In this document: in pieces, positions 1 through 12,480 of the stretch
How positions within the stretch are numbered: position 1 is the stretch's first letter
Layout: every line of letters begins with the position of its first letter
Origin: a virus
Taxonomy: Duplodnaviria > Heunggongvirae > Uroviricota > Caudoviricetes
DNA: 12,480 nt
Strand: one strand, 5' to 3'
IMG/VR virus record: IMGVR_UViG_2548877011_000005
Position numbers and translations under genes: made by a program
The notes under the pieces: generated by a model
What the model saw: the letters and a program-made list of their open reading frames with translations, nothing else
The model's database searches: none
What the model was told of the DNA's origin: nothing

Positions 1-1745
1 ACGCCAATCCGGCTGGTTGCCTCCTTCGTGAAGACAAACTCACCACGGTGAACAATCCCCGCTGGCTCATATTTGCCGCCGGTTCCCGTAAATCCTCCGG
101 TTGCAAAATGGAATTTCGCCGCAGCGGCCTGAATGGCTGCCAGCAGGGATTTCTCCTGTGCAGACAGCTGGCGACGTTGCGCCGCCTCCTCCAGTACCGC
201 GAACTGACTCTCCGCCTTCCACAAATCCCGGCGCTGCTGGCTGATTTTCTCATTCGCTCCGCTGTGCTTCTCCAGCGTCCGGAGCTCGGTTTCAAGCGCC
301 AGCAGGGCAGCATGCGCCTGGTCTTCCTGACGCTCACCGGCTGACACTTTGACTCCTGACGACTTCGGCTTTTTCAGCGTCGATTCATAATCCTTTTTCG
401 CCGCCGCCATCAGCGTGTTGTAATCCGCCTGCAGGATTTTCCCGTCTTTCAGGGCCTTATTCAGCTCTTCCTGCCGGTTAGTATATTTCTCCAGCGGCGT
501 CAGCAGACGCTCATACGCCTTCTGCGCCTCTCCGGTATACTTCAGCCGTGATGCGTCCCGTTCGGCCCGGTCCCTGGTAGCCAGTTCACCGGCTTTTTCC
601 ATATCTGACTGCAGCGTGGCCGCTGCCAGCCCCAGACGGGCATTTTCCCGGTCATCCCATGCGCCCTGCAGGTTGGCACGGAAAGAGGAGGTCTTTCCCC
701 GGCGCTGGCTCCGGCTCTGGTACCACTGCCATTTTTTATCCGCCTCATCGAATGCCTTCTGCGCACTGGCAAGCATATCCGCTGAGGATTCCGGACGACC
801 AATATCCAGAATGGCATCCCACATCGATTTGAACGCCTTCCCTGTTTTATCCGCCCAGGTCTCCAGCGTCCCCATGTTTTCTTTCAGGCGACGGGTCTGC
901 TCATCAAAGCCTTTCGTGGCGATATCGTTCGCCGCCTGTAAGGCCCCGGCCTCATCACCGGAACGCTGCAGCTGCGCAACAAACGCAATCTGCTCTGCCG
1001 TCACGTTACGGAACTGGCGCGCCATCGCAATCAGCCCCGACGTAGGGTCGGTGGTCAGTTTTCCGAAAGCCTCTGCAACCTTGTCCACCTCCACACCGGA
1101 TGCAGAAGCAAAACGCGCGACACTCTGGTTGATGGCATCAAACTGTTCACCACCACGCACACCGGCATTCACCAGGGCTGCCAGTGACTCACTCGCCTGG
1201 TTAAACGTCAGCCCTGCGGCCTGTCCGGCTCTGGAGAGCGTCAGCATGCGATCGGCAGTCAGTCCGGACTGATTACCGGAAAGAACCAGGGTTTTATTAA
1301 ACGCTGAAAGCGTGGAATCCCCCCGGTACCAGGCGTACGCCAGCGCACCTGTCGCCACCGCCAGCGAGGTGACCCCGACCATCGGCAGGGTGATCGCACC
1401 GGCAAGCCCCCTGAACATGGGGATCATCCCGCCGAAGGAGTCCTTCACCTGACCGCCCTGTTGCAGCAGGATCAGCCAGGGATTCTGACCACCGGCAAGC
1501 TGCGTGGCGATATCCGTAAACTGTGCGGGCAGGGTTCGCATGGCCGCTTTATACTGCCCGACGGAAATCCCGGCTTTTTGTGCAGCCAGCGCCTGGCGGC
1601 TCAGGCCCTGTTCAACAGCACTGGCGGTTTTTCTGGCGTCAGTCTCCAGTCCGGAAAAATGACGCCTTACCCGGCTCATCTGCTCATCGAAACGGACCGC
1701 ATCCAGACTCAGGTCAACGACCAGATCGCCTACCGGTTCAGCCAT
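1..1745 (-). CDS. H: Tail tape measure protein gpH, N-terminal 581 codons only; 3' end lies beyond the window start
   Basis: ATG at 1745-1743 (minus) overlaps the T stop at 1738-1740, as in the lambda T/H junction. The minus-strand frame stays open to position 1, which is why no complete ORF appears in the track. Translation begins MAEPVGDLVVDLSLDAVRFDEQMSR... and a checked stretch (1461-1550, reverse complement) gives AAMRTLPAQFTDIATQLAGGQNPWLILLQQ, matching lambda gpH as I recall it. Confidence 0.9.
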   Translation of the reverse strand, partial: MAEPVGDLVVDLSLDAVRFDEQMSRVRRHFSGLETDARKTASAVEQGLSRQALAAQKAGISVGQYKAAMRTLPAQFTDIATQLAGGQNPWLILLQQGGQVKDSFGGMIPMFRGLAGAITLPMVGVTSLAVATGALAYAWYRGDSTLSAFNKTLVLSGNQSGLTADRMLTLSRAGQAAGLTFNQASESLAALVNAGVRGGEQFDAINQSVARFASASGVEVDKVAEAFGKLTTDPTSGLIAMARQFRNVTAEQIAFVAQLQRSGDEAGALQAANDIATKGFDEQTRRLKENMGTLETWADKTGKAFKSMWDAILDIGRPESSADMLASAQKAFDEADKKWQWYQSRSQRRGKTSSFRANLQGAWDDRENARLGLAAATLQSDMEKAGELATRDRAERDASRLKYTGEAQKAYERLLTPLEKYTNRQEELNKALKDGKILQADYNTLMAAAKKDYESTLKKPKSSGVKVSAGERQEDQAHAALLALETELRTLEKHSGANEKISQQRRDLWKAESQFAVLEEAAQRRQLSAQEKSLLAAIQAAAAKFHFATGGFTGTGGKYEPAGIVHRGEFVFTKEATSRIG

Positions 1746-2576
1746 ACCGGACTCCTCCTGCGATCCCTTCTGATACTGTCATCAGCATTACGTCATCCTC
1801 CGTCATGTCCGCCACATCCGGGGAAGCGGGGATAACTTCATTCCCGTCCGGGCCAAAGCGGACACCTCCGGCAAGCCCTGCCGCTTTCTGCATCAGCACA
1901 TCATCTTCAGGCTCTTCGTCAGCCTCGCGCCGGTTAAGCAGACTGAAATCCAGCGGATGCATATCCGGATCGCTGAAAAACAGGCTGAGCACGGTGTACG
2001 TCAGCCCGGAAAAGTGCATATCCAGCAGAACATCATGAAAATAATGGGTACTGTAAAAGCGGTGCCAGTCGGCATACTCCGTGGATGACATCCCGGCAAG
2101 CATGGCACGCCAGTCGGGTCGCCCCATCTCACGCGCCAGTTTCAGGGCAAAACTCAGCTCACCGTCGAACACTTTCCCGCAGAAACAGGCTCTGCAGGCC
2201 CGGCGTCCTCTGTCTGTTCAGGGGCATTATTCACCACAAACTCATACATACCGGACAGCCGGTACACCACGTTTTCAGCATGAGAAATTGCCTCCGTGGG
2301 CCAGGTGGTAAGCACTTCCTGCTCAATTTGTTTAACGGCTTCATTCATGGACGGCATCTGCGTCTTCTGCGGATGGTTATGCCACAGGGACATCGCCACC
2401 AGAAACGCGCCGGTTCTGATGGCGTCTTCCACAGTAAACTTCCGATTGCTGTCTGACTCCGCCTGTTCTGCCTGCCGTTTCATCAGGGCGAGATGCTCAA
2501 TACGCTGCAGGGCTGACAGTTCAGAAAGCGTGACGGTCACACCGTTATGTTCAAATGATTCGGTTTTCAGGAACAT
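1738..2576 (-). CDS. T: Tail assembly chaperone fusion gpG-T, made by programmed -1 frameshift at the slippery heptamer 2172-2178; the T part (1738-2172) has no start of its own
   Basis: Track ORF 1738..2172 (MFDGELSFALKLAREMGRPDW...) lies in the -1 frame relative to G and overlaps its 3' end. The heptamer G GGA AAG sits in G's zero frame exactly at the overlap. The arrangement matches the lambda G/GT frameshift. Confidence 0.8.
2154..2576 (-). CDS. G: Tail assembly chaperone gpG (140 aa)
   Basis: Track ORF with ATG at 2576-2574; GGAGAG Shine-Dalgarno upstream; lies after the V stop (2592-2594). Translation MFLKTESFEHNGVTVTLSELSALQRIEHLALMKRQ... matches lambda gpG from memory. Confidence 0.93.
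   Translation of the reverse strand: MFLKTESFEHNGVTVTLSELSALQRIEHLALMKRQAEQAESDSNRKFTVEDAIRTGAFLVAMSLWHNHPQKTQMPSMNEAVKQIEQEVLTTWPTEAISHAENVVYRLSGMYEFVVNNAPEQTEDAGPAEPVSAGKCSTVS
2172..2178 (-). other. Programmed -1 ribosomal frameshift slippery site GGGAAAG (X XXY YYZ)
   Basis: Plus-strand ctttccc at 2172-2178 is GGGAAAG on the minus strand. In the G frame the codons are GGA (2177-2175) and AAG (2174-2172); a -1 slip gives GGG AAA GTG TTC GAC, i.e. ...K V F D G E L S F, which is the start of the T ORF. Confidence 0.8.
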
Positions 2577-2591
2577 CTCTGACTCTCCGGA

Positions 2592-3332
2592 TTAACTGGC
2601 GGTGACGGTGATTTCTGCAACCGCAGCAAACTCACCATTACCGGATACGACCGGAATGTTGACCTTACCTGCAGCAACGCCATTCACGGTGATGGTCATA
2701 CCACTGACCGACACGGTGGCTTTTGTTTTATCCGCTGACACCGCACGGAAGCTCTTGTCGGTTGCGCCTTCCGGCTGGAAGGCCACGGTCAGCGTGGTGC
2801 TCTTCCCTTTCACTACGGAAGCGCTGGCTGGCGTCACGGTCATGCCGGTTGCCGCTGTTACCGTGCTGCGATCTTCTGCCATCGACGGACGTCCCACATT
2901 GGTGACTTTCACCGTGCGGGTGATCACTTCCTTCGCCGTCACCGCCTTACCGATACTGCTGACCCAGCCACGGAACACATCGACCGTGCCGTTCGGGAAG
3001 CGGATTTTATAGGCACGGGTATCGCCTTCATTAAACCACGCCAGCAGCGCCTGCTGCCCCTGCTCTCCGGGCATCCACGCCAGCGTGAAGCTGGTATCTC
3101 CGGCAGATTTCTGCCCCTGCCCGGTCGCGGTCCAGTCTGCATCTTCATCATCGAGATAGCTGTCGTCATAGGACTCAGCGGTCATCTCGCCCGGCGTCAG
3201 ATCCTTCACCTTAGCCAGTCGCTGCCAGTCATCGTCTGACAACGGGTTTGCATAAGCATCACCCTTGCCGTTGTAAACCCACAGAGTGGTACCGGCACCT
3301 TTTACCGGCTCAAGGGGATTTGGTGTTGCCAT
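2592..3332 (-). CDS. V: Major tail tube protein gpV (246 aa) with C-terminal Ig-like (Big_2) domain
   Basis: ATG at 3332-3330 preceded by GAGGA. Translation [36 protein letters not shown]... matches lambda gpV; the C-terminal ~90 aa ([20 protein letters not shown]...AEITVTAS) has the Big_2-type Ig-like pattern. Confidence 0.95.
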
Positions 3333-3339
3333 ATCGTCC

Positions 3340-3735
3340 TCACATCTCGTATGTAATGGAATAAGTCAGATCTGCAGAACTCCACAATGCCATATCGTCA
3401 TCACGACGATAGTCATAGCCCTGCGTAACCATCGTGGTAATCAGTCCTACCAGTGCCGGGATCGCGGTCATCGCCGGATAAATCCGGCTTTCCATCCACG
3501 AATCCAGCTCTGAATCCGGTACCTGTGCCGGTAAAAACACCTCAATATGCAGTGTGGCCCGCCAGGTATCTGCATCCAGCTCTTCACCGGTATACTCTGC
3601 ATCCGTCAGATAAACCGCGATCGCAGGAAAATCCTCTTCGTCAAAAACAACGGGGCGACCATCAAACAGCGTCGCCCCGTGTTCATGCTGCTCGAGTGCA
3701 TCCAGCACTGCCGCACGGATATCAGTATGTTTCAT
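3340..3735 (-). CDS. U: Tail terminator protein gpU (131 aa)
   Basis: ATG at 3735-3733 overlaps the Z stop (3734-3732) as ATGA. Translation [36 protein letters not shown]...[10 protein letters not shown] matches lambda gpU. Confidence 0.93.
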
Positions 3736-4307
3736 CGTTTTATCGCAATCCTCAGCTGTTGTTTCAGCGCGTATGCCAGTTCTCCGGGCAGACGTTCACG
3801 CCGGATACGGTCAACGTTTTCATCAAACGCCTGTTTCAGTGGGGCCGCCATCGGGATTTTCACCACCTGAATAGGAAGGCGATTACGCTTTTTCCTGCCC
3901 TTGTCGTCATTGCCCTTCTCATATCTGGCCTGGGGAAGACGTTGCATAACATGCCAGCGCCCATTATTTAATCGCTGGATAAATGCCCGCTGATAACGAT
4001 GCTGACCGGCTTTGAGTATGCTGTTCGGACGACGCCTCAGCATTCTGATCCCCAGCTTAATCACAGGAAGATCACCGCGGTTAACGATAATTTTTGCATT
4101 CGGATTTCTGACCGTGGCCCGTTTCAGTCTGGACCGTTCCTTAACCAGTTTCCGTCTCACCCTGGTTTCCCGGGCAACCTGTGATGAAGACTGATTAATC
4201 GCCGTTGTGGCCACGCGGTTAATGGTCATTGCAGAAGCCGCCGGAATGGCGTTTTTACGAACCCGGCTCAGATTATCAATCGCCTGCTCAAGCCCTTTTA
4301 TCGCCAT
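3732..4307 (-). CDS. Z: Tail completion protein gpZ (191 aa)
   Basis: ATG at 4307-4305. Translation MAIKGLEQAIDNLSRVRKNAIPAASAMTINRVA... is lambda gpZ-like, and the gene sits between FII and U as in lambda. Confidence 0.9.
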   Translation of the reverse strand: MAIKGLEQAIDNLSRVRKNAIPAASAMTINRVATTAINQSSSQVARETRVRRKLVKERSRLKRATVRNPNAKIIVNRGDLPVIKLGIRMLRRRPNSILKAGQHRYQRAFIQRLNNGRWHVMQRLPQARYEKGNDDKGRKKRNRLPIQVVKIPMAAPLKQAFDENVDRIRRERLPGELAYALKQQLRIAIKR

Positions 4308-4322
4308 AATTTCACCCTGCGT

Positions 4323-4676
4323 TTATCGTCGCCGGTTAACGGCGGGTGGTTGCCCACGGTTGAGCCAGAGATAACAGCTGCCCCCGTCATCCGGAGAAAC
4401 ACGATCCACCCAGAACGTCTCACCATTAATGGTCAGCGTGTCACCACGCCGCACAGCACGAACCGTATCCGTCCGCACAAATAATGACGGGCTGCTTCCT
4501 TCAATACGGACCCCGCTACCGGCAAATCCCAGCGACTCCGGATCGTCAAAAACCCCCTGAACTTCTCCGCCACACTGTGCCCCCGAGGTGAACTGTGCAC
4601 AGAGCCCCATCACTTCAACAATCGTACTGTCCAGCCCGGCAAGGGCAGCATCAAAGGCATTCTGAAAATCACGCAT
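4323..4676 (-). CDS. FII: Head-tail joining protein gpFII (117 aa from the ATG at 4676)
   Basis: Track ORF 4323..4712 trimmed to the ATG at 4676-4674, giving MRDFQNAFDAALAG..., which aligns with the lambda FII N-terminus and abuts the FI stop (4669-4671). The C-terminus ...VDRVSPDDGGSCYLWLNRGQPPAVNRRR is lambda FII-like. Confidence 0.85.
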   Translation of the reverse strand: MRDFQNAFDAALAGLDSTIVEVMGLCAQFTSGAQCGGEVQGVFDDPESLGFAGSGVRIEGSSPSLFVRTDTVRAVRRGDTLTINGETFWVDRVSPDDGGSCYLWLNRGQPPAVNRRR

Positions 4677-5043
4677 AAACAGCCATTCCGCCATCAACGT
4701 GTGTTTTTGCATCTGAGGACATAATCAGAATCACCCGACCAACATCCGCAAGCTCAACGGATTCCCCTGTTTCACCATCAATGCCACAGAGATGGAGGCA
4801 GGTCAGAACTCTGATGCGCGTTAACGCACCGGATGTATCCTCACGAACATCATGAGCCGCGGTTTCCCGCTCCCGGATCACCGTATCCCCAACCTGAACA
4901 TCCTCGCCGGATGACTGTATTTCCTCTTCCCATTCCGCCACCCGCTGCGCTATCTCTGCGGCACTCCCGGATATATCCGGCTCACGCCCCAGAATCAGGG
5001 CCAGTTCATCAAGCCGTTTCAGATTTTGCTCTTTCGTTGCCAT
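4669..5043 (-). CDS. FI: Head DNA-packaging/stabilisation protein gpFI-like (124 aa from the ATG at 5043)
   Basis: Track ORF 4669..5091 trimmed to the ATG at 5043-5041 (MATKEQNLKRLDELALILGRE...), preceded by a G-rich Shine-Dalgarno (CAGGGGGCTGAT ATG). The longer reading would run through the hairpin after E. Position and acidic composition fit lambda FI. Confidence 0.72.
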   Translation of the reverse strand: MATKEQNLKRLDELALILGREPDISGSAAEIAQRVAEWEEEIQSSGEDVQVGDTVIRERETAAHDVREDTSGALTRIRVLTCLHLCGIDGETGESVELADVGRVILIMSSDAKTHVDGGMAVYA

Positions 5044-5057
5044 ATCAGCCCCCTGTG

Positions 5058-5086
5058 AAAAAAGACACGGGGGCATTTCGCCCCCG
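5058..5086 (-). terminator. Candidate intrinsic terminator or attenuating stem-loop after E: 7-bp GC stem (CGGGGGC/GCCCCCG), 5-nt loop, then UGUC and U6
   Basis: Minus-strand reading of 5086-5055 is CGGGGGCGAAATGCCCCCGTGTCTTTTTTCAC, lying between the E stop (5095-5097) and the FI start (5043). The U-tract is 4 nt from the stem, so this is not a textbook terminator. Confidence 0.35.
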
Positions 5087-5094
5087 CTCACGGA

Positions 5095-6123
5095 TTATTT
5101 CACCTGTACCACCACAAACTCATCCGGGTCCGGCAACACCATCAGCGGCGCGGACTGCGTCATGGTAAATTCACGGGCGGGATCCCCCACCGTCAGCCAG
5201 TGTTTCGGATAACGGGAAGAGGCCACCACACCTTCGGACAACGCCTGCGCATCCTGAATGGCACCGTAACAACGGATCCCATCTGCAGCAGTATTCCCCA
5301 AAACCAGCATGCCCTCCGGCAGATAACGTTTTTCGATACCGTCTTCTGCTATATAAGACGTTTTCGCCACCACAATGGCCAGATCGCCGTAATACCCCTT
5401 GAAGGACACCACTGCGCCCAGATCTTTCACTGCCGTTTCGAGTTGAGAATTTGAACCGCGACGGGTATCCAGTTTTTCGCGGAACAGCTTAAAACCATTC
5501 AGAAGACGCCAGACGGTACCGTCCATAATGGCAATATTCACAAGACCGCTGGCCTGGTCGCAGTAGAGGTCAAGATCATGTGTAGGATCGAACGTGTCAC
5601 GATCCTGTTTTGACCACTCCTTACCACTACCCTGAGTGATGTTATTCTTCGTCGACCTGCCAAAATCGACCTCAATTTTCTCGAACTGGTCTCCTTCCAT
5701 CGTATATTTGCCATACAACACAGCATTTACCGCCTGTATTTCTTCCACCTGGACAATCGCGTGCTCTTCCTGTTTGAGGTTATCGGTAATGATACGCAGA
5801 CGGCGGTAAGCCGGATCGTTCAGTTGAGCCGGATCTTCACCAGGAAGGCGCTCAACCGCCTGCTGGTAATTAAATTCGTGTTTCGGCTTGACGTAGCCCG
5901 GACGTAACACGCGGGTTTCACCACCACGATGACGCAGCACTTTTCCTTCAACAACCGGGGAGACATAGGCCGCCACCGGCGTTTTTCCGGTAATTTTGTC
6001 CAGCATCACCTCTTCGGTATGGAAATTCACCGTACGGCGGAAAAACAGCTCCAGAAACAGCGCACGAAATTTCACTTTTTGTTCGGTATAACCGAGTAAC
6101 TGGCGGGTCGTAAACAATCCCAT
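5095..6123 (-). CDS. E: Major capsid protein gpE (342 aa)
   Basis: ATG at 6123-6121 with AAAGGAA upstream. Translation MGLFTTRQLLGYTEQKVKFRALFLELFF...REFTMTQSAPLMVLPDPDEFVVVQVK resembles lambda gpE throughout, though clearly diverged. Confidence 0.95.
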   Translation of the reverse strand: MGLFTTRQLLGYTEQKVKFRALFLELFFRRTVNFHTEEVMLDKITGKTPVAAYVSPVVEGKVLRHRGGETRVLRPGYVKPKHEFNYQQAVERLPGEDPAQLNDPAYRRLRIITDNLKQEEHAIVQVEEIQAVNAVLYGKYTMEGDQFEKIEVDFGRSTKNNITQGSGKEWSKQDRDTFDPTHDLDLYCDQASGLVNIAIMDGTVWRLLNGFKLFREKLDTRRGSNSQLETAVKDLGAVVSFKGYYGDLAIVVAKTSYIAEDGIEKRYLPEGMLVLGNTAADGIRCYGAIQDAQALSEGVVASSRYPKHWLTVGDPAREFTMTQSAPLMVLPDPDEFVVVQVK

Positions 6124-6151
6124 AAATCAGTTCCTTTCATTCAGAAATCAG

Positions 6152-6173
6152 TCAGGCCACCGCGGTGGCCTGA
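6152..6173. repeat. Perfect 22-bp palindrome TCAGGCCACCGCGGTGGCCTGA in the D-E intergenic region; function unknown
   Basis: Read directly: 6152-6162 tcaggccaccg is the reverse complement of 6163-6173 cggtggcctga. It lies between the D stop (6181-6183) and the E start (6123); no adjacent U-run. Confidence 0.9.
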
Positions 6174-6180
6174 TAACGTG

Positions 6181-6528
6181 TTACGGCAGCGCCGCGTGAC
6201 TCAGGGCACTGCCGGCAAAGGCATTTGCCTTTTTGTGTTCATCCACACTTTCAGGCCAGCGGATTGCCTCCGTCGCAAAGGTCCCCGACTTGTAATAGGT
6301 CAGTACCGTCTCTGTGCCTTCAAGCGGCAGTACCAGTATGCCAACTGCACTACCGGCTTTCTGTCCGTCCCAGACCACCAGTTTCCCGCTGGCTTCATCC
6401 AGCATCAGGGGCGTCAGTGCCGGTGTTGCCGAGGAAATCCCGCTGCTGCCTGTGGCGGTATGAGCCGGATCATTACCGGCAAAAATACGTACTTCCGCAC
6501 GCTGTTCAGTGATGGTTTTCGTTACCAT
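6181..6528 (-). CDS. D: Head decoration protein gpD (115 aa)
   Basis: ATG at 6528-6526 with AGGAGG upstream (plus cctcct 6541-6546). Translation contains DPAHTATGSSG...TPLMLDEASGKLVVWDG...YYKSGTF...KANAFAG, matching lambda gpD motifs. Confidence 0.93.
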   Translation of the reverse strand: MVTKTITEQRAEVRIFAGNDPAHTATGSSGISSATPALTPLMLDEASGKLVVWDGQKAGSAVGILVLPLEGTETVLTYYKSGTFATEAIRWPESVDEHKKANAFAGSALSHAALP

Positions 6529-6564
6529 ATTGTAAAAACCTCCTGTTGATGGTCAGCACTGACT

Positions 6565-7167
6565 TCATGGCATAGCCATGAGCATTTTCACGTCCGCATC
6601 ACCGTCTGCTGACGTCTGTGGCACGCCACCCTGTACCGCTGCCGGTGAATGGTTCGCCATGATGCGTTCAAACAGGGCGGTTGTGGATGCAGAGACCGGT
6701 TCTGCCTTACCTGATCCCGCAGCCAGCACAGCCCGGGCGCTCTCCACAGTCATTCCCGGGCAGGCAGCCAGCTGTTCAGCCTGCGCCTCAGCCCCTTTTG
6801 CCTCATCCAGTGCCATGATCTGATCACGGAGTGAGGGTCCGGCATCCGCCTGCGGTGAAGCAGCCAGGATCGGGCGGGCTTTTTCCACCGTCATCTCCGG
6901 CATCGCCGCCAGCGTTGCCGCCAGTTGTTCACGACCGTTCGCTTCTTCACACGCCATAATGCGATCGGCTTCACTCTGCGTGGATGCCACCGGCTGCTGC
7001 GGTGCCGCCGCGGCCAGAATCGCCCGGGCCTGTTCAACGCTCATGCCCTGTTGTCCTGCCAGCATCGTGGCAAGCTGTTCACGTCCTTTCGCTTCCTGGC
7101 ATGTCAGGATCCCCATCACTCGCTGGTTCTCCTGCGCGGCGGCTTCCGTTGCAGTTAATTGCGGCAT
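6565..7167 (-). CDS. Nu3: Nested in-frame scaffolding protein (Nu3-like, 200 aa) from an internal start inside C
   Basis: In-frame ATG at 7167-7165 (Met302 of C) preceded by a strong Shine-Dalgarno, minus-strand CAGAGGAGGCACT ATG (plus cctcct 7172-7177). Lambda has the same arrangement: Nu3 shares frame and stop with the 3' part of C. Confidence 0.6.
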   Translation of the reverse strand: MPQLTATEAAAQENQRVMGILTCQEAKGREQLATMLAGQQGMSVEQARAILAAAAPQQPVASTQSEADRIMACEEANGREQLAATLAAMPEMTVEKARPILAASPQADAGPSLRDQIMALDEAKGAEAQAEQLAACPGMTVESARAVLAAGSGKAEPVSASTTALFERIMANHSPAAVQGGVPQTSADGDADVKMLMAMP

Positions 7168-8070
7168 AGTGCCTCCTCTGACATTACTGTTCAGCGCCGT
7201 GGCCATCACACTGATGGCATCCGACGCATTGACTAATTCATCCGCCAGCCCGGCATCAATGCCGGACTGACCTTCAAAAACGGCGGCCTCTGTTCCCGTG
7301 ACGGCATCAACAGACAGACCGGTAAACATCGCCACTTTTTCGGCAAACATCCGGCGCGCCGCATCAATGCGCTGCTGCATGTCCTGGCGAACCTCTGCCG
7401 GTAAGGCTTCAAACTGATTGCCATCCACCTTGTGCGCCCCTGAGTAAATCAGCGTGATATCCACACCGGCCTGCGCCAGATGACCGGCATAGCTGACATG
7501 GCTCATCATCACGCCAATGGAGCCGATACGGGATGTCTGGGTAACCAGCCGTCGGGAGCAGGCCGACGCCAGCAGCATGGCTGCAGAACAGGCCGTGTCA
7601 TTGCACAGTGCCCAGACCGGCTTCTGCTGACGGAGGCGGTAAATCATGTCAGCGCAGTCAAACGCGCCGGCGGCCTGCCCGCCCGGACTGTCAATGTCCA
7701 GCAGTACGCCCCGCACCTGGCTATCCGCCATTGCCTGCTGAAGACAGGCGACAATACCGTCATAGCCTGTCATTCCGGAAAATGGCCGCATACCCCCCAG
7801 CCGGTGCACCAGCGTGCCGGTCACCGGCAGTACAGCAATACCGTTCACCACCCTGTAAACACGGGCCGGTCGTTTACCTCCGGCCATGTACTCGTCCGTT
7901 TCAGCCAGCATTCCGGGAGCATCAAACTGTACCTGCTGTTGTGGTACCGAAAGACTTGCTGCCCCCATCTCGCGCCCGAGCGCGCAAAAGAAAACCCGCG
8001 CATAGGCGGGCTCCAGAAGCAGCGGTTCATTGAATGCTGCGGCAATAATGTGTGAAAGATTACGTCTCAC
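6565..8070 (-). CDS. C: Prohead protease / scaffold gpC (S49 ClpP/SppA-like peptidase domain, 501 aa), GTG start
   Basis: Track ORF starting at GTG 8070-8068, overlapping the B stop (8060-8062), with GAGGAG upstream. N-terminus MRRNLSHIIAAAFNEPLLLEPAYARVFFCAL matches lambda gpC; central region ...VWALCNDTACSAAMLLASACSRRLVTQTSRIGSIGVMMSH... is the S49 peptidase core. Confidence 0.92.
   Translation of the reverse strand: MRRNLSHIIAAAFNEPLLLEPAYARVFFCALGREMGAASLSVPQQQVQFDAPGMLAETDEYMAGGKRPARVYRVVNGIAVLPVTGTLVHRLGGMRPFSGMTGYDGIVACLQQAMADSQVRGVLLDIDSPGGQAAGAFDCADMIYRLRQQKPVWALCNDTACSAAMLLASACSRRLVTQTSRIGSIGVMMSHVSYAGHLAQAGVDITLIYSGAHKVDGNQFEALPAEVRQDMQQRIDAARRMFAEKVAMFTGLSVDAVTGTEAAVFEGQSGIDAGLADELVNASDAISVMATALNSNVRGGTMPQLTATEAAAQENQRVMGILTCQEAKGREQLATMLAGQQGMSVEQARAILAAAAPQQPVASTQSEADRIMACEEANGREQLAATLAAMPEMTVEKARPILAASPQADAGPSLRDQIMALDEAKGAEAQAEQLAACPGMTVESARAVLAAGSGKAEPVSASTTALFERIMANHSPAAVQGGVPQTSADGDADVKMLMAMP
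6709..7122 (-). repeat. Three tandem, diverged copies of a ~37-53 aa module (~111-159 bp) in the scaffold region of C/Nu3
   Basis: Protein copies: RVMGILTCQEAKGREQLATMLAGQQGMSVEQARAILAAAAPQ (from aa317), RIMACEEANGREQLAATLAAMPEMTVEKARPILAASPQ (aa370), IMALDEAKGAEAQAEQLAACPGMTVESARAVLAAGSG (aa418). DNA copies are visibly related at about 6730-6830, 6840-6965 and 7000-7120. Confidence 0.75.
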
Positions 8071-9652
8071 GGGGTGTTGTCTCCTCTTCCGGCCTGCGAC
8101 TCTCCGCTATCTGCTGCTGATACGCCTGCGCTATCCACACCGGACGTGAGAGTCCGGCTTTTTGCCGCTCTGCAGATTCCCTGACCTGCTGGCGGAAAAT
8201 GTCCTGATAATCCTCGCCCATCAGCGCCAGCTCTTTCTCATACGTGCTCAGTCCGGCCTCAATGCGCATCACCGATTCCTGAACCTCCTTGAGCCCGTCA
8301 ATGGCCATTCTTCCGGCACCAATCCACTCTGCCCGTGACCAGGCTGATCGCGCCTGATAAAAATCAAAACGCGCCCGTGGCGGACGGATAATCCCCCGAA
8401 GAAGTGCCTCTTCCAGCCAGCAGGAAAACATCTGCGTGGCCAGCCGGGCCGCAATAAATTTTCGCCGCCCCATAAAATAGCGCCACGACTCATTGGCAGA
8501 GGCCCTGGCACTTGAATAACTGACCTTCGAGTAATCACGGGACAACTGTTCGTAGGAAACGCCAAGACCGGCGGCGATATACCGCAGCAGCGCCTGTTCA
8601 AGCGCCGAAAATCCATTGTCTGAATCCTGCGCAGTCTGTAGTTTCAGATCATCCCCGGGGAAAAGGTGCGGAATTTTGACACCGCCCAGCGTCACGCTAT
8701 TCGTGTCATACCAGGTGGAGAACTTATCCAGAATATTAATAAGCGGATTATCCTTCTGCCCCTGCGGCGCACCGGCGATATATTCAAAGGCCTTTTCGGT
8801 ATCAAGTTCACTTTCAATCGTCGCTGCATACATCGCCTTCACTATGGCCGACTGAAGCTGTGTTGCCTGCAGGGAATCGAGCATCTTCAGCCGTTCCATG
8901 ACGCTGTAAAACTGATTAGCCCCACGGGTCTGCCCGTCCTCCACCGGCTCGAAAATATGCAGCATGGCCGGACGCCCGGTGGGAAGTTCACGCGGGATCC
9001 GTTCCCATCGTCCACTCCCGGAGCGAGGAAAATCATCCTCACAGATATGGTACGCAACGGCACGGCCATATCGATCGACCTCCACCCCGGCCCGCAGAAA
9101 ACGGTTCCCCATACCGTGTCCTGGCGTGTCCACCCGTTTCGGACTCACGGCTTTAAAACGCGTACGGAATAACTGCGTGGTTTCCGTATCCCAGACCGGC
9201 TGCACAAAGATTTCGCCGTTAAACGCATGAACGCCCACACCTTCACGGATAAATTCCGTGAACGTGCGTTTTCCTTCCACGTCGATCTCGCCAGACATCC
9301 CTTCTGCGTATTCTGACCAGGCCGCCTCCACCTCATCGACAAAACTTTTTGCCGCGGTCTCCCGCATCCCCAGCCAGCGCCAGTTCGGACGGTAGCTAAT
9401 CAGAAACATATGCCCGACAATGTGATCCTTATGCAGGGCCACCGCATTGGCCGCTATTCCGTTATTGCGCACCAGATCATCTGCACGGGCATTCCCCAGA
9501 CGCAACGCGGGCAGCAGGGCCGCATCGGCACTCTGCGCCGGTGGCAACCACTCTGCCATTTGCCCGCCAAATCCTGCACCGCCACCGTTGTAGCTGAGGC
9601 TCTCCCGAAGCGGAACGCCGTTCACATCAATCAGGACAGGCGTTCGTTTCAT
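8060..9652 (-). CDS. B: Portal protein gpB (530 aa)
   Basis: ATG at 9652-9650 overlaps the W stop (9651-9649) as ATGA. Size and position (between W and C) match lambda gpB; translation MKRTPVLIDVNGVPLRESLSYNGGGAGFGGQMAEW... is portal-like. Confidence 0.95.
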   Translation of the reverse strand: MKRTPVLIDVNGVPLRESLSYNGGGAGFGGQMAEWLPPAQSADAALLPALRLGNARADDLVRNNGIAANAVALHKDHIVGHMFLISYRPNWRWLGMRETAAKSFVDEVEAAWSEYAEGMSGEIDVEGKRTFTEFIREGVGVHAFNGEIFVQPVWDTETTQLFRTRFKAVSPKRVDTPGHGMGNRFLRAGVEVDRYGRAVAYHICEDDFPRSGSGRWERIPRELPTGRPAMLHIFEPVEDGQTRGANQFYSVMERLKMLDSLQATQLQSAIVKAMYAATIESELDTEKAFEYIAGAPQGQKDNPLINILDKFSTWYDTNSVTLGGVKIPHLFPGDDLKLQTAQDSDNGFSALEQALLRYIAAGLGVSYEQLSRDYSKVSYSSARASANESWRYFMGRRKFIAARLATQMFSCWLEEALLRGIIRPPRARFDFYQARSAWSRAEWIGAGRMAIDGLKEVQESVMRIEAGLSTYEKELALMGEDYQDIFRQQVRESAERQKAGLSRPVWIAQAYQQQIAESRRPEEETTPRET

Positions 9653-9855
9653 AACCTCACTCCCAGCGGACGACGGCGACGGCGGGTTGTCCCCAGTACC
9701 GACTCCGCATCATTGATCGCCCGGTTAAGCTCATCCAGAGAAGCTGCCGTATATTCAATTCTGCGACCATCTTTCTGGACAGACACCACCCGTTTACCGG
9801 TTAATAAATCAAGGCGCGCCTGACGCAGCGCCTGCAGTTCAGCGACTGTAACCAT
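9649..9855 (-). CDS. W: Head-tail joining / DNA stabilisation protein gpW (68 aa)
   Basis: ATG at 9855-9853 with GGAGGAG upstream; overlaps the A 3' end by 17 nt. Translation [40 protein letters not shown]... resembles lambda gpW (TGKRVATVQKDGRRVEF). Confidence 0.9.
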   Translation of the reverse strand: MVTVAELQALRQARLDLLTGKRVVSVQKDGRRIEYTAASLDELNRAINDAESVLGTTRRRRRPLGVRL

Positions 9856-11767
9856 TCACTCCTCCGGACAGCTTCGCTGCCAGTTCTTTCAGGGTTGGCC
9901 GGGTCGTCTCTTCTTCCCGGGATTTTGCCAGTACAGCCAGATCAAGCTGCCAGCGTTGCACGGACACACGTAATGCCGCGTAGGCATACACCAGGCAGTC
10001 CAGCGCTTCGTTACGCCGCTTTTTGTTATCCCACAGCAGACGCATCTTTCCTTTTTCCCACTTCTCCACAAGCTCTTCCGCCACCAGTTGCTGCGCCTCT
10101 GTCTGCGAAAAAATCTCCGGATCATCAGGAAAACGGATGGCATACGACGTGGCTTCATCCGCAGGCGTGGGATCGGCTTTCATACGGGCATAGAGAATTT
10201 CTTTTGCGGTGTCCGTCCCCACTTCGCACAGATACACGCCCCACTGATTGCGGGTTTTTGGCATGGTGATCACCGGCTTGCCATAAACAGATGCACCTTT
10301 TACCGGCAGCACCCGGAAAACACCGTGTTTTTTTGACCTCTGATAGACAATTTCGCCATCGATCCCCCCGGTGTCCCAGCAGACACGGGAAATGGTCATT
10401 TCGGTTCCGTCTGCATGGCGGTATTTTTTGTTGATCGCCACATCCACACGTAACAGCGTCTCTTCCTCATCAGGACGCCCCATAATGATGATTTTATCCA
10501 CCAGAAAGGCTTCCTCTCCCGGAGCCCATCCCCAGACATACATCTCAAAACGGTTTCGCTGCGAGTCAATGCCCGCCGTCAGATAAACCACTCGGGAAGG
10601 CACCGCAGCCGTGTAACGCACAACCTTATCCATCAGCACCTGGTGATCGAGTTTTTCGCCCACGGCCTCTTCCCAGGTCTCGCCCAGCGTGGTGTTCACA
10701 AAGGTTTTCAGGCCGTTGGGATCTTTCAGTGCATCCAGCCAGTCATAGACAATCTGTACCCAGGTGGTGAACGGACTGTACGCCGTCCAGATATGGAATG
10801 TGATGGAGCGCGGCGGCGGAATTTCATCACCCCGGGCGCTGAAAAACATCAGGCCGTCACGGGTCCACATGCCCGTGTTTTCACAGATCCACCGCCCGTT
10901 ACTCTGGTCAAGCTCAGACTGATGGATCACACAGCCATGATGCTCACAAAGGTAGAAAACACTTTCTGGCTTATTCTTCTCCCACTTAAGACCGAAAGGC
11001 GAGGCATCATCGCCAAATTTCAGATACTGCTCCTCCCCACAGTGCGGACAGGGCACATAAAAACGCATGAAGTGTGCCGACTCGTTAGCGGCTTTTTCGA
11101 TCTGGCAGGAGCCTTTGATTTTAGGCGTCGAGCCGCGAATGGATTTTGGCCATACAGAGCCCTCAATACGTTTATCCCCCAGCAGGGTTGGCGAACCCTC
11201 TTTTTCAACATCCGGTTCGAACGAGGAAAGCTCGTCATAACAGACCACATCCACGGATTTTTCACGGTAGTTTTTTGCTGCCGCACCACCCAGACACCAG
11301 AACCCCACACCGGAGGAAAAACGCTTCAGGGTGAGCGTATTATCGCGGTGTTTTCTTCCGAACCATGGAGCCAGCTCCAGCAATGCAGGAACATCCCTTA
11401 TCGTTGGCTCAACATGAGATTTCATAAAATCTTCAGCAGCTGAGTCCGTGGGCTGAAAAAGAAGGCTGTTGCGTGATTTATGCTCAATAAAATAAGCCTC
11501 CACTCCCAGCAACATCTTTGTATAACCAACACGGGCAGATTTAATCAGGTTAACCGTGCGAATCAGATCGTTGCCCATACAGTTCATGATGCCAACCTGA
11601 AACGGCAGTGTTTCCCACCGCCCCGGGGTATAAGACGACTCTTTAGGAAGGTAATAATGTTTATTGGCCCACTGAACTGTCGTCAGTGGAACAGGAATAA
11701 TGAGAGATAAAAGCCCTGTAGCTATCGCACCGGCTGCATTAGCTGCCTTCTGCGCGTCTGAAATCAT
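9839..11767 (-). CDS. A: Terminase large subunit gpA (642 aa from the ATG at 11767; track ORF extends to 11809)
   Basis: Lambda gpA-like along its length ([72 protein letters not shown]). The ATG at 11767 has a GGTGGA Shine-Dalgarno and gives the same N-terminal length as lambda before YYLPKES; overlap with Nu1 is then 29 nt. Confidence 0.93.
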
Positions 11768-12287
11768 CGATCCACCCGCCCACGTTTTCACCGGCCTTAG
11801 CTGAAACATTGGAGGCTTTCGCGATTTCAGTTTTCACCACATCAAGGTGTGATGGTGAAATGTCCGGATATTTACGCTGTAATGTCAACGGCACACGCAC
11901 AAGTATCCCCGAAATCTCCTGTGCCACACGTTGTAGAATGAAGGTAAACAGTTCAGTTTCCAGCACTACTCCGTCTTCACGGGCATTTTTCAGTTCCTGC
12001 GCATCTGCCTGCGCTTTTGTGAGTCGGTAGCGTTCATAGTCAATGGTGCCGGGTTGTAAATCTGACTCCGCTGCCGCACGCAAATCGTCCAGTTCTTTGC
12101 GGAGCTTTTCGTTTTCGATATCAGTTTCCCTCTGCGCATACCACTGAATTGCCATGGCAGTATCAAATACAGATTCAATGCCCTTACTACCTTTGGAGGC
12201 GCAAGGGAGTCCCTGAGACTGCCAGCGTTCAATCGTCCGCGGGTCCACGTTGAAAATTTCGGCAAGCCTCTTTTTATTAACCTTCAT
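11739..12287 (-). CDS. Nu1: Terminase small subunit gpNu1 (182 aa), N-terminal winged-HTH DNA-binding domain
   Basis: ATG at 12287-12285, about 190 nt from the cohesive end as in lambda. Translation [28 protein letters not shown]...[28 protein letters not shown] matches lambda Nu1 (MEVNKKQLADIF...RTIQNWQEQGMP...). Confidence 0.93.
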
Positions 12288-12315
12288 GAAAACAACCCAT
12301 TATCAAATACAAGGC

Positions 12316-12326
12316 CCGACATGAAA
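12316..12326 (-). promoter_or_regulatory. Candidate terminase small-subunit binding repeat, R1-like position (ccgacatgaaa)
   Basis: Forms an 11-bp perfect inverted repeat with 12354-12364; about 151-161 nt from the cohesive end (lambda R1 is ~150-165 as I recall). Confidence 0.45.
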
Positions 12327-12353
12327 ACGCCAGAAAAAGGCATTTTCGGACAC

Positions 12354-12364
12354 TTTCATGTCGG
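12354..12364 (+). promoter_or_regulatory. Candidate terminase small-subunit binding repeat, R2-like position, inverted (tttcatgtcgg)
   Basis: Exact reverse complement of 12316-12326; about 113-123 nt from the cohesive end. Confidence 0.45.
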
Positions 12365-12416
12365 ACCTTTACGGATGCAATATTAAAGAAAAACAAAAAG
12401 TTATATTCGAGAAGTA

Positions 12417-12429
12417 CCGACACGATTTT
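12417..12429 (-). promoter_or_regulatory. Candidate terminase small-subunit binding repeat, R3-like position (ccgacacgatttt; partial match)
   Basis: Shares CCGACA-GA with the 12316 copy in the same orientation; about 48-60 nt from the cohesive end (lambda R3 is ~50-65 as I recall). Confidence 0.3.
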
Positions 12430-12464
12430 CCCTGAAAAATTTTCATAAATAGTGAAAAACCGCG

Positions 12465-12476
12465 AGGTCGCCGCCC
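12465..12476 (-). other. cosN: 12-nt cohesive-end sequence GGGCGGCGACCT (minus-strand reading), the terminase nicking site
   Basis: Plus-strand aggtcgccgccc at 12465-12476 is the reverse complement of the lambda cohesive end GGGCGGCGACCT. The following minus-strand bases (CGCGGTTTTTCACTATTTATGAAAATTTTTCAGGG) stay close to the lambda left end as I recall it. Confidence 0.85.
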
Positions 12477-12480
12477 CGTA

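Follow-up and report, generated by a model that had tools for sequence, protein, structure and literature searches.

The heptamer GGGAAAG near the end of gene G in the window, by which we mean the whole 12,480 nt stretch of viral DNA that was analysed, is almost certainly where the programmed -1 ribosomal frameshift of phage lambda G/GT takes place, here on the minus strand of a lambda/phage-21 hybrid (pro)phage. The frameshift is real but already known and is a textbook case; the lambda G/GT -1 frameshift was reportedly described by Levin, Hendrix & Casjens in 1993 and by Xu, Hendrix & Duda in 2004, 2013 and 2014.

The G/T locus and its two reading frames

Gene G (2154..2576, minus strand) opens with an ATG at 2576 and closes with a TGA at 2156..2154 in both the ORF list and the translation, and its 140 aa zero-frame product, the tail assembly chaperone gpG, matches PF06894 (Phage_TAC_2, lambda gpG) with E=9e-62 and 206.9 bits vs a gathering cutoff of 27. 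The T segment (1738..2178, minus strand) lies in the -1 frame, where translation starting GGG AAA GTG... ends at a TGA at 1740..1738. A fusion of G codons 1-135 to T, gpGT, has 279 aa and the coordinates join(2576..2172, 2172..1738) on the minus strand; both the T part and the fusion match PF06223 (Phage_tail_T; 54.1 bits vs a gathering cutoff of 25.9), whilst a search of the PDB with the fusion sequence gave no solved relative. The ORF list also holds a mechanical version of T, a 144 aa ORF opened by the GTG at 2172 (1738..2172, minus strand). The coordinates of G and T given in the initial annotation were exact and its sole omission was the minus strand.

The two genes sit in the order V-G-T-H, with tail tube and tape measure genes, both recognised by Pfam, on either side. 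Upstream is V (2592..3332, minus strand), encoding the major tail tube protein (PF16461 Phage_TTP_12, E=5e-70, together with Big_2), and downstream is H (3..1745, minus strand), encoding the tape measure protein (PF06791 TMP_2, E=3e-68), a gene that is cut by the window end and whose ATG at 1745 gives it an 8-nt overlap with the end of T.

The heptamer occupies 2178..2172 on the minus strand, where the G frame reads GCG GGA AAG TGT TCG ACG GTG AGC TGA, placing it in the register G GGA AAG over Gly134-Lys135 of G, with the zero-frame stop 5 sense codons further on. In the -1 frame the same bases read GGG AAA GTG TTC GAC... and 146 codons are open to 1738. As the -1 frame has been open since 13 codons 5' of the heptamer, the shift site lies inside a 64-nt stretch in which both frames are open. 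The initial annotation had placed GGGAAAG where G overlaps a T ORF in the -1 frame, and both the register and the frame agree with this.

It is the configuration that exceeds chance and not the bare 7-mer, which shows no excess in the window (2 copies vs 2.19 expected). There are 10 in-register XXXYYYZ heptamers in the 3965 codons of the window and one alone, the GGGAAAG at 2178..2172, combines a gene end with a long -1 ORF. The second copy of GGGAAAG (699..693) also stands in register, within H, but we discount it as another programmed site, since the -1 ORF there runs for only 15 codons and neither lambda nor phage 21 has the heptamer in H.

The G and T proteins are 100% identical to lambda gpG and gpT, and the DNA has 98.9% identity to lambda 9667-10587, all of the coding differences being synonymous (6 third-position changes within G/T). 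The heptamer and at least 17 nt on each side of it are the same as in lambda. The alignment with lambda G/T, which the initial annotation had put forward as a check on the frames and the heptamer, thus returns identical proteins, register, heptamer and flanks, and GGGAAAG is the slippery sequence given for lambda G/GT in the literature (PMC3296357 Table 1; PMC7618472). Matching DNA occurs in 3704 of the 5426 complete E. coli genomes. A T-domain alignment scan of viral contigs gave no diversity, as the best 80 of at least 576 relatives all have a T that is 100% identical to that of the window, and the diverse homologues used here were drawn from a translated search of phage records.

All 16 of these homologues, whose identity in T ranges from 100% to 32%, carry a slippery heptamer in register at the equivalent site. 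It takes the forms GGGAAAG, GGAAAAG, AAAAAAG (in the Stx1/ASU11 variants) and CCCAAAA, and the A AAG core is invariant in all but one of the 16, the exception being Vibrio HY01 with C CCA AAA. In every case the zero frame stops 1-5 sense codons past the heptamer and the T peptide then follows in the -1 frame. Variable columns 3' of the heptamer peak at the third codon position of the -1 frame (8/28, 5/29 and 18/29 for positions 1, 2 and 3). The suggestion in the initial annotation of a conserved tail-assembly-chaperone frameshift is therefore borne out by the two Pfam families, the tail tube and tape measure setting, the identity of the site with that of lambda and the homologues. No observation made here speaks against this reading.

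Proposed mechanism and a candidate 3' structure

On the model of lambda, ribosomes would initiate at the G ATG at 2576, and the majority would keep to the zero frame across G GGA AAG and terminate at the TGA at 2156-2154, giving the 140 aa gpG. A small fraction, of a few percent as with the figure of about 4% for lambda, would move back by one base at the heptamer, where tRNA-Gly in the P site would exchange GGA for GGG and tRNA-Lys (mnm5s2UUU) in the A site would exchange AAG for AAA; translation in the -1 frame would then run to 1738 and yield the 279 aa gpGT. Both gpG and the G part of gpGT would then bind the tape measure protein H and the T part would recruit the tail tube protein V; neither gpG nor gpGT would be expected in the virion, and their ratio of roughly 30:1 would matter for tail assembly. 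The sequence, the register and frames, the homology, the gene context, the conservation among homologues and the lack of an independent start for T are observed here, and we infer the efficiency of the shift, the tRNA re-pairing and the role as chaperones from experiments in lambda, with which the proteins and the site are identical. In that phage about 96% of ribosomes remain in the zero frame on the slippery sequence GGGAAAG (PMC3296357), the ratio is 30:1, and G binds H and T binds V (PMC5009743). The view that a low and fixed proportion of fusion would be needed for tail assembly is likewise carried over from lambda (PMC5009743, PMC3296357). The motif G_GGA_AAG is among the most shift-prone in E. 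coli (PMC5009743; Sharma et al. 2014), and the gpG cluster was classed as a true frameshift case (Sharma et al. 2014) with a product length of 279 aa (Table S6 of the same study), as for gpGT here.

With regard to stimulators, no GGAG or AGGA-type element that could act as an upstream SD-like signal is present 6-17 nt 5' of the heptamer, in GCAGAGCCTGTTTCTGC, and the gpG cluster was scored SD = N (Sharma et al. Table S4). The bare GGGAAAG gave 0.277% shifting in a stimulator-free reporter (Sharma et al. 2014), and so the efficiency of about 4% may depend on sequence context; with moderate stimulators shifting on the same heptamer rises from 0.277% to 3.80%. A candidate RNA structure lies 3' of the site (2094..2164, minus strand), with an outer helix that pairs 2164..2157 with 2101..2094 and an inner hairpin at 2138..2103. 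As an addition to the frameshift reading and not an alternative to it, this two-level structure, within the first ~26 codons of T, could be a conserved, moderate 3' stimulator that sets the gpG:gpGT ratio at roughly 30:1, a proposal that we regard as tentative and on balance somewhat unlikely.

About 80 nt 3' of the heptamer fold better than controls. For the window sequence the MFE is -43.5 kcal/mol (z -2.0), and z lies between -2.0 and -3.3 across all lineages. The lambda, Stx1, N15 and phi80 groups have a common architecture (z -2.1 to -3.3), but Fels-1, mEp460 and Vibrio HY01 have other folds. The fold is better than that of synonymous recodings of the same protein in 15 out of 15 homologues (mean z -2.0), and after adjustment for GC the segment ranks second of the 119 coding segments in the window. 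When the structure is aligned 87.8% of cells are paired, 6 pairs are changed on both sides and one pair of the outer helix varies as G-C, A-U, C-G and G-U; covariation reaches 0.183 vs at most 0.089 in slid controls, although the independent lineages are few and the structure was tested on the same sequences from which it was derived. The drop in synonymous-site variability is small here (0.29 vs 0.36, 15 sequences). The spacer after the heptamer is 7 nt, which is typical of stimulators, and a hairpin with a 7-nt spacer was flagged by Sharma et al. too; however, in their cluster the hairpin was present in 51% of members only, local folding was average and synonymous variability was not reduced. 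A scan of the whole window against Rfam at gathering thresholds matched no family. If the structure were a stimulator it would account for the difference between ~4% in lambda and ~0.3% for the bare heptamer, and the G/GT shift in lambda-like phages would not be stimulator-free.

Independent initiation, transcriptional slippage and annotation

It is very improbable that T is made separately, either by initiation at the GTG at 2172 or through ribosomes that terminate at the G stop, 16 nt further 3', and reinitiate, which would make G and T ordinary overlapping genes. A GTG-initiated ORF of 144 aa is indeed present, T is annotated as a separate CDS from this GTG in RefSeq lambda (NC_001416), in HK630 and in PGAP-annotated E. 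coli genomes, and the short overlap with the G stop could in principle permit translational coupling. However, the anti-SD duplex 5' of GTG 2172 is at background level (-4.3 kcal/mol vs a random-position mean of -4.0 ± 2.7) and its pairing ends 2 nt from the GTG, whereas G and H have duplexes of -6.9 and -10.3 kcal/mol with normal spacing. The start codon is not conserved, the GTG position being GTC, GCA, GCC or AGT in 13 of the 16 homologues, all of them outside the lambda group, whilst the slippery heptamer is. Furthermore the conserved T peptide starts 4 codons past the heptamer and upstream of any conserved Met; in the N15, phi80, Fels-1 and mEp460 groups the peptide E(L/M)xF..(L/M)..LAREF... 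precedes the first conserved Met, and must be translated from further upstream. In lambda it is gpGT that is the functional product according to the literature (PMC5009743, PMC3296357). The claim in the initial annotation that T has no plausible initiation context of its own is supported by the background-level SD match, its wrong spacing and the lack of conservation of the GTG.

Least probable of all, to the point that it can be set aside, is slippage of RNA polymerase on the A run of GGGAAAG, by which a fraction of the mRNAs minus one A would encode GT directly, since a run of some 7 nt or longer is required at known transcriptional slippage sites, against 3 nt here and 4 in the N15 group. 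Such slippage is indeed a cause of frame changes in certain genes of bacteria and phages (review PMC5009743) and the A run is longer in the AAAAAAG of the Stx1/ASU11 variants, but the conserved feature is an in-register X XXA AAG, a pattern peculiar to tRNA re-pairing. In lambda the extent of shifting changes with thiolation of U34 in tRNA-Lys (PMC3296357), which implicates the ribosome.

A joined CDS for G and T is found in phage 21 (OL657228) and in phage LLS, and the remark in the initial annotation that records commonly split G and T and so misrepresent GT is true of the lambda, HK630 and PGAP records cited above. Because T is listed there as a free-standing CDS from a GTG at which translation does not start, the 279 aa gpGT is absent from protein databases. 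The practical value of the present observation is the correction of this annotation; its scientific weight as a finding is small, given that this programmed frameshift was among the earliest to be found and is among the best studied.

Comparison with known frameshift systems

The site shares with E. coli dnaX and with orfAB of IS911/IS3 the X XXA AAG class of heptamer and the single E. coli tRNA-Lys as its reader. These systems shift far more efficiently and have demonstrated stimulators, with an SD-like sequence on the 5' side and a hairpin or pseudoknot on the 3' side, whereas the G/GT site here is without the SD and a 3' structure is a tentative possibility. Closer to it are N15 gp14/gp15, HK225, phi80, LLS, Fels-1 and mEp460, in which the G and T domains are homologous, the shift site lies at the same place and in the same register, the A AAG core is invariant and T again occupies the -1 frame. 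They carry G GAA AAG, in which P-site re-pairing would go through a G·U pair, in place of the G GGA AAG found here, and they also differ in a very divergent C-terminal tail of G and a shorter T of about 115-117 aa. The closest system is lambda G/GT itself. The element in the window is not lambda, as it has phage-21-like head genes and an H that in part differs from those of both lambda and phage 21, but the heptamer, its register, its flanks, the ORF lengths of 423 and 435 nt and the V-G-T-H order are all shared.

The junction of G and T and its frame

In the ORF listing G, which encodes the 140-aa tail assembly chaperone gpG from an ATG start, runs 2576→2154 and T runs 2172→1738 (144 aa, GTG start), both on the minus strand; the coordinates 1738-2576 and the GTG at 2172 in the initial annotation are exact, what it omitted being the strand. 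That the slippery heptamer GGGAAAG lies where G overlaps the T frame, which is −1 relative to G, also holds: the site (2178..2172, minus) is in register G GGA AAG, covers the codons for Gly134-Lys135 and is separated from the G stop by 5 sense codons, the 3' end of G reading ...GCG GGA AAG TGT TCG ACG GTG AGC TGA and the second frame GGG AAA GTG TTC GAC GGT GAG....

The copy number of GGGAAAG in the window is not above chance (2 against 2.19 expected), and the window's genes, 3965 codons in all, have 10 in-register XXXYYYZ heptamers against ~15 expected. In G alone does such a heptamer stand at the extreme 3' end of the gene with a long −1 ORF (146 codons) after it; the others are mid-gene with −1 frames of 4-59 codons. 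What is above chance is the G/T configuration and not the bare 7-mer. The second GGGAAAG, at 693-699 (minus), is again in zero-frame register G GGA AAG, at ~codon 349 of the tape measure gene H, where the −1 frame is open for 15 codons only and therefore any slip would truncate H; it was not found at the homologous place in lambda or phage 21 H and probably arose by chance. At 10328-10334 (minus), codon ~492/657 of the terminase large subunit gene A, an in-register A AAA AAA precedes 59 open −1 codons, and at such runs of seven A transcriptional slippage is also possible. Transcriptional slippage is unlikely to be the source of the −1 shift at the end of G, where just three A stand in a row.

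A start for T itself, by independent initiation or reinitiation, is ruled against, in agreement with the claim that T has no plausible initiation context. The anti-Shine-Dalgarno duplex before GTG 2172 is at background level (−4.3 kcal/mol, against −4.0 ± 2.7 at random window positions) and its pairing stops 2 nt short of that codon; G (−6.9 kcal/mol), H (−10.3 kcal/mol), W, B, C and D each have a clear, normally spaced site. The GTG is confined to the lambda/21 group, the remaining homologues having GTC, GCA, GCC or AGT, and the REM of lambda is REF in the N15, phi80, Fels-1 and mEp460 groups, so that in these translation has to cover a conserved stretch before the first conserved Met.

Conservation of the site in a mosaic element

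Sixteen G/T loci were compared, counting the window, with T-domain identity from 100% down to 32%: lambda, phage 21, Stx2a phage, Stx1a phage, ASU11, N15, HK225, phi80, mEp043, Klebsiella phage Kp4865-4, LLS, Salmonella Fels-1, mEp460, Ayreon and Vibrio phage HY01. All 16 have a slippery heptamer in zero-frame register at the homologous position (GGGAAAG in the lambda group and Stx2a; AAAAAAG in Stx1 and ASU11; GGAAAAG in N15, HK225, phi80, mEp043, Kp4865-4, LLS, Fels-1, mEp460 and Ayreon; CCCAAAA in Vibrio HY01), with a zero-frame stop 1-5 sense codons beyond it, and the A AAG core is invariant in 15/16. The G tails preceding the site are nearly wholly diverged (55/60 aligned columns variable); a conserved −1-frame peptide, E(L/M)xF..(L/M)..LARE(F/M)..(P/A)DWR.ML, begins 4 codons past the heptamer. 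Downstream, 8/28, 5/29 and 18/29 columns vary at −1-frame codon positions 1, 2 and 3, a pattern that is the signature of −1-frame coding directly from the heptamer.

Around the site, 921 bases match lambda 9667-10587 at 98.9% identity, with HK630, HK629, DE3 and many lambda derivatives at the same level. Base by base there are 10 differences from lambda, 6 of them coding and all six synonymous third-position changes, and gpG and gpT are 100% identical to those of lambda. The proposed alignment with lambda G/T gives the same frame relationship and heptamer, the heptamer and its flanks being unchanged. In Pfam, G matches PF06894 (lambda tail assembly chaperone G, 207 bits), the T part PF06223 (minor tail protein T, 54 bits) and the reconstructed 279-aa fusion both; V, the tail tube protein (PF16461), lies upstream of G, preceded by U, Z, FII, FI, E, D, C and B, and H (PF06791) downstream of T. 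The lambda-identical proteins, these families and neighbours and the conserved in-register site support the initial reading as a conserved tail-assembly-chaperone frameshift, and the feature is the classic lambda G/GT programmed −1 frameshift, already known.

The best matches of the whole window are phage 21 and its relatives (~94.6% identity over 97%), and the element is therefore a mosaic, its head genes being of phage-21 type and its V-G-T of lambda type. Nu1-A-W-B-C-D-E are phage-21-like (C, of 501 aa, is an S49 protease/scaffold; the D homologue has 115 aa), and V-G-T are ~99% lambda. As the phage 21 record begins at position 5 of the reverse-complemented window, the cos end lies at ~12476, near the window's right end. 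In a central stretch of H (~620-780, minus) the alignment is poor to lambda H and phage 21 H alike, although those two match one another there; H is itself mosaic, and some of the ~3% of the window uncovered by phage 21 is probably due to this stretch. Matching DNA is present in 3704/5426 complete E. coli genomes and at least 576 viral contigs. GenBank MW057783.1, 'Campylobacter phage CJLB-4', is 98.9-99.3% identical to the lambda G/T region of the window; named as a Campylobacter jejuni phage, it has genes with lambda names and, at 48,361 bp, is about as long as lambda, and it appears to be lambda and not a Campylobacter phage.

A candidate RNA structure downstream of the heptamer

That a functional 3' stimulator lies downstream of the heptamer is, in our view, doubtful. 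The 110 nt past the site fold at −43.5 kcal/mol (z −2.0), the candidate having an outer helix of 2164..2157 with 2101..2094 (minus), starting 7 nt past the heptamer, and a predicted enclosed hairpin at 2138..2103 (minus). In the lambda, Stx1, N15 and phi80 groups the fold of minimum energy has this architecture too (z −2.1 to −3.3); Fels-1, mEp460 and Vibrio HY01 have different folds. On 15 sequences 87.8% of cells pair, both sides are changed in 6/21 pairs (one outer-helix pair varies as G-C, A-U, C-G and G-U), and the covariation score of 0.183 was reached by none of 500 shuffles and by no slid control (≤0.089), the structure having been derived from the sequences used for testing, with few independent lineages among them. 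The segment folds better than dinucleotide shuffles in 15/15 homologues and better than same-peptide synonymous recodings in 15/15 (z −1.05 to −2.8), and it ranks 2nd of 119 window coding segments, GC-adjusted. The synonymous-difference fraction is just slightly lower in codons 3-29 than in 30-64 (0.29 vs 0.36).

Published data on the gpG cluster include a hairpin at a 7-nt spacer in only 51%, local folding not above the average (ΔΔG 0.020 ± 0.095) and no drop in synonymous variability (Sharma et al. 2014). The same study gives GGGAAAG shifting of 0.277% unstimulated, 3.80% with IS911 stimulators and 43% with the IS3 pseudoknot, and lambda's ~4% looks like that of a moderately stimulated site.

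Annotation and comparison with lambda

The statement that annotations commonly split G-T into two genes is correct, T being a free-standing CDS from the unconserved GTG in lambda NC_001416.1 (RefSeq) and in PGAP E. coli genomes such as NZ_CP148573.1, and the CDS named 'tail assembly protein GT' in HK630 JQ086376.1 having the coordinates of T only; the 279-aa gpGT is therefore absent from these records. As T has no start, annotators who insist on an ATG have placed it at differing downstream positions. A joined CDS is present in phage 21 OL657228 and phage LLS, and the slippery site is marked in the N15 and LLS records. The residual value of the case is this annotation point and the question of a 3' modulator.

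For lambda the slippery sequence is GGGAAAG and ~96% of ribosomes keep frame (PMC3296357); the body text of that paper prints GGGTTTG (codons GGT-TTG) and its Table 1 GGGAAAG, and the window agrees with the table. G_GGA_AAG is among the most shift-prone E. coli motifs. In lambda gpG:gpGT is ~30:1, and the tape measure protein is bound by the G part and the tail tube protein by the T part, neither gpG nor gpGT being in the virion (PMC5009743). Where tRNA-Lys (mnm5s2UUU) is hypomodified, shifting goes up and phage yield goes down (PMC3296357, PMC7618472). Because the proteins and the site are identical to those of lambda, we would anticipate that the shift rate, product ratio and partner binding in this element are as in lambda.

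Follow-up and report, generated by a model that had tools for sequence, protein, structure and literature searches.

The left arm of a lambdoid prophage on a Shiga-toxin-producing Escherichia coli contig is very probably a two-layer mosaic

Introduction

The modular exchange of genes among lambdoid phages is textbook material, and the mosaic that we describe here is an example of this well-known kind of evolution. Red and other Rad52-like recombinases can recombine DNA that is about 22% diverged, and they produce lambdoid mosaics (PMC2327257, PMC3945230). A classic junction of this sort lies in FII, where phage 21 meets lambda (at lambda ~7,900–7,970). Across the Z–U stretch, lambda and phage 21 are 98% identical to one another.

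We analyzed a stretch of 12,480 nucleotides ("the window") that is the reverse complement of the entire draft contig AJLU01000005.1 from the Shiga-toxin-producing E. coli (STEC) NCCP15657. AJLU01000005.1 is a short contig from a 2012 draft assembly, and strains of this type have many similar prophages. Identities were computed against lambda (J02459) and phage 21 (OL657228), and the head genes were also compared with the phage 21 head operon (M81255). We also refer to two closer relatives: donor a is a 21/lambda-like prophage of E. coli Z1323HEC0108, and donor b belongs to the EHEC-type prophages (such as JBGEQE010000072.1).

The original prediction for this DNA was modular exchange, with tail genes close to lambda and diverged head genes. 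The mosaic is real, and exchange is the correct type of explanation, but four features of the anatomy had been misread and the actual layout is different. Very probably, the window is the left arm of a lambdoid prophage, from cos to the first two-thirds of H, that was assembled in two layers by recombination between lambdoid phages or prophages.

Results

The window is a late operon made of discrete blocks

All of the genes are on one strand, in the order Nu1-A-W-B-C/Nu3-D-E-FI-FII-Z-U-V-G-T-H, and they are colinear with lambda and with phage 21 (we aligned the list of open reading frames gene by gene). Each of the 15 products has a Pfam family assigned. Together they cover DNA packaging (the terminase), the head (portal, protease and scaffold, decoration protein, and capsid protein), its connectors to the tail, and the tail itself (terminator, tube, G/G-T chaperones, and tape measure). 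This is the gene order of the late operon of a lambda-like siphovirus (the structural module of Lambdavirus or Jouyvirus).

Along the window, the identity to lambda changes from ~50–70% to 99–100% across a few bases, and this contrast is far beyond chance. The profile against phage 21 is non-uniform as well, as the claim of a mosaic needs. The blocks are discrete, their identities to the references are sharply unequal, and each has a much closer relative elsewhere, so the window is a recombinant mosaic.

The packaging and head genes are of the phage 21 type

From cos through FI, the window carries the phage 21 allele (96–100% nucleotide identity to phage 21 versus 50–67% to lambda), and it matches M81255 at 98.0% across 7,973 nt. 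Per gene, the identities to phage 21 are 96–99.5% for nucleotides and 93.5–99.5% for amino acids, including the 182-aa gp1 and the 501-aa gp5. The features of this block are:

12465..12476, minus strand: cosN, the 12-nt cohesive-end sequence GGGCGGCGACCT, from direct alignment with the left ends of phage 21 and lambda
11739..12287, minus strand: Nu1 (gene 1), terminase small subunit; 99.5% amino acid identity to phage 21 and 51% to lambda; Pfam Phage_Nu1
9839..11767, minus strand: A (gene 2), terminase large subunit; 99.2% amino acid identity to phage 21 and 65% to lambda; contains junction J_A
9649..9855, minus strand: W, head completion protein; phage 21 allele, 98.5% amino acid identity; 50% to lambda
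8060..9652, minus strand: B, portal protein; phage 21 allele, 98.7% amino acid identity to phage 21 and 60% to lambda
6565..8070, minus strand: C with nested Nu3, prohead protease and scaffold; phage 21 allele; 46% amino acid identity to lambda
6181..6528, minus strand: D (shp), head decoration protein; phage 21 allele, 96.5% amino acid identity to phage 21 and 50% to lambda
5095..6123, minus strand: E (gene 7), major capsid protein; phage 21 allele, 98.5% amino acid identity to phage 21 and 60.5% to lambda
4669..5043, minus strand: FI, DNA packaging protein; 93.5% amino acid identity to phage 21 and 24% to lambda; 100% nucleotide identity to donor-b-type prophages

As these values show, it was correct that the head and packaging proteins are homologous to lambda's and far diverged from them, and the N-termini of E had been quoted exactly (MGLFTTRQLLGYTEQKVKF in the window, MSMYTTAQLLAANEQKFKF in lambda). 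What had been missed is that these genes have a type: rather than coming from some unknown, divergent branch of lambda, they are the long-known head operon of phage 21.

The contig starts 4 nt upstream of cosN. After cosN comes cosB, with R3, I1, R2, and R1 sites of the phage 21 type extending to about window position 12315 (using the cos sub-site annotation of OL657228), and the ~190 nt past cosN are phage 21 cosB save for one 1-nt difference in a run of T. Judging from the sequence, this should be a cos site with a 12-nt 5′ cohesive end, followed by the cosB sites for terminase and IHF upstream of Nu1. The product of C has 501 amino acids versus 439 in lambda, with three repeats of ~35 amino acids. 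The exact gpB protein is widespread (77 index blocks).

FII, Z, U, and the start of V are a third allele

The window departs from the phage 21 allele at about the start of FII. From there through the first ~50 codons of V, it carries a third allele that is frequent in E. coli and EHEC prophages:

4323..4676, minus strand: FII, head–tail joining protein; nucleotide identity of 89% to phage 21, 67% to lambda, and 100% to donor-b-type prophages
3732..4307, minus strand: Z, tail completion protein; third allele, with indels and ~60% amino acid identity to both lambda (59.7%) and phage 21
3340..3735, minus strand: U, tail terminator; third allele; amino acid identity of 80.9% to lambda and 84% to phage 21
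2592..3332, minus strand: V, major tail tube protein, a chimera of third-type residues 1–52 and lambda-type residues 53–246
3180..3185, minus strand: the breakpoint from the third allele to the lambda allele at about codon 50 of V, from informative sites

The third-type FII–Z–U is found at 98.8% identity in complete E. coli genomes and at a coverage of at least 80% in 1,849 of 5,426 of them. FII had been described as diverged at its N-terminus and lambda-like at its C-terminus, and indeed its two halves are 53% and 85% identical to lambda at the amino acid level. Z and U had been called intermediate. Their values are (at the nucleotide level, the two genes are 64–79% identical to lambda as well as to phage 21), but this is not decay from lambda: they belong to a third family of alleles that is equally distant from lambda and from phage 21.

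The recombination junction that was expected around FII–Z is instead inside V. The last third-type informative site is at rc 9296 and the first lambda-type site is at rc 9301, and gpV is 80.8% identical to lambda over residues 1–52 versus 98.5% over residues 53–246. This is also unlike the classic junction of phage 21 and lambda in FII. The 50-mer that spans the V junction occurs in 4 complete E. coli genomes, so this junction is real independently of the assembly of AJLU01000005.1; the window inherited it from donor a.

G, T, and the 3′ part of V are of the lambda type, and most of H is not

The 3′ part of V together with G and T is of the lambda type (97% nucleotide identity over the block):

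2154..2576, minus strand: G, tail assembly chaperone; 100% amino acid and 98.8% nucleotide identity to lambda
1738..2172, minus strand: T, frameshift extension of the G-T chaperone; 100% amino acid and 99.8% nucleotide identity to lambda
2172..2178, minus strand: GGGAAAG, −1 frameshift slippery site in the G/T overlap

The slippery site, with both frames 100% identical to lambda, predicts the G/G-T chaperone pair.

V, G, T, and H had been thought to be near-identical to lambda. That holds for G and T, and for V only past residue 52, but not for H, where a further third-type block begins at the T/H boundary:

1..1745, minus strand: H, tape measure protein, 5′ 1,745 nt; open frame to the contig end; Pfam TMP_2
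1714..1717, minus strand: J_C, in-register switch from the lambda-type (donor a) to the b-type H at about codon 10 of H, from donor alignment
138..139, minus strand: J_D, in-frame skip of 576 nt (192 codons) in H relative to every H allele compared

The 3′ end of H is beyond the contig. The first 1,607 nt of H are 81% identical to lambda (79.7% at the amino acid level). From 1713 to 255, the window has the EHEC-prophage allele, with 98–100% identity to b-type prophages; elsewhere, this allele is found at 98% in E. coli prophages and at 95% in Stx2a phages. From 250 to 1 the sequence is lambda-type, reaching 100% identity to lambda over the final 139 nt.

Informative sites put the T/H breakpoint at 1713–1718. 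At J_C the donors share only 4 nt, in a neighborhood where they are 66–76% identical to each other. None of 5,426 complete E. coli genomes contains the J_C 50-mer, and a 47-mer of the junction is absent from IMG/VR. Switches between a and b near the 5′ end of H also occur in other prophages, nearby but at different positions.

J_D has 1 nt of microhomology and lies 138 nt from the contig end. The skip takes out residues ~531–722 of lambda gpH, including the Tape_meas_lam_C domain, which is normally found at amino acids 627–701 in lambda H and at 633–707 in the b-type H. So the H of this contig has TMP_2 and is not a full-length tape measure. The J_D 50-mer is absent from the 5,426 complete E. 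coli genomes, a 49-mer is absent from species-representative genomes, and the pattern is absent from IMG/VR.

The older layer of the mosaic thus consists of a 21-type cos–FI block, a third-type block of FII, Z, U, and 5′ V, a lambda-type block of 3′ V, G, and T, and EHEC-prophage sequence for most of H.

Two prophages account for every base

All 12,480 bases of the window match one of the two donors, alternating as a-b-a-b-a. Over the 3,424 nt that follow donor a (window 12480–10800, 3318–1714, and 138–1), there are 0 mismatches. The 9,056 nt that follow donor b contain a single mismatch, which lies within 10799–3319 (there are 0 over 1713–139), and at this odd site donor a matches. In a runs test across the 1,890 sites that separate these two best donors, there are 7 runs versus 859 expected (z = −43), and the breakpoint intervals are 4–66 nt wide. 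The breakpoints therefore have statistical support. Besides J_C and J_D, the switches of this recent layer are:

10800..10827, minus strand: J_A, donor a to donor b inside gene A, in a 28-nt tract where a and b are identical
3319..3384, minus strand: J_B, the latest b to a switch, within a 66-nt tract where a and b are identical, from the end of U to the start of V

The chimeric gpA that results from J_A is on record, as an exact protein, only in AJLU01000005.1. Indeed, of the four most recent junctions, three (those in gene A, at T/H, and at the H deletion) have no known counterpart outside this contig, and they could reflect either very recent exchange or an error in assembly.

Discussion

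Are the most recent junctions real?

NCCP15657 might carry separate a-type and b-type prophages that were stitched together by the assembler, by reference-guided consensus, or by gap filling, and then the gene A, T/H, and H-deletion junctions would not exist in the cell. We think that this is rather unlikely. In its favor, the window is one entire draft contig, the three junctions are unique to it, and the deletion is close to its end. Two donors cover every base with no private differences, and a mis-join or a reference-guided consensus would give the same result. The donors differ most from each other in the a-type blocks and are ~95% identical over the long b block. Also, E. coli genomes that match the window do so at a median of 2 places and at up to 11.

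On the other hand, graph or overlap assemblers cannot jump between donors that share 4 nt (T/H) or 1 nt (the H deletion) within DNA that is ~70% identical. Tracts of at least 28 nt in which a and b are the same offer 101 possible switch points in the graph, and only two were used. If both parents were intact, we would expect the contig to break at the branch points rather than to run through all four. Nor is the 7.5-kb b block a per-site mixture of the kind that a consensus would give, because of its 371 differences between a and b, the only one that reads as a is at a site that is polymorphic among b-type prophages. And even if the recent junctions were artefacts, the older mosaic relative to lambda would remain real, because each parent is itself a mosaic.

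Laboratory hybrids and single-lineage divergence

A laboratory hybrid of lambda and phage 21 (such as the 21hy phages of packaging studies), present by contamination or by descent, would have 21-type cos, Nu1, and head genes alongside gpG and gpT identical to lambda, and a chimeric 2/A gene is known in such hybrids (PMC4669245). However, Z, U, and H are neither lambda nor 21. Laboratory lambda shows 55 differences over the V–G–T block, and a wild prophage of a clinical isolate shows 0. Similarly, window 10799–3319 has 359 mismatches and 175 unaligned positions against phage 21 versus 1 mismatch against wild b-type prophages. These counts effectively reject a laboratory origin, which we consider extremely improbable.

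We likewise reject, with virtual certainty, a single lineage that diverged from lambda without recombination, with tail genes under strong purifying selection and fast-evolving head genes: superficially, this would explain why protein identity is high in the tail and low in the head, but nucleotide identity, including at synonymous sites, rises from ~76% to 99–100% within 5 nt, each block is matched at 98–100% in a different phage or prophage, the tail genes Z, U, and H are nonetheless diverged, and lambda and phage 21 differ at 35–50% of nucleotides in the head genes but at only 2–6% in Z through H, so identity profiles, per-gene identities, block donors, and informative-site breakpoints all argue against it.

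How the mosaic may have formed

Returning to recombination between lambdoid prophages, the most likely mechanism for the a-b-a-b-a pattern would be homologous and homeologous exchange between co-resident or co-infecting prophages. It could be driven by RecA from the host and by Rad52-like (Red-type) recombinases from the phage, which tolerate about 20% divergence. The last switch between a and b is associated with the loss of 576 nt from H, and this deletion would be a separate, illegitimate event. The block boundaries leave interacting partners joined. One set keeps cosB with Nu1 and the N-terminal part of A. Another links the C-terminal part of A to W, to B through FII, and to U, and a third unites V, G, and T.

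Suppose that neither the T/H junction nor the H deletion is an artefact and that the prophage remains active, a case that strikes us as improbable. This would then be a natural lambdoid phage whose gpH is 192 residues shorter and lacks the conserved Tape_meas_lam_C domain. The length of the lambda tail is known to be proportional to the length of gpH (work of Katsura and Hendrix), and by that proportionality, the tail of this phage would be roughly one-fifth shorter. The T/H switch over 4 shared bases would then be a fresh natural homeologous exchange of the Red type between co-resident STEC prophages, caught before further mutation.

Comparison with known phages and prophages

Phage 21 (Jouyvirus; OL657228, M81255) is the closest described phage for cos, Nu1 (1), A (2), W (3), B (4), C/Nu3 (5/6), D (shp), E (7), and FI, all at 96–100% nucleotide identity. 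It also shares the gene order, the R sites of cosB, the 501-aa protease/scaffold with its three repeats, and the 12-nt cohesive end. Unlike the window, phage 21 is lambda-like from the 3′ end of FII onward (94–99% through Z, U, V, G, T, and H), whereas in the window FII–Z–U and most of H are of the third type. Over V–G–T, the window is nearer to lambda (97% nucleotide identity, with G and T at 98.8–99.8%) than to phage 21 (92–97%).

Lambda (J02459) shares the gene order from Nu1 to H, the cohesive end, gpG and gpT at 100% including GGGAAAG, residues 53–246 of gpV at 98.5%, and the final 139 nt of the window, which are 100% lambda H. In contrast, the head and packaging proteins are just 24–65% identical to lambda's, Z is at 60%, U is at 81%, and the 5′ part of H is at 80% (all amino acids), and the H of the window is short by 576 nt.

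In the donor a prophage (NZ_CP148374.1, 1,195,610–1,209,640), which is part of a complete genome, packaging and head genes of the 21 type are already joined to third-type Z and U and to lambda-type V, G, and T. This prophage is also found in S1-IND-01-A and B19374, and the fourth genome with the V-junction 50-mer is Z1322HEC0006. The differences between donor a and the window number 371 from A′ through U and 287 in the 5′ part of H. Unlike the window, donor a has a full-length, lambda-type H of 853 aa. The donor b type (JBGEQE010000072.1, prophages of CAU16175 and 99E2750, and Stx2a-converting phages) has the window's alleles of FI, FII, Z, U, and H. It differs in its cosB and its Nu1 (169 aa), in its V (250 aa), G (143 aa), and T (137 aa), and in having an H of full length (859 aa).

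Source of the sequence and gene layout

When reverse-complemented, the window is equal in sequence to the whole of the draft contig AJLU01000005.1 (12,480 bp; assembly GCA_000258785.1). This contig is from NCCP15657, a Shiga-toxin-producing strain of E. coli from Korea, whose genome was described by Kim et al. (2012, J Bacteriol 194:3751, as cited through PMC3558956 and PMC4436796). Because the window is one complete short draft contig, both of its ends are contig ends, and these are probably places where prophage repeats interrupted the assembly. In a search with the whole window, no single record had the same arrangement, and the matches came in several pieces each: the best phage record was 94.7% identical and the best complete E. 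coli genome was 95.9% identical, both piecewise.

All of the long open reading frames that match phage genes are on the minus strand, in the same order as in lambda. Identities to lambda (J02459) and phage 21 (OL657228) were computed from alignments with the window, both gene by gene and as a sliding profile. Below, "rc" denotes the coordinate on the gene-sense strand (rc = 12481 − window coordinate).

Genes of the window, from open reading frames and alignment (window coordinates, strand, amino acid identity to lambda and to phage 21)
Nu1: 11739–12287, minus; lambda 51%, phage 21 99.5%
A: 9839–11767, minus; lambda 65%, phage 21 99.2%
W: 9649–9855, minus; lambda 50%, phage 21 98.5%
B: 8060–9652, minus; lambda 60%, phage 21 98.7%
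C/Nu3: 6565–8070, minus; lambda 46%, phage 21 98.4%
D: 6181–6528, minus; lambda 50%, phage 21 96.5%
E: 5095–6123, minus; lambda 60.5%, phage 21 98.5%
FI: 4669–5043, minus; lambda 24%, phage 21 93.5%
FII: 4323–4676, minus; lambda 69%, phage 21 89%
Z: 3732–4307, minus; lambda 60%, phage 21 59%
U: 3340–3735, minus; lambda 81%, phage 21 84%
V: 2592–3332, minus; lambda 94.7%, phage 21 95.1%
G: 2154–2576, minus; lambda 100%, phage 21 91.4%
T: 1738–2172, minus; lambda 100%, phage 21 96.5%
H: starts at 1745 and is open to the window end, minus

Head genes

The original prediction was that this is a mosaic of tail genes close to those of lambda and head genes that have diverged. The mosaic stands, as identity to lambda is not uniform along the window, and its details shift once identities are computed. 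The head genes from Nu1 to FI are indeed diverged from those of lambda (24–65% amino acid identity), and the N-termini of E quoted in the prediction were exact. These "diverged" genes are the classical phage 21 module: the region from cos through FI corresponds to the phage 21 head operon (98.0% identity over 7,973 nt to M81255, a sequence from the 1990s), and the window and phage 21 have cosN and cosB in common.

Just 4 nt of the contig precede the cosN cohesive-end sequence GGGCGGCGACCT (window 12465–12480). This may be a coincidence, or there may be a repeat boundary upstream of cos that is common to several prophages, or the sequenced sample may have contained the ends of linear phage DNA. 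We also noticed three diverged repeats of about 35 amino acids (…EA.G.EQLA..LA….M.VE.AR.ILAA…) in the scaffold part of C/Nu3 (window ~6707–7101, minus strand), which the annotation of M81255 names "Tri boxes, function unknown." They explain part of the excess length of this protein (501 amino acids, versus 439 in lambda). Tandem Repeats Finder reported no repeats in the window, as these are too diverged at the DNA level.

Tail genes

Among the genes that were expected to be nearly identical to lambda's, G and T are, and so is V after residue 52 (98.5%); residues 1–52 of V are only 80.8% identical. The expectation fails for H, whose first 1,607 nt are only 81% identical (79.7% as amino acids). 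FII was described as diverged at its N-terminus and lambda-like at its C-terminus, which is correct (53% and 85% identity to lambda for the two halves), and placing FII, Z, and U between the two extremes was roughly right (69%, 60%, and 81%). The prediction also put the junction with lambda around FII–Z, and here the informative sites disagree. In the head genes, identity between lambda and phage 21 is about 50–70%; it rises to 98–99% at the 3′ end of FII and beyond, and this 3′ end is the classic 21/lambda junction, the one that the prediction had in mind. In the window, unlike in that pattern, identity to phage 21 begins dropping where FII starts; Z and U are equidistant from lambda and phage 21 (64–79% nucleotide identity); and the switch to lambda-type sequence lies inside V, near codon 50, between rc 9296 and 9301 (window 3185–3180).

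A third allele family, found in E. coli prophages and belonging to neither lambda nor phage 21, accounts for Z, U, and H. This allele is common: complete E. coli genomes have the FII–Z–U stretch at 98.8% identity, and in 1,849 of 5,426 such genomes it is covered at ≥80%. A 50-mer across the V junction is present in four complete genomes, so the adjoining of lambda-type tail-tube and chaperone genes to non-lambda genes is independent of this assembly.

Lambda-type sequence ends again between rc 10763 and 10768 (window 1718–1713), at about codon 10 of H. Next comes an H allele with 98% identity in E. coli prophages and 95% in Stx2a-converting phages. According to the informative sites, lambda-type sequence returns in H at about window 250; the alignment of H to lambda skips lambda 12131–12705, and its last 139 nt are 100% identical to lambda.

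Two donors explain the window

We painted the window with a panel of relatives from complete genomes and of contigs that encode the identical portal protein. Greedy exact matching covered all 12,480 bases with seven segments, and two donors fit almost as well. Donor a is a prophage at 1.196–1.210 Mb of E. coli Z1323HEC0108 (NZ_CP148374.1; a complete genome, from Korea), with no mismatches over rc 1–1681, 9163–10767, and 12343–12480. Donor b is an EHEC-type prophage contig (JBGEQE010000072.1), with one mismatch over rc 1682–9162 and none over rc 10768–12342; at the mismatched site, the window has donor a's base. The 1,890 sites that differ between the donors fall in the order a-b-a-b-a, with 7 runs where 859 were expected (z = −43). 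Donor a, from a finished genome, already has a head of the 21 type together with Z and U of the third type and V, G, and T of the lambda type, and the V junction sits within one of its blocks.

Donor switches
J_A, in gene A: rc 1654–1681 (window 10800–10827); shared tract of 28 nt; donors 90% identical on the left and 99% on the right
J_B, end of U to start of V: rc 9097–9162 (window 3319–3384); shared tract of 66 nt; donors 96% identical on the left and 91% on the right
J_C, T/H boundary: rc 10764–10767 (window 1714–1717); 4 nt, in register; donors 66–76% identical
J_D, deletion in H: rc 12342/12343 (window 138/139), minus strand; in-frame skip of 576 nt (192 codons) relative to every H allele compared; 1 nt of microhomology

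The shared tract at J_C is much narrower than those at J_A and J_B. At J_D, the donors are identical over the preceding 123 nt, so the switch from b to a and the deletion may be two separate events.

Z1323HEC0108, which is a clinical isolate, has one a-type prophage, the exact donor of three blocks, and one b-type prophage. In most 150-nt segments from rc ~4,900–8,300, and in much of the 5′ part of H, the latter matches the window at 100%. Thus, the parental types do co-reside in single cells.

The skip at J_D takes out residues ~531–722 of lambda gpH, including the whole Pfam domain Tape_meas_lam_C (amino acids 627–701 of lambda H and 633–707 of b-type H), which is absent from the window's H. 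The frame remains open through the contig end. Both flanks are found at 100% identity in many genomes, but 576 nt apart. As the flanks share only 1 nt, we rejected repeat collapse or slipped mispairing on a long repeat. The skip may be a genuine deletion or a product of the assembly; if genuine, either the gene is inactivated or the tape measure is much shorter.

Are the recent junctions real?

We searched for the junctions elsewhere. The chimeric gpA, with an N-terminal half of the 21/a type and a C-terminal half of the b type, is recorded in this contig only, while the portal protein encoded next to it is widespread (77 index blocks). Neither the J_C nor the J_D 50-mer matched any of the 5,426 complete E. 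coli genomes, in a search in which the V-junction query, as a positive control, did match. Similarly, exact patterns for the T/H junction (47-mer) and the H deletion (42-mer) had no match in IMG/VR, and a 49-mer for the H deletion had no match in species-representative genomes. Other prophages do have a/b switches nearby in the 5′ end of H, at different positions, so this stretch exchanges in nature.

We lean towards the view that the recent recombinant is real. The main alternative is that the contig is chimeric, which we consider rather unlikely but worth taking seriously: the draft contig is short and comes from a type of strain with many similar prophages, three of its junctions are found in it alone, one of them 138 nt from its end, and it is a mosaic without private mutations. 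However, shared stretches of 4 nt or 1 nt are too short for any k-mer or overlap assembler to bridge. An assembler would also have had to traverse the 7.5-kb b block without flip-flopping across 371 differences, and to switch in just 2 of the 101 identity tracts of at least 28 nt. Furthermore, if both intact parents were in the genome, the contig should have been split at the branch points. As for other explanations, a laboratory hybrid of lambda and phage 21 was rejected on gene identities and mismatch counts, and rate heterogeneity without recombination on gene identities and informative-site breakpoints.

How the mosaic may have formed

The older layer of the mosaic represents modular evolution of the kind that is standard in lambdoid phages. 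For the recent layer, the best reading is an exchange of DNA between two lambdoid prophages that shared one cell. J_A and J_B lie in identity tracts that border the single long stretch of ~95% identity between the donors, as homologous recombination would leave them. J_C, which is in register in DNA that is ~70% identical, fits a homeologous exchange carried out by Red or another Rad52-like recombinase; such enzymes have recombined ~22%-diverged sequences experimentally and have built lambdoid mosaics with prophages (PMC2327257, PMC3945230). We dropped the idea of a Chi-stimulated hotspot at the junctions, as there is no Chi site (GCTGGTGG) on either strand of the 12.5-kb window.

The limits of the blocks may keep interacting partners together: cosB with Nu1 and the N-terminal part of gpA, the C-terminal part of gpA with the portal, FII with U, and V with G/G-T. 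These groupings follow established lambda biology. That cosB, Nu1, and the N-terminal part of gpA move as one is expected for packaging specificity.

Relation to known phages

The main value of this analysis is to calibrate an initial, uncomputed impression of a mosaic against computed identities. Also, exchange between prophages in Shiga-toxin-producing E. coli bears on the continued mobility of virulence phages. Because this type of strain carries many near-identical prophages, a biological reading of junctions unique to this contig would be premature before they are confirmed with reads or long-read assemblies. Only the 4-nt in-register junction and the in-frame deletion in the tape measure are mildly unusual, and both are contingent on a correct assembly. 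Otherwise, all of the blocks are alleles already known, and the phenomenon is textbook. The genome of phage 21 has been published, as has the way in which it relates to lambda (PMC9119081; record M81255). The particular combination is unique to this contig and brings no new principle to what is already known of lambdoid phages.

What the first reader, a model, noticed from the sequence alone, without database searches (positions are those of the whole stretch)
5044..5094. Hairpin and U-tract after the capsid gene, overlapping the FI ribosome binding site
After the E stop the transcript can form CGGGGGC-GAAAU-GCCCCCG followed by UGUCUUUUUU, a terminator-like structure. The same C-run can instead pair with the downstream CACAGGGGG, which contains the FI Shine-Dalgarno. 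The two hairpins are mutually exclusive, suggesting partial termination or translational attenuation that would lower FI expression relative to the abundant capsid protein.
Basis: partly seen in the sequence, partly recalled or inferred. Interest (0 to 1): 0.45.

Follow-up and report, generated by a model that had tools for sequence, protein, structure and literature searches.

The report
Terminator-like hairpin after phage capsid gene
A strong RNA hairpin followed by a run of U sits right after the major capsid gene of a phage-21-like prophage; it is a real, conserved example of a known but functionally untested feature of phage late operons, and the proposed two-hairpin switch is probably incidental.

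Summary
On the minus (sense) strand, the 51-nt spacer between capsid gene E (stop 5097-5095) and FI (ATG 5043) holds GCGGGGGC-GAAAU-GCCCCCGU (5087-5067), then GUCUUUUUU, then the FI Shine-Dalgarno AGGGGG (5054-5049). It is the most stable local hairpin in the 12.5-kb window. The second most stable sits in the D-E spacer.

The hairpin looks selected. All 13 distinct natural variants keep it fully paired, one through a compensatory GC-to-AU change. Every E-family phage lineage I examined with a spacer of at least 34 nt has its own, unrelated hairpin there.

The switch is weakly supported.
- The competing C-run/Shine-Dalgarno hairpin exists, but it occupies only about 0.1-0.3% of the equilibrium ensemble.
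- It lies 3' of the U tract, so it cannot influence termination.
- Common natural variants break it without compensation.
- It is absent in other lineages.

Lambdoid late operons are transcribed by Q-modified, hairpin-resistant polymerase, and the consensus scan found no promoter-like site downstream. Efficient termination is therefore unlikely.

The likeliest role is an RNA 3' decay barrier that also stops unmodified polymerase. This is a known kind of element whose role is unproven. Interest is low to moderate.

The parts
5095..6123 (-). Major capsid protein gene (lambda E / phage 21 gene 7); stop codon TAA at 5097-5095
   Evidence: ORF. Pfam PF03864 Phage_cap_E, E = 1.4e-63. The DNA is 97.5% identical to the phage 21 record M81255 over the 1-kb query, which there is annotated as gene 7, major capsid protein.
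5088..5094 (-). Post-stop segment UCCGUGA. It can pair with UCAC-A-GGG (5058-5051) to form an outer helix around hairpin 1, partly covering the FI Shine-Dalgarno.
   Evidence: Minimum-energy folds of the 54-, 72- and 99-nt contexts. The helix is paired in 86.8% of cells across 13 variants, with no compensatory change.
5067..5087 (-). Hairpin 1: GCGGGGGC (5087-5080), loop GAAAU (5079-5075), GCCCCCGU (5074-5067). It has 8 pairs, 7 of them G-C.
   Evidence: Folding gives -17.7 kcal/mol for the 37-nt segment and -16.8 for the 21-nt hairpin alone. Most stable 23-nt window on the sense strand, -17.5. Listed first among terminator-like sites. 100% paired in 13 distinct natural variants, with one GC-to-AU double change and two wobble changes.
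5058..5066 (-). U-rich tract GUCUUUUUU. The six consecutive U begin 4 nt after the last pair of the stem.
   Evidence: Sequence. It meets the scan's U-tract criterion. It is almost invariant in the roughly 200 related contigs screened; the variants are GUUUUUUU, GUCUUUAUU and UUUUCAUUC.
5049..5054 (-). FI Shine-Dalgarno AGGGGG, 5 nt upstream of the ATG
   Evidence: Sequence. M81255 annotates AGGGG as the ribosome binding site. It varies freely among relatives: GGGGGC, GGAGGC, GGGGGA, GGGAGC, AGAGGCC, GGAGAC.
5048..5074 (-). Alternative hairpin GCCCCCGUG-UCUUUUUU-CAC-A-GGGGGC. It uses the 3' arm of hairpin 1 and the FI Shine-Dalgarno.
   Evidence: -16.8 kcal/mol when the 5' arm is left out. Occupancy at equilibrium is 0.08-0.26%. 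87.2% of cells are paired across variants; four pairs are broken in 1-4 variants, and two double changes both come from one variant.
4669..5043 (-). FI-like DNA packaging protein gene (phage 21 'ORF1'); ATG at 5043-5041
   Evidence: ORF in frame with the 4669..5091 entry. Pfam PF14000 Packaging_FI, E = 1e-16. RefSeq E. coli genomes name it gpFI.
6152..6173 (-). Second hairpin, in the D(shp)-E spacer: UCAGGCCAC-CGCG-GUGGCCUGA, followed by CUGAUUUCUG
   Evidence: Second most stable local hairpin of the window, -17.3. Listed second among terminator-like sites. Sequence. Lambda, Gifsy-1, 705R4 and Vibrio K242 have hairpins in the same spacer.
6181..6528 (-). Head decoration protein gene (lambda D / phage 21 shp)
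   Evidence: Pfam PF02924 HDPD, E = 2.1e-24. M81255 annotation.

Best explanation
This is the intercistronic, terminator-type stem-loop that marks the 3' end of the capsid cistron in a lambdoid late operon.

Shown: the hairpin is the strongest local structure in the region. It is maintained by selection, and functionally equivalent but unrelated hairpins occupy the same place behind E-type capsid genes in many phage lineages.

Inferred: during lytic growth the operon is transcribed by Q-modified RNA polymerase, which ignores hairpin terminators. Little or no termination therefore occurs here, and FI, FII and the tail genes are made by read-through. The hairpin then forms on the finished mRNA and acts as a barrier to 3'-to-5' exonucleases after downstream cleavage or occasional termination. 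Under this model the D/E part of the message outlasts the distal part. Polymerases that are not Q-modified, such as stray transcription in the prophage, would terminate at it.

The complementarity between the C-run and the FI Shine-Dalgarno is mainly a by-product of a G/C-run stem lying next to a G-rich ribosome binding site. At most it gives modest, non-conserved damping of FI initiation.
For: - Strength and position: it is the most stable local hairpin and is listed first among terminator-like sites in 12.5 kb. The runner-up is in the D-E spacer, so the two strongest hairpins bracket E.
- Selection within the family: 13 distinct variants, drawn from several hundred viral-contig loci (not deduplicated across calls), keep all 8 pairs. 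There is one compensatory GC-to-AU change and two G-U-preserving changes, while the neighbouring Shine-Dalgarno zone varies freely.
- Positional conservation without sequence conservation: lambda (AUGGCCC-UUCG-GGGCCAU), Phi06_2987, Gifsy-1, a Gifsy-related type (GGCCC-GUAA-GGGCC + U6), 705R4, Trabulsiella, Enc34, SD-13_S19, Vibrio K242, Xanthomonas AhaSv and Achromobacter AchV4 each have their own stem of 5-11 consecutive pairs just after the capsid stop. E identity to the window runs from 85% down to 29%. The only lineages without one (KLER1-1, BZS1, PVP-XSN) have no spacer.
- Rank in other loci: the post-E hairpin is among the three most stable 27-nt windows of the 2.1-2.4-kb locus in 5 of the 8 lineages scanned that have a spacer of at least 34 nt, although the spacer is only 2-4% of the locus.
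- Read-through is required: the consensus scan finds no promoter-like site on the sense strand downstream of the hairpin, and the downstream head-completion and tail genes are tightly packed.
- Literature: Q21 and Q-lambda narrow the RNA exit channel and prevent terminator hairpins from forming (PMC12360218). Terminator hairpins are associated with higher abundance of the upstream transcript (PMC11696848). A putative terminator after the procapsid module inside the late operon is noted for phage L, with partial termination or blocking of non-antiterminated transcription offered as roles (PMC8022706).
Against: - No experimental 3'-end, half-life or expression data for this element or for lambda's counterpart could be obtained. 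Liu et al. 2013 and Sampson et al. 1988 are not in the held library. From memory only, Sampson et al. attributed most differences in late-gene expression to translation initiation, which would leave the hairpin a minor role.
- The Q gene and its loading site are outside the window, so antitermination is inferred from family membership.
- U tracts are kept in the enteric temperate lambdoids. That fits a real termination function better than a pure stability function.
- The stability role is an analogy, not a measurement.
Confidence: 0.5

Rival explanations
1. Leaky intrinsic terminator that is active during lytic growth. A fixed fraction of late-operon polymerases stop after E, lowering mRNA for FI and everything downstream, as T7's T-phi does after gene 10.
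For: The element has canonical terminator anatomy and is co-oriented with the operon. U-rich tails are retained behind the hairpins of the enteric lambdoids: window, L084 type, lambda, Gifsy-1, the Gifsy-related type and 705R4. T7 places its single terminator directly after the capsid gene, and reads drop downstream of it (PMC6938266). Partial termination is one of the two roles suggested for the phage L late-operon terminator (PMC8022706).
Against: Q-modified polymerase is built to prevent hairpin-dependent termination (PMC12360218). The U tract is interrupted next to the stem (G, U, C before the six U). A rough d'Aubenton-Carafa-style score, using a formula recalled from memory, is near the threshold at -5 to +6. 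More distant lineages keep the hairpin but not the U tract: Trabulsiella, Enc34 and AhaSv have none, and SD-13_S19 and K242 have only weak ones. A second such element before E would compound the losses for E itself.
Confidence: 0.2
2. Ribosome-actuated translational switch. A ribosome terminating at the E stop melts the base of hairpin 1, the freed C-run captures the FI Shine-Dalgarno, and FI initiation falls as E translation rises.
For: The alternative hairpin is real and strong: -16.8 kcal/mol, with 0 of 200 shuffles as good. With a footprint reaching +15 from the P site the predicted minimum-energy fold flips to it. Shine-Dalgarno accessibility then falls from 0.46 (free mRNA) to 0.34, and to 0.14 at +18. 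One divergent variant (the L084 type) changes the 5' arm, the 3' arm and the Shine-Dalgarno coherently, so both helices survive.
Against: With the footprint at +11 (the position of the ribosomal helicase site, from memory) hairpin 1 stays intact and accessibility is unchanged. Equilibrium occupancy is 0.08-0.26%. Abundant natural variants carry uncompensated mismatches, including GGAGGC, GGGAGC, AGAGGCC and GGAGAC. Occupancy in the GGAGGC variant is 3e-8. No comparable effect appears in 10 other lineages. Any C-rich arm resembles the anti-Shine-Dalgarno sequence, so some complementarity is expected.
Confidence: 0.1
3. Translational decoupler. The stable stem just past the stop codon blocks post-termination ribosomes from sliding on and re-initiating at FI. 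It also locks upstream sequence away from the FI initiation region, so FI output is set by its own site and not by the very high ribosome flux on E.
For: Across lineages there are only two states. Either there is a spacer of at least 34 nt holding a hairpin, or the next gene abuts or overlaps the capsid stop (10 nt, 1 nt, overlap). No long spacer lacks a hairpin. In the enteric lambdoids the stem starts 0-9 nt after the stop.
Against: The evidence is purely correlative, and the same pattern fits the decay-barrier model. The lineage sample is small (14 types). The outer helix predicted here would give positive coupling, because the stop-codon ribosome would open part of the Shine-Dalgarno.
Confidence: 0.1
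4. No function. The palindrome is a chance feature or a leftover of recombination at a mosaic boundary between head-gene modules.
For: The E-FI junction is a mosaic boundary. Some relatives match E and FI in two separate BLAST pieces that together cover only about 77% of the query. The same hairpin is found with different FI alleles. Hairpins of about -17 kcal/mol occur somewhere in 3 of 20 shuffled 12.5-kb sequences.
Against: Pairing is perfect in all 13 variants, including one compensatory change. Independent hairpins sit at the same site in about 11 lineages with unrelated sequences. The two strongest hairpins of the window both fall in the roughly 110 nt of spacers flanking E.
Confidence: 0.05

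Closest known systems
Intra-operon putative terminator after the procapsid (coat protein) module in the late operon of P22-like phage L (PMC8022706)
   Same: It is a lambdoid phage with a single late promoter and Q-type antitermination. A terminator-like hairpin sits right after the capsid-building genes and inside the operon. [quoted passage not shown] They suggest partial termination or stopping spurious, non-antiterminated transcription.
   Different: The capsid gene family is unrelated (P22 coat versus lambda E type) and so is the sequence. In phage L it was predicted in silico only. No competing pairing with a Shine-Dalgarno was described.
Hairpin in the E-FI spacer of phage lambda (NC_001416 about 7163-7182): AUGGCCC-UUCG-GGGCCAU followed by UGUUUCUCUG
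   Same: The genes on both sides are homologous, the position is the same (2 nt after the E stop), the stem has 7 pairs and the tail is U/C-rich. Its stem is invariant apart from one wobble-preserving A-to-G change across the distinct spacer variants seen in 80 lambda-type contigs.
   Different: The sequence is unrelated. The loop is a C(UUCG)G tetraloop. The 3' arm is not complementary to the FI Shine-Dalgarno, and freeing it does not change accessibility (0.44 versus 0.45). I could not find a paper describing or testing it in the held library.
T7 terminator T-phi, immediately after major capsid gene 10 (PMC6938266)
   Same: A terminator hairpin lies directly behind the most highly expressed structural gene in a long co-directional gene array. 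Read-through is needed for the downstream structural genes, and read counts drop downstream of it.
   Different: It acts on T7 RNA polymerase, there is no antitermination system, and its effect has been measured. Here the polymerase is the host enzyme, presumably Q-modified, and nothing has been measured.
Intercistronic mRNA-stabilising hairpins, such as REP elements in malE-malF and the puf operon hairpins (from memory); terminator hairpins associated with higher upstream transcript abundance (PMC11696848)
   Same: A stable stem-loop lies 3' of the more abundantly needed cistron of a polycistronic mRNA. The proposed action is as a barrier to 3' exonucleases.
   Different: Those cases rest on half-life measurements. 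Here the role is inferred from position and conservation only.
Classical transcription attenuators (trp-type terminator / antiterminator alternatives)
   Same: Three successive segments (G-run, C-run, G-run) form two mutually exclusive helices, one of which is a terminator hairpin. Ribosome position could in principle choose between them.
   Different: In attenuators the competitor lies 5' of the terminator and is made first. Here it lies 3' of the U tract, so it cannot affect termination. There is no leader peptide, and the alternative is 4.4 kcal/mol worse in ensemble free energy.

Membership tests
Rho-independent (intrinsic) terminator | G+C-rich stem of about 5-14 pairs with a 3-8 nt loop | tested here: met
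   8 pairs, 7 of them G-C, with a 5-nt loop. Folding gives -17.7 kcal/mol for the 37-nt segment and -16.8 for the 21-nt hairpin alone.
Rho-independent (intrinsic) terminator | U tract immediately 3' of the stem | tested here: inconclusive
   It meets the scan's rule of at least 5 T in 8. However, the six consecutive U start 4 nt after the stem, following G, U and C. A rough score from a formula recalled from memory lies near the threshold, at -5 to +6.
Rho-independent (intrinsic) terminator | Co-oriented with transcription, and not a terminator on the opposite strand | tested here: met
   The hit is on the minus strand, which is the sense strand of all the head genes. There is no plus-strand hit at this site.
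Rho-independent (intrinsic) terminator | Transcripts actually end there | not testable with these tools
   No RNA 3'-end data are available. This needs Term-seq or in vitro transcription.
Terminator/antiterminator attenuator or riboswitch-type switch | An alternative helix that excludes the terminator helix | tested here: met
   The C-run at 5074-5069 pairs either with 5086-5081 or with 5053-5048.
Terminator/antiterminator attenuator or riboswitch-type switch | The competitor is synthesised before the termination decision (it lies 5' of the terminator's 3' arm) | tested here: not met
   The competing G-run (5053-5048) lies 3' of the U tract (5066-5058), so it is made after the decision point.
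Terminator/antiterminator attenuator or riboswitch-type switch | Both conformers are populated or kinetically reachable, and the alternative pairing is conserved | tested here: not met
   The alternative holds 0.08-0.26% of the ensemble. 87% of cells are paired, with uncompensated breaks in common variants. No equivalent exists in 10 other lineages. It is reachable only if a ribosome footprint extends to +15 or beyond.
Intercistronic mRNA-stabilising hairpin | A stable stem-loop in the spacer 3' of the more highly expressed cistron, conserved in position | tested here: met
   It lies after the capsid gene. Unrelated hairpins occupy the same place in about 11 lineages.
Intercistronic mRNA-stabilising hairpin | The upstream mRNA segment is longer-lived or more abundant than the downstream segment, and this depends on the stem | not testable with these tools
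   This requires half-life or RNA-seq measurements on stem mutants.
Lambdoid late operon under Q antitermination | Lambda-type head gene order (Nu1, A, W, B, C, D, E, FI, FII, then tail genes) on one strand | tested here: met
   The ORF map, Pfam assignments for D, E, FI and FII, and 97.5% DNA identity to the phage 21 head operon over the 1-kb query.
Lambdoid late operon under Q antitermination | A Q gene and a Q-loading site at the late promoter of the same element | not tested
   These lie outside the 12.5-kb window. They are inferred from relatedness to phage 21 and other lambdoid phages.

The most novel reading that the evidence does not exclude
The three runs (G-run 5' arm, C-run 3' arm, G-run Shine-Dalgarno), placed 7 nt past the E stop, form a ribosome-operated device. 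Each ribosome terminating on the very heavily translated capsid message would pry open the base of hairpin 1 and hand the C-run to the FI Shine-Dalgarno. FI synthesis would then be throttled in proportion to E translation, a form of negative translational coupling. Together with the D-E hairpin, this would make the capsid cistron a self-contained, hairpin-bracketed expression cassette inside the late mRNA.
Probability: 0.1. Interest if true: 0.5.

Novelty: new member of a known kind. Interest (0 to 1): 0.27.

Why it matters
Lambdoid late operons make proteins in very different amounts from one long transcript. Terminator-like hairpins inside these antiterminated operons have been noticed, but their roles are stated to be unknown (PMC8022706).

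This analysis adds three points:
- The hairpin behind the E-type capsid gene is under selection.
- It recurs with unrelated sequences across distant phage lineages.
- In this phage the two strongest hairpins of the head-tail region bracket the capsid gene.

That makes the question easy to test by stem disruption and compensatory restoration in a prophage matched by 1560 of 5426 complete E. coli genomes, including Nissle 1917. It also has practical value for anyone engineering lambda-type capsid expression or display systems. It does not reveal a new mechanism.

Tried and rejected
- Rfam (gathering thresholds, whole window): no family matched.
- Literature: Liu et al. 2013 (lambda ribosome profiling) and Sampson et al. 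1988 (lambda late-gene translation) are not held. Several searches for papers on a hairpin or terminator after E in lambda or phage 21 returned nothing specific. The mycobacteriophage RNA-seq paper and the phage epsilon34 paper had nothing on capsid-gene terminators.
- The search for related loci in genome contigs gave only 4 loci. The first viral-contig scan returned only capsid genes at least 98% identical, so diversity had to come from a DNA-pattern scan and from other capsid queries.
- My first regular expression for extracting the spacer failed.
- The 'Tri box' repeats annotated in M81255 were not recovered as direct DNA repeats in 6500-8100.
- The first MAFFT alignment (A1) shifted one variant by a column, so I rebuilt it from equal-length variants only (A2).
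- The d'Aubenton-Carafa-type score uses a formula recalled from memory with modern energies. It is only a rough guide.
- Bidirectional terminator: rejected, because the plus strand has no adequate U tract after the stem.
- RNase III site: rejected, because the stem is too short at 8 pairs.
- In one variant (L344 type) the alternative fold appeared as the minimum-energy structure in a 50-nt context. That vanished in a longer context, where hairpin 1 holds 99.9%.
Full report
**Context.** The window is the head and proximal tail part of a phage-21-like lambdoid late operon, with all genes on the minus strand. The ORF map shows the order Nu1, A, W, B, C, D/shp (6528-6181), E (6123-5095), FI-like (5043-4669), FII (4712-4323), then tail genes. 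Pfam confirms D (HDPD), E (Phage_cap_E), FI (Packaging_FI) and FII (Phage_attach). A 1-kb query around the finding (4600-5600) is 97.5% identical to the published phage 21 head operon M81255. A 201-nt query across it matches 1560 of 5426 complete E. coli genomes. It is 100% identical in strains such as Nissle 1917 and ATCC 11775.

**The observation.** It is correct to the base. After the E stop codon (TAA, 5097-5095) come:
- UCCGUGA;
- the stem-loop GCGGGGGC-GAAAU-GCCCCCGU (5087-5067);
- GUCUUUUUU (5066-5058);
- CAC;
- AGGGGG (5054-5049), which M81255 annotates as the ribosome binding site of the next ORF;
- CUGAU and the FI AUG (5043).

The hairpin segment folds at -17.7 kcal/mol (z = -2.84 against dinucleotide shuffles). 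The alternative hairpin, built from the C-run and the Shine-Dalgarno G-run, folds at -16.8 kcal/mol when the 5' arm is left out (z = -3.48; 0 of 200 shuffles as good). The consensus scan lists the site first among terminator-like sites in the window. In my own scan of every 23-nt window on the sense strand it is the most stable hairpin of the 12.5 kb (-17.5). The second (-17.3, 6173-6152) lies in the D-E spacer. Hairpins with dG <= -12 and a U-rich tail number 4, against a mean of 0.3 in 20 shuffles. Rfam has no family for it.

**The two conformers.**
- In an 84-nt context, the ensemble with hairpin 1 enforced has a free energy of -28.4 kcal/mol, against -24.0 for the alternative. That corresponds to 99.8% versus 0.08% occupancy.
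- In an 81-nt context the figures are 99.6% and 0.26%.
- Hairpin 1 is also transcribed first.
- The competing G-run lies 3' of the U tract. It does not yet exist when polymerase reaches the termination point, so the alternative hairpin cannot modulate termination. This is the opposite arrangement from a classical attenuator, and it follows directly from the order of the segments.
- The alternative could matter only after transcription, for FI translation, and only if something removes the 5' arm. Modelling a ribosome stopped at the E stop codon gives a knife-edge result. With the footprint ending at +11 from the P site, hairpin 1 stays and Shine-Dalgarno accessibility is unchanged (0.46 versus 0.47). 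At +15 the minimum-energy fold flips to the alternative (0.34), and at +18 accessibility falls to 0.14.
- Most folds also predict an outer helix between the post-stop UCCGUGA and UCAC-A-GGG, which partly covers the Shine-Dalgarno even when hairpin 1 is formed.

**Variation within the phage-21-type family.** I extracted the spacer from roughly 200 viral-contig loci (including the phage 21 record and four genome loci) that carry the conserved start of the spacer. Further contigs came from a Gifsy-1 capsid query.
- The hairpin arms are almost invariant. Where they change, pairing is kept: GGGAGC/GCUCCC (a double change, 6 loci), GCCUCC or GCUCCC opposite GGGGGC (G-U wobble), and UGGGGGC (U-G).
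- On an alignment of 13 distinct equal-length variants, hairpin 1 is paired in 100% of cells. Five pairs are invariant, two vary on one side and one varies on both sides.
- The Shine-Dalgarno zone varies freely among purine-rich forms, without matching changes in the C-run. The counts are: GGGGGC 87, plus smaller classes with the same spacer; GGAGGC 34; GGGGGA 30; GGGAGC 7; AGAGGCC 4; GGAGAC 1. One search adds 21 more contigs with GGAGGC, which may overlap.
- The alternative helix is paired in 87% of cells, with four pairs broken in one to four variants. Its two double changes both come from the single L084-type variant. In the common GGAGGC variant the alternative conformer drops to 3e-8 of the ensemble.
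- Selection therefore clearly maintains hairpin 1 and does not clearly maintain the competitor. A C-rich arm resembles the anti-Shine-Dalgarno sequence, so some complementarity to any G-rich ribosome binding site is expected.

**Other lineages.** Every E-family phage I examined with a real spacer behind the capsid gene has its own hairpin there, unrelated in sequence.

| Lineage | E identity to window | Hairpin after the capsid stop |
|---|---|---|
| Lambda | 61% | AUGGCCC-UUCG-GGGCCAU + UGUUUCUCUG |
| Phi06_2987 | 58% | GUGGCCC-UGUC-GGGCCAC |
| Gifsy-1 | 85% | AAAGGCCUG-AUU-CAGGCCUUU |
| Gifsy-related type | not measured (90-92% to Gifsy-1 E) | GGCCC-GUAA-GGGCC + UUUUUU |
| 705R4 | 54% | GAGUC-GAAA-GGCUC + UUUUUU |
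| Trabulsiella prophage | 79% | 11-pair stem, no U tract |
| Enc34, SD-13_S19, Vibrio K242, Xanthomonas AhaSv, Achromobacter AchV4 | 29-32% | own stems of 8-10 consecutive pairs |

The three lineages without a hairpin (KLER1-1, BZS1, PVP-XSN) have spacers of 10 nt, 1 nt or an overlap. No lineage has a long spacer without a hairpin. The post-E hairpin is among the three most stable 27-nt windows of the 2.1-2.4-kb locus in 5 of the 8 lineages scanned with a spacer of at least 34 nt, although the spacer is only 2-4% of each locus.

U-rich tails follow the hairpins of the enteric temperate lambdoids but are mostly missing in the distant lineages. Several loops are the extra-stable tetraloop types UUCG and GNRA; that classification is from general knowledge. 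In these 10 other lineages, freeing the 3' arm does not systematically close the downstream Shine-Dalgarno: accessibility falls in 3 (only Gifsy-1 by more than 0.02) and rises in 7. The switch is therefore peculiar to the phage-21-type sequence. A hairpin also sits in the D-E spacer of lambda, Gifsy-1, 705R4, K242 and this window, and in most of them it has a U tract.

**Mechanism.**
- Shown: a selected, position-conserved stem-loop with terminator anatomy lies immediately 3' of the capsid cistron.
- Inferred from established knowledge: lambdoid late operons are transcribed from one promoter by Q-modified polymerase. Q21 and Q-lambda form a torus that narrows the RNA exit channel and prevents terminator hairpins from forming (PMC12360218).
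- The consensus scan finds no promoter-like site on the sense strand downstream of the hairpin (this scan is insensitive). FI, FII and the tail genes therefore depend on read-through.
- Efficient termination here during lytic growth is consequently unlikely. A second such element in front of E makes it less likely still.
- The hairpin can form once the RNA has left the polymerase. Its most probable roles are a barrier to 3' exonucleases, which lets the capsid part of the message outlast the distal part, and a stop for polymerases that are not Q-modified. Terminator hairpins are associated with higher abundance of the upstream transcript (PMC11696848).
- Rivals are leaky termination as at T7 T-phi (PMC6938266), the ribosome-operated Shine-Dalgarno switch, and translational decoupling of FI from the heavy ribosome traffic on E. 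None can be separated without RNA measurements.

**What is known.** The closest explicit statement I found is for the P22-like phage L. It has a putative terminator at the end of the procapsid module, inside the single-promoter late operon. [quoted passage not shown] T7 places its only terminator directly after capsid gene 10 (PMC6938266). I could not obtain lambda ribosome-profiling or late-gene translation papers. From memory only, the latter attributes most late-gene differences to translation initiation.

**Verdict.**
- It belongs to a known kind, and this particular member is functionally uncharacterised.
The structures are real and exclusive, but the competitor cannot affect termination, is thermodynamically negligible unless a ribosome intervenes, and is not conserved.
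- Interest is low to moderate. The useful outcome is the comparative result that E-type capsid genes are followed, and often preceded, by selected hairpins. That turns an acknowledged open question into a simple mutational experiment.

Noticed in passing
window 6152-6173 (minus strand), D(shp)-E spacer: A second terminator-like hairpin, UCAGGCCAC-CGCG-GUGGCCUGA followed by CUGAUUUCUG. It is the second most stable local hairpin of the window (-17.3), so the two strongest hairpins bracket the capsid gene. Lambda, Gifsy-1, 705R4 and Vibrio K242 also have a hairpin in the D-E spacer, mostly with a clear U tract.
   Followed up: partly
window 5041-5097 (minus strand): The E stop codon and the FI ATG are in the same reading frame, and the 51-nt spacer has no in-frame stop; the ORF listing reports a 4669..5091 GTG ORF. 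An in-frame AUG (5076-5074) spans the last two loop bases and the first base of the 3' arm, 4 nt after the G-run of the 5' arm. GGGGGCGAAAUG therefore mimics the real FI start GGGGGCUGAUAUG. If it were used when the hairpin is open, it would add 11 residues (MPPCLFSQGAD) to FI. In lambda, E and FI are not in the same frame.
   Followed up: no
window 4980-5180; E. coli complete genomes: A 201-nt query across the E-FI junction matches 1560 of 5426 complete E. coli genomes, with up to 5 copies per genome. It is 100% identical in Nissle 1917, ATCC 11775 and O145 RM9872, so public RNA-seq from these strains could test the element.
   Followed up: no
L344-L351 type contigs (viral contigs; capsid about 88% identical to Gifsy-1 E): A natural variant changes the post-stop segment from UCCGUGAG to UCCGGGAG. 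In a short 50-nt context the predicted minimum-energy fold becomes a small 5' hairpin plus the alternative Shine-Dalgarno hairpin. In a longer context hairpin 1 again holds 99.9%.
   Followed up: yes
window 4600-5600 versus phage records H13-H18; viral contigs: The E-FI junction is a mosaic boundary. The same hairpin and spacer occur with at least two FI alleles (N-termini MATKEQN... and MATKEEN...). Some relatives match E and FI in two separate BLAST pieces covering only about 77% of the query.
   Followed up: partly
window 7246-7268 and 9812-9834 (minus strand): These are further stable local hairpins inside coding sequence. AGUCCGGCA-UUGA-UGCCGGGCU (-15.3) lies within gene C. A hairpin with a U-rich tail (-13.1) lies at the A/W junction. 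Their significance is unknown.
   Followed up: no
window 6500-8100; L001 1-395 (M81255): The phage 21 record annotates three 'Tri box' repeats (function unknown) in the scaffold region of gene 5/6. A direct-repeat search at the DNA level found none in the corresponding part of the window, so any similarity is weak or at the protein level.
   Followed up: partly

What the first reader, a model, noticed from the sequence alone, without database searches (positions are those of the whole stretch)
6124..6180. Perfect 22-bp palindrome between decoration gene D and capsid gene E
TCAGGCCACCGCGGTGGCCTGA is a perfect palindrome about 30 nt upstream of the E start, far longer than expected by chance in a 57-bp spacer. 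As RNA it would form a 9-11 bp GC-rich hairpin with no following U-tract. It could be an mRNA stability or processing element, a translational modulator setting the D:E ratio, or a binding site for a dimeric protein.
Basis: seen in the sequence. Interest (0 to 1): 0.45.

Follow-up and report, generated by a model that had tools for sequence, protein, structure and literature searches.

The report
Terminator-derived hairpin between phage head genes
The perfect 22-bp palindrome is real, and it is phage 21's version of an RNA stem-loop that nearly all lambda-like phages keep between their head-decoration and major-capsid genes; elsewhere that stem-loop is an ordinary transcription terminator, but here it has lost its run of U's, so it is a known kind of element whose function is still untested.

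Summary
TCAGGCCACCGCGGTGGCCTGA lies at 6152-6173, 7 nt after the shp (lambda D homologue) stop and 28 nt before the gene 7 (lambda E homologue) ATG. The window is a phage-21-type late operon on the minus strand, 98% identical to phage 21. The palindrome is non-random: 2 of 2000 simulated windows contain one as long, and 0 of 500 spacer shuffles fold as well.

It is not unique. Of 72 distinct D-E spacers from lambda-like head modules (D identity 47-100%), 70 carry a GC-rich hairpin at this position. Stem sequences differ between clades, changes are compensatory, loops vary freely and G.U pairs favour the sense strand. In 55 of 60 distinct spacers outside the 21 clade, the hairpin plus T-tract scores as an intrinsic terminator. 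All ten 21-clade alleles fail that score because the U-tract is broken.

Within the 21 clade only the basal 5 bp are invariant. The upper stem and loop drift, and 26% of locus hits carry imperfect palindromes, so perfection is not the selected feature.

My reading is a terminator-derived intercistronic RNA hairpin, read through by Q-loaded polymerase. It most likely acts as a 3'-exonuclease barrier and structural insulator, and at best as a weak terminator. Function is inferred, not shown. It is a new member of a known kind, of modest interest.

The parts
6152..6173 (-). Perfect 22-bp palindrome. In the late mRNA it forms a 9-bp stem (UCAGGCCAC/GUGGCCUGA) with a 4-nt loop (CGCG).
6147..6177 (-). 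Extended predicted helix (GUUA...UGAU adds 4 pairs, 2 of them G.U, across a 1-nt bulge). It consumes part of the U-rich tail.
   Evidence: Prediction only.
6181..6528 (-). shp gene (head decoration protein, lambda D homologue). The TAA stop lies at 6181-6183, 7 nt upstream of the hairpin.
6124..6151 (-). 28-nt AU-rich leader of gene 7, with the Shine-Dalgarno AAAGGAA at 6131-6137 and two CTGATTT copies. Only 1 of 28 sites segregates among 47 haplotypes.
5095..6123 (-). Gene 7 (major capsid protein, lambda E homologue).
5057..5087 (-). Companion stem-loop immediately after the gene 7 stop (GCGGGGGCGAAAUGCCCCCGU followed by GUCUUUUUUC). It has canonical terminator shape. With the palindrome it brackets the capsid gene.
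   Evidence: A hairpin at this position is present in all clades examined.

Best explanation
The palindrome is the phage-21-lineage allele of a sense-strand RNA stem-loop. That stem-loop is conserved between the head-decoration gene and the major-capsid gene of lambda-like head modules. In most lineages it is a canonical intrinsic terminator: a GC stem followed by six to eight T's. In the 21 lineage the stem has been lengthened into a perfect palindrome and the U-tract interrupted, so it is a terminator-derived intercistronic hairpin that no longer looks like an efficient terminator.

Proposed mechanism. During lytic growth the late operon is transcribed from pR' by Q21-loaded RNA polymerase, which does not respond to terminator hairpins, so transcription continues into gene 7. 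The hairpin then folds in the polycistronic mRNA, 7 nt past the shp stop and so mostly out of reach of terminating ribosomes.

There it most likely does two things. It blocks 3'->5' exonucleases, prolonging the life of the shp-containing segment once the message is cut downstream. It also insulates the strongly conserved, unstructured AU-rich leader of gene 7 from pairing with upstream coding RNA. Together with the terminator-like hairpin just after gene 7, it brackets the two most abundantly needed head genes. Any termination of unmodified polymerase here is expected to be weak.

Shown: existence, non-randomness, positional conservation, covariation, sense-strand bias, a degenerate U-tract, and selection confined to the basal stem. 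Inferred: every functional step.
For: The window is 98% identical to the phage 21 head operon. The curated phage 21 genome places these genes in the Q-dependent late operon.

Hairpins occur at the same place in lambda (AAAGGCCGCcuguGCGGCUUUUUUU) and in Gifsy-1 (AAGGCCGCgaaGCGGCCUU).

Across 269 loci there are 72 distinct D-E spacers, and 70 carry a strong hairpin despite at least 8 different stem sequences.

On centre-anchored alignments 94.2% and 96.5% of cells are paired, against 31-57% when the 3' partners are slid. Five of 9 and 4 of 9 pairs show changes on both sides. One pair occurs as U.G, G.U and U-A.

The best sense-strand hairpins contain 78 G.U pairs against 33 on the antisense strand. 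The sense hairpin is more stable in 46 distinct spacers and the antisense in 15.

A terminator discriminant is positive in 55 of 60 distinct spacers outside the 21 clade and negative in all 10 alleles of the 21 clade.

The 21 spacer resembles an L313-type terminator hairpin (ATCAGGCC...GGCCTG) joined to an L370-type E leader (TTTCTGAATnAAAGGAAC).

Within the 21 clade the basal 5 bp show 0 of 10 segregating sites, while 39-58% of four-fold sites segregate. The 28-nt leader shows 1 of 28.

A second conserved hairpin follows the capsid gene.

Q proteins form a nozzle on the RNA-exit channel that precludes terminator hairpin formation (abstracts of PMC9388147 and bioRxiv 10.1101/651190).

Intra-late-operon terminators are recognised in lambdoid phages, with roles stated to be unknown (PMC8022706).
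Against: No transcript, half-life or translation data were available, so the function is inference.

The U-tract is conserved in almost every other clade. That argues the ancestral selected function is termination rather than stabilisation, in which case the 21 allele could be a crippled or decaying version.

In the 21 clade the upper four stem pairs evolve at about the neutral rate (5 of 8 sites segregate). Three alleles carry sense-strand C.A or A.C mismatches that would be G.U on the antisense strand. So within this clade there is no sense-strand signal and only the stem base is constrained.

The invariance of the stem base could be a by-product of constraint on the adjoining gene 7 leader.

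The clade is young (at least 92% identity), so persistence of the hairpin is weak evidence of selection.

The covariation alignments were anchored on the predicted hairpin centre and so lean towards the structure.
Confidence: 0.55

Rival explanations
1. It is still a working, if weak, intrinsic terminator or insulator. It stops RNA polymerase that has not been modified by Q (spurious initiation inside the prophage, or read-in) before it reaches the capsid gene, and it is ignored by Q-loaded polymerase during lytic growth.
For: The homologous position is a canonical terminator in 55 of 60 distinct spacers outside the 21 clade, with conserved T-tracts of 5-8 T in 9 nt. The lenient scan flags the 21 element as terminator-like, with 5 T in an 8-nt window. 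A second, canonical terminator follows gene 7. Casjens and colleagues propose exactly this role for intra-late-operon terminators (PMC8022706). A terminator acting as an insulator against premature expression has been described for Tn916 (PMC11658703 abstract).
Against: All ten 21-clade alleles score negative on the terminator discriminant (-16 to -56). The first four nucleotides after the stem are CUGA. The predicted extended helix consumes part of the U-rich stretch. The curated phage 21 annotation marks other late-operon terminators but none here.
Confidence: 0.22
2. It is a translational element for gene 7. It sets the D:E ratio by organising the ribosome-binding region, for example as a standby-site or insulator hairpin, or by uncoupling gene 7 initiation from shp termination.
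For: The hairpin ends 28 nt before the ATG and abuts a leader in which 27 of 28 positions are invariant among 47 haplotypes. The distance from hairpin to ATG is similar, about 20-32 nt, in the nearest clades. In lambda-type spacers a predicted outer helix pairs sequence 5' of the hairpin with the SD region.
Against: No pairing between the hairpin and the SD or ATG is predicted in the 21 type. The hairpin-to-ATG distance and the leader sequence differ widely between clades. The T-tract conservation elsewhere is not explained by a translational role.
Confidence: 0.12
3. It is a non-functional relic. A former terminator lost its U-tract, perhaps at a mosaic recombination junction. Its perfect symmetry reflects recent origin or palindrome-templated (template-switch) mutation rather than selection.
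For: The upper stem and loop evolve at or above the four-fold-site rate. 52 of 201 locus hits carry imperfect palindromes, some destabilised to -6.8 kcal/mol. The 21 spacer looks like a junction of an L313-type hairpin and an L370-type leader. The clade is shallow.
Against: The basal 5 bp show 0 of 10 segregating sites against 39-58% at four-fold sites (about 0.007 if sites were independent). The stem is longer and more stable than in any terminator-bearing relative (-17.8 against about -12 to -17 kcal/mol). That is not what decay predicts.
Confidence: 0.08
4. It acts at the DNA level, as a binding or cleavage site for a dimeric protein, or as a cruciform.
For: Dyad symmetry is perfect in 149 of 201 locus hits. 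The second commonest allele (CCATGG centre) changes the two central bases symmetrically, even though they cannot pair in a hairpin.
Against: The CATG allele follows D-gene haplotype clusters, so it is probably one event. Asymmetric alleles are common. No other copy within 2 mismatches exists in the phage 21 genome, and the one near-copy in this window lies in the portal gene and is absent from phage 21. Relatives keep a hairpin but not the sequence or the perfect symmetry, and they use G.U pairs that are mismatches in duplex DNA terms. From general knowledge, 22 bp with a GC-rich centre is short for cruciform extrusion.
Confidence: 0.03

Closest known systems
The stem-loop plus T7 tract in phage lambda's D-E spacer (AAAGGCCGCCTGTGCGGCTTTTTTT, NC_001416 about 6097-6121), with its equivalents in Gifsy-1 and other enterobacterial lambda-like prophages
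   Same: Same position, between the decoration-gene stop and the capsid-gene start. Same strand. GC-rich 8-9 bp stem sharing the AGGCC...GGCCU base. The stem is linked to the others by compensatory changes.
   Different: Lambda and most relatives have an uninterrupted T6-T8 tract and pass a terminator discriminant. The 21 allele has a longer perfect palindrome, an A-U pair where the others have G-C, and a broken U-tract, and it fails the discriminant.
Intra-operon intrinsic terminators of lambdoid/P22-like late operons (discussed for phage L, PMC8022706)
   Same: A terminator-type hairpin lying inside a single-promoter, antiterminated late operon, at the edge of the procapsid gene module. Its role is acknowledged as unknown.
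   Different: Those were predicted as full terminators. This one lacks the U-tract. The head modules involved are also different (P22-like against lambda-like).
Intercistronic mRNA 'decay terminator' or stabiliser hairpins, such as the Rhodobacter puf operon stem-loop and the REP elements in malE-malF (from my own knowledge: Chen et al. 1988 Cell; Newbury et al. 1987 Cell)
   Same: A stable stem-loop without a U-tract, between cistrons of a polycistronic mRNA, placed just downstream of a gene whose product is needed in large amounts.
   Different: No half-life or 3'-end data exist here. It is not a repeated element: no REP-like copies were found and there was no Rfam match.

Membership tests
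Rho-independent (intrinsic) transcription terminator | GC-rich stem (about 5-14 bp) with a 3-8 nt loop on the transcribed strand | tested here: met
   9-bp stem with 6 G-C pairs and a 4-nt loop on the sense (minus) strand.
Rho-independent (intrinsic) transcription terminator | U-rich tract immediately 3' of the stem | tested here: not met
   The tail is CUGAUUUCUG, with 4 T in the 9 nt after the last G-C pair, against 5-8 in nearly all other clades. A d'Aubenton-Carafa-type score (formula recalled from memory, computed with ViennaRNA energies, so relative only) is -20.9 here and negative in all 10 alleles of the 21 clade, but positive in 55 of 60 other distinct spacers. A lenient scan gives a borderline pass.
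Rho-independent (intrinsic) transcription terminator | Located downstream of a stop codon, in an intergenic spacer | tested here: met
   It starts 7 nt after the shp TAA.
Rho-independent (intrinsic) transcription terminator | Releases transcripts in vitro or in vivo | not testable with these tools
   No transcript-end data were available. The curated phage 21 record annotates no terminator here.
Conserved D-E intergenic stem-loop of lambda-like head modules | Hairpin at the homologous position, on the sense strand, between the decoration and major-capsid genes | tested here: met
   70 of 72 distinct spacers from 269 loci carry one. The flanks are alignable with Gifsy-1 and the L313/L370 types.
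Conserved D-E intergenic stem-loop of lambda-like head modules | Pairing maintained through compensatory substitutions | tested here: met
   94-96.5% of cells are paired against 31-57% in slid controls. Five of 9 and 4 of 9 pairs show double changes. In 0 of 500 shuffles did the covariation score reach the observed value. Caveat: the alignments were anchored on the predicted hairpin centre.
Intercistronic mRNA stabiliser (3'-exonuclease barrier) hairpin | Stable stem-loop in an untranslated intercistronic stretch of a polycistronic mRNA | tested here: met
   -17.8 kcal/mol, with 0 of 500 spacer shuffles as stable. It lies between cistrons of the late operon.
Intercistronic mRNA stabiliser (3'-exonuclease barrier) hairpin | The upstream RNA segment accumulates or decays more slowly in a hairpin-dependent way | not testable with these tools
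   This needs 3'-end mapping and half-life measurements.
RNase III processing site | About two helical turns (around 20 bp) of double-stranded RNA | tested here: not met
   Only 9 bp, or 13 bp with a bulge and two G.U pairs.
Palindromic operator for a dimeric DNA-binding protein | Dyad symmetry conserved as such, usually with further copies in the genome | tested here: not met
   52 of 201 locus hits are asymmetric. There is no second copy within 2 mismatches in phage 21. Relatives conserve the pairing, not the sequence.
Any curated Rfam RNA family | Match to a covariance model | tested here: not met
   No match up to E = 10 in 5500-6800 on either strand.

The most novel reading that the evidence does not exclude
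The hairpins that bracket the major-capsid gene, one between D and E and one after E, form a conserved functional module in their own right. Phage 21 would then be a natural separation-of-function allele, with the hairpin kept and strengthened and the U-tract lost. That would show that the selected activity is post-transcriptional (segmental stabilisation of mRNA, or setting the D:E output) rather than termination. The more radical alternative is that the perfect dyad is read on DNA by a dimeric protein; this is not strictly excluded, but I put it at about 3%.
Probability: 0.25. Interest if true: 0.45.

Novelty: new member of a known kind. Interest (0 to 1): 0.25.

Why it matters
Terminator-type hairpins inside antiterminated phage late operons are widespread, and their roles are openly described as unknown (PMC8022706). 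This survey shows that the D-E hairpin is conserved with covariation across lambda-like head modules, and that phage 21 carries a version with a stronger stem but no U-tract. This variant allows termination to be tested separately from RNA-level functions such as stability and translation. Lambda/21 hybrid phages and Q21/Q-lambda biochemistry already exist for that test. Apart from that test, the element is an ordinary intercistronic stem-loop. The sequence has been public since the 1993 phage 21 head-operon record.

Tried and rejected
Rfam scan of 5500-6800 at E <= 10 on both strands: no match.

Global MFE of the 101-nt region: not exceptional (z = -1.48). I therefore used local hairpin statistics instead.

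Search for further copies of the palindrome core, allowing up to 3 mismatches. There was one 2-mismatch near-copy in the portal gene of this window (9437-9452). It is absent from phage 21, which has only two 3-mismatch hits, inside genes H and K. I judged these to be chance and not a regulon.

A symmetric CGCG->CATG change in the palindrome centre initially looked like evidence for DNA-level symmetry. The alleles follow D-gene haplotype clusters, so a single event suffices.

Sense-versus-antisense test inside the 21 clade: uninformative or slightly contrary, since three alleles have sense mismatches that would be antisense G.U pairs. The sense-strand signal comes only from the other clades.

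RNase III site: rejected because the helix is too short.

MAFFT alignments of all hairpins (A3, A4) shifted some clades by sequence rather than by structure. I re-aligned gap-free subsets (A5, A6) for pair counting.

Literature. Ten searches found no paper dealing with the D-E or shp-7 hairpin, and searching for the sequences themselves as text also found none. Liu et al. 2013 (ribosome profiling of lambda) is not in the library.

I did not use the protein-structure or deep-homology tools, because the element is non-coding and the flanking genes are unambiguous.

Full report
**1. What is in the sequence**

The window is a lambdoid late (head and tail) operon read on the minus strand. The stretch 5095-6600 is 98% identical to the phage 21 head operon (M81255) and to several Escherichia phages. 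In M81255 and in the curated complete phage 21 genome (OL657228), the two ORFs around the finding have these names:
- 6181-6528 (-) is shp, the head-decoration protein and lambda D homologue.
- 5095-6123 (-) is gene 7, the major capsid protein and lambda E homologue.

The 57-nt spacer, read 5'->3' on the sense strand, is CACGTTA-TCAGGCCACCGCGGTGGCCTGA-CTGATTTCTGAATGAAAGGAACTGATTT-ATG. The perfect 22-bp palindrome occupies 6152-6173, starting 7 nt after the shp TAA and ending 28 nt before the gene 7 ATG.

It is the longest perfect palindrome in the window; the next longest is 14 bp. Only 2 of 2000 first-order Markov simulations of the whole window produced one as long.

As RNA it folds into a 9-bp stem with a 4-nt loop. 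Four extra pairs across a bulge extend it, giving -17.8 kcal/mol. None of 500 dinucleotide shuffles of the spacer reached this value, and the same holds with DNA parameters (0 of 200). The MFE of the wider 101-nt region is unremarkable (z = -1.48).

**2. It is one allele of a conserved element**

Lambda has a different hairpin at the same place, AAAGGCCGC-cugu-GCGGCUUUUUUU, which has a classical terminator shape. Gifsy-1 has AAGGCCGC-gaa-GCGGCCUU.

I collected loci encoding D homologues from one-genome-per-species contigs and from IMG/VR. I then located the D stop and the E start in each by tblastn. That gave 269 loci with the order D then E, and 72 distinct spacers, with D identity to the window of 47-100%.

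Seventy of the 72 carry a strong GC-rich stem-loop (-7 to -23 kcal/mol). The two exceptions are:
- a 26-nt spacer type (3 loci);
- a record (CP025907.1) with a 1-nt deletion that shifts the shp frame.

Stem sequences differ between clades. The main types are:
- 21 type: UCAGGCCAC;
- L369 type: AAACGGGUCGC;
- L313 type: CAGGCCGC;
- lambda type: AAAGGCCGC;
- L331 type: AACCGCGCC;
- L361 type: AGGCUGCC.

Loops vary freely.

I counted pairs on two gap-free alignments anchored on the hairpin centre (A5, 21 sequences; A6, 16 sequences):
- 94.2% and 96.5% of cells form standard pairs, against 31-57% when the 3' partners are slid.
- 5 of 9 and 4 of 9 pairs show changes on both sides.
- No shuffle out of 500 reached the observed covariation score.
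- One pair appears as U.G, G.U and U-A. All three pair in sense RNA; two of them would be A.C mismatches on the other strand.

Across all distinct spacers the best sense hairpins hold 78 G.U pairs against 33 for the antisense. The sense hairpin is the more stable in 46 cases and the antisense in 15.

Two caveats apply. The alignments were anchored on predicted hairpins, so they lean towards the structure. The spacers are also phylogenetically related, so they are not independent.

**3. Elsewhere it is a terminator; in phage 21 it is not quite**

In nearly all other clades the stem is followed at once by a T-tract, with 5-8 T in the 9 nt after the last G-C pair.

I applied a d'Aubenton-Carafa-type discriminant. 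I recalled the formula from memory and computed it with modern energies, so it is only a relative measure. It is positive in 55 of 60 distinct spacers outside the 21 clade. It is negative in all ten alleles of the 21 clade (-16 to -56; -20.9 for the window).

The 21 tail is CUGAUUUCUG, and the predicted helix extension pairs away part of it. A lenient consensus scan does flag the site, so weak termination cannot be excluded.

The spacer compares as follows:
- The 5' side (ATCAGGCC...GGCCTG) resembles the L313-type terminator.
- The 3' side (TTTCTGAATnAAAGGAAC...ATTTATGGGA) resembles the leader of an L370-type locus. That locus has an E gene 94% identical to the window's and a full T-tract.

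The 21 arrangement may therefore be a recombinant junction that cut the T-tract. This is inference.

**4. What selection sees inside the 21 clade**

Among 201 21-type locus hits (some contigs are counted twice), the alleles are:
- the perfect CGCG-centred palindrome, 111;
- a second perfect palindrome with a CATG centre, 38;
- imperfect variants, 52, changed at palindrome positions 6, 10, 14, 15 or 17.

Among 47 distinct shp-spacer-gene 7 haplotypes, the proportion of segregating sites is:

| Site class | Segregating sites |
|---|---|
| Four-fold degenerate sites | 39-58% |
| Basal 5 bp of the stem | 0 of 10 |
| Upper four pairs | 5 of 8 |
| Loop | 3 of 4 |
| 28-nt leader of gene 7 | 1 of 28 |

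So a hairpin base is conserved, along with the translation-initiation region next to it. The perfection of the 22-bp palindrome is not.

The symmetric CGCG->CATG change follows D-gene haplotype clusters and needs only one event. Within this clade the stem variants give no sense-strand signal: several are sense mismatches that would be antisense G.U pairs.

**5. Context**

In the head operon almost all genes overlap or abut. The only sizeable spacers are C-shp (36 nt), shp-7 (57 nt) and 7-ORF1 (about 51 nt).

The last of these carries a canonical terminator-shaped hairpin at 5067-5087 followed by T6. A hairpin after E is again present in every clade; lambda has GGCCC-UUCG-GGGCC. The two most abundantly required head genes are thus each followed by a stable stem-loop, and the capsid gene is bracketed by two.

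The curated phage 21 genome annotates late-operon terminators between I and J and after J, but nothing in the shp-7 spacer. M81255 also annotates nothing there. Rfam has no match.

**6. Mechanism**

Established knowledge is as follows. The late operon of phage 21 is transcribed from pR' by RNAP carrying Q21 (annotation). Q proteins form a nozzle on the RNA-exit channel that prevents terminator hairpins from acting (abstracts of PMC9388147 and bioRxiv 10.1101/651190). Lytic transcription should therefore pass the element, whatever its terminator strength. The hairpin then exists in the mRNA.

My best-supported reading (confidence 0.55 for the whole statement, about 0.8 for the structural and evolutionary part) is a terminator-derived intercistronic RNA hairpin. 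I infer two roles for it:
- a 3'-exonuclease barrier for the shp-proximal RNA;
- an insulator that keeps the conserved AU-rich gene 7 leader unpaired.

The rivals, with my confidence in each, are:
- a weak but working terminator or insulator against non-antiterminated transcription (0.22). This is well supported for the family but poorly for this allele;
- a translational element for gene 7 (0.12);
- a non-functional relic (0.08);
- a DNA-level site (0.03).

The literature I could reach states that intra-late-operon terminators are common and that 'their roles are not known'. It offers partial termination, or blocking of spurious transcription, as possibilities (PMC8022706).

**7. Comparison, novelty and verdict**

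The closest known things are:
- the lambda D-E stem-loop and its relatives, of which this is a positional and partly a sequence homologue;
- intra-operon terminators of lambdoid late operons;
- intercistronic stabiliser hairpins of the puf or REP type (my own knowledge).

It meets the stem, loop, position and homology criteria of an intrinsic terminator. It fails the U-tract criterion, so I do not file it as a terminator. I file it as a member of the conserved D-E stem-loop family, with a degenerate tail.

It is a new member of a known kind. The sequence has been public for decades, apparently without annotation. Interest is modest (0.25). Its main value is as a variant that allows termination and RNA-level roles to be tested separately in conserved late-operon hairpins.

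Noticed in passing
window 5057-5087 (-): A canonical terminator-shaped hairpin (GCGGGGGCGAAAUGCCCCCGU followed by GUCUUUUUUC) lies immediately after the gene 7/E stop. A hairpin at this position is present in every clade examined; lambda has the C(UUCG)G tetraloop hairpin GGCCC-UUCG-GGGCC with a poor U-tract. The quality of the U-tract is therefore swapped between the two sites in lambda and in 21.
   Followed up: partly
window 6124-6151 (-): The 28-nt leader of gene 7 is invariant at 27 of 28 positions among 47 haplotypes, although 39-58% of four-fold sites segregate. It contains CTGATTT twice (6145-6151 and 6124-6130), flanking the SD AAAGGAA.
   Followed up: partly
L002 (lambda) 581-635, and loci L012-L016, L041-L044, L321-L331, L326: In lambda-type D-E spacers the predicted fold adds an outer helix. 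It pairs CCC, UCC or CCUU(C) upstream of the terminator hairpin with the GGG(A) or GAGG Shine-Dalgarno region of E. This recurs with different sequences in several clades and may represent SD sequestration.
   Followed up: no
window 12311-12369: A 27-nt inverted repeat, 81% complementary. By coordinate mapping to OL657228 it corresponds to the oppositely oriented terminase-binding sites cosB R2 and R1, so the window starts at about cos.
   Followed up: partly
loci L017-L036, L038, L045, L047, L050, L052: Lambda D-E DNA that is identical or nearly identical to lambda sits on short, often low-coverage contigs of unrelated genome assemblies (Paenibacillus, Bradyrhizobium, Kitasatospora, Akkermansia and others). 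This is almost certainly lambda DNA contamination in those assemblies.
   Followed up: no
L004 (CP025907.1, phage 204576), aligned to window 6181-6190: A 1-nt deletion near the 3' end of shp shifts the frame, so the ORF runs through the hairpin to a TGA in the gene 7 leader. This is either a sequencing error or a real C-terminal variant.
   Followed up: no
window 5880-6124 (query positions 786-1030): Aeromonas phage AP1 (MT713136.1, 254 kb) carries 245 nt that are 98.8% identical to the 5' part of gene 7, in an unannotated stretch near its end. This is odd for a jumbo Aeromonas phage and may be an assembly chimera.
   Followed up: no
L051 (Cedecea sp. S5-13): A distant head module (D 39%, E 41% identity) has the reverse order, E then D, with no spacer and no hairpin between the two genes.
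   Followed up: partly
window 9437-9452: GGCCACCGCATTGGCC is a 2-mismatch near-copy of the palindrome core inside the portal gene. It is not present in phage 21 itself, so I judged it to be chance.
   Followed up: yes
window about 6706-7100 (-): M81255 annotates three 'Tri box' repeats of about 110 nt inside the scaffold gene (gene 6) as 'function unknown'.
   Followed up: no
window 6529-6556 (-): A sigma-70-like match (CTGACC, 16-nt spacing, TACAAT; 9 of 12) lies in the 36-nt C-shp spacer. The number of such matches in the region is at chance level (1 found, 1.5 expected).
   Followed up: no

Follow-up and report, generated by a model that had tools for sequence, protein, structure and literature searches.

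The question raised by this locus is whether one head gene of a tailed-phage prophage encodes two proteins in a single frame, namely a full-length protease and a shorter scaffolding protein that starts at an internal codon with its own Shine-Dalgarno (SD) sequence. The window, i.e., the whole stretch of DNA that was analysed (12,480 nucleotides; IMG/VR virus record IMGVR_UViG_2548877011_000005), is, judged from its sequence, the late operon of an E. coli prophage that resembles phage 21. The following genes around the locus were taken from the ORF list.

12287-11739, minus strand: small terminase
11809-9839, minus strand: large terminase
9855-9649, minus strand: W-like joining protein
9652-8060, minus strand: portal
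6528-6181, minus strand: decoration protein
6123-5095, minus strand: major capsid protein
downstream of the major capsid gene, minus strand: FI, FII, Z, U, V and G/T-like genes

The complete genome of phage 21 (OL657228.1) aligned, from the left end of the phage, to 97% of the 12.5-kb window with 94.6% identity, and this near-identity and collinearity with the late operon of phage 21 (Jouyvirus) place the head module of the window in that group. The order portal, protease/scaffold gene, decoration and major capsid was found in the ORFs of the window, in phage 21 and in the prophage of E. coli O103:H2 FWSEC0007, in which the 501-codon gene between portal and decoration genes is 99.9% identical to that of the window. 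The same gene has 98.7% nucleotide identity to the gene 5 CDS of phage 21, from which it differs only by ~1.3% point differences, and a match to it was found in 2032 of 5426 complete E. coli genomes (~37%). Because the left end of phage 21 maps to about position 12476, the window starts at the cos end of the prophage. Over the aligned part, phage 21 exceeds the window in length by ~556 bp, and an IS3-family element is found ~45 bp past the high end of the window in the E. coli O103:H2 genome. The heptamer GGGAAAG, which we take to be the lambda G/GT -1 frameshift heptamer, is present at 2172-2178 (minus strand) shortly before the G-like ORF (2576-2154) ends, and the T-like ORF (2172-1738) comes next; in the annotation of the closest RefSeq genome G and T are two separate proteins, without a G-T fusion.

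The features of the protease/scaffold gene that bear on the question are as follows.

6565..8070, minus strand: complete head protease-scaffold gene, a homologue of lambda C corresponding to gene 5 of phage 21; 501 aa, starting with GTG (ORF list, translation, homology)
8080..8086, minus strand: GAGGAG(A), putative RBS for the 501-aa frame, ~10 nt before its GTG (sequence)
7192..7842, minus strand: S49 (SppA/ClpP-like) serine peptidase domain, residues ~77-293 (Pfam and PDB matches)
7172..7178, minus strand: GAGGAGG, SD sequence of the nested gene, overlying Arg-Gly-Gly codons of the protease frame (sequence)
7165..7167, minus strand: internal in-frame ATG, Met302 of the protease and putative start of the nested scaffolding gene (sequence, alignment)
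6565..7167, minus strand: scaffolding gene nested in the protease gene, counterpart of lambda Nu3 and of gene 6 in phage 21; 603 nt, 200 aa (homology, prior annotation)

At its GTG start (8070) the long gene shares 11 nt with the end of the portal gene, and its putative RBS, with a duplex energy of -9.1 kcal/mol, is labelled as an RBS also in the phage 21 records M81255.1 and OL657228.1. The 501-aa protein matched PHROG 53, head maturation protease (E = 2.7e-228), and the S49 peptidase that forms its first two thirds was found by Pfam PF01343 at residues 146-293 (E = 7.3e-35; 120.7 bits against a cut-off of 24.9) and by the SppA structures 3rst and 4kwb at residues 77-290 (E = 5e-16). Ser162, which is invariant in a 7-sequence alignment, is a candidate nucleophile of the S49 domain here; in B. 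subtilis SppA (3rst) it is matched by a Ser from the AASGG stretch, presumably the catalytic nucleophile of that enzyme.

On the minus strand the protease frame reads ...GTC AGA GGA GGC ACT ATG CCG..., with the 4-nt spacer CACT (7171-7168, minus strand) between GAGGAGG and ATG. Since (8070-7167)/3 = 301, the ATG at 7167 is codon 302 of the 501-codon ORF, and the frame opened there ends at TGA 6567-6565 (minus strand), a stop codon and frame common with the protease gene. An in-frame internal start with its own SD sequence is therefore present at the protease/scaffold junction (7178-7165, minus strand), and the coordinates and description given in an earlier note on this DNA are exact. That note had also judged the motif unlikely to arise by chance inside a coding region, and the judgement does not hold for the heptamer alone: the window has three copies of GAGGAGG where 1.6 would be expected, and at least three also turned up in 44 of 200 shuffled sequences, so GAGGAGG by itself is not statistically significant. 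It does hold for the signal as a whole, with its pairing energy, its position at the junction and its conservation among homologues. The pairing energy was obtained by scoring the 17 nt upstream of every minus-strand ATG, GTG and TTG in the window for pairing with the 3' end of 16S rRNA. The site at 7167 scored -12.0 kcal/mol, ranking first of 278 ATGs and second of 720 start-like codons, and none of the annotated gene starts in the window reached it, the strongest of them being that of the decoration gene (-11.0). Folding predictions for the mRNA near 7167 gave no strong structure (z = -0.85). With 4 nt the spacer is among the shortest usually seen, which is a point against initiation at 7167; on the balance of these data and of the comparisons given below, ribosomes probably do initiate there in this prophage.

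The nested product might instead start elsewhere, for example at the GTG/ATG codons 318/319 (7119/7116) downstream of CAGGAG, which are the second-ranked in-frame sites at -7.4 kcal/mol; lambda records also place the nu3 start at different codons. The SD sequence of these sites is, however, 4.6 kcal/mol weaker than that of 7167 and spaced 9-12 nt from the codons, the sites lie inside the first repeat module of the product, and they are not the conserved top site across lineages, so that a start there is the least credible of the three alternatives that we considered.

The portal gene provided a control for such motifs. It contains an in-frame AAGGAGG (8290-8284, minus strand) 11 nt upstream of a GTG at 8272 (codon 461) and 14 nt upstream of an ATG (codon 462), and with -12.1 kcal/mol this SD-like motif is as strong as the SD sequence of the nested gene. 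In close relatives the same portal peptide, KEVQESVM, is encoded by AAGGAAGTC, which scores only -5.5. Since the motif has been lost in relatives through synonymous changes, we regarded it as a chance by-product of codons and used it as a negative control. A second nested gene at the portal site was rejected for the same lack of conservation.

For the corresponding analysis of the nested-gene signal, homologues were collected from 80 IMG/VR loci, from lambda, Gifsy-1 and phi80, and from phages of Aeromonas, Pseudomonas and Rhodobacter, and the count was made on 75 distinct full-length homologues with 29-99% identity and ~36 in-frame start-like codons each. Searching with the 200-aa product contributed little to this set; most of its matches were truncated at contig ends and carried the name "S49 family peptidase, partial". 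In 73 of the 75 homologues the best in-frame combination of SD sequence and start lies within four codons of the residue aligned with Met302. The two exceptions are homologue L061, in which the site in the Met302 column is second by 0.5 kcal/mol, and Aeromonas phage PhAER-1, in which the ATG is kept and the SD sequence is weak (-4.3 kcal/mol). The internal Met is conserved in all lineages examined and aligns with Met309 of lambda C, Met302 of Gifsy-1 and Met311 of phi80. The SD sequence is kept in 16 different nucleotide contexts. In most lineages it is written as Gly-Gly, where GGA-GGN gives GGAGG and the first Gly codon is always GGA; in a clade of 538-aa proteins it is encoded by Gln/Lys-Glu (CAGGAG or AAGGAG), and in the Rhodobacter and Pseudomonas phages it lies inside the Glu-rich peptides QENEP and EEVEP. 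Because the SD sequence survives while the encoded peptide changes, selection acts on the nucleotides.

This pattern bears directly on the possibility that there is no independent translation, the SD-like motif being a by-product of a conserved Gly-Gly hinge and the scaffold being the C-terminal domain of the 501-aa protein or a product of its self-cleavage. Gly-Gly does precede the Met in most lineages, most relatives are annotated as a protease-scaffold fusion without a nested gene, and the portal gene shows that in-frame SD-like motifs occur by chance. A hinge would leave unexplained, however, that the SD sequence is retained with peptides other than Gly-Gly (TQENTM, TKENAM, QENEPM, EEVEPM), that the first Gly codon is always the GGA that an SD sequence needs, and that the Met is found in every lineage examined; in lambda, moreover, genetics has defined C and Nu3 as separate products (Shaw & Murialdo, 1980, as cited in PMC8508860). 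We consider this alternative improbable, though the most serious of the three. The internal motif could also act mainly as a translational pause or coupling element, e.g., for folding of the protease domain, rather than as a start signal, and its place at the boundary of the folded S49 domain and the scaffold part would suit such a role. Pausing induced by SD sequences is itself disputed, and a pause element would explain neither the in-frame ATG that is invariant 4 nt downstream in all lineages nor the non-conservation of the SD-like motif in the portal gene; this explanation is still less probable than the hinge. All three alternatives taken together hold only a small share of the probability, since conservation at the nucleotide level and the invariant ATG argue against each of them. 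Very probably, then, the locus is the gene 5/gene 6 pair of phage 21 in the lambda C/Nu3 arrangement, with one late mRNA, one frame and two starts.

The nested product consists of three repeat modules and a tail, as listed below.

7003..7152, minus strand: repeat module 1, residues 307-356, overlapping the "Tri1 box" of M81255.1 (repeat HMM, BLASTP 54% to the lambda module, AlphaFold2)
6847..6981, minus strand: repeat module 2, residues 364-408, "Tri box" (repeat HMM, BLASTP, AlphaFold2)
6703..6840, minus strand: repeat module 3, residues 411-456, "Tri3 box" (repeat HMM, BLASTP, AlphaFold2)
6568..6690, minus strand: shared C-terminal tail, with predicted helix TALFERIMANHS (nested residues 160-172) followed by a low-confidence tail (alignment, AlphaFold2)

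The product matched two PHROG families, "head scaffolding protein" (PHROG 8399, E = 8.5e-36) and "capsid assembly protein" (PHROG 8940, E = 2.7e-31), and no Pfam family was found for the 200-aa sequence. The AlphaFold2 model, built on an 18-sequence alignment, has a mean pLDDT of 67.6 and a pTM of 0.28 and shows three similar helical modules (block-mean pLDDT ~72-84; ~80-84 for the helices of module 1) with low-confidence linkers between them. Because the model is thus beads on a string, the search with the whole structure was weak, and Foldseek against PDB gave no match with E < 1. The C-terminal tail aligns with the C-terminus of lambda Nu3/C (ALDRLM...) and may have a capsid-binding role. 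Since the DNA of the modules has diverged, with a mean column identity of 68% and with no array found by Tandem Repeats Finder in 6400-7300, the triplication is old rather than recent. Within the nested gene of phage 21, two "CII binding site" matches (TTGYNNNNNNTTGY) are marked on the opposite strand of OL657228.1 (locus L002, 2409-2422 and 2643-2656), and these are probably pattern matches only.

The number of copies of the ~45-aa module varies among lambda-like head modules whose order is otherwise collinear: one, two, three and four copies were found in 31, 2, 37 and 5 distinct sequences, respectively (e.g., loci L041, L052-L057 and L061), with one in lambda and phi80, three in the phage 21 and Gifsy-1 types, and four in the 538-aa clade. 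The function of the "Tri box" is listed as unknown in M81255.1. We offer, tentatively and as a rather unlikely conjecture, that the module could set the valency of the scaffold or its reach toward capsid or portal, in which case copy number would be an evolvable dial of procapsid assembly.

The lambda C/Nu3 arrangement, to which the earlier note had likened this locus, was recovered at each level of comparison. Lambda C has 54% amino acid identity to the full 501-aa protein, including its S49 domain; GGRM of lambda aligns with GGTM of the window, which brings Met309 of lambda to Met302 here. Codon 309 of lambda carries AGGAGG, 4 nt and ATG with the spacing seen at 7167, and its SD sequence (CAGGAGGGCGA-ATG, -10.8) is the strongest in-frame one in lambda C. 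The two pairs share in-frame nesting, a common C-terminus and an equal position in the head operon. The comparison of residues 302-501 with lambda Nu3 that had been proposed likewise gave BLASTP matches, with E = 6e-17, 1e-11 and 2e-9 for the three modules against the single lambda module, to which each ~45-aa module is 43-54% identical. Lambda differs in having a single module, and its start is followed by a long linker rich in Ser, Thr and Ala; the gene of the window has three modules and hardly any linker.

Because lambda records disagree on the start of nu3, the use of Met309 as a reference point rests on the SD analysis and on the purified gpNu3 protein (~13 kDa), which by N-terminal sequencing reportedly starts at Met309. 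The start is given at codon 239 in RefSeq NC_001416.1 and at codon 207 in OM418625.1; in the lambda loci the positions concerned are 2333 against 2543 in L003 (NC_001416.1) and 1404 in L011 (OM418625.1). The comparison of SD sequences and of conservation puts the lambda start homologous to phage 21 gene 6 at Met309, and not at the RefSeq codon 239, as far as the aligned sequences indicate. The codon-309 product of lambda has 131 aa, its sequence is present on 165 contigs of the protein collection, and the source names listed there give it as "hypothetical protein".

The nested gene is not new to the public databases. Among the features listed in M81255.1 ("Bacteriophage 21 head gene operon") are gene 5, the nested SD sequence as a putative RBS, gene 6 (603 nt, exactly as here) and the "Tri1 box", "Tri box" and "Tri3 box"; those in OL657228.1, the complete genome of 2022, include CPT_21_05 "capsid protease/scaffolding protein", CPT_21_06 "scaffolding protein" and the RBS of the latter. 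Phage 21 genes 5/6 thus have the same 501-aa CDS and nested 200-aa CDS, the RBS, the three Tri boxes, and the flanking portal, shp and major capsid genes; the GenBank features of phage 21 for the nested gene carry the mark "putative". Smith and Feiss reportedly published this annotation of a nested scaffold gene in phage 21 in 1993. With the nested CDS annotated in both records, and with 95 contigs in public protein databases carrying the exact 200-aa sequence, this feature counts as known. In Gifsy-1 of Salmonella, STM2605 is a 498-aa protein with 65% identity to the protein of the window, three modules, and the SD sequence CAGGAGG followed by CACT and ATG at codon 302; its nested gene has no CDS annotation, and the record carries the note "Contains: Scaffold protein GP6". 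As had been supposed, annotation pipelines can miss such a product: in RefSeq/PGAP, "S49 family peptidase" is the sole product given here in 30 of 30 sampled E. coli records and also in the closest genome. Because these sampled records give only the long product, the scaffolding protein is absent from their proteomes.

Citrobacter phage phiNP resembles the window in having an S49 protease after the portal gene, then a ~200-aa protein and then the decoration and capsid genes; it is unlike the window in that the protease and the downstream gene are separate and non-overlapping. In its locus (L010, 1498-2968) a related S49 head protease of 288 aa ends where the nested start would be, and a very acidic 200-aa gene starts 2 nt after the protease stop. 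In its layout, phiNP looks like an unfused version of the protease-then-scaffold order.

In lambda the C/Nu3 overlap has been established (Shaw & Murialdo, Nature 1980, as cited in PMC8508860), Nu3 is the scaffold and C the protease (PMC3224144), and the short product is separately translated and needed for procapsid assembly (Shaw & Murialdo, 1980; Ray & Murialdo, 1975; as cited in PMC3224144 and PMC8508860). By analogy, the pair in the window would work as follows. The GTG at 8070, in its weak context, would give the 501-aa protease, that is, the S49 domain and then the scaffold part, while the ATG at 7167 with its near-perfect SD sequence would give the 200-aa scaffold, identical to the C-terminal 200 residues of the protease. 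The internal start being the stronger, scaffold would be made in excess of protease, so that one mRNA would yield little protease-scaffold fusion and much free scaffold, as taken over from lambda. Through the common C-terminal part, with its three ~45-aa helical modules and tail, the protease may co-assemble with scaffold, portal and major capsid protein in the procapsid, where it would then degrade the scaffold and itself and thereby empty the shell for DNA packaging.

As a discovery the finding has little value, for the nested gene of phage 21 has long been annotated and the C/Nu3 overlap of lambda dates from 1980. Its practical value lies in annotation: the gene is carried by more than a third of complete E. 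coli genomes, and its short product is unlisted in the sampled RefSeq records. The conservation analysis supplies a rule for calling it, namely the top-ranked in-frame SD-ATG just after the S49 domain.

Follow-up and report, generated by a model that had tools for sequence, protein, structure and literature searches.

Our analysis of a 12,480-nucleotide stretch of DNA from a Caudoviricetes virus (IMG/VR record IMGVR_UViG_2548877011_000005; hereafter the window) revealed a prohead protease/scaffold gene of the gpC/Nu3 type whose C-terminal part contains three tandem units, R1, R2 and R3, of one protein module. We consider it very probable that the gene is a phage-21-type gpC/Nu3 allele carrying three ancient duplicates of the module, and that the units are three-helix mini-domains acting as multivalent protein-binding modules, a binding role that we infer. 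The triplication as such adds nothing new: it is already known, having been annotated in phage 21 for three decades, since the early 1990s, in the GenBank feature table of M81255.1, and the allele is very common in E. coli prophages. What is new here is the prediction of a three-helix fold, the presence of the module once in most S49 prohead protease/scaffold proteins, and a set of natural copy-number alleles.

Gene context and the nested scaffold

A lambda-like (phage-21-like) genome is represented in the window by its left arm, extending from cos/Nu1 through FI, FII, Z, U, V and G/T into the tape-measure gene. On the minus strand lie ORFs for Nu1, A, B, C, D/shp, E, FI, FII, Z, U, V, G and T; this series is collinear with the annotated genes of phage 21, and the gene order Nu1-A-W-B-C-D-E is that of lambda. 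C/Nu3 sits in this lambda-order head operon between the portal gene B (8060-9652) and the decoration (D, 6181-6528) and major capsid (E, 5095-6123) genes, with cos/Nu1 at 11739-12287 and gene A at 9839-11809, all on the minus strand.

In the list of open reading frames, the gpC-type prohead protease/scaffold fusion occupies positions 6565-8070 on the minus strand (501 aa, GTG start). The ORF matches PHROG 53, 'head maturation protease' (E=3e-228), and its S49 peptidase domain (7192-7635, minus strand, aa 146-293) matches the Pfam family Peptidase_S49 (PF01343) with 120.7 bits against a cut-off of 24.9 (E=7e-35). The serine of the CSA motif, which is the nucleophile in the S49 family, is conserved (ACSAAMLL in the window's gpC, NCSAGQLL in lambda). 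The lambda-type gpC/Nu3 family is characterised by a C-terminal module with the consensus ER.RI.gIl.cEEAKGRE.LA..LA..pGMtVE.Ak.ILAAaP and, behind it, a tail of about 35-70 aa; both are present in the window's gpC, in which the unit profile has three matches with E values from 1e-19 to 1e-27.

Within this ORF, a strong Shine-Dalgarno sequence that can be read directly in the DNA (GAGGAGG, 7172-7178, minus strand) lies 4 nt 5' of an in-frame ATG (7165-7167). Initiation at 7167 is predicted to yield a Nu3-type scaffold of 200 aa (6565-7167, minus strand, M302-P501) identical to the C-terminal part of gpC. In phage 21, the counterpart of the 501-aa ORF is gene 5, and that of the nested scaffold, the sequence of which is wholly common with the C-terminal part of gpC, is gene 6, whose product is annotated as 'gp6 / scaffolding protein'. 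Both M81255.1 and the complete phage 21 genome of 2022 (OL657228.1) annotate an internal ribosome-binding site and start for the scaffold gene, and the gene 6 ribosome-binding site lies at the same GAGGAGG in both records. The window's internal ATG also corresponds in position to the starts that lambda, N15 and phi80 have at an internal GG[RT]M.

Annotations of the scaffold start disagree among these phages. In N15 and phi80 (L004/L005, 1345-1758) and in phage 21, the scaffold is annotated from the conserved GG[RT]M site (window 7167), whereas RefSeq lambda nu3 starts at gpC residue 239, inside the protease domain, and is 201 aa long (NC_001416, L003 1133-1738); the GG[RT]M site is residue 309 of lambda gpC and would give a scaffold of about 131 aa. 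At the other end of the gene, the GTG start of C overlaps the final 11 nt of the portal gene (8060-8070), an arrangement of the same kind as in lambda, where the overlap is 20 nt, and consistent with translational coupling. Two antisense ORFs (6578-6823 and 6959-7270) are unsupported and were taken as by-products of the G+C-rich coding strand.

Three diverged units under purifying selection

An earlier note on this DNA, made from its letters and open reading frames, had described three tandem copies of a motif at 6709-7122. That interval corresponds to aa 317-454 and falls inside the three units as delimited here, all of them encoded on the minus strand: R1 (aa 312-358, 6997-7137; AQENQRVMGILTCQEAKGREQLATMLAGQQGMSVEQARAILAAAAPQ), R2 (aa 365-408, 6847-6978; QSEADRIMACEEANGREQLAATLAAMPEMTVEKARPILAASPQA) and R3 (aa 412-458, 6697-6837; PSLRDQIMALDEAKGAEAQAEQLAACPGMTVESARAVLAAGSGKAEP). 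In local alignments with BLOSUM62, the units score 83-101 against one another, compared with 24 +/- 5 for shuffles (z = 12-16), and none of 2000 composition-preserving shuffles reaches the observed score. Between units, 19-23 residues are identical over 36-37 aligned, and 16 columns are invariant among R1, R2 and R3. The copies are hence homologous to each other, as the note had supposed.

Could the repeat nevertheless be an artefact of composition, in a low-complexity region rich in Ala, Gln and Glu? The region is Ala-rich, the low-complexity filter of BLAST trims the AAAAP end of the unit, and no tandem repeat is detected in the DNA. Shuffles that preserve the composition never match the observed scores, however; a search of 1.84 billion representative proteins with a three-unit profile retrieves 475 at E<=1e-3, and unit positions are orthologous across lineages. 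Shuffles, profile search and cross-lineage orthology together refute this explanation.

The triplication is visible in the protein only, not in the DNA. The 102-nt cores of the units are 59-67% identical, Tandem Repeats Finder run on the DNA reported no array, and direct repeats are limited to seeds of 12-15 nt at a spacing of 141-156 nt, in agreement with the earlier observation that the DNA copies have diverged. Because synonymous sites between the units are saturated (pS 0.64-0.74) while dN/dS for the three unit pairs is 0.08, 0.20 and 0.31, we conclude that the unit duplications are old and that each copy is under purifying selection.

R3 departs from the other units at a conserved position. 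In the phage 21 clade it reads KGAEAQAEQ (6760-6780, aa 428-434), as opposed to KGRExLA in nearly all other units, and the nearly invariant arginine of the family-wide KGREQL is accordingly gone from the window's R3 (KGAEAQ). R3 retains GRE in Gifsy-1 and in the more distant three-copy proteins P0121, P0123 and P0124. The highest dN/dS values (0.20-0.31) occur in the comparisons that involve R3. Such a pattern would fit a third unit that, in the phage 21 clade, is diverging in function or has become relaxed; with the arginine of R3 lost, the three units need not be equally functional.

Relation to phage 21, Gifsy-1 and lambda

The window's C gene shows 98.7% nucleotide identity to phage 21 gene 5/6 over 1506 nt, and 98.7-98.8% DNA identity to gene 5 of phage 21 and about 17 other isolated E. 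coli phages. Genes 5/6 of phage 21 (M81255.1; OL657228.1), encoding the head-tail preconnector gp5 and the scaffold gp6, share the 501 aa, the internal start, the ribosome-binding site and the unit positions with the window and differ by point changes only, such as IMVCEEA for the window's IMACEEA, and AMFEHFM for ALFERIM in the tail. The M81255.1 record ('Bacteriophage 21 head gene operon') marks three segments of gene 6 as repeat_region, all of them noted as 'function unknown; putative': the 'Tri1 box' (gene nt 971-1074, window 6997-7100) within R1, the 'Tri box' (gene nt 1111-1221, window 6850-6960) within R2, and the 'Tri3 box' (gene nt 1252-1365, window 6706-6819) within R3. The original phage 21 head-gene paper is reportedly that of Smith and Feiss in Gene, 1993.

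The gpC homologue of Gifsy-1 (STM2605.Gifsy1, 498 aa), whose record itself refers to phage 21 gp5/gp6 in its annotation, has three units in the same order, encoded by a gene with about 71% nucleotide identity to that of the window; its R3 keeps the canonical KGREEL, unlike the window's R3. Across lineages, R1 units score 148-185 against each other and 78-102 against R2 or R3, and in Gifsy-1, as in representatives with an overall identity of only 46-60%, each unit is the orthologue of its counterpart (R1 of R1, and so on). The triplication is therefore older than the split of these three-copy lineages.

Lambda gpC/Nu3 (NC_001416 lambdap05/06), N15 gp5/gp6 and phi80 gpC/gp6 share with the window the S49 protease, the nested in-frame scaffold and the gene order. 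They differ in the number of units: an HMM of the unit detects a single match each for lambda, N15 and phi80, with three for phage 21 as for Salmonella Gifsy-1. Lambda gpC (NC_001416) contains exactly one unit, ENSRIMGILNCEEAHGREEQARVLAETPGMTVKTARRILAAAP, followed by a homologous tail (ALDRLM...LLNTPV), in agreement with the single such segment that the earlier note gave for lambda Nu3. All of the window's units are homologous to the lambda unit (z = 13-23); R1 is the best match, with a score of 129 (z=23) and 29/46 identities. The lambda unit scores 121-129 against R1 units and at most 110 against R2 or R3, and R1 is, judged by these scores, the orthologue of the single lambda unit.

Do the extra copies account for the larger protein, as had been proposed? 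They do so in part. The two additional units contribute roughly 100 aa, but this gain is offset by a spacer between scaffold start and module that is about 36 aa shorter in the window (10 aa, compared with a Ser/Thr/Ala-rich spacer of 46 aa in the lambda type), leaving a net difference of 62 aa. The scaffold measures about 131-137 aa in lambda, N15 and phi80, against 200 aa in the window.

The suggestion of a fourth, degenerate copy starting at ERIMANHSP (aa 468-476) did not survive the comparison. This segment has a z of about 0 against the units and a negative bit score with the unit HMM run without filters, and we rejected it as a vestigial repeat; it aligns to the tail that follows the single lambda unit (TALDRLMQGAP). 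An 'aLDxxM' motif comes after the module in most single-copy members of the family, and by this alignment ERIMA is a conserved, family-wide post-module tail motif and not a repeat. The C-terminal tail as a whole (6568-6696, minus strand, aa 459-501) is homologous to the lambda tail (z=2.8 in direct comparison). It consists of a short helix, TALFERIMAN, and then a Gly/polar stretch ending in VKMLMAMP, and is predicted to be disordered, with low pLDDT in the AlphaFold2 model of the 200-aa scaffold.

Predicted fold of the unit

Given an alignment of 72 diverse units, AlphaFold2 models the single unit R1 as a compact three-helix bundle (pLDDT 94.7, pTM 0.78), in which residues 2-15, 24-31 and 38-47 are helical and 18-20 form a short turn. 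In a model of the entire 200-aa scaffold, built from a shallow alignment, the helical units reach a pLDDT of 73-80 and the linkers stay below 60; the pTM of 0.25 implies no fixed arrangement between units, which would resemble beads on a string. Each unit is thus predicted to be an autonomous three-helix mini-domain, with flexible linkers of 6-12 residues in between. Near-invariant across the 72 units are the hydrophobic helix positions (I, A, L) and the E, A, G and R of EAKGRE, in the segment between helices 1 and 2.

In a library of viral structures, the only good matches were instances of the same module in S49 peptidases (TM 0.89-0.90), from Salmonella phage 37, Synechococcus virus S-ESS1 and one uncultured siphovirus. 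Sequence searches of the PDB with Nu3 and with the 72-unit profile found no relatives, the sole match being a designed repeat protein (E=0.0025). Staphylococcal protein A, with its tandem three-helix-bundle binding modules, and the albumin-binding GA module may be structural analogues only. The P22 scaffold and herpesvirus UL26/UL26.5 are functional analogues, in which a small helical C-terminal element is shared by, or delivers, internal procapsid proteins. The herpesvirus protease and scaffold (UL26/UL26.5) have a common C-terminus through nested genes. Unlike the P22 and herpesvirus elements, that of the window is a predicted three-helix bundle and is repeated, and the helix-turn-helix at the C-terminus of the P22 scaffold, like the herpesvirus element, matches the window's module neither in sequence nor in fold. 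Small C-terminal helical elements of scaffolds bind coat protein in other phages, for example P22 (PMC11565965). The title of a 2011 paper, as it appears in the reference list of the same article (PMC11565965), calls lambda gpNu3 intrinsically disordered.

One may also read the unit as a helix-hairpin-helix nucleic-acid-binding motif, with the array binding DNA. The PGMTVEQAR.ILAA motif does look like a hairpin-helix, and a weak Pfam HHH match covers aa 427-450 of R3 (E=0.093). This match is confined to R3, though, and its 13.1 bits compare with a gathering threshold of 24 for PF00633, so that we regard a helix-hairpin-helix as effectively excluded.

Distribution of the module and natural copy-number alleles

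How common is the three-unit form? Of 5426 complete E. coli genomes, 1870 contain the 606-nt Nu3 part, nearly always as one uninterrupted full-length match; it is 100% identical in E. coli O121 RM8352, and the exact 501-aa protein occurs on 93 public contigs. In the family at large, by comparison, a single copy is the norm for most S49 prohead protease/scaffold proteins: among the best 150 representatives of the 475 retrieved by the profile, 133 have one unit, as do 53 of 55 full-length proteins (those with at least 380 aa). Typically, an S49 domain is followed by a linker of variable length and sequence, a single module and a tail of 35-70 aa, and stand-alone, scaffold-sized proteins of 100-200 aa carry the module as well. 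By tblastn, the module was found in 138 phage records, with hosts that include E. coli, Vibrio, Aeromonas, Burkholderia, Xylella, Stenotrophomonas, Providencia, Proteus and Clavibacter; the number of matching places per record is unfit for copy counts, with R2 and R3 falling below the threshold or being trimmed by the low-complexity filter. Multi-copy forms comprise the phage 21/Gifsy-1 lineage, near-identical and recent tandem arrays (P0130, P0133, P0134), and an independent two-copy protein (P0167).

Within the set of the 120 closest homologues, recombinant alleles were found in E. coli and Shigella. Two units are present in a 451-aa allele, as an R1/R2 hybrid plus R3, and in a 452-aa allele, from which R2 has been precisely deleted. 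Alleles of 472 and 482 aa have lost half of R2 and hence have 2.5 units, a 551-aa allele has four units with an R3/R2 hybrid, and one protein, a 657-aa form, contains a larger internal duplication. The 2-, 2.5- and 4-unit alleles are attributed to in-register recombination. The 482-aa allele is found on at least 1000 contigs, and R2 may be dispensable, half of it being deleted in this common allele. In the collection of isolated phages, those that carry the window's allele at full length all have the 1506-nt three-unit form, bar one record of 1500 nt. Three of the related sequences look like assembly or gene-calling artefacts: P0001, the 657-aa form, with a 156-aa internal duplication that takes in the units as well as the end of the protease domain; P0126 (192 aa), in which the units are fused to a Gly/His-rich, tail-fibre-like sequence; and P0243 (258 aa), in which alanine is systematically replaced by valine, along with other substitutions, as from an error-laden read.

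These alleles bear on the earlier proposal that the duplication is old and probably maintained. Its age is borne out by the saturated synonymous sites and by the orthology of the units in distant lineages. Maintenance is supported by the low dN/dS values of the units; the number of copies is not strictly kept, given the natural alleles with 2, 2.5 and 4 units.

It is conceivable that the units are mostly inert spacer or filler that adds length or volume to the scaffold core, with a copy number that drifts by unequal recombination. Such a role would accommodate a natural copy number of 1 to 4 or more, the loss of the conserved arginine from R3, and the longer Ser/Thr/Ala-rich linker of single-copy proteins (46 aa in lambda, 10 aa in the window), which suggests a partial compensation of length. 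Yet each unit is under purifying selection (dN/dS 0.08-0.31) despite saturated synonymous sites, and is confidently predicted as a folded domain; moreover, in the EAxGRE loop the polar residues E, G and R, for which a spacer would have no need, are near-invariant across the 72 units. We therefore consider an inert spacer quite unlikely and favour protein-binding modules.

Proposed function of the modules

We propose the following model for the role of the units. The modules would be protein-protein interaction domains common to the protease and the nested scaffold, through which scaffold and protease may associate with each other, with the portal and the inside of the shell under assembly, or with both; the protease would thereby be co-packaged with the scaffold. 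The presence of three modules in each chain would confer multivalency, with an avidity effect, and would not serve as a length ruler; a precise ruler function is disfavoured because 1 to 4 units are tolerated in nature. The Nu3 part is the only sequence common to C and Nu3, and since the nested scaffold and the protease share it, this region is a natural candidate for a co-assembly element. For lambda, interactions have been recorded between Nu3 and Nu3, Nu3 and C, Nu3 and E, and Nu3 and B (PMC3224144). By analogy with the scaffolds of P22 and herpesviruses, it could equally be the extreme C-terminal tail that binds the shell, while the modules provide for self-association of the scaffold.

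The modules may instead regulate or process the protease, docking on the S49 domain in an auto-inhibitory or substrate-presenting manner, with the linkers as sites at which gpC cleaves itself and the scaffold. Lambda C may degrade Nu3 before packaging, and a C-Nu3 interaction is on record (PMC3224144); in addition, the module occurs almost only beside S49 domains or, from the same genes, in proteins of scaffold size that are nested or stand alone. On the other hand, the scaffold product has the module without having the protease domain, and no recurring cleavage-site motif is found in the three linkers (PQQPVASTQSEA, PQADAGPSL and SGKAEPVSASTT). On balance, a regulatory role toward the protease strikes us as unlikely, and binding modules shared by scaffold and protease remain our preferred reading.

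What would be the relevance of the number of units? That it could affect procapsid assembly or protease packaging, as the earlier note proposed, is speculative. We speculate, tentatively, that the module is a folded, autonomous binding domain as opposed to a disordered scaffold segment, and that its copy number possibly sets the valency of scaffold and protease toward the shell or toward each other. If this were true, the natural allelic series (one unit in lambda, N15 and phi80; 2, 2.5 and 4 units among E. coli prophages; and, for phage 21 and Gifsy-1, three) would represent an unexploited system for relating scaffold valency to procapsid nucleation, protease dosage and head-size fidelity. 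In a Nu3 scaffold that is otherwise variable, this element is the only part to be widely conserved. Together, the predicted fold, the wide single-copy presence and the alleles with 1-4 units make it approachable to ask which part of the scaffold binds and whether valency matters, a lead that is modest and incremental.

Further features of the window

Relative to the phage 21 genome (OL657228.1, locus L007), the window is a mosaic: the head genes (4051-12476) are 97% identical and the tail genes (139-3875) only 86%. Within the tape-measure gene of phage 21, 575 bp (L007 140-714) are without a counterpart in the window, whose tape measure is therefore about 190 codons shorter than that of phage 21, and its tail presumably shorter too. 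Position 12476 of the window aligns to base 1 of the phage 21 genome, the cohesive-end nicking site, so that the window ends 4 nt past cosN. Upstream of Nu1, positions 12288-12480 hold the cosB region (comprising, in the phage 21 annotation, an IHF site and elements likewise called R1-R3).

In the OL657228.1 record, the scaffold gene also contains annotated 'CII binding sites' (TTGY N6 TTGY), which correspond to window positions 6915-6928 and 7149-7162 on the plus strand, antisense to Nu3; one of these falls within unit R2. The pattern is low in information, and the sites in Nu3 are probably chance matches. Finally, a slippery heptamer, GGGAAAG, lies at 2172-2178 (minus strand), at the overlap of a G-like ORF (2154-2576) and a T-like ORF (1738-2172). 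It fits a programmed -1 frameshift of the lambda type that would lead to a gpGT tape-measure chaperone, and phage 21 is annotated with the joined product.

Follow-up and report, generated by a model that had tools for sequence, protein, structure and literature searches.

Does the right end of this phage DNA carry a cos site with a packaging specificity of its own, or a site that has already been characterised elsewhere? The window, i.e., the whole stretch of 12,480 bp analysed here, terminates on its right side in a segment (12288-12480) that an earlier note had read as a cos region with the geometry of lambda and with repeats differing from the lambda terminase-binding boxes. The cosB sites of lambda and phage 21 are the classic model pair for packaging specificity determined by the small terminase subunit (TerS). 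Sequence comparison indicated that the segment almost certainly comprises the right part of cosN and the complete cosB of a lambdoid phage or prophage of the phage 21 type. As such, the site is already known as the characterised cos of phage 21, and no new specificity is involved.

The cohesive end and the adjacent repeats

Positions within the site were counted from the cohesive end on the minus strand, with window position 12476 (the first base of the cohesive end) as bp 1. On this strand, the right end of the window reads TACG/GGGCGGCGACCTCGCGG, with the top-strand nick located between 12476 and 12477, so that only 4 bp separate the nick from the window end at 12480. The window thus covers the complete cosB and the right part of cosN. 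Beyond its end lie R4, the other half of cosN, and, upstream of cosN, cosQ, which is required for termination. The close resemblance to lambda that the earlier note had seen in the cohesive end and its neighbouring bases was evident in the alignment, where all 12 bases of the end and 42 of the first 49 bp (bp 1-49) agreed with lambda. In addition, bp 1-12 coincided with the nicking subsite annotated in the phage 21 record OL657228.

Beside this end, three copies of CCGACA(T/C)GA had been noticed at about 50, 115, and 155 nt, the middle one inverted, and all three were recovered in this arrangement (Table 1). A motif count over the whole 12,480-bp window yielded exactly three matches to CCGACAYGA, all of them inside 110 bp, compared with 0.27 expected by chance, and none of 200 dinucleotide-preserving shuffles gave three. 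The 16-bp boxes that contain these cores are related to one another to different degrees, R2 and R1 being identical at 15 of 16 positions and R3 matching each of them at 11 of 16.

Correspondence with the cos site of phage 21

The alignment with lambda and phage 21 that the earlier note had proposed identified the region as the cos site of phage 21. On the minus strand, window 12288-12476 was identical to the phage 21 left end (bp 1-189) at 188 of 189 positions, and a megablast search with window 11700-12480 returned the phage 21 records M81255, X02501, and OL657228 at 99.5% identity. The gene order is shared, R3, R2, R1, I1, I2, and I0 are sequence-identical in the two, and the cos of the window differs from that of phage 21 only in having an additional base pair, at window 12388. 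Moreover, the three repeat cores sit within boxes that M81255 and OL657228 annotate as R3, R2, and R1, supporting their earlier assignment as counterparts of lambda R3, R2, and R1; the annotated R elements contain these repeats and do not lie elsewhere in the region.

Table 1. Features of the cos region and terminase genes in the window. Positions in the third column are counted from the cohesive end (bp 1 = window 12476); the R-box labels in GenBank M81255 are given there as "putative".
Feature	Window position	Position from cohesive end	Strand	Sequence or description	Comparison and phage 21 annotation
5' cohesive end, core of cosN	12465..12476	bp 1-12	-	12 nt, GGGCGGCGACCT	12/12 vs lambda and phage 21
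I2, secondary IHF-like site (putative)	12433..12447	phage 21 bp 30-44	-		M81255 196-210, "IHF I2 site", mapped via a 100% identical alignment
R3, predicted TerS binding box	12412..12427	bp 50-65	-	AATCGTGTCGGTACTT	16/16 vs phage 21 R3; OL657228 50-65, M81255 216-231
CCGACAYGA core in R3	12417-12425	bp 52-60	+		
I1, predicted IHF site between R3 and R2	12391..12403	bp 74-86	+	AAACAAAAAGTTA	1 mismatch to WATCAANNNNTTR; OL657228 74-86 (cosB I1), M81255 238-252, X02501 75-85
Extra base pair vs phage 21	12388	bp 89		G on +, C on -	Breaks the run of T residues between I1 and R2
R2, inverted vs R3 and R1	12354..12369	bp 108-123	+	TTTCATGTCGGACCTT (+ strand)	16/16 vs phage 21 R2; OL657228 107-122, "in opposite orientation to R3 and R1"
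CCGACAYGA core in R2	12356-12364	bp 113-121	-		
R1	12311..12326	bp 151-166	-	TTTCATGTCGGGCCTT	16/16 vs phage 21 R1; OL657228 150-166, M81255 316-331
CCGACAYGA core in R1	12316-12324	bp 153-161	+		
I0, IHF-consensus-like site	12290..12302		+	AAACAACCCATTA	1 mismatch to the IHF consensus; I0 site in M81255, IHF binding sequence 3 in X02501
Gene 1, small terminase subunit (TerS, Nu1 family)	11739..12287		-		181/182 vs phage 21 gp1
Gene 2, large terminase subunit (TerL, gpA family)	9839..11809		-	Maximal ORF bounds; phage 21-annotated start internal, near 11767	Pfam GpA_ATPase and GpA_nuclease

Regarding the IHF sites, the A-rich tract suspected in the earlier note of harbouring a bend site contains the annotated I1, which could also be aligned column for column with the I1 of lambda. 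A scan of the whole window for the IHF consensus WATCAANNNNTTR gave six matches against 6.5 expected, i.e., not above chance, and the I1 assignment is therefore based on position, annotation, and homology as reflected in the lambda alignment. The two further sites, I2 and I0, are weaker IHF-like sites in phage 21 according to the GenBank annotation (M81255). I0 overlaps the ribosome-binding region of gene 1, and the gene 1 ORF starts 12 bp after it.

In total, the region shows features of a complex cos of the lambda kind, namely the cohesive end, three related R boxes with R2 inverted, I1, and, immediately downstream, a gene for a TerS of the Nu1 family followed by a gene for a TerL of the gpA family. 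Phage N15 likewise has a lambda-like cohesive end and a Nu1-family TerS, but its cosB consists of a single R3 without I1, R2, and R1 (PMC4669245), whereas all four subsites are present in the window. A simple cosB of the N15 type was thus ruled out by the three R boxes and I1.

The studies on lambda and phage 21 have described TerS binding to R3, R2, and R1, an IHF-induced bend at I1 that pairs R3 with R2, and the anchoring of TerL (PMC4669245, PMC9026076). This mechanism is established for lambda and phage 21, and for the window copy we infer it from near-identity. The winged helix-turn-helix domain of TerS would bind R3, R2, and R1, and IHF at I1 would bend the DNA by about 180 degrees, bringing R3 and the inverted R2 to face a TerS dimer. 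TerS would then anchor TerL, which would nick cosN with a 12-bp stagger to leave the cohesive end GGGCGGCGACCT. The terminase complex would presumably stay on the cosB-bearing end and dock on the prohead, whereupon packaging could start.

Terminase genes and packaging specificity

Both terminase genes were found next to the site. The TerS encoded by gene 1 was 52% identical to lambda Nu1 and was assigned to Pfam Phage_Nu1 (E = 3.4e-81). Its N-terminal 161 residues are identical to those of phage 21 gp1, and the sole change between the two proteins, A162S (window 11804), is C-terminal and falls outside the DNA-binding domain. Furthermore, residues 1-54, which form the winged helix-turn-helix domain and include the recognition helix, were 100% identical to the chain in PDB entry 7LWR, on which no relevant publication was found by literature search; the next relative was 1J9I, the Nu1 domain structure of lambda. 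The recognition helix (residues 17-24) is of the 21 type and carries E20 and S24, as opposed to Q20 and E24 in lambda.

Compared with lambda, the window retains the layout of the site but differs in the sequence of its boxes. Identity to lambda over bp 1-189 was 121 of 189, with the same order and orientation of the subsites (R3-I1-R2(inverted)-R1), the same position of R3 (bp 50-65), the same R3-to-R2 spacing of 58 bp, and a TerS gene starting at about bp 190 in both. The core of the R boxes is CGTTTCC in lambda and TC(A/G)TGTCGG in the 21 type, and no CGTTTCC core was detected in the R boxes of the window. In the alignment, the lambda boxes agreed with those of the window at 11 of 16 positions for R3, 9 of 16 for R2, and 5 of 16 for R1, while an in-register comparison gave 11 of 16 for R3 and 8 to 9 of 16 for R2 and R1. 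The differences in R3 fall at bp 51, 52, 56, 59, and 62, with G at both bp 56 and bp 59 in the window against T and C, respectively, in lambda.

Lambda and phage 21 have cosQ and cosN in common, yet both prefer their own DNA to that of the other by more than 1000-fold in packaging (PMC4669245, PMC9026076). According to these two articles, work of the Feiss laboratory places the genetic determinants of the discrimination at bp 56 and 59 of R3 and at residues 20 and 24 of TerS, and E24 of lambda is described there as clashing with the G:C pair at bp 56 of phage 21 R3 (PMC4669245, PMC9026076). Considering that the window combines G56 and G59 in R3 with E20 and S24 in TerS, the site appears to be one of 21 specificity. 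Given R boxes and a TerS recognition helix of the 21 type, the site should be packaged by a 21-type terminase and should be discriminated against by lambda terminase.

The dissimilarity of the R boxes to those of lambda could in principle also point to a packaging specificity distinct from both lambda and phage 21. This is extremely improbable, as all three R boxes match phage 21 at 16 of 16 positions and the DNA-binding domain of TerS shows 100% identity to its phage 21 counterpart, and a new specificity was rejected on this identity. A specificity differing from that of lambda, as between lambda and phage 21, which the earlier note had anticipated, agrees with these boxes, which differ from those of lambda and equal those of phage 21.

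Spacing allele, candidate RNA stem-loop, and surrounding element

The extra base pair interrupts a run of T residues that varies in length among 21-type cosB sites. At the aligned position, phage 21 has T8, E. coli UTI89 has T9, the window and E. coli FDAARGOS_536 have T5CT3, and lambda has T5AT3. As a consequence of the insertion, the start-to-start distance from R3 to R2 is 57 bp in phage 21 and 58 bp in the window, equal to that in lambda. A 60-nt probe (window 12359-12418) detected the 21-type cosB in 575 of 5,426 complete E. coli genomes, and the exact T5CT3 allele of the window was a minority form, carried by 11 of the 576 E. coli records that matched. Some E. coli genomes contained up to four copies of the 21-type cosB, and one copy was located on a plasmid.

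The altered spacing and the rarity of the allele raise the question of whether the insertion, which would rotate R2 by about 34 degrees relative to R3, alters the function of cosB relative to phage 21, e.g., in IHF dependence or packaging efficiency. Such an effect is very unlikely: T8, T9, and T5CT3 all occur naturally in otherwise identical cosB sites, suggesting that the length of the run is tolerated, and the spacing of the window equals that of lambda and is also found in other prophages. The run represents a natural length polymorphism of 21-type cosB sites, and no sign was found that the insertion affects function.

In addition, R2, the spacer, and R1 (window 12311-12369) together form an extended palindrome. 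As RNA, this segment was predicted to fold at -35.5 kcal/mol on the gene-1 sense strand (z = -7.2), with several G-U pairs, and at -25.7 kcal/mol on the opposite strand, while its lambda counterpart gave a hairpin of -34.4 kcal/mol from a different sequence, with both strands folding equally well. R2 and R1 might therefore act also, or instead, on the RNA of the late transcript, as a long stem-loop just upstream of gene 1 serving as a stabiliser, an attenuator, or a translational control element. If this is true, it could influence how stable the transcript is, how far it is read through, or how TerS is translated. Consistent with such a role, the sense-strand structure is 10 kcal/mol more stable than that of the other strand in the 21 type, owing to the G-U pairs, the hairpin is kept in lambda despite the difference in sequence, and a terminator scan flagged part of it. 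However, any inverted pair of protein-binding boxes yields a hairpin of this kind, which explains most of the signal, the equal folding of the lambda strands argues against a general strand bias, the T tail of the hairpin is weak, and the literature supports the R boxes as sites bound by TerS at the DNA level (PMC4669245, PMC9026076). A function in RNA is thus distinctly unlikely. The same doubtful standing applies to the broader proposal that the R2-R1 stem-loop has a second role as RNA and that, separately, the 1-bp spacing allele tunes IHF dependence.

The window represents the left arm of a lambdoid element of the 21-like kind, whose genes follow one another on the minus strand in the order terminase, head, tail, and tape measure. 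Identity to phage 21 amounts to 97% in the head module but only 86-88% in the tail module. A mosaic joint was observed at window ~3875-4051, with the head module to its right and the tail module to its left, and about 175 bp at this joint gave no alignment by megablast or blastn. The tape-measure gene (minus strand) has its start near window 1751 and is cut off by the left edge of the window. It carries a deletion relative to phage 21 (OL657228) at window ~139. The deletion removes 576 bp (192 codons; phage 21 bp ~12319-12894), and since the frame is open to the window edge, it is in frame and predicts a shorter tail. Searches of the GTDB species-representative genomes returned no exact match to the deletion junction and no match to the exact R3-I1 pattern. 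The best full-length matches to the window, among phage records and complete E. coli genomes, were 94-96% identical.

These features bear on whether the site is still used, since the element might be a defective prophage in which a cos of 21-type sequence persists as an inactive relic that has lost its use in packaging. Compatible with this scenario are the lack of an exact counterpart of the window in phage records and complete E. coli genomes and the tape-measure gene shortened by 192 codons, and the remainder of the element lies beyond the window. Nevertheless, cosB, TerS, and TerL are intact and almost the same as those of a viable phage, and the head and tail ORFs of the window are all open, the tape-measure deletion being in frame. 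A relic is thus unlikely, and it would concern the use of the site and not its identity as a 21-type cos.

Taken as a 21-type cos, the locus is where packaging starts in a 21-type lambdoid element and where the chromosome in its virion ends. Apart from its value for correct annotation, the site is of little consequence, and the only addition to what is known of it is a natural 1-bp spacing allele. The 21-type cosB is common in E. coli, occurring in roughly a tenth of the complete genomes, and the site predicts which helper terminases would be able to mobilise DNA that carries it.

Follow-up and report, generated by a model that had tools for sequence, protein, structure and literature searches.

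A phage 21-type cos site, read through at cosN, at the end of a draft contig of Shiga-toxin-producing Escherichia coli NCCP15657

A cosN and the adjoining cosB of phage 21 type, without cosQ, are located at the very end of a 12,480-bp stretch of DNA (the window). They probably represent the virion-map left end of a phage 21-like prophage of Shiga-toxin-producing Escherichia coli (STEC) NCCP15657, on a contig that was cut at the cosN core by the assembler. The window corresponds to the entire contig AJLU01000005.1 (1–12480, reversed) of assembly GCA_000258785.1, which belongs to the draft genome AJLU00000000 of this strain. Since the window is the whole contig, base 12480 ends the source record, and the cos is effectively located at a contig end. 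The source being a bacterial isolate genome project, the sequenced material was bacterial genomic DNA and not virion DNA. Among the relatives compared, no record identical to the contig was found, and the best full-length matches were 94–96 % identical.

The cos of phage 21 and lambda is among the best-studied packaging signals. In both phages, the small terminase subunit binds to the R boxes of cosB and integration host factor (IHF) is bound at I1; the large subunit is then positioned to nick cosN at sites 12 bp apart. Packaging proceeds rightward from cosB, into the head-gene side, and cosQ is needed to end it.

The cohesive-end 12-mer shared by lambda and phage 21, GGGCGGCGACCT, has a single exact match in the whole window, on the minus strand at 12465–12476, where it aligns with bases 1–12 of phage 21 (OL657228), annotated as cos nicking subsite. 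By arithmetic, ~0.0015 exact matches to a 12-mer are expected in 12.5 kb on both strands, and shuffled sequences gave an expectation of 0.09 matches with at most one mismatch allowed. On the plus strand the window ends with ...CCGCGAGGTCGCCGCCCCGTA, and the minus strand starts with TACG GGGCGGCGACCT CGCGG TTTTTCACTATTTATGAAAA... The 12-mer is thereby flanked by the partly symmetric cosN half-sites TACG and CGCGG, the whole being exact at 12460–12480 (minus strand). By homology to phage 21 and lambda, the nicks are predicted between 12477 and 12476 on the minus strand and between 12464 and 12465 on the other strand. Near-identity to phage 21 further suggests that terminase would cleave at this site to yield 12-nt 5' overhangs.

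The final contig bases TACG (12477–12480, minus strand) correspond to the last four bases of a lambdoid right end (phage 21, ...GGTTACG) and are identical to those of phage 21 DNA (...CAGGTTACG) in M81255, OL657228 and PhiR57_1. Four bases alone match by chance at a frequency of 1/256. Despite this short match, the cos context is unambiguous as judged from sequence similarity, with 99.5 % identity between the last 1 kb and the phage 21 region comprising cos, gene 1 and gene 2. A preliminary description, made from the window alone, had recognized the cohesive end as internal, with TACG on the minus strand 5' of it as in the lambda right end; its coordinates and wording were correct, the span 12461–12480 comprising CGCG of the right half-site, the 12-nt cohesive end and TACG. 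Its further claim that cosN is read through and does not form the end of a packaged linear genome also holds, in view of TACG beyond G(+1) and of bacterial genomic DNA as the source. In a packaged left end after end repair, G(+1) would be the very first base, as it is in the virion record OL657228. In contrast, four more right-end bases precede G(+1) in the contig, which therefore does not display a packaged end.

Between cosN and the gene of the small terminase subunit, the boxes R3, inverted R2 and R1 as well as I1 were identified on the minus strand, all of them identical to the annotated phage 21 sites. Positions were transferred from the phage 21 records M81255, X02501 and OL657228, in which cosN, R3, I1, R2, R1 and both terminase genes are annotated. 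R3 (AATCGTGTCGGTACTT; 12412–12427, from OL657228 50–65, identical in the alignment) is a predicted binding site of the small terminase subunit, and I1 (12391–12403, from OL657228 74–86, likewise identical) is a predicted IHF site. Inverted R2 (reverse complement TTTCATGTCGGACCTT) locates at 12354–12369 and R1 (TTTCATGTCGGGCCTTG) at 12310–12326, corresponding to OL657228 107–122 and 150–166, respectively, each shifted by a 1-bp insertion. In a five-way alignment, the only difference between the window and phage 21 from TACG through cosB is this one extra C (12388, minus strand; TTTTTCTTT vs. TTTTTTTT), which sits in a T-run between I1 and R2 and changes their spacing by 1 bp. The same cos allele was found exactly in five relatives, i.e., four IMG/VR contigs (L005–L008) and a chromosomal prophage (L131, NZ_CP148374.1). 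Because the extra C recurs in all of these, it represents a natural allele and not a sequencing error; presumably, it is tolerated by terminase and IHF. At the right end of phage 21 (...GATCCAACAGGTTACG), cosQ lies 24–30 bases ahead of the nick, and all relatives examined have a cosQ-like GGGTCCT at −30 to −24. cosQ thus falls outside the window, which contains only the last four right-end bases (−4 to −1).

Adjoining genes for a Nu1-family small and a gpA-family large terminase subunit were identified next to cosB. Gene 1 (11739–12287, minus strand, start at 12287) codes for the 182-aa small subunit (phrog_57, E 1e-64; PF07471 Phage_Nu1) and shares 99.5 % DNA identity with gene 1 of phage 21. 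Gene 2 (9839–11767, minus strand) codes for the 642-aa large subunit (phrog_15; PF05876 GpA_ATPase; PF20454 GpA_nuclease), the enzyme nicking cosN. Across the whole gene-position collection, the exact 642-aa protein is on record only on AJLU01000005.1, its DNA being ~99 % identical to that of phage 21. Head and tail genes in lambda order occupy 1738–9855 (minus strand) and, according to PHROG matches and the Pfam families of the called genes, encompass W, portal, S49 protease/scaffold, decoration protein, major capsid protein, FI, FII, Z, U, V, G and T. A GGGAAAG slippery heptamer is located at about 2172–2178 (minus strand), just ahead of the gene G stop codon and where the T frame overlaps; it is the conserved −1 frameshift site of the lambdoid G/GT tail chaperones. 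The contig is a mosaic in that its identity to phage 21 is ~98 % in the head genes and lower in the tail genes.

The tape-measure gene H (1–1745, minus strand; PF06791 TMP_2, 582 residues to the contig end) lacks its 3' end at the other end of the contig. Compared to all relatives examined, it harbours a 576-bp (192-codon) in-frame deletion at window position 139/140: window 1–139 aligns with 3001–3139 of the relative L130, and window 139–2185 with 3715–5773. The H frame is open across the deletion and free of stop codons. The junction was absent from the 5,426 complete E. coli genomes searched and from all fetched loci. Its two sides share only ~1 bp of homology, on which ground an origin as de Bruijn artefact was rejected. 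It is either a real deletion particular to this strain, in which case the tail would be expected to be shorter, or a rare misjoin located 139 bp inside the contig.

The contig carries phage genes only and contains neither an att site nor a host gene, and the state of the element in the sequenced strain was approached through its relatives. In each of the five relatives sharing the cos allele, the sequence extends beyond TACG and includes a right end with cosQ. In NZ_CP148374.1, this allele is part of an integrated prophage adjoining mlrA, with the integrase ~25 kb away; upstream of cos, a YlcI/YnfO-family gene and genes for a lysis protein, lysozyme and holin are present, followed beyond the lysis genes by Q, regulatory and replication genes, the integrase and then host genes. 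In PhiR57_1, S, R, Rz and bor are located upstream of cos. Of the 11,562 places matched in complete E. coli genomes, 11,520 are chromosomal, so that an integrated prophage is the expected state. The prophage map would be a circular permutation of the virion map, with the lysis genes on one side of cos and gene 1 (Nu1) on the other. In this internal position, cos is spanned by genomic reads, and read-through of cos is indeed the rule in prophages.

The contig is, on these comparisons, best read as the cos region of an integrated phage 21-like prophage, with a circle or concatemer equally compatible with the contig taken by itself. Origin from replicating circular or concatemeric phage DNA or from a phage-plasmid, instead of an integrated prophage, would lead one to expect read-through of cos just as well and would agree with a contig devoid of att site and host gene. 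It is nevertheless regarded as rather unlikely, given that an isolate genome project was the source and that the closest relatives with the same cos allele are chromosomal (the bulk of the places counted above, with NZ_CP148374.1 as the worked example). The two forms are moreover not exclusive, an induced culture containing both. From the sources proposed in the preliminary description, the integrated prophage (the default for an isolate genome) and the circle or concatemer could thus be retained, while an assembly circularised across cos was dropped, the window being a 12.5-kb fragment and not a circularised genome.

For comparison of the contig end with other cos sites, lambdoid cos sites were gathered from IMG/VR by means of the pattern GGGCGGCGACCTCGCGG, and 83 distinct sites were tabulated; positions +1 to +17 are fixed by this pattern, and only −4 to −1 and the flanks constitute independent observations. 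Though outside the search pattern, TACG at −4 to −1 was invariant in all 83 distinct sites. The first variable position is −5 in the leftward direction (T in 74 sites, C in 9) and +18 in the rightward direction (G in 56, T in 26, A in 1). This survey delimits a 21-bp invariant cosN core composed of TACG, GGGCGGCGACCT and CGCGG (TACGGGGCGGCGACCTCGCGG; 12460–12480, minus strand), and the contig end coincides exactly with its outer border. Because TACG is invariant in every lambdoid cos tabulated, it holds no information on the right arm that was attached and demonstrates read-through only. An adaptor or vector remnant as origin of TACG was ruled out, since the native right end has these four bases in 83/83 sites. 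No other contig ending at cos was found among ~150 cos-bearing loci (~130 from IMG/VR and 13 from species-representative genomes). The break at cos is a particular event at an uncommon break point.

That the contig ends at cos by coincidence, or through post-assembly trimming, e.g., of a span flagged as lambda-derived vector, is highly improbable. In its favour, lambda cos fragments are common in vectors, lambda cos turns up in unrelated genome records, and the effect is confined to one contig. A vector match, however, would extend through cosN to at least +17 and its trimming would remove cosN rather than leave four extra bases, and the prior for a random break to hit precisely this border of the invariant block is only ~1 in 10^3–10^4 per prophage.

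Most likely, the assembler broke the contig at the cosN core. STEC strains carry several lambdoid prophages, and several lambdoid prophages with a common core in one genome cause the assembly graph to give a border at that position. The break would accordingly have occurred at the 21-bp core common to all lambdoid prophages of NCCP15657, the presence of a second prophage being itself presumed. Such a border differs from a physical DNA end, which could have arisen if spontaneous induction had supplied many cos-cleaved linear genomes and the collapse of coverage at the nick had stopped the assembler. STEC lambdoid prophages do induce spontaneously, and the contig ends within four bases of the terminase nick, which would be unlikely for random breaks along a ~45 kb prophage. 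Yet end-repaired left ends start at G(+1), and TACG beyond this base implies that read-through molecules built the contig end. Furthermore, a coverage step alone does not break a graph, and the contig border is at the edge of the invariant core and not at the nick. A physical end is therefore considered very unlikely.

For the break by the assembler, we infer two versions, which are not ranked. In version A, NCCP15657 would possess two identical copies of a 12.5-kb packaging/head/tail module, each attached to a different right arm; on collapse of the two, a single contig would have resulted, its limits being set by the first base that differs. Version B would involve the de Bruijn graph. For sibling strains from the same laboratory, Illumina GA IIx reads at ~233x were put together in CLC Genomics Workbench 5.1, which uses a de Bruijn assembler. 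The graph would branch at +18, where T is present in phage 21-type and G in lambda-type sites; with a word size of 22, the first strain-specific word would start at −4, i.e., 21 bases before the first strain-specific base. The automatic word size of the CLC assembler at that amount of data was presumably 22.

The two ends of the contig bear differently on these versions. Where the contig ends within H, 69 distinct relatives vary at the first base beyond it (C in 45, G in 21, T in 3), while they are almost uniform over the 38 outermost bases of the contig itself; this pattern was counted for version A. H is, however, rich in variable sites, 14 of 40 positions beyond the contig being polymorphic, so that the base in question lends this version weak support. 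A k−1 overlap at this end was examined at window position 22, which is invariant in the 69 relatives and thereby counts against version B. At the cos end, the phage 21-type left arms sampled always have G and T at −6 and −5, respectively, and differ only from −7 outward. This counts against version A, as the partner with a different base at −5 that it would need was seen only with lambda-type left arms.

The survey also revealed free combination of arms across cosN. In IMG/VR loci L010–L129 (compared from −12 to +33), right-end variants (−12 to −5) are freely reassorted with left-arm types (+18 onward). The phage 21-type left arm was seen with six right-end variants, and left-arm alleles that are identical next to cos are joined to at least three and up to six right-end variants differing from −7 outward. 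The common right end CGACAGGT is conversely joined to four left-arm types. This pattern points to frequent reassortment across the cos core, which looks like a module boundary. The border at −4 could hence mark a real recombination joint, with NCCP15657 containing two identical 12.5-kb modules on different right arms joined at the cosN core, a reading that is possible but held to be doubtful. Both modules would have to include the shortened tape-measure gene. If true and generalised, it would make the 21-bp core, or cos ends cut by terminase, a preferred crossover point for left and right arms.

Several further cos arrangements were encountered. Three IMG/VR contigs contain a convergent double cos 536–879 bp apart (L016, 4192–4727; L020, 3797–4675; L033, 2364–3242), each of the two facing regions having its own cosQ, cosN and cosB-like sequence. 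A palindromic assembly artefact was rejected for these three on the basis of a self-reverse-complement identity of ~0.33; they could represent two elements abutting head to head or a cos-carrying satellite. Lambda-type cosQ–cosN–cosB was also detected in records of unrelated organisms, namely the cyanobacterium Raphidiopsis brookii D9 (L255), Aeromicrobium sp. (L256), Archangium violaceum (L257) and Alicyclobacillus fastidiosus plasmid unnamed3 (L258). Three of these four records are identical to the consensus over the stretch shown, and the sequences are probably lambda DNA or cos-vector contamination. Three high-GC matches to the 21-mer, including Dactylosporangium sp. (L249) and Streptomyces yanii (L260), are devoid of cos context and look like chance matches.

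Nothing in the contig departs from the known phage 21/lambda system, and the finding is a remark on provenance and not a discovery. The read-through of cos is real but ordinary and has little biological weight. As the window is a complete draft contig, features at its ends coincide with assembly boundaries. The cos core moreover seems to be a short common repeat able to fragment assemblies of genomes with several lambdoid prophages.

The element of the contig is, by its sequence, a phage 21-type lambdoid 5'-extended cos of an already known kind, with every defining feature that could be tested being present. Phage 21 (M81255, X02501, OL657228) possesses the same cosN 12-mer, TACG, R3, I1, R2 and R1. 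Identity amounts to 99.5 % in genes 1 and 2 over the first kilobase and to ~98 % over the 8-kb head operon. In contrast, the tail genes are more diverged, and over the whole contig identity is ~94.6 % in four alignment pieces. The contig further differs from phage 21 by the one extra C between I1 and R2 and by a tape-measure gene that is 576 bp shorter, and cosQ and R4 lie outside of it. Lambda shares the identical 21-bp core TACGGGGCGGCGACCTCGCGG and the overall layout of cosN, followed by cosB with R boxes and IHF site and then by Nu1 and A. It has G at +18 where the contig has T, and the R boxes of the contig as well as its predicted Nu1 specificity are of phage 21 type; the terminases of lambda and phage 21 differ in cosB specificity. 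Integrated phage 21-like prophages in complete E. coli chromosomes are ~96 % identical over the contig, and the prophage at mlrA in NZ_CP148374.1 has the identical cos allele, including the inserted C, and the same gene order. Prophages of this kind continue past cos into cosQ, the YlcI/YnfO-family gene and the lysis genes, whereas the contig stops at −4.
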